Shown: positions 1 through 19,684, numbered from the stretch's first letter. The stretch: DNA of 19,684 nucleotides from Candidatus Dadabacteria bacterium (GCA_040289575.1 PSLL01000037.1:1-19684); one strand, 5' to 3'. Translations and numbers: made by a program. Notes: generated by a model not told the origin, from the letters alone.

Positions 1-366
1 TAGGGCTCTTTCACCAAATGATAAATAGGGCTTATGAAGGCATCAGCCCCTACAACACAACGATGCCTATCTATGGAATTAACATTGAGCAAGCAATCCC
101 TAAGAAACGATGTTTGCAACAAATCATGACAGGAAAGTTATATAAACCGACCCGATCCGGCGCTTTCGGTATTGAAATTTGAACTGAAAGAACAAAAGCA
201 ATATAATAAGTTATTCAGGAGGATGGATTTAAAGATACTAAGTCAATCTTATTATACGCTATCAAAAACTCGATTTGGTATTAGCCAGGCTTATTCAAGC
301 AACAGGATAATCCCCCGACTTGAAAGGTATCCCCAGGGTACTTAGGCTCAGTTATAAAGCTAGAGA

Positions 367-387
367 GTCCCCGATTAAATCGGGGAT
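367..387. repeat. Micro-palindrome copy 1 (GTCCCCGATTAAATCGGGGAT), intergenic, directly upstream of the sensor-kinase RBS
   Basis: Core CCCCGATTAAATCGGGG at 369-385; the 21-mer is the exact reverse complement of the copy at 616-636. Confidence 0.95.
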
Positions 388-402
388 TAAGGAGAAAATC
401 AT

Positions 403-1394
403 ATGATGGAATTTCTAAAAATCCTCTTTAGCTCAGGAGGGTTTATGCCACATGGGTATTGCCTTCTCTGGAAACCATCAGCGGTGTGGCTTAATGTAAT
501 ATCGGATTCCTTGATCACGCTCGCTTACTATTCGATTTCACTCATACTACTCTATTTCGTTCGCAAGAAACGGGATTTGGCTTTCCCATGGATGTTTCTT
601 ATGTTTGGAGCATTCATCCCCGATTTAATCGGGGACGGCGTGCGGTACTACACATCTTATGGGAATCTGGACTCTGTGGGTCCCTACGTATTGGCTGGAT
701 GGAATCATCAAAGCAATCACCGCTCTGCTCCCGTTGGTCACTGCTGTGGCACTTGTGCCTTTAGTTCCCAAGGTACTTGCTATGCGAAGCCCAGCAGAGC
801 TAGAAGCAATCAATCGGGAATTGGAGACACAAATTACTGAGCGCAAGCGAATCGAGGCGGTACTACGCGAGAGTACGAAAGAGCTAAGGGCCCTATATGA
901 AAACTTGAATAAGAGAAATAAGGACTTAGAAATACTAAATGCCATTAATCAAGCAGTGCATCAGTCTCTTAACCTGCAGGAGGTCTATAGAGTTGCACTG
1001 GATAAGGTTATTGAACTGGGAAATGTAGATATGTCATATATTTATCTGGTTGATGAGACTAAGAATGAAGCAGTGCTGCAAGCCCATAGAAACCTCCCCT
1101 AAGACTATATAAACAAGGCTGGAAAAATACCCTATCCCAAAGGTCTAACCTGGAAGGTAATTAACACTGGCAAAATAGTTAATATTGAAGACATTCAAAA
1201 AGACCCGGATGCCGGTCCCGGAACACATGCCATACATCTTTGAGCCCTTCTTTACCACAAAAGAGGTAGGCAAAGGTTCGGGACTGGGACTTGCGCAGGT
1301 GCACGGTATAGTTAAACAGCACAAAGGTTTTATTGATGTCATAAGCGAGTTGGGTAAAGGGACGACATTCGCCATCCACCTGCCCGCTATATAA
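403..1394 (+). pseudogene. Ethylene-receptor-like (ETR-type transmembrane sensor + GAF) histidine kinase, pseudogene
   Basis: N-terminus FMPHGYC..SDSLITLAYYSI..FGAFI continues in another frame as ACGTTHLMGIWTLW (ethylene-binding-type Cys/His motif), then coiled coil and GAF. In-frame TAA at 1100-1102 with GAF-like sequence continuing (DYINKAGKIPYPKGLTWKV). From ~1218 a HATPase C-terminus in another frame ([25 protein letters not shown]); no HisKA seen. RBS AAGGAG at ~389-394. Confidence 0.88.
616..636. repeat. Micro-palindrome copy 2 (ATCCCCGATTTAATCGGGGAC), inside the sensor gene, causing a frameshift
   Basis: Removing 619-634 (16 nt) restores FGAFI-T-ACGTTH. Confidence 0.95.
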
Positions 1395-1565
1395 GAGAAG
1401 GGAGCAGCCACATCAGGGTGTCGGAAGCAGTAGGCGAACGAGGCACAAAAGACGATGTTGTTAAGGCATTACGAGATGCAAGGTGCGAAGCACGCATCGA
1501 GTCTATTTAAGGAAAAAGAATCCCTAGAGCAGAATTGAAATCCTGAGCCCCATCTACACATCAAC

Positions 1566-1594
1566 TTGAAAATCCATATAAGACTGAATAAAAT
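1566..1594 (+). promoter_or_regulatory. Putative sigma70 promoter of prmC-murA-hisG
   Basis: TTGAAA-17 nt-TAAAAT, 17 nt upstream of ATG 1612. Confidence 0.45.
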
Positions 1595-1611
1595 CTTTCT
1601 ATCCCGAAACA

Positions 1612-2478
1612 ATGAAATATAGAAATAATGTGTTTTTAAAGGGGCTTTATCTGTGGGGAAGAGATTCACTGAGAGAATCCCTCGCAGAAAATCCAGAACT
1701 CGAATCCTCGCTTTTGCTCTCCAAAGCTCTTGGCATAAACGCAATTGATATTTACGCCCATCCTGAAAGGGAAGTAGAGTCGGAGAAGGTTGAAGAGTTT
1801 AAACTACTCCTGGAGAGAAGATTAAAAAGAGAGCCCATCGCCTACATCCTGGGTGAAAAGGAGTTCTACTCAAGGCCCTTTGTTGTAACCCCTGATGTTC
1901 TCATTCCAAGACCCGAGACCGAAATCCTTGTAGAAGAGGCATTGAAGATATCTAAAAGCATCCCTCAACCATTGGTCGTTGACGCCGGTACGGGAAGTGG
2001 CTGTATATCAGTAACAATAGCCTGTGAATGCAGGGATGCCCGGATATTGGCTACCGATATTTCTCTTGAATCGCTTTTGATTGCAGAGATAAATTCAAGG
2101 AGGCATGGAACCCTTGATCGGATTTCATTAGTTCGAATGGATTTTTTAAGCGGCTTCAAAGAAGAATCCATTGATATAGTCCTCTCAAACCCGCCTTATA
2201 TATCTAAAGACGATTTCTCAAAACTCGAATCTAGTGTGAGGGATTTTGAACCAAAAGAATCGCTTCTCGGAGGAGAAGACGGTTTAGATTATATAAGAAA
2301 AATCGTATATCAGTCCAGAAGGGTTTTAAAAAACGGCGGATGGTGTATAGTTGAAGTCGGAGCCGGTCAATCTGAAGGTGTGTCTGAGATCCTCGACTAT
2401 GCCAGATTCAAAAGTGTTTCTTCTGTAAAAGACATATCAGGAATAGAGAGAGTAGTCAAGGGAAAATGGATAAGATAA
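1612..2478 (+). CDS. prmC: Release factor glutamine methyltransferase (HemK/PrmC)
   Basis: [29 protein letters not shown] (SAM binding), SNPPY. Confidence 0.97.
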
Positions 2479-3722
2479 TCATCGAAGGCGGAAGGAGACT
2501 CGAAGGCGAGGTCACAGTAAGCGGCGCTAAGAATGCCGTACTTCCCCTTATGGCGGCATGTATTCTTACAGAAGGGCGTTGTACATTTACAAATGTCCCA
2601 AACTTAGATGACGTTAAAACAATGTCGAAATTGCTCCGAATACTGGGGGCAGAGGTTGAATATGAAAATGGCGTTCTTTCAATTGATGCAACACGCCTGA
2701 GTAGCTGGGTTGCCCCGTATGAGCTTGTAAAAACCATGCGCGCTTCGGTGCTTGTACTTGGTCCTCTTATTGCGAGATTTGGCCACGCCAGGGTGTCTTT
2801 ACCCGGAGGATGTGCAATCGGAGAAAGGCCAATTGATCAACACCTAAAGGGGCTTGGAATTCTCGGAGCAGATATTAGAATCGAAGAGGGTTACATAGGG
2901 GCTACTGTGTCCAAACTCCGCGGAGGTGTAATCCCGTTTGATGTTTCAACCGTCACGGGCACGGAAAATCTCATACTCGCCTCTGTATTTGCAAAAGGGG
3001 AGACGATGCTCCTTAATGCCGCATGCGAGCCAGAGGTTACGGAGCTTGCGAATGCACTCAACAAGATGGGCGCAAAGATTGAAGGGGCGGGAACAGATAT
3101 AATTACAATCCGAGGCGTAGATAGACTCCACCCCATAGAAGGACACGAGGTTATGCCCGATAGGATCGAGGCAGGGACCCTAATGATTGCCTCGGCTCTT
3201 ACACAAGGAGACCTCTTTATAAAGAGGTGCCGATTTGAAAATTCAGGCGTTCTTATAGGAAAGTTAATTGAAGTGGGGGCGGAGATATCAAGAATGGACG
3301 GTGGTATAAGAGTTCGGGGCACGGACAGAATAAAGAGTATTGACATTACCACACTTCCCTATCCGGGATTTCCTACAGATATGCAGGCCCAGATGATGAC
3401 ACTGATGAGTGTTGCAGATGGTCTTAGCGTCATAACCGAGACCATATTTCCCCAGAGATTTATGCACGCAGGGGAGTTAAGAAGAATGGGAGCCGATATA
3501 AAACTCGTAGGCAACAGCGCAGTGGTAAGAGGGGTGCCATATCTCAGCGGTGCTCCGATTATGGCAGGGGACCTGAGAGCAAGCGCATCCTTGGTTTTGG
3601 CTGGACTTAGGGCGCGCGGAAAAACCGAGGTATCGAGGGTTTATCATCTCGATCGCGGATACGAGAGACTCGATAAAAAGCTCGAAGTCGTAGGGGCAAG
3701 GATCTGGAGGGAGAAGGAGTGA
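2466..3722 (+). CDS. murA: UDP-N-acetylglucosamine 1-carboxyvinyltransferase
   Basis: [21 protein letters not shown] (catalytic Cys), [23 protein letters not shown]; 418 aa. Confidence 0.99.
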
Positions 3723-4351
3723 TTACAGTTGCAATCTCAAGAGGAAGGATTCTAAAAGAGGCTTCGGCACTACTTAAGAAGGCCGGATTCTCCGTTGGAA
3801 GGATGTCGAATGGTTCAAGGAAGCTCATTTTTGAATACCCAAGGGATGGAATCAAGGTTTTAATCATTCGTCCTATGGACGTACCATCTTACGTAGAGTA
3901 CGGAGCAGCGGACTGCGGAGTCGTGGGAAAGGATACTTTGATTGAAGAAAAGCACGACCTCTATGAACCGCTGGATCTAGGAATAGGAAAATGCAGACTC
4001 GTTGTTGCGGGTCCGAAGGGGTTTAATTTCTCATCAAATAGGGTTCTGAGGGTCGCTACAAAATATCCGAGAATTGCACATGAGCACTTTGCGAAAAGAG
4101 GCATAAGCGCAGAGATCATAAAGCTCTATGGCTCTGTTGAGCTTGCCCCTATAGTTGGGCTTTCAGATGTCATAGTAGACCTAAGCGCAACGGGGGAAAC
4201 ACTAAAAAAGAATAATCTCGTCGAGATTGAGACAATCGCTAATATTACGGCAAGGCTTGTAGTAAACAGGGTCAGTATGAAGGTAAAGTCAAATGAGATA
4301 AAAGACTTTATAGAGAGGCTAAAATGGGTTCGGGAGATTGAGTCTAAATGA
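3719..4351 (+). CDS. hisG: ATP phosphoribosyltransferase, short (HisZ-dependent) form
   Basis: [35 protein letters not shown]; 210 aa without the C-terminal regulatory domain. Confidence 0.96.
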
Positions 4352-4437
4352 GTTTTAATCCCTTTTAACCGTTTCTATTATCTCTTCCGGCCATTGAAAG
4401 TAATTCCTTAACAGACTTGTTGATGGATGATAGAGAA

Positions 4438-4460
4438 AGCCCCCGATTAAATCGGGGGCT
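4438..4460. repeat. Micro-palindrome copy 3 (AGCCCCCGATTAAATCGGGGGCT), intergenic
   Basis: 11-bp arms around a single central base; followed by an extra GGGGCTTT arm. Confidence 0.95.
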
Positions 4461-4836
4461 GGGGCTTTACCTTGAATTCCTCTATTGAGCTAAGCATCCC
4501 AAGAACAATTTGGTTGTACCAAACTCAACAGAAGGCAATGGAGACGTGATTGAGAGAGATTATATGTTTGTTTTTCTCAATCGAGGCACTTATGTATGCT
4601 TGGCATTTTACCCAAATCCACAATATGCACAACGGATTATGGATGTTTATTTTCCTTTTGCTCCTTTTGATTCTTAAAGATTAGATATTAGAAGGCCGGG
4701 CATCTCCTATGCTAATCAGACTCGATATAGCTTAGAACTAAAGTAATATCATCTTCTGGGAAGCGCAGCTTTTTCATCAAAAATACCTAACTAAAGTCTA
4801 ATTGATTTTATGCCATAAAACCGATATTTGACTATA

Positions 4837-5203
4837 ATGGCAAACCGAAGGCTATCGGTGAGAATTCCTTTTAGAAAGAGAGTCAAATACGGCCTGTCCG
4901 ATTATGCTTTGTCGGGCTATACATCTCCCCCCGATTTAATCGGGGGCTGAGGACGGGGTTGGCATTAAAGCCCATAGGGTGTTTCCTCCTCGATCTAAAA
5001 TTTTAATCCAAGTCCATATGAGTGATGTCCATCTTGAAGAGAGCATTATGAATGATATTATCAAGCTTGAAGGTACCGTTGCATGGGTATCTCCCATTTT
5101 ACCCGGAATTCTCCCTACAATGGGAATAAGATTCTCAAATCGAAATAATGAGTTAAAACAGTTTTACCAACAAAGGATGAAAACAATAAGTAGGAATACC
5201 TGA
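4837..5203 (+). pseudogene. PilZ-domain (c-di-GMP receptor-like) protein, frameshifted by palindrome copy 4
   Basis: ATG 4837 gives MANRRLSVRIPFRKRVKYG..SGYTS (RxxxR motif), then the palindrome and TGA. The other frame resumes EDGVGIKAHRVFPP..IKLEGTVAWV..MGIRF, a typical PilZ C-terminal half. Confidence 0.82.
4927..4948. repeat. Micro-palindrome copy 4 (CCCCCCGATTTAATCGGGGGCT)
   Basis: Direct reading; sits where the PilZ (D/N)xSxxG motif is expected. Confidence 0.95.
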
Positions 5204-5248
5204 CATAGCCTGGTATAAGACTCGTTAACTTGCGTTCTACCATTTCCT

Positions 5249-5395
5249 TCAGTCAAATACTCCCATGATGGCCAAAATGCCTAATATAATAAGTGCTACT
5301 GCTATCCAAATTAGGATAGATTCCAATTTATTTCCTTTATGCCTTCTTTTGTGAATGTAATGATAAGATGTATAGTGGCTTCTCTCTAATTTCAT
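5249..5395 (-). CDS. Small hypothetical membrane protein (48 aa)
   Basis: MKLERSHY.. basic N-terminus followed by one hydrophobic helix ILIWIAVALIILGILAIMGVF; start chosen at the internal ATG. Confidence 0.5.
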   Translation of the reverse strand: MKLERSHYTSYHYIHKRRHKGNKLESILIWIAVALIILGILAIMGVFD

Positions 5396-5441
5396 ACTTA
5401 TTAATATTCCTATGTGCCTACCATATATAAGAAAAGGGATT

Positions 5442-5462
5442 ACCCCCGATTTAATCGGGGGC
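5442..5462. repeat. Micro-palindrome copy 5 (ACCCCCGATTTAATCGGGGGC), intergenic
   Basis: Direct reading. Confidence 0.95.
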
Positions 5463-5575
5463 CCAATCCAAAAGCCTAATACCAAAATATCTCTGAACAC
5501 TGCTTGTCCTCTCCCCCATAATTTTACCCTACTTCAGTGAATTTAAAGCCAGATTTCACGGTCTTCTTTAAAGAC

Positions 5576-5679
5576 TCCTCAGCCCCCGATTTAATCGGGG
5601 GTAGGCTAAGAACCAAGCACCCGCGAGGCACGCCAAAAGAAGAGCAGGAGTTTCAATTCCTCATAGGTAGGCTAAGAAC
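5576..5679 (-). CRISPR. Minimal CRISPR array: one intact 30-nt repeat, one 36-nt spacer, one degenerate and interrupted terminal repeat
   Basis: Repeat 5650-5679 reads GTTCTTAGCCTACCTATGAGGAATTGAAAC on the minus strand (I-B-type ATTGAAAC end). Spacer 5614-5649. The second repeat retains GGTAGGCTAAGAAC (5600-5613) and TCCTCA (5576-5581). Adjacent to cas2. Confidence 0.9.
5581..5602. repeat. Micro-palindrome copy 6 (AGCCCCCGATTTAATCGGGGGT), inside the terminal CRISPR repeat
   Basis: 18 nt (5582-5599) occupy the place of TA in the repeat consensus. Confidence 0.95.
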
Positions 5680-5856
5680 CCCCACTGTGTCTCCCTTGTA
5701 AAATGCGGATTTTCAGTTGTCAAAGAACGATAAGCAAATCTAAAGTATATGTTTAGCATTGTAGCAAATCCGCTTATTAAGTCAATCATTTTTGTTAAAA
5801 ATCAATTTCCGTCGAATCCCATGGGTTTTTGCACTATCGGAGGTAGACGGAAGAAT
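5680..5856 (-). promoter_or_regulatory. CRISPR leader with sigma70-like promoter and inverted repeat
   Basis: Minus strand TTGACT (5785-5780)-16 nt-TACAAT (5763-5758) with TGn extension; inverted repeat TTCCGTC (5807-5813)/GACGGAA (5846-5852); AT-rich, between cas2 and the first repeat. Confidence 0.75.
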
Positions 5857-6120
5857 TTAGATAAAAAGCTCTTCACCCCCTTTTTTCACTCCGATTAGCT
5901 CCCGCTCCGAATACCTTGTAGTTCTAAAGGTGTAGAAAATCAGCGAGTCGTGTTCCTTTTTTATTATACCATTTAGCTCGTGTTTTAGCCTCTCGTATTG
6001 GGCTTCTGTGATCTCCCCTTCGAGCACCGAATTCTGAACCCAGTATAGATATTTTCTTGCGGTCTTTAGAACCTTTGCCACTCTTTTTTCTCCCACGTCA
6101 TAAACGAGTATTATGAACAT
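5857..6120 (-). CDS. cas2: CRISPR-associated endonuclease Cas2
   Basis: ILVYDV..KRVAKV.K..RKYL.WVQNSVLEGEIT; 87 aa. Confidence 0.97.
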   Translation of the reverse strand: MFIILVYDVGEKRVAKVLKTARKYLYWVQNSVLEGEITEAQYERLKHELNGIIKKEHDSLIFYTFRTTRYSERELIGVKKGGEELFI

Positions 6121-6209
6121 TCCTGACTCTCAATTCTTTAGTTGGTTTCATTCAATGACGATTGCATTTTCCTTAAGGGGTATAGGGTATATATGTTTCT
6201 TGATACAGG

Positions 6210-6485
6210 TTAATAGTTTTCGGCTATCTCCATTTTGAATCGGGTTATCCTAGAAGTGAGGGGTTTGAGTTTTCCAAGTCTGATAAATACTATGGGTTGC
6301 CCGGGTTCTTGCGCTTTCCTGGCCATTCTTAGATTGATTTCAGCCAATTCAGGATCATCCTCTGGTAATAAAACTATCTTTGCGTGTTCTGGTATTTCCT
6401 CTAAGATTTCTGGATGCTCCAATACATAAAGGTCAAACTCTTGACTCAATATCAAATTTTTGTGAAACAATTCATCTTTTGTCAT
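6210..6485 (-). CDS. Small conserved protein (DUF5647-like), putative partner of the upstream gene
   Basis: MTKDELFHKNLILSQEFDLYVLEHPEILEEIP..IVLLPEDDPEL..NL; GGGGAG RBS before ATG 6485; overlaps the end of the upstream gene. Family name from memory of the motif. Confidence 0.7.
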   Translation of the reverse strand: MTKDELFHKNLILSQEFDLYVLEHPEILEEIPEHAKIVLLPEDDPELAEINLRMARKAQEPGQPIVFIRLGKLKPLTSRITRFKMEIAENY

Positions 6486-6797
6486 TTTGTCTCCCCTTAA
6501 GAAACCTTCTTTTGTATATCTTCCAATTGGAGTCAATATCTAAATTTGCAATTTGTAAAGCTTTCTTGTAGTCGATATTAACCATTTCAATCTTTTCTAT
6601 AACTCTACCATGCCAATCAAGTATATCCTTGTGAGCATATCCATGGGCTGTATCATAGCGAATGACAGGACGCCATTGTTTGTTTACAAATGTTTCAAAC
6701 TGAACCACGAATCTAACAACCTTGCCTCTTTTCGTCTCGACATAAAATCTTTTCTATCATCGAGTGTAAGGTCAACTATATAATCCTTACTCCCCAC
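6472..6797 (-). pseudogene. Small toxin-like protein (DUF7718-like, RYDTAHG..H motif) with a frameshift near the N-terminus
   Basis: GGAGGAG RBS then GTG 6797: MGSKDYIVDLTLDDRK. One extra A in the A4 run (6750-6753) joins it to RFYVETKRGKVVRFVVQFE..WRPVIRYDTAHGYAHKD. Confidence 0.7.
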
Positions 6798-6877
6798 TCA
6801 TCGCTCCTCCCCAGGAGTATATTTGAGCCTGTTAGATTGGCAATACTCTTGCAGGCGAAATCAAATCTTGACGTATT

Positions 6878-7879
6878 TTACCATTCCCAGACAAAAGGCT
6901 TATAGTCCTCTTCTCCCAAGATGTATTTTTCAAGCTTGTAAAGCTCAAGCCTTATAAGGCGCCGGTTTGATACTGGTTTTCCGATTTTCTTGTGTGTTAT
7001 AGTTTTTTGAAGCCTCTCTTCAAATTCTTTAGAAAATATCTTCATCCCTTCCTCATTCATAACCACTCCGTCCATTCTCTTTTCAAAGTGGCTCTTCTTG
7101 AGTTCCCCTTTGTTTATTAGTGAAAAGATCATTCTATCAACAAAGATGGGTTTAAAAATCTCTGCTACATCAAGATTTAATGTGAATCTTCTAAAGTTGG
7201 TTGTGTGGAGAAATCCGATTCTTGGGTCAAGATGGGTTTTATAGATTTCGCTTAAAACCGTGGTATAAAGAAGAGAGTTGCCGAAGCTGATGAGAGCATT
7301 CATCCTGTTTTTTGGTGGACGTCTGGTTCTGCTTTCAAATTTAAAATCCTCGTCTTCTATGATCTCGTCAAAGGTTGAGTAATACATATCCCTTGTGTTG
7401 CCTTCGATTGCCATGAGCGACTCTGTTGAGGCCTGGTTTGGGAGGGTTTCTGCGAGTTCTTTAATACCTGCGCTTATACCTTCTATACTGCTACTCTCCT
7501 TTCTTCTTGCATAGTAGTCAATAACCTTAAGGATATTGCTTATAGCTCCATCTACGAATCTTCTTGCAAGGTATAACCTTCTTTCGGGGTTTAGATAGGC
7601 CTCGGCCTGTTTTAGAATCATGTAGCCTGAATTCAGGTGTTCCCTCGGATAGAAGCTTCCTACGTAGTATCCGTAATAGTTGAAGAAGTGAAGGATCATC
7701 TCTTTCTGTGATGCGAACTCCAAAAAACGCTTGTTCAGCGTAACCTCGCCAAAGAGCATAAGCTCCTGTGTGCCTTCAATTGGAATGAACTTCTTCTCCC
7801 CCTTTTCGTTCTCAAAAAAGAGGGTGTTTTCCTTTCTCTTAAGTTCGCCATCACTGAATATAAAGATTCGGGTTTTCAT
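6878..7879 (-). CDS. cas1: CRISPR-associated endonuclease Cas1, type I-B
   Basis: HFFNYYGYYVGSFYPRE, LMAIEG, RTRRPP.N.MNALISFGNSLLY, GFLH, LDVAEIFKP. Confidence 0.98.
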   Translation of the reverse strand: MKTRIFIFSDGELKRKENTLFFENEKGEKKFIPIEGTQELMLFGEVTLNKRFLEFASQKEMILHFFNYYGYYVGSFYPREHLNSGYMILKQAEAYLNPERRLYLARRFVDGAISNILKVIDYYARRKESSSIEGISAGIKELAETLPNQASTESLMAIEGNTRDMYYSTFDEIIEDEDFKFESRTRRPPKNRMNALISFGNSLLYTTVLSEIYKTHLDPRIGFLHTTNFRRFTLNLDVAEIFKPIFVDRMIFSLINKGELKKSHFEKRMDGVVMNEEGMKIFSKEFEERLQKTITHKKIGKPVSNRRLIRLELYKLEKYILGEEDYKPFVWEW

Positions 7880-7891
7880 AGCTGAATACTT

Positions 7892-8122
7892 TCATTCCTC
7901 CCAAGTCTTATCATGAGTTAGCCCCTTTTCATGATTAAACGTTTTTTCTCGTTTAAAGGCGAAGTTTTCAAGAATATTGTCCTCACAAATTTCTAGTGCT
8001 TCATATATGAAGTCTCTTGCTTTACGTGAGATGGACTTTCCTTCTTGTTTAGCTATTGCTTTTATTGTTTCATAAAAGGGTTTTTCTAAAGCAATATTAA
8101 TGCGCATTTTTCTAACTGGCAT
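7892..8122 (-). CDS. Ribbon-helix-helix (CopG/RelB-like) DNA-binding protein, orphan antitoxin-like
   Basis: RINIAL beta strand, then YETIKAIAKQEGKSISRKARDFIYEALE; C-terminal LTHDKTW resembles RelB-type antitoxin tails; GGGAG RBS. Confidence 0.7.
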   Translation of the reverse strand: MPVRKMRINIALEKPFYETIKAIAKQEGKSISRKARDFIYEALEICEDNILENFAFKREKTFNHEKGLTHDKTWEE

Positions 8123-8181
8123 TCTTTATCTCCCTTTTTAAAAGTTTCTGTCACACTTTCGTATTAATTCAGGTTTGAACA

Positions 8182-8264
8182 GTCATCCTGTCACCCTGAG
8201 CCTAGCGAAGGGTCTCTGTTTTTACTCTATAGATATACTTCACTTCACTTCACTCGGCATGACA
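8182..8264. repeat. Degenerate REP/MITE-like element with TGTCA...TGACA ends
   Basis: TGTCACCCTGAGCCTAGCGAAGGGTCT...AGATATACTTCACTTCACTTCACTCGGCATGACA; imperfect terminal inverted repeats; partial tandem copy GTCATCCTG at 8182. Confidence 0.6.
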
Positions 8265-8280
8265 TACATACTTATCCCTC

Positions 8281-8814
8281 TCAGCTCCAACAAAACTCCC
8301 TGTAGCCGCAGTTTGTACAGTAGCCGATCTTTACCGCTTTTGGTGGAAGCTCTTGCAGTGCTATCTTTTTGATCTCTTCTATGACGCTTTCAATCTCTTT
8401 TGCCGTTTCATCTGTGAGCAAGACCTTTTCCTTTTTCTTCTCCTTTGGGAAAAGGAGTTCCCCCTCCGCTTCTATCCCGTAACTCCGCAGAACGTAAAGG
8501 TAGTAGCAGAGTTGCATTCGTACCGCCTCTTTCGCTCTTGAACTCTTTTTAATCTCTCCGATTACGATTTTCTCGTCGTCGAGTCTGGTAAGGTCAATTA
8601 TGACATTTTCAAGGTGAATCTGCTTTCTATCCCTTTTATAGGTGCTTTCGTTTATAAACCTTCCAAGCTCGATGAATGGATTATCCTGGTCTGCAACAAT
8701 ATTTCTCGACATAAGCCACATCTCTCGCTTGCAGATATAGTAACAATCAATAAGAGTGCCGTTTACTCTAAATCCTTCGTTCGACTGAGGCTCACGAACG
8801 CCTGGCTCTACCAA
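8281..8814 (-). CDS. cas4: CRISPR-associated exonuclease Cas4
   Basis: YYICKRE, ID..EIKKS, QL.YY, C-terminal CTNCGYREFC Fe-S cysteines. Confidence 0.96.
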   Translation of the reverse strand: MVEPGVREPQSNEGFRVNGTLIDCYYICKREMWLMSRNIVADQDNPFIELGRFINESTYKRDRKQIHLENVIIDLTRLDDEKIVIGEIKKSSRAKEAVRMQLCYYLYVLRSYGIEAEGELLFPKEKKKEKVLLTDETAKEIESVIEEIKKIALQELPPKAVKIGYCTNCGYREFCWS

Positions 8815-11236
8815 ATTACTACACCTCCTTTTAATTTATAGCCTGTTTCTAAGTCGTAGTATTCATTAAGCTGAGAGTGTGAGACAAAAGGAATTCCTTC
8901 GTCTAAGGCAGGCAGATTCAAATTGGGTCGTCGTGGCACGGAGATCACATATTCATAGAACTTCGCTTTTATCTTGCCAAACTCATTTTTTCTCTCAAAG
9001 AAATTTCTCTTTTCTCTGATCTCCAAGAGCTTGTTCCAAAGAGCTATAGCCTCGTTATCGAGCTGGACAAAAATATCTACTTTTTCGTAGTCCTCTTCTA
9101 TCAGCCTAAATGACCAAATGCCTTTATCTCCATCATAGTTTAGCTTGTAGAAGGCTTCAAGGATTTCTCTTGATTTCTGGTCTGATTTTGCATCCGCAAT
9201 GAGTTTATAGTACTCATCAACCAAATCTAGGAACTCGCTTTCGCTGATTTCCTTTTTGCCGGAAAGTATCTTCTTTGTCCTTTCTAAAAGTATCGAATCC
9301 TTGTTGTATATATATGATGAATAATCCCTACCGGTTTTTTCATCTTTAAGTCTTACAACCCTTATTTCACCACCAAGGGAGAGTCCGTTTCTATTGCATC
9401 TTCCCGCGGATTGATTAATCGAGTCAAGCGGAGCAAAATCGCGATAGACAACTTCAAAATCAATATCTATGCCTGCTTCAACAAGCTGTGTTGTAACAGC
9501 AATCCTCTTTTTTCCATTTCTAATTTTAGCAATCCGCCTGAGCCTTTCTTTCGGAATTACGTGGGTTGAAAGATATGTCATTTCCTCTTGATTCAGCCCG
9601 CTGCTTTTAAGAAGGTCATAAAACTCCTTTGCCGAACTTATTGTGTTAAAGATAAAAAGAAATCTCTTGTCGCTTTCTAGGACCTCGGGGATTGCCCAAT
9701 CCACAAATTCCCCTACAGTTTTCGTATCCGATATAAATGGCTTTAGGGTTACTCTATTTAGCTTTCTAAAGTATTTGTCCCTATTGACCAGAGACCTTAC
9801 TTCTTCTCTTTTAAAGATCAAAGGCTCTGTAGCGGTAACGAAGATGAAATAAGTATTAAATTTCTCGGCAAGAACTTGGATAACCTCGTGCATAAGAAGC
9901 CAGTATTTATGTGGAATCGCCTGAACCTCATCGAGTATCACTATGCTTCCTGCAATTCGATGAAACTTTCTTATGCTCCGGTTCTTGTTAGAAATTAAAG
10001 TATGAAAAAGCTGTATGAAAGTTGTAACGACAATCTCGGAGTTCCAGCCCTCAATCAGGATATTTGAAGCATCAAATTCAAAATCCTCTTCACCTTCTTT
10101 CCATCTATAATTCACATCTGTCAGGTGATGGTGCTTTAAAAGAATTGGGCTTATAGGCTCTATACCGTTTTCCCTTAGAACATCCTCAAAAACTGAAAAA
10201 TTCTGGTCAATTATGCTGAGAAAGGGAAGGGAGTAGATAATGCGTGGGGTATATCCTTTTTCTTCACCGACTCTTTGTCTAAGCTTGAGCGCAAAGGCAA
10301 GGGAAGTAAGAGTCTTTCCAAGTCCTGTAGGAAGATTGATCGAGTAGATTTTCTCATTGAGTTCTATCTCCCTACGCAAAACCTCTTGGAACGCTTCCTC
10401 TCTCAACGAATCAATATCTTTTCTTTCCCAGTTCTGTTTCTCTTTATATAAGCTAACAAAGTCGGGTGTTAAATTGTATCGTCTTCTAGCTCCAGCAATT
10501 TCCTCTCTGTCTTCCTTGGATACGGCAACCTCGTTTTTATCCGCATTGAGAAGAAGAGAATAAATAAGATGAACTATGAAGTAATGAAAAAGGGTATTAC
10601 ATTGACGAAGCAAATCTTCCCCTTCTTCCTGTACATCTAGAAAACTGCTTTTAAATTTTCAAACTTTCCTTGAAGCCACTTGAAATCAAACGGGCTTCCG
10701 ATGCTTTGAAGAAGAATGTCGAACTTTTCCCGGTCAATGCTCTTTAGCTGTTCATTCAAAAGTAGTTCGTCTTTTTCATCGAGAATAATATGGGAATTAA
10801 AATCAGCAAGGTCTCCGTGGTGTTTTCTACAAACCAAGAAAGCGGCGACGGGAAGAAATCTATTGAATCCATCGAGTTTTTCTTCTCTCTCTAAAAACTC
10901 CTTTGTAAGAAAATAGGCAACCACTGCTCCAAAAAGAGCATGGGTGCTTTTTCTGTTTTTTAGACTGTCCATTTCTTCTTTTGGAGCGGTGATATAGCGT
11001 TGAAAATAAGCGTTTGCCTTTCCGATATCGTGAGAGAGGGTAACGATTTCTGTAACCTTCTTGAGTACTTCTCTATCGATCAAAAGGTTTGGGGTATCGT
11101 TTAAAGATAGAGCACCAATCTCGGCTACTGATTTCAGATGGTCCTCTAGGAATTTCCCGGGATGGGAAAAGAGTCCTGATTCCCGATTAATGCCCCCGAC
11201 AATAACATTACTAGAGGAAGATAATCCTTTCCCCAT
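8808..11236 (-). pseudogene. cas3: Cas3 HD nuclease-helicase, split by a frameshift at ~10649-10655
   Basis: First ORF: SHP..LEDHL, SHDIGK, H, HHG (HD domain). Second frame: LLLNADK, LPTGLGKT, ILDEVQ, TAT, TTQLVEAGIDIDF, QSAGRCNR. One added A joins them (..FENLK-SSFLDVQEEGEDLLRQ..). Confidence 0.93.
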
Positions 11237-11936
11237 TCTCTAGCTCCCAGAATCTTTTTGGAACTGCCTTTATTGCTTTTCCTTCCACTTCGTAGATTAC
11301 TTCCCCGTATTCTGTGACGATTCTCTCAGGAGTCATCTCTATTGGAAGCTTTTCTTTAAAGTATCTTTTTCCCTCTTCGAATATGATGCTTTCTTTTTTT
11401 CCCGCGAGCTGAGAAATAGGGATTACAGAATGAATGGCTGTTTCTTTCTCTCCCTTTTCCATGACTCGGATTTCTCCTAGATAAGAAAAATTACAGAGAA
11501 GCTCGCTTAAGCCTAAAGAAGGTGTATAAAAGGATTTATGCTCCCTCAGGTTTTCTCTCAGGGTTTTGTAAATCTCTTCATTGGTGTGGAAGGTGTATAC
11601 TCGAAACTTTGCATCCTTTATAAACTCGGTCCTGATCTGCGTTCTGGGTTCATGTCCGCTCTTTCTGACGGGAACCCAATTGTTTCCCTTAGTGTTAATG
11701 AGGTTTATCCCAAGCCTGGTTTTTTTTACCGGTCTAAGGAGTCTAAGACCGATATAGGCATCTTTCTTTGAAAAGTAACTTAAATACTCATTTTTGCTAA
11801 GTCCTACTATCGCACCCAGAAGACCGCATAGAGAGGTTCTAGGAGGAATTGAAAAGGTTAGAGGAGAGGAAGTCGTGTAGAACTTCCTAAAGTGTCCGTA
11901 ATCTCCCCATATATCAAAGACAAGAACCTTTTCCAT
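11211..11936 (-). CDS. cas5: Cas5 (type I-B, Cas5h-like)
   Basis: VFDIWGDYGHFRKFYTTSSPLTFSIPPRT..GLLGAIVG; YTPSLG. Confidence 0.96.
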   Translation of the reverse strand: MEKVLVFDIWGDYGHFRKFYTTSSPLTFSIPPRTSLCGLLGAIVGLSKNEYLSYFSKKDAYIGLRLLRPVKKTRLGINLINTKGNNWVPVRKSGHEPRTQIRTEFIKDAKFRVYTFHTNEEIYKTLRENLREHKSFYTPSLGLSELLCNFSYLGEIRVMEKGEKETAIHSVIPISQLAGKKESIIFEEGKRYFKEKLPIEMTPERIVTEYGEVIYEVEGKAIKAVPKRFWELENGERIIFL

Positions 11937-11995
11937 TTTGAACCTCGAAGGATAATGTTGATTTTGTAAATCACGTCACGCTCATTTTTGCTTTC

Positions 11996-12075
11996 TCATT
12001 CCCGAATGTCGTTATCGGGAATCCATAAATGCTTTAAACACTGCAGATTCCCACTTAATACATGTGGGAATGACA
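11996..12075. repeat. REP/REPIN-like double-hairpin element next to the GIY-YIG gene
   Basis: TCATTCCCGA-atgtcgtta-TCGGGAATCC...GATTCCCAC-ttaatacat-GTGGGAATGACA: two ATTCCC-Nx-GGGAAT hairpins in inverted arrangement, ending 7 nt from the GIY-YIG stop codon. Confidence 0.8.
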
Positions 12076-12082
12076 AGTCTAA

Positions 12083-12373
12083 TTATTTCGCTAACTCATC
12101 ATATAAGTCCTTCCAAGTAGGGTTAAATTTTTCAATAAGATCGATTTTCCATTGCCGGTTCCATTTCTTCAATCTTTTCTCTCTTTCGATTGCGCTGTGT
12201 ATATCATTTGTTTGTTCATAATAGACCAGTTTATGTATGCTATATTTTTCGGTGAATCCCTTAACTAAATCATTCTTATGCTCGTAAACCCTTCTAAGTA
12301 AGTTATTAGTAAGACCGATATACAGAGTACCGTTCTCCTTACTTGCCATTATGTAAACGTAATACGTCTTCAT
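12083..12373 (-). CDS. Stand-alone GIY-YIG nuclease family protein (96 aa)
   Basis: YYVYIMAS..NGTLYIGLTNNLLRRVYEHK..GFT.KY..KLVYYE..AIEREKRLKKWNRQWK.DLIEKFNP.W.DL. Confidence 0.95.
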   Translation of the reverse strand: MKTYYVYIMASKENGTLYIGLTNNLLRRVYEHKNDLVKGFTEKYSIHKLVYYEQTNDIHSAIEREKRLKKWNRQWKIDLIEKFNPTWKDLYDELAK

Positions 12374-12402
12374 AACTTCAATCCTTAGGCAACATCTCAT
12401 AC

Positions 12403-13398
12403 TCAAAAAGAAATTTCCCGAACTGTAATTCCATCCAGTAAATCTTTAATTGATTTCTCAGCTCCACCATAGAGAATTGAAACCCTTTCATCTACCATGT
12501 ACTCTATTCTCTCAATCTTATCTTTATTTTTGGAAAGCGCTTCAGCAAGCTCTGTTAAATCAAGTGAAACCTCGGAAATGTCTCTTAAAGCCTCATCCTC
12601 TTTCTCTTCCTTCTTCACAAGCTTTACCATCTTATCTAGATCGCCAATATGAAAGTTTCCCTCTTTGTAAACTACCCTGAGAAGGAGTCTTGGCATCTGT
12701 CCCGCTTTTGAGCGTGAAATGAGATTCTTTGTTCCATTCCAAATGCCATCTAATAGAAGAGACATATCGTCTTCCGTAAGCCTAGTCTCTTTAGCCGCAT
12801 TTTCATTGACAACACCCCAAAAAGCAATTAGGGAATAAGACAGAAAATACTCTTCTCTGAATGTTTTTTGTTCCATTCCCTTCCCTGAAGCAAATGCCCC
12901 CGTACCCTTTATGTATTGTAGGTTTACTCGATGGAGAGAAGTTCCCATTTTAAACTGAACTGCTCCGGTGTGGGTCACGGAGCTTTTTTCTTTAGCCGAC
13001 TTTTCTATTGGAAGGGTTACACCGAAGAGGCGCACATCTATACAGTCTCTCAGTATATTATCGTTTATTAAGTTCTTCATCTCTCCAAGTTTAATCTTAC
13101 TTTTTTCGATTTTTTCCCCTGAAGAATCCTTGAGAAAATCCTCCGCCCTCTGCTTTGCATCCTGAATATTTCCTTCGTCATCGCTGATTTCCCTAACAAA
13201 TATCTCCTTTCCTTTGAAATCCTTGAGATAATCCCTTATAGTTCGCTTGAGCCTTACGTCCGTAACGATGTTCTTTCCCGTTTCCTCATCAATCCTCGGC
13301 TTATTCTCATCAACAGGGTCGCCGTTTGGATTGGCATTGGTTACGTCATAAAGAAAGAGTATCTCCGAACGGTTCTTTATGATGTTATTGCTGCTCAT
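12403..13398 (-). CDS. cas7: Cas7 (Csh2, type I-B)
   Basis: NANPNGDP..NKPRID, VTDVRLKRTIRDY, IDVRLFG, NGTKNLISRSKAGQMPRLL. Confidence 0.97.
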   Translation of the reverse strand: MSSNNIIKNRSEILFLYDVTNANPNGDPVDENKPRIDEETGKNIVTDVRLKRTIRDYLKDFKGKEIFVREISDDEGNIQDAKQRAEDFLKDSSGEKIEKSKIKLGEMKNLINDNILRDCIDVRLFGVTLPIEKSAKEKSSVTHTGAVQFKMGTSLHRVNLQYIKGTGAFASGKGMEQKTFREEYFLSYSLIAFWGVVNENAAKETRLTEDDMSLLLDGIWNGTKNLISRSKAGQMPRLLLRVVYKEGNFHIGDLDKMVKLVKKEEKEDEALRDISEVSLDLTELAEALSKNKDKIERIEYMVDERVSILYGGAEKSIKDLLDGITVREISF

Positions 13399-13801
13399 TT
13401 TCCTCTCCTCCTTTGTCTTTATAAACTATATTTGAAATTTCATTTGTTAGATTCATCCCACAGGCAAGGTAGAAATTTATTTCATCGTTTGAGAGCTTCC
13501 AATTATTACCAGCTTCAAGTAAATAATAAGAAGCGGCTTCGGCAATCTCTCTTTTTCCTTTATCAAAAGACTTATATTCTTCCAGCTTGTGTTGAACTTT
13601 TGGAAGCAGGCCTTTTATCTCTTTTTCACTTAGCTTGAGTCCTTGAAGTTGTTTTAGAAATGGTTTTGCTTCTCTTTCCGTATACTGTTTTCTCAGTAAG
13701 AGTTCGGTGAGGGAGCCTAAAAGAAAAATCCCCCTTGCTTCAGGTCTTGAAAAAGACTTTCCGTATTTTTCAAAAAACGAAGAAAACGTTTCTGTAGCCA
13801 T
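13385..13801 (-). CDS. cas11: Putative internally translated small subunit Cas11b (138 aa)
   Basis: In-frame ATG 13801 preceded at 5 nt by GAGGAGG (13813-13807), inside the cas8b C-terminal helical region. Confidence 0.7.
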   Translation of the reverse strand: MATETFSSFFEKYGKSFSRPEARGIFLLGSLTELLLRKQYTEREAKPFLKQLQGLKLSEKEIKGLLPKVQHKLEEYKSFDKGKREIAEAASYYLLEAGNNWKLSNDEINFYLACGMNLTNEISNIVYKDKGGEENEQQ

Positions 13802-15152
13802 AGCAACCTCCTCAAAGTTAATAAGACCTAATCTTTCAAAAAAGAGAATATCCAAAATTGCATCTCTTACATCAAAAAAGAATTTATCCTCAGTAGTTTC
13901 TGAATCCAAAAAATCCTTCCTTATCTTATTCATTATGACCTGTAGTATAAAATGAAGATCGAGTTTTCCGCCTTTAAAGGTTTTATCTATTATTTCAAGG
14001 AAGTATTTATCAAGGTCGTTATTTCTTTTATCTTCGTCTGACTTTTGAAAAAACCGCCTTACTCTTCCGAAATTGAATTGAAATTTCTCGCCAAACACCT
14101 TGTCCACTTCGTCTTTTTTCTTAAAAATAGTTCTAATCCTTGATGGTAGAACATCCTCTATAAGGAGTAGTATTCTCTCGGATGCTTGTTCCGATCTTAA
14201 AAACAAAAAATTAAAGGTCAGATAATCCTTCTCTTGACCTAAGATTCTTAATATTCTGTCTTCTCTTCTTTCAATTTCTCTTTTGTCTCTCTCACCAAGA
14301 GTTTGCTCTTCTCTTGTTATATTCTCGATGAGTCCCAGCACTCTCTCTTACTTCTCCGCTTCCTATCATGAATTTTGGTATTATGTAGTAGGGAAAACCA
14401 TAGAAATTAAATCTGCGTTTATCTATCAAGAATTTCTTGCCTTCTTCAAGGCTCAGTTTACAATCGCTGCAAACAGGATAATTTTTCCAGGCGTCTTCTT
14501 CCTTGAATCCACTGCTTATAAATCCTGGCTTATCAAGAGTATAAAACTTAAAGGTATCAAGCTTTCCAAGTACGGAACTCTTTGTTACTTCACAGAGTGA
14601 ACAAAGCCTGTTTGTACCCGCGACTTTCGTATCTTTTTTGGTTACGGTTTGTAGTAGATAGCTTTGAAACACTTTGTAGTCACCGATGTATTTTTCTTTT
14701 TCTTCTTCTTTTATCTTCACAGTCAACATCATATTTCTCTCATTTTCATAGTCTTTAAGTTTATTTCTTATTTTTTCCTTAGTTGCAATAAAGGCAGACT
14801 TTAAACCGGAAAGGAAAAGTTTCCCCTCTTCGTCTATTTCAAAGCTAGACAGGTTCATACCTTCAAACCAGCCCTTTATTTTTAAATTAAAAGTTTTCTC
14901 AATCTCTGTAACCTTAGAGGTTGGCGTGATATTTGCACCATTGGCAGAGCCCTTTCTGTAGAGGTATCTGTCTACTTTTCCTGAATCGAACTCCTCGAGC
15001 TTTACTTCAAGGAATTCAAAACTATCCCATCTTTTTTCAAAAACTATTGCAACTACATTCTCGGCCTTTGGGTTTTGAATAAGGGTACTCAAGGGGGTTT
15101 TGTTCTCCCTTCTTAAAATCGTATCTCCCACCTCCTTAATTGCCTGTATCAT
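13385..15152 (-). pseudogene. cas8b: Cas8b1 (TM1802-like) large subunit, split by a frameshift at an (AG)4 tract, 14341-14348
   Basis: Lies between cas6 and cas7; YLYRKGSANG, CSLC..FYTLDKPGF..YPVCSDC, YYIIPK; second frame ..IEDVLPSRI..GIFLLG..FYLACGM. Confidence 0.9.
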
Positions 15153-15155
15153 TTT

Positions 15156-15920
15156 TTAATCCTCATCATCCTTTAAATCTCTTCTCCCCAATATCTCAAA
15201 ACACCCAAACCCCTGTGGGTTTTTTCCTCCAAGCCCTGTGTCATAGACTAGTTTCATGAGTTTAGGGTCTCCGCTCAGTTCATAGATACCCATCCATCCC
15301 TTTATTACCGTGCCTTTATAGGAAACTATCTTCTGATTACTCGTGTTCACGTTTAGAGGGGTTAAATGAATCTCTCCGTTTGGTTCCTTTTCATAAAAAG
15401 CCCTGAATTTCTTCCTGGCGTTTTCAGAAACCAGTTGGCTAAACTCCCTTTCAAAAGGGGTGTAGTAATATGTCTTCTTCTTTCCATTTGCCCTTGAGAG
15501 TGTGCTGTAGATTGTAATAGGAGATAGCATCTTGATTCCTAACCTGTCTCGATCTATGGATAGGTCCGAGACCTCTATGGAGCTCAAGGAAACCCTCTGT
15601 GAGAGTATCTCTACGCTTTCCCTTCGTATCAACTCTTCAGCTATTTCTTCTATAAACTCCTTCATCACCGAGCTTACGATGAATCTAAAAGGGGAAGAGA
15701 ATACTATCTTCTCCTTGTCCTTATTTATCTGGTATTCGCCGAGAATGCGGGAGAATGTAAAGAGCCTAAACCTCCTCTTCTCAAGTGGAAACCCGTAGTC
15801 GTGGAGGATTGCGGCAAGCTTTGGAGAGATAGAATTATAAATAAAGCTCTGGATATGATGATTATAATGAATGGGTATTGTAAAGTTACTTCCAGAAGAT
15901 AATTCAAGAAGAAGTCTCAT
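15156..15920 (-). CDS. cas6: CRISPR endoribonuclease Cas6
   Basis: LHDYGF..RFRLFTFS, LSPITIYST, G-rich loop GLGGKNPQGFG. Confidence 0.97.
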   Translation of the reverse strand: MRLLLELSSGSNFTIPIHYNHHIQSFIYNSISPKLAAILHDYGFPLEKRRFRLFTFSRILGEYQINKDKEKIVFSSPFRFIVSSVMKEFIEEIAEELIRRESVEILSQRVSLSSIEVSDLSIDRDRLGIKMLSPITIYSTLSRANGKKKTYYYTPFEREFSQLVSENARKKFRAFYEKEPNGEIHLTPLNVNTSNQKIVSYKGTVIKGWMGIYELSGDPKLMKLVYDTGLGGKNPQGFGCFEILGRRDLKDDED

Positions 15921-16139
15921 CCACCCACCCTCTTCTAAGCAGTTGTGTTATAAAAGAAATCATCAAAATAATATTACAAAACATAGAGGACCACAAGCAA
16001 AGATTCCGCACAATAGACCTTGCTTTTTTGAGGCCGCCGAGTCGGAAGAACCAAAGATTCCTGATGTTCAGTAAGGAATTATATTAGAGCAATGGAATAT
16101 TATGGAGTTGAACGCTTATTTGTAAGTTCTCGAAATCAT

Positions 16140-16215
16140 TGGTGGCCCCTACGGGACTCGAACCCGTGTTTCTGCCTTGAGAGGGCAATGTCCTAGACCG
16201 CTAGACGAAGGGGCC
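16140..16215 (-). tRNA. tRNA-Glu (anticodon CTC)
   Basis: Minus strand GGCCCCTTCGTCTAGCGGTCTAGGACATTGCCCTCTCAAGGCAGAAACACGGGTTCGAGTCCCGTAGGGGCCACCA; 7-bp acceptor stem, TTCGA T-loop, encoded CCA. Confidence 0.97.
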
Positions 16216-16250
16216 CTTGTAGTTTGGATATATGTCTATCCCTTCTTGGT

Positions 16251-16278
16251 AATTTAGCACATAGATGGATGAAATCAA
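16251..16278 (-). promoter_or_regulatory. Putative sigma70 promoter of the tRNA
   Basis: Minus strand TTGATT-16 nt-TAAATT with TGn extension, 35 nt upstream of the tRNA. Confidence 0.35.
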
Positions 16279-16378
16279 TATAAAACCGAATCTAAGCTTG
16301 CGCCTGTTGGAATTTACGGCACAGGGAACTTTTCAGTACGGCGATGACGACTGAGGTCTCATAAAGCTCTTCCGCTTC

Positions 16379-16407
16379 TTGCATCCCATATCCTACTTTG
16401 ATATTAT
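16379..16407 (+). promoter_or_regulatory. Putative sigma70 promoter of the HerA-like gene
   Basis: TTGCAT-17 nt-TATTAT with TGn extension, 12 nt before ATG 16420. Confidence 0.45.
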
Positions 16408-16419
16408 TTGTTGATAAAT

Positions 16420-18027
16420 ATGACAGCGAACAGGGAACTCGGCCTTATAACTACAGGCTCTTTGGTCGAAGGGCTTGAGATGAAACTCAGCCCTGAAAGG
16501 AGCATAGAAGAGGTAAAGGCGGGAAAATTCGTCGTTGTATTCGGACTGTTCCATAAATTCTTCTCCCTCATAACAGACGTAAGACTCGACGCATCGTCAA
16601 CAAATGTCCTTATAAATCCACCTTCAAAAGAAGATGAGGTTCTAAGACAGGTCCTCTCAGGTACGAGCACATATGCAACTGTCGAACTAAGGCCTATGCT
16701 TATGCTCACACAAGAAGAAGATGAGCCTAAGCCAGTAAAAACGATCCCGCCTCACTTCGCCCTTGTCTCCGAAGCTACAGAAGAGGATGTGAGTTTAGTA
16801 TTTGGGCGTGAGGACGGAAGTAGAAAATTCTTCAACATCGGCTCTCCGCTCGATATGGATACACCCGTATGCATAAACCTCGACAGGTTCGTTGAAAGGA
16901 GCAATGGGATTTTTGGGAAAAGCGGCACTGGAAAAACATTTCTTACAAGGCTCATGCTTGCAGGAATCATAAAATATGATAAAGCAGTAAACCTCATATT
17001 CGATATGCATAACGAATACGGTTGGGGATCAAGGAGGGAGGAGACGGGCGGTTTTGTAAAAGGACTCAAGCAACTCTTTCCCGAAAAGGTCTCAATATTC
17101 TCCCTAGACCCCGAATCCACAAGACGGCGTGGCGCAAAACCAGATGTCGAGGTTTATATCTCACTTGACCAGATAGAGATTGAAGACATTGCTCTTCTTC
17201 AGAATGAGTTCCGTCTCCACACGACGGCGATTGAATCGGCTTATGCCATCTCTCGGAGGTATGGGGATAGATGGCTGAGCGAACTCCTCTCCTGGAGGCA
17301 GGAGGACATTCCAAACATCGCAAAAGAACTGGGGGCGCATCAAGAATCCATATCTGCGCTCTACAGAAAGCTCAGCAGGTTAAAGACTCTCCCCTTTATA
17401 GTGGATGACAATCGCGGCGAAGGGACTATAAAAAAGATCATTGAATATCTGGGACGCGGGATAAATATAGTGCTTGAGTTCGGAAAGAGAAATAGCGCTC
17501 TAGCATACCTCCTTGTCGCAAACATAATATCGAGAAGGATCCACGACCATTACATAGAAAAAACAGAGGAATATTTTGCGACTCAGAGTTCCACAGACAA
17601 ACCCAGGCAGCTTATGATTACGATTGAAGAGGCGCATAAATTCTTAAACCCCCAGTCGGCAAGGCAGACGATATTCGGCACTATAGCGCGCGAACTCAGA
17701 AAATATTTTGTAACTATAATGATAGTTGACCAGAGACCCTCGGGAATAGACGATGAGGTCATATCACAGATAGGCACGAGAATCACGGCTCTTCTTAATG
17801 ATGAAAAAGACATTCAGTCCGTTCTTACCGGAGTAAGCAACACATCCGGACTCAGAGCCGTTCTTGCGAGCCTCGATACACGGCAGCAGGCTCTAATCCT
17901 TGGCCATGCGGTTCCTATGCCGGTTGTAGTAAGAACAAGAGAATACGATGAAAAATTCTATAAGGAAATCTCTTCTCTACCTGAGTCGGGAAAGGCGTTA
18001 AAATATATTGAGGAGCTTTATGGATAA
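16420..18027 (+). CDS. HerA/FtsK-family ATPase (HAS-barrel-like N-terminus + DUF87-type P-loop)
   Basis: Walker A GIFGKSGTGKT, IFDMHNEYG, Walker B MITIEEAH, IARELRKY, DQRPS. Start could be TTG 16408. Confidence 0.9.
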   Translation: MTANRELGLITTGSLVEGLEMKLSPERSIEEVKAGKFVVVFGLFHKFFSLITDVRLDASSTNVLINPPSKEDEVLRQVLSGTSTYATVELRPMLMLTQEEDEPKPVKTIPPHFALVSEATEEDVSLVFGREDGSRKFFNIGSPLDMDTPVCINLDRFVERSNGIFGKSGTGKTFLTRLMLAGIIKYDKAVNLIFDMHNEYGWGSRREETGGFVKGLKQLFPEKVSIFSLDPESTRRRGAKPDVEVYISLDQIEIEDIALLQNEFRLHTTAIESAYAISRRYGDRWLSELLSWRQEDIPNIAKELGAHQESISALYRKLSRLKTLPFIVDDNRGEGTIKKIIEYLGRGINIVLEFGKRNSALAYLLVANIISRRIHDHYIEKTEEYFATQSSTDKPRQLMITIEEAHKFLNPQSARQTIFGTIARELRKYFVTIMIVDQRPSGIDDEVISQIGTRITALLNDEKDIQSVLTGVSNTSGLRAVLASLDTRQQALILGHAVPMPVVVRTREYDEKFYKEISSLPESGKALKYIEELYG

Positions 18028-18030
18028 TTA

Positions 18031-18792
18031 TTAAAGGTTTCTCTGCCTTCGTTTAATAAATGGGGTATGTATCTGGTCTTCTTTGTAATTCCCTGTGAGC
18101 GCATACAATATGATATTTATCCCCAACCTGAAGGCGAGTTCTCTTTGAACCTCTCCCCCGGGGATGCACTCATACTGCCACCTTCCGAACTCATCCTCAG
18201 ACCATGCACCGCCAAGATCGTTTCTAGAATAGATTACGGGGGTTCTTTCTTCGTCCGCAAACGTAATTCCCTCAAGATAGGGCTTAACTATCTTTCTCCC
18301 ACTTGCTGAAAAGAGGAGATAAAAGGATTTAAATATCACATGATCGGATGAAATTTGTCTAAAAGGAAATTCAGGTAGAATCTTTTTAAACTCCTCTCGA
18401 ATTTGAGAATCAAATGGCGAATCCTCTTCTCCCGAGACGTCATCAACAAGGAGCGTTCCGCCGAGTTTTAGAAACTTCCTCAGCCCCCTTGACTCATCCT
18501 CGGTAAATGGCTCAAATCTCTCTTTCCCGGCAACATAGAGGAACGGATAGTAGAAGAAGTCTGGGTCTCCAATAGCGAGCGTTTTTCTCTCAAATGAGGT
18601 TTCAACGCTGGTTCTTGAATCGAGGGAAGCCATGAGTCTCCTGTAGGCTCTGGGACGGAGGTCCCACTGGCCGCGATACACGATTTGGGCAAAGTGAAAT
18701 TTAGAGGCCTCGCCAAAACCAAAGAGAGGCAGGGAGGCTATTCCGATGCCCCCCTTAATGAGAGTTTTAAAAAAATCCCTTCTCGTCGCCAT
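18031..18792 (-). CDS. DUF4159-like protein with twin-arginine-like N-terminus
   Basis: MATRRDFFKTLI (RRxF); YPFLYVAG, LRKFLKLGGTLLVDD, HVIFKSFY, NDLGGAW, AFRLGINIILYALTGNYKEDQIH. Confidence 0.82.
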   Translation of the reverse strand: MATRRDFFKTLIKGGIGIASLPLFGFGEASKFHFAQIVYRGQWDLRPRAYRRLMASLDSRTSVETSFERKTLAIGDPDFFYYPFLYVAGKERFEPFTEDESRGLRKFLKLGGTLLVDDVSGEEDSPFDSQIREEFKKILPEFPFRQISSDHVIFKSFYLLFSASGRKIVKPYLEGITFADEERTPVIYSRNDLGGAWSEDEFGRWQYECIPGGEVQRELAFRLGINIILYALTGNYKEDQIHTPFIKRRQRNL

Positions 18793-19114
18793 TTTTATTA
18801 AGATAATAATACATACTTCTATAGCTATCTGGAAGAATCTGCGCAATCTGGTTCTTCCATAGCTTATGATTTGGCATGAAGTTTGTAGATATCGAGCTAA
18901 AATTGGGTATTGATACAGAGAGGCAAAGAGGCGCCTCATAATTGGGGACTATCACAGTTCATAACAGATACCAGAATTAAGAAATACAAACTTTCCTAAA
19001 CCAGATGACCCATACCGACATAAAAAAGCATAGTATAACGGCAGGAATATAGTGATATATTATGAAGTGCCTTTAACCTTGCATATTTCAAATTAACGAA
19101 TAAGGAGAAAAATC

Positions 19115-19216
19115 ATGGCCGCTGAACCTAGACCGAGGAAAAAAGAGGCTAAAGAAACCCCTTATCTGAGCCCCGTGTTCTGTTCTCTGTTTTTCTGCTC
19201 TACAGCCAATATCTAA
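19115..19216 (+). other. Short ORF (33 aa) with strong RBS, possible gene remnant
   Basis: TAAGGAG-7 nt-ATG; MAAEPRPRKKEAKETPYLSPVFCSLFFCSTANI; no family recognised. Confidence 0.25.
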
Positions 19217-19309
19217 TGAGCGGCGGTGAACTGTCTAAGTATCTGGCCAATTACTTTGGCTATCCACCAGGCAAAACGTTAAGACTCTGTTGCGATCGGG
19301 GGGTATATC

Positions 19310-19684
19310 ATGCCGTCTGAACCGCCTTATGACATCATATGGAACCGATTGAAAGCGGGCAATGTAGTCCCATTTCTTGGAGCAGGTGCCTCTTTTGTCG
19401 GACGTCCACCCAATGCGAAGTGGAGTGCCGATAAACCCGTTTTCCTCCCAAGCGGCCTTGAGCTGGCTCATTTCCCCGCTGATGAGGCGATGTTCCCCTC
19501 GACTAATCCCAGCGATAGAGATGAGTTGGCGAAGGTATCATCGTATTATGTTGACATCTCAGGGCGGCGTATGCTGCGAGAGCGATTGCGCGAGGTGCTT
19601 AATCACGACTACCAGAGCGGTCCTCTCCATGAATTCCTTGCGTCTTTGCCATCTTGCCTAGTCATTGTCGCCACCAAATACGAT
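19310..19684 (+). CDS. SIR2-like (SIR2_2-type) protein, 5' part, runs off the window; absent from the ORF track
   Basis: Open frame from ATG 19310: MPSEPPYDIIWNRLKAGNVVPFLGAGAS..LPSGLELA..LHEFLASLP..IVATKYD; G-rich RBS upstream. Confidence 0.85.
   Translation, partial: MPSEPPYDIIWNRLKAGNVVPFLGAGASFVGRPPNAKWSADKPVFLPSGLELAHFPADEAMFPSTNPSDRDELAKVSSYYVDISGRRMLRERLREVLNHDYQSGPLHEFLASLPSCLVIVATKYD

Follow-up and report, generated by a model that had tools for sequence, protein, structure and literature searches.

In this study, we analysed a window of 19,684 nt from a Candidatus Dadabacteria bacterium (genome G000) and found that a very short hairpin, whose core is the 17-nt palindrome CCCCGATTWAATCGGGG, has truly and recently been inserted there, as judged by alignment with two sister genomes (G001 and G002) whose orthologous sites are empty. 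We put it at about even chances that this palindrome forms the central part of a mobile hairpin, ultra-short and devoid of genes, which belongs to the Ssn-repeat (SRM/NTS/dRS3) family and spreads locally by an overwriting route that leaves no duplication. The filled and empty sites reported here at the base level are new, and a search of the literature found no paper with this palindrome sequence.

Six Copies of One Hairpin in the Window

The palindrome matches the window exactly at six starts (369, 618, 4441, 4929, 5444, and 5584) against none in 200 dinucleotide shuffles, as the original prediction had stated. A search allowing up to three mismatches added no further copy, so that prmC, murA, hisG, cas, and herA are free of it, which had also been proposed. 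The central base is A in the copies at 369 and 4441 and T in the remaining four. Both orientations occur: copy 1 (gtCCCC..GGGGat) and copy 2 (atCCCC..GGGGac) are reverse complements of each other over 21 nt and therefore represent one identical 21-mer in inverted orientation. Copies 3–6 carry a flank form of five C and five G, and the division into two flank subtypes was thereby confirmed. When folded as single-stranded DNA, the six copies are predicted to form a stem of 8–10 pairs with a loop of 3 nt (-8.2 to -12.3 kcal/mol, z -2.7 to -4.6), and their units, 19–23 nt long, consist of stem and loop throughout. The copies and the features around them are listed in Table 1.

Table 1. Palindrome copies and associated features of the window.
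Feature	Position	Strand	Description
Copy 1	367..387		GT-CCCCGATTAAATCGGGG-AT; ATG of sensor gene 16 nt downstream; absent in G001, net +14
Copy 2	616..636		AT-CCCCGATTTAATCGGGG-AC; within ETR1_N sensor domain; net +16, frame shifted
Copy 3	4438..4460		23-nt perfect palindrome AGCCCCCGATTAAATCGGGGGCT; hisG stop 87 nt upstream
Copy 4	4928..4946		C-CCCCGATTTAATCGGGG-G within PilZ-like gene, at N-L-S-E-D-G motif; net +13, frame shifted
Copy 5	5443..5461		Unconserved spacer or doubtful 83-aa ORF
Copy 6	5583..5601		Within leader-distal CRISPR repeat
Sensor histidine kinase pseudogene	403..1400	+	ETR1_N, GAF fragment, HATPase_c fragment; broken by copy 2
PilZ-like gene	4837..5203	+	Sole visible lesion is copy 4
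Mini CRISPR array	5566..5679	+	Broken degenerate repeat 5566-5613, spacer, intact repeat 5650-5679
Two hairpins directly 3' of GIY-YIG gene	11993..12076	-	TTGTCATTCCCAC..GTGGGAATCTGCAG, GGATTCCCGA..TCGGGAATGAGA
Small single-domain GIY-YIG gene	12083..12406	-	Ssn-like, 96-107 aa; between cas7 and cas5

An assembly or library artefact, considered from the outset as a possible refutation, is exceedingly improbable. Low-coverage contigs of runs X3 and X4 do end at or beside palindromes (620, 633, and 4935), but a contig of run X2, from a study separate from the likely source, spans 78–5679 with no gaps and four substitutions and holds all six copies. Moreover, within the order the 17-mer is confined to a single family, where 5 of 14 genomes have it against 0 of 46 outside, and assemblies from many groups contain it. 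The contigs of four runs showed neither filled/empty polymorphism nor an empty allele, which counts against the explanation that we prefer and leaves current activity hypothetical.

Insertion Sites and Broken Genes

Intact, shorter orthologous sites of copies 1 and 2 are present in G001. At the sensor site, this genome reads ATC TTC GGT TGT, and the five closest intact homologues listed (P0123–P0127) have IFGCGTTH (FGAFIFGCGTTH in four, FGASIFGCGTTH in one). The PilZ-like gene has an intact orthologue or paralogues in the sister genomes (G001:C30, G002:C289, and G002:C378), and three relatives read ACATTTAACCTTTCTGA(G/A)G at the empty site. The intact CRISPR repeat reads CTCA-TA-GGTAGG, whereas in the broken repeat 18 nt separate CTCA from GGTAGG. 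Net gains are thus +14 for copy 1, +16 for copy 2, +13 for copy 4, and +16 for copy 6, with 1–10 target bases replaced; at copy 4, 10 target bases became 23, a change of +1 mod 3. No target-site duplication was found at any of the nine genomic copies in G000. The three interrupted sites, the replaced bases, and the missing duplication that the original prediction described were all recovered against these intact counterparts. Orthologous DNA was also searched for the spacer of copy 3, and none was found.

The proposal that the palindrome creates pseudogenes was upheld in part. Copies 2 and 4 shift the frames of the sensor and PilZ-like genes, but the former bears other lesions too (its frame has a stop at 1100–1102, and ~370 nt at 848–1218 match ~730 nt in G001), so the palindrome need not have killed the sensor gene. 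The mini CRISPR array has one spacer more in three other runs.

These sites also bear on whether the hairpins are functional, namely terminators or binding sites of dimeric proteins that selection has kept or created without insertion, which we regard as very improbable. An intrinsic terminator scan flagged two of the six window copies, both on the minus strand, of 119 copies elsewhere, 10 stand in A-run/T-run terminator contexts, those of Pseudomonas and Sphingobacterium isolates among them, and the window copies bracket gene blocks. However, the copies arose as length gains of 13–16 nt and not by substitutions, and the orthologous empty sites contradict a functional origin for copies 1, 2, 4, and 6. 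Copies 2, 4, and 6 lie within genes or the repeat, where two destroy reading frames and one destroys a CRISPR repeat, and the core is identical across phyla.

Local Clustering and the Copied Unit

The whole genome (3.06 Mb) holds nine copies. Six lie within 5.2 kb, and a seventh is located on the end of a contig (C30) that synteny with G001:C70 places beside the window start, so that seven copies fall within ~7–8 kb, three of the T..A type at the left and four of the C..G type at the right. With seven of nine copies in one neighbourhood, the genome-wide count points to local spread and not to genome-wide activity. Copies 4 and 6 share an inverted match of 29 nt (93%), and copies 5 and 6 one of 22 nt (95%). 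By hand count in genome G003, an AT flank goes with central T in 18 of 18 copies and an AC flank with central A in 7 of 8. Clustering and oriented subtypes are established in G000, and the copied unit is an oriented stretch of at least 20–21 nt, not the symmetric 17-mer. The first reading was right about real, recent hairpin insertions into genes and a CRISPR repeat, but the element is not free-standing, not a symmetric 17-mer, and not active genome-wide.

The Same 17-mer in Relatives and Distant Bacteria

G001 (95% complete) has no copy of the palindrome. The same bacterial family contains a large family of TCCCCGA-loop-TCGGGGA hairpins, of which the palindrome is one loop variant, and in relatives the hairpin is embedded in larger conserved repeats or in Ssn-related motif frames. 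The identical 17-nt core is also found, gene-less and inserted in genes, at loci of Daviesbacteria and Saccharibacteria, among others. Within Saccharibacteria, as well as in reduced Gammaproteobacteria and on a phage-like contig with three copies, 4-nt target duplications flank it, and the reading frame gains seven codons without a shift; such in-frame copies lie inside ORFs of 195–514 codons, and one dnaE-like gene contains a copy as well. Exact 4-nt direct repeats flank 27 of 151 distinct copies (19 of 122 in the first set, against 1.3 expected from random flank pairing; 10 of 17 in G061 and G063 together), and the target preference among the 27 is symmetric (TTGA/TCAA 11, CTGA/TCAG 5). These flanks demonstrate mobility of the same 17-mer and its action as a true micro-transposon elsewhere.

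The Small GIY-YIG Nuclease and Ssn-Related Motifs

The GIY-YIG gene of the window is the sole small one in G000, Pfam gives its protein the GIY-YIG domain only, and both hairpins beside it show GTCATTCCC..GGGAATC, the signature of Ssn-related motifs of the NTS/dRS3 type. Its homologues elsewhere tie the 17-mer to such nucleases to some extent. First, the 72% homologue in G003 has TGTCATTCCCGCGGAA(A/G)CGGGAATC on both sides, with two copies of the 17-mer at distances of 1.7 and 3.4 kb. Second, the flanks of the 77% homologue in G009 carry GTC-ATCCCCGA-N9-TCGGGGAT-CCA, which is the stem of the window's 21-mer. Third, both scanned window-type loci of G062 and G063 have a 17-mer variant within ~20–35 nt. 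In addition, 7 of 119 distinct copies (L014, L017, L029, L033, L087, L114, and L128) place the 17-mer between GTCATT and AATCCAG and fit the published degenerate SRM sequence by hand check.

The co-occurrence with GIY-YIG genes that had been suggested was only partly observed, however. G007, G008, and G009 have nuclease homologues at 75–86% but no exact 17-mer, G002 has two palindrome copies but no homologue was found with the window query, and two more window-type genes of G063 have no 17-mer variant within ~0.4–1.5 kb. Among the five small genomes rich in the 17-mer, only two contain a window-type gene at E<=1e-15, and all five have 4–14 GIY-YIG domain matches, mostly small genes of other types. 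SRMs are not enriched in G000, where the search sequence hit 10 times against 9–13 in five shuffles, and none of the 10 is a palindrome copy. Three window copies start with GTC, but their next base is C and not A/T, so the published SRM sequence is unmatched. The window copy nearest the nuclease gene is 6.5 kb away, outside the 5-kb flanks used in the ssnA-neighbourhood search of Chenal et al. (2025; PMC11893778).

At one locus (L249), an SRM loop contains the 17-mer as a nested insertion with its own TTGA duplication, and the nearness of the 17-mer to ssn genes may therefore be secondary. It is accordingly possible, though rather unlikely, that the palindrome is an independent 17-bp micro-transposon moved by a transposase with 4-nt staggered cuts, that it came near Ssn genes by landing in or beside Ssn hairpin repeats, and that the window copies are imprecise or aborted events. 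The clean duplications at a symmetric target elsewhere speak for this, as do G061, G064, and G065, which have 13–26 copies (one mismatch allowed) and no window-type GIY-YIG gene, and the phage-like contig could move the 17-mer between hosts. Against it, duplications are absent in G000, where net gains are +13 to +16 and not +21, the units there bear heritable flank bases outside the 17-mer, and no candidate transposase was identified in a search limited to Y1_Tnp and GIY-YIG.

That a RAYT/Y1 (HUH) transposase acting on single-stranded hairpins moves the palindrome as a REP-like element is improbable, less so than a functional hairpin. HUH enzymes insert without target duplication, Y1_Tnp genes occur in 13 of 15 genomes of the bacterial family and in all five small genomes rich in the 17-mer, and in G005 a 21-nt variant (ATCCCCGATTAAGTCGGGGAT) lies ~135 nt past the stop codon of a Y1 gene encoding 314 aa. 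Yet Y1 genes are equally common where the 17-mer is missing (18 in G012, 20 in G014, and 10 in G009). Three of four scanned Y1 loci have no copy, and the copy at the fourth (L206) lies ~300 nt past the Y1 gene end, inside the dnaE-like gene. Copies elsewhere carry 4-nt duplications, and HUH transposition makes none. Each of the five Y1 matches in G000 is a fragment or interrupted by stops; no intact RAYT (Y1_Tnp) was found, which in a genome 95% complete does not prove absence.

A Possible Route of Spread

In the reading that we prefer, the mobile entity in G000 is an oriented unit of ~20–23 nt, of which there are two subtypes (GT/AT-core-AT and GC-core-GC). Since the sister species diverged, this unit has been copied to at least seven sites in 7–8 kb and to two or three outside that neighbourhood. 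Every event replaced 1–10 target bases with no target duplication and a net gain of 13–16 nt; frameshifted sensor kinase and PilZ genes and a broken oldest CRISPR repeat were the outcome. Neighbouring copies may serve as templates for new ones on single-stranded DNA, through a nick or a template switch at the replication fork. An Ssn-type nuclease, for example the one encoded 6.5 kb away, could make the nick, which renders the GIY-YIG gene product at 12083..12406 a candidate trans-acting enzyme. SsnA cleaves single-stranded DNA beside its hairpin (PMC11893778), and the literature search found no published result of Ssn nucleases inserting anything.

Comparison With Known Systems

Several classes of short repeats resemble the window palindrome in part. 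The CPR-type 17-bp palindrome has the identical core (CCCCGATTNAATCGGGG, present in the window copies), is likewise gene-less, and lands in genes. It adds 21 nt with a 4-bp duplication, whereas none of the nine G000 copies has such a duplication; gains here are +13 to +16 with replaced target bases, and reading frames are therefore broken where the CPR-type element would add seven residues. MITEs have terminal inverted repeats around internal sequence, are roughly 50–500 bp long, and carry a target duplication; a unit of 19–23 nt that is all stem and loop, with no duplication, does not belong to them. Rickettsia palindromic elements and mitochondrial GC clusters or double-hairpin elements are also gene-less palindromes inserting into coding sequence, but they are several times longer, usually in frame, and from other lineages. 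Nostoc SDR1-8 are cyanobacterial, longer, and of other sequences, and we know of no enzyme for them and of no described cross-phylum spread; these dispersed repeats of 21–27 nt, some of them hairpins, were reportedly inferred by Elhai et al. in 2008 to be mobile and nested in other repeats.

REP/REPIN elements are short palindromes rich in GC that often occur as inverted pairs and are believed to move in trans via single-stranded hairpins without duplication (PMC3116915). The window copies are likewise short palindromes with no duplication. However, REPs are extragenic, number in the hundreds, and accompany an intact RAYT (PMC3116915), whereas G000 has Y1 fragments only and nine copies, and three of the six in the window lie in genes or the CRISPR repeat; membership was rejected on these grounds.

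The SRM family includes the Neisseria NTS and dRS3 repeats and is associated with SsnA GIY-YIG single-strand nucleases; its members are defined by a hairpin inverted repeat of 20–50 nt, an oriented 5' tag, and the sequence HGTCWYN(0-2)YYVSBRHN(0-5)WNVSBRGN(0-2)RNCYNB (Chenal et al., 2025; PMC11893778). All six window copies form such a hairpin, but they have no 5' tag and their loop is only 1–5 nt. SRMs occur in hundreds against nine copies in G000, only 2% of NTS in N. meningitidis are intragenic against three of six window copies in genes or the CRISPR repeat, and what Chenal et al. show is cleavage and not insertion (PMC11893778). On the other side, NTS repeats group around genes (PMC11893778), as do the short GC-stem hairpins of the window, and on the window contig a single-domain GIY-YIG gene of roughly 95 aa adjoins GTCATTCCC..GGGAATC hairpins. 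In other genomes, the identical 17-mer fills the SRM frame, and the stem ATCCCCGA..TCGGGGAT flanks the 77% nuclease homologue.

Results

The original prediction of six copies of a 17-nt palindrome was confirmed: CCCCGATTWAATCGGGG occurred at 369, 618, 4441, 4929, 5444 and 5584 (copies 1 to 6), with no match in 200 dinucleotide-preserving shuffles, and allowing up to three mismatches to the 17-mer yielded no extra match in the window. The centre base was A in the copies at 369 and 4441, and T in the other four. The two flank subtypes described earlier were also recovered, copy 1 (gt..at) and copy 2 (at..ac) being exact reverse complements of each other and a fifth C and fifth G being present in copies 3-6; copy 3 was a perfect palindrome of 23 nt. 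When folded as single-stranded DNA, each of the six copies gave a 3-nt loop on a stem of 8-10 pairs (-8.2 to -12.3 kcal/mol). They were not an assembly artefact, since the Logan contig record of sequencing run X2, which belongs to a study other than that of the likely source run, spanned 78-5679 with no gaps and four substitutions. The genes and features around them are listed in the table; the Rfam search of the window found only tRNA and CRISPR-DR2.

Genes and features of the window
Feature	Position	Strand	Remarks
Ethylene-receptor-type (ETR1_N) sensor kinase	403-1400		in pieces
prmC, murA, hisG	1612-4351		intact
PilZ-like gene	4837-5203		
CRISPR array	5566-5679		two repeats
Type I-B cas operon		minus	cas7-GIY-YIG-cas5 order in part of operon
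GIY-YIG gene	12083-12406	minus	96-107 aa product; wedged between cas7 and cas5
cas8b (Cas_TM1802)	13385-15152	minus	two overlapping ORFs; profile positions 1-286 and 295-601

The exact 17-mer occurred only nine times in the 3.06 Mb of the source genome, in which it was the commonest perfect hairpin. A second short perfect palindrome, GGGCAATTCATGAATTGCCC, was seen there three times (contigs C20, C28 and C116), outside the window. On contig C70 of the sister genome G001, the match to C30:38700-39700 of the source genome and the sensor gene are ∼950 nt apart on the same strand, so that the end of C30 very probably abuts the window start. This join falls at a high-copy repeat (window 1-105; summed contig depth 215-460 vs ∼16 in the rest of the stretch), to which the break between C30 and C84, the contig of the window, is probably due. 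Several contigs of the related genomes G005 and G011 carried 80-93% matches to the same repeat. With C30 placed in this way, seven of the nine copies fall within ∼7-8 kb, three T..A-type copies on the left and four C..G-type copies on the right.

Alignment to empty-site orthologues revealed insertions at every site having an orthologue. The sister genome, of the same genus, contained no copy of the 17-mer at 95% completeness, and its contig C70 was syntenic with the window. First, the copy 1 site read AGAGA-ATTA-GATTAAGGAG in this genome, and the window had 18 nt in place of ATTA (net +14). Second, the copy 2 site read ATC TTC GGT TGT in the sister genome, and the five closest intact homologues listed for the sensor protein (P0123-P0127, 77-85% identical) read IFGCGTTH (FGAFIFGCGTTH in four, FGASIFGCGTTH in one). 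The net gain of 16 nt claimed for the sensor gene was reproduced, with 22 nt between ATC and TGC vs six expected, and at least the TTC codon was replaced. A clean 16-nt insertion into an ancestral I-T-A-C was rejected, TA being found in none of the listed five-residue homologue contexts, of which the closest read IFGC; a translational hop over copy 2 was rejected as well, since the ribosome would land out of frame at the second ATC (by eye). Third, the copy 4 site read ACA TTT AAC CTT TCT GA(G/A), the N-x-S-x-x-G motif of PilZ, in G001:C30, G002:C289 and G002:C378, and 23 nt stood in place of 10 in the window (net +13), in agreement with the length change proposed for this gene. The three relatives read TTTAACCTTTCT here, which dismissed an ancestral GATTTA core, and a gapped-pattern search of JGI metagenome contigs for the empty PilZ site gave no matches. 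Fourth, the intact CRISPR repeat read CTCA-TA-GGTAGG, and 18 nt were found there in the repeat broken by copy 6, giving the expected net +16. Copies 3 and 5 (4441 and 5444) lie in spacers without a match in five relatives. A flanking direct repeat was present at none of the nine genomic copies, as the reported absence of target-site duplication had implied.

Filled/empty polymorphism was not seen: contigs of four runs over 1-6200 held no palindrome-less allele, although rare alleles would escape contigs. The proposed creation of pseudogenes stood for the PilZ gene, killed by the palindrome alone, and only in part for the sensor gene, in which window 848-1218 (∼370 nt) corresponded to ∼730 nt in G001:C70 and a stop was found at 1100-1102; because of these further lesions, the PilZ gene is the only one attributable to the palindrome alone. 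In addition, cas8b is apparently frameshifted near 14292-14341, where no hairpin insert was visible. The array differed between samples, because in runs X2, X3 and X4 its cas-proximal end (window 5650-5684) was longer by one repeat-spacer unit (31 further letters); the CRISPR locus is probably still in use in the population, with the array still acquiring spacers.

Longer matches extended beyond the core. GTCCCCGATTAAATCGGGGA was present three times in the source genome (369, 618 in reverse, and C112:103) and TATCCCCGATTAAATCGGGGAT twice (C30 and C59), and inverted matches joined copies 4 and 6 over 29 nt at 93% and copies 5 and 6 over 22 nt at 95%. In the related genome G003 the centre base tracked the flank, being T with the AT flank in 18 of 18 cases and A with the AC flank in 7 of 8 (hand count). 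Judged by these matches, what is copied exceeds 17 nt and has an orientation. Such heritable asymmetry indicates copying from a template, and independent growth of palindromes was ruled out by it.

Of the family's 14 other genomes, five contained the exact 17-mer (G003, 26 copies; G005, 5; G011, 3; G002, 2; G013, 1), whereas it was found in none of 46 genomes of the order's other families. Nearly every copy in G003, G005, G011 and G013 (L159-L190) was embedded in a conserved core of ∼45 nt, YCATTCCTT-[17-mer]-AYCNRCTCAGGACAGGC, whose outer arms varied between copies and were partly complementary; 18 loci of this composite element gave no Rfam match, the single match to SNORD62 (E 0.16) being chance. 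By eye only, target sites seemed homeologous to the flanking parts of the composite element in G003 (CCTT .. CTSAGGA). The 17-mer belongs to a larger family of hairpins as one of its loop variants, because the stem TCCCCGA..TCGGGGA with 3-11-nt loops was counted 71 times in G003, 41 in G012, 30 in G009, 27 in G014, 20 each in G005 and G011 and 9 in the source genome, and not at all in G001, G004 and G008.

A one-genome-per-species scan of 596 Gb returned at least 120 loci, with ∼70 chance matches expected by our own arithmetic. Among the matches listed, 119 distinct copies included 19 with exact 4-nt direct repeats (vs 1.3 expected by random flank pairing), 13 more with repeats at three of four positions, 10 terminator-like copies and 7 in an ATT..AAT frame. 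With at most one mismatch, a Saccharibacteria genome of 1.4 Mb had 53 copies, and four genomes of 0.8-1.2 Mb labelled Gammaproteobacteria had 13-26 each. In these small genomes any centre base was possible, and 10 of 17 copies examined had exact 4-nt duplications; in one (G061), seven of eight copies lay in frame within ORFs of 195-514 codons and a ninth in a dnaE-like gene. The duplicated words were TTGA/TCAA in 11 of 27 cases and CTGA/TCAG in 5 of 27. Targeting of hairpin loops by duplication-type copies was excluded, as a stem of at least four pairs occurred in 1 of 27 restored sites vs 0.95 expected. One phage-like contig had three copies of the 17-mer. In Gammaproteobacteria MAGs (L061, L068 and L127), the 17-mer with a 4-nt duplication seemingly lay in a tRNA D-arm (by eye).

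Discussion

At the level of sequence comparison, our analysis establishes that the 17-nt core was inserted and not inherited, that its copying in the source genome was recent, local and oriented, and that genes and a CRISPR repeat were disrupted by it. It likewise establishes that one core sequence has two insertion signatures, duplication elsewhere and overwriting here.

A candidate for the acting enzyme is the product of the GIY-YIG gene. SsnA, a single-domain GIY-YIG enzyme of 94 aa, cuts single-stranded DNA adjoining the hairpin repeat NTS (CGTCATTCCCGCGMAVGCGGGAATCYRG), and the ssnA gene is typically flanked by NTS-like motifs, which cluster around genes (PMC11893778, Chenal et al., 2025). 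On the minus strand of the 11993-12406 region, 3' of the window's GIY-YIG gene, the NTS-like hairpins TTGTCATTCCCAC..GTGGGAATCTGCAG and GGATTCCCGA..TCGGGAATGAGA were found, and the gene with its two hairpins resembles a small selfish cassette set within cas. It is the single small GIY-YIG gene of the source genome, 6.5 kb from the palindrome cluster (chance of such nearness ∼0.4%, our own arithmetic). For its protein, sequence search gave no solved structure, and homologues with E ≤ 1e-10 numbered 5,711; identities among the best 120 of these, the window's own copy aside, were 68-86%, and their source names included Omnitrophota, Ignavibacteriae, Campylobacterota and a CPR bacterium. Such a spread of close homologues is the mark of a mobile gene. 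A 72% homologue in G003 had a near-canonical NTS on both sides and two 17-mer copies at 1.7 and 3.4 kb, and a 77% homologue in G009 was flanked by GTC-ATCCCCGA-N9-TCGGGGAT-CCA, the stem of the window 21-mer with a longer loop. In addition, the identical 17-mer stood between GTCATT and AATCCAG in seven loci of other phyla, a form that by hand check fits the degenerate search sequence for Ssn-related motifs (SRMs) of PMC11893778. In the small genomes G062 and G063, a 17-mer variant lay within ∼20-35 nt of the two window-type GIY-YIG genes whose loci were scanned. The very common environmental-genome repeats GTCATTGCGAG..GCAATC and GTCATCCTGAGCGAAGCGAAGGATC, seen flanking Ssn-like genes at L251 and L252 of G063, are probably Ssn-related motifs too.

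Other observations weigh against this link. The window copies fail the SRM motif published in PMC11893778, and SRMs were not enriched in the source genome (10 matches vs 9-13 in five shuffles). Strict co-occurrence of the 17-mer across the family held neither with the window-type GIY-YIG nor with Y1_Tnp; G007-G009 had the nuclease and no exact 17-mer, and G002 had two copies and no nuclease homologue found with the window query. The window-type gene was absent in three of the five small 17-mer-rich genomes, all of which had 4-14 GIY-YIG domain matches, most being small genes of other types, and around two further window-type genes of G063 no 17-mer variant was found within ∼0.4-1.5 kb. At L249 (G063:C40) the 17-mer, flanked by a TTGA duplication of its own, lay within the loop of an SRM, and at L250 (G062:C33) a variant replaced the loop in one arm of a GIY-YIG-enclosing hairpin pair without duplication; both insertion signatures thus also occur outside the source genome, and because these 17-mers sit in SRM loops, the nearness of the 17-mer to ssn genes may be secondary. 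Alternatively, Y1 (RAYT-type) transposases could have moved the palindrome, but only Y1 fragments were found in the source genome, and Y1 counts did not follow the 17-mer.

Under the Ssn-type reading, a nick by the nuclease would start copying, which would be templated on single-stranded DNA from nearby donor copies; candidate single-stranded substrates of the window GIY-YIG protein would be GTCCCCGATTAAATCGGGGAT and GCCCCCGATTTAATCGGGGGC, the complement of each and both hairpins at 11993-12076. We tentatively advance, as a rather improbable proposal, that the 17-bp palindrome ranks with the smallest DNA units known to propagate themselves, spread across phyla and possibly phage-carried, and that it would multiply in this lineage by duplication-less nick-and-template 'overwriting', with the Ssn-type single-strand nuclease encoded nearby as the driver. 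The 17-mer sequence was found in no paper of the library searched, and topical searches returned only the Ssn paper and general reviews; the clade may already be among those catalogued in the supplementary tables of SRM counts and homologues of the Ssn paper. Annotators should be aware that a frameshift in genomes of this kind may reflect the insertion of a 17-mer that can be recognised.

To our knowledge, the multiplication of short hairpin repeats (REP, dRS3/NTS, SDR) has long been an open question. For a hairpin of the Ssn-repeat world, the window supplies filled and empty sites resolved to the base, at which ∼20 nt could be written into genes without duplication, and the same 17-nt core makes clean 4-nt duplications elsewhere; with one sequence, two insertion signatures and few candidate enzymes, the question becomes directly testable. 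The Ssn paper, in its consulted part, describes a nuclease cutting beside such hairpins and not how the repeats spread (PMC11893778). If true, the proposal would for the first time provide evidence on the way in which Ssn-related hairpin repeats multiply, and would show these repeats to be capable of killing genes and CRISPR repeats.
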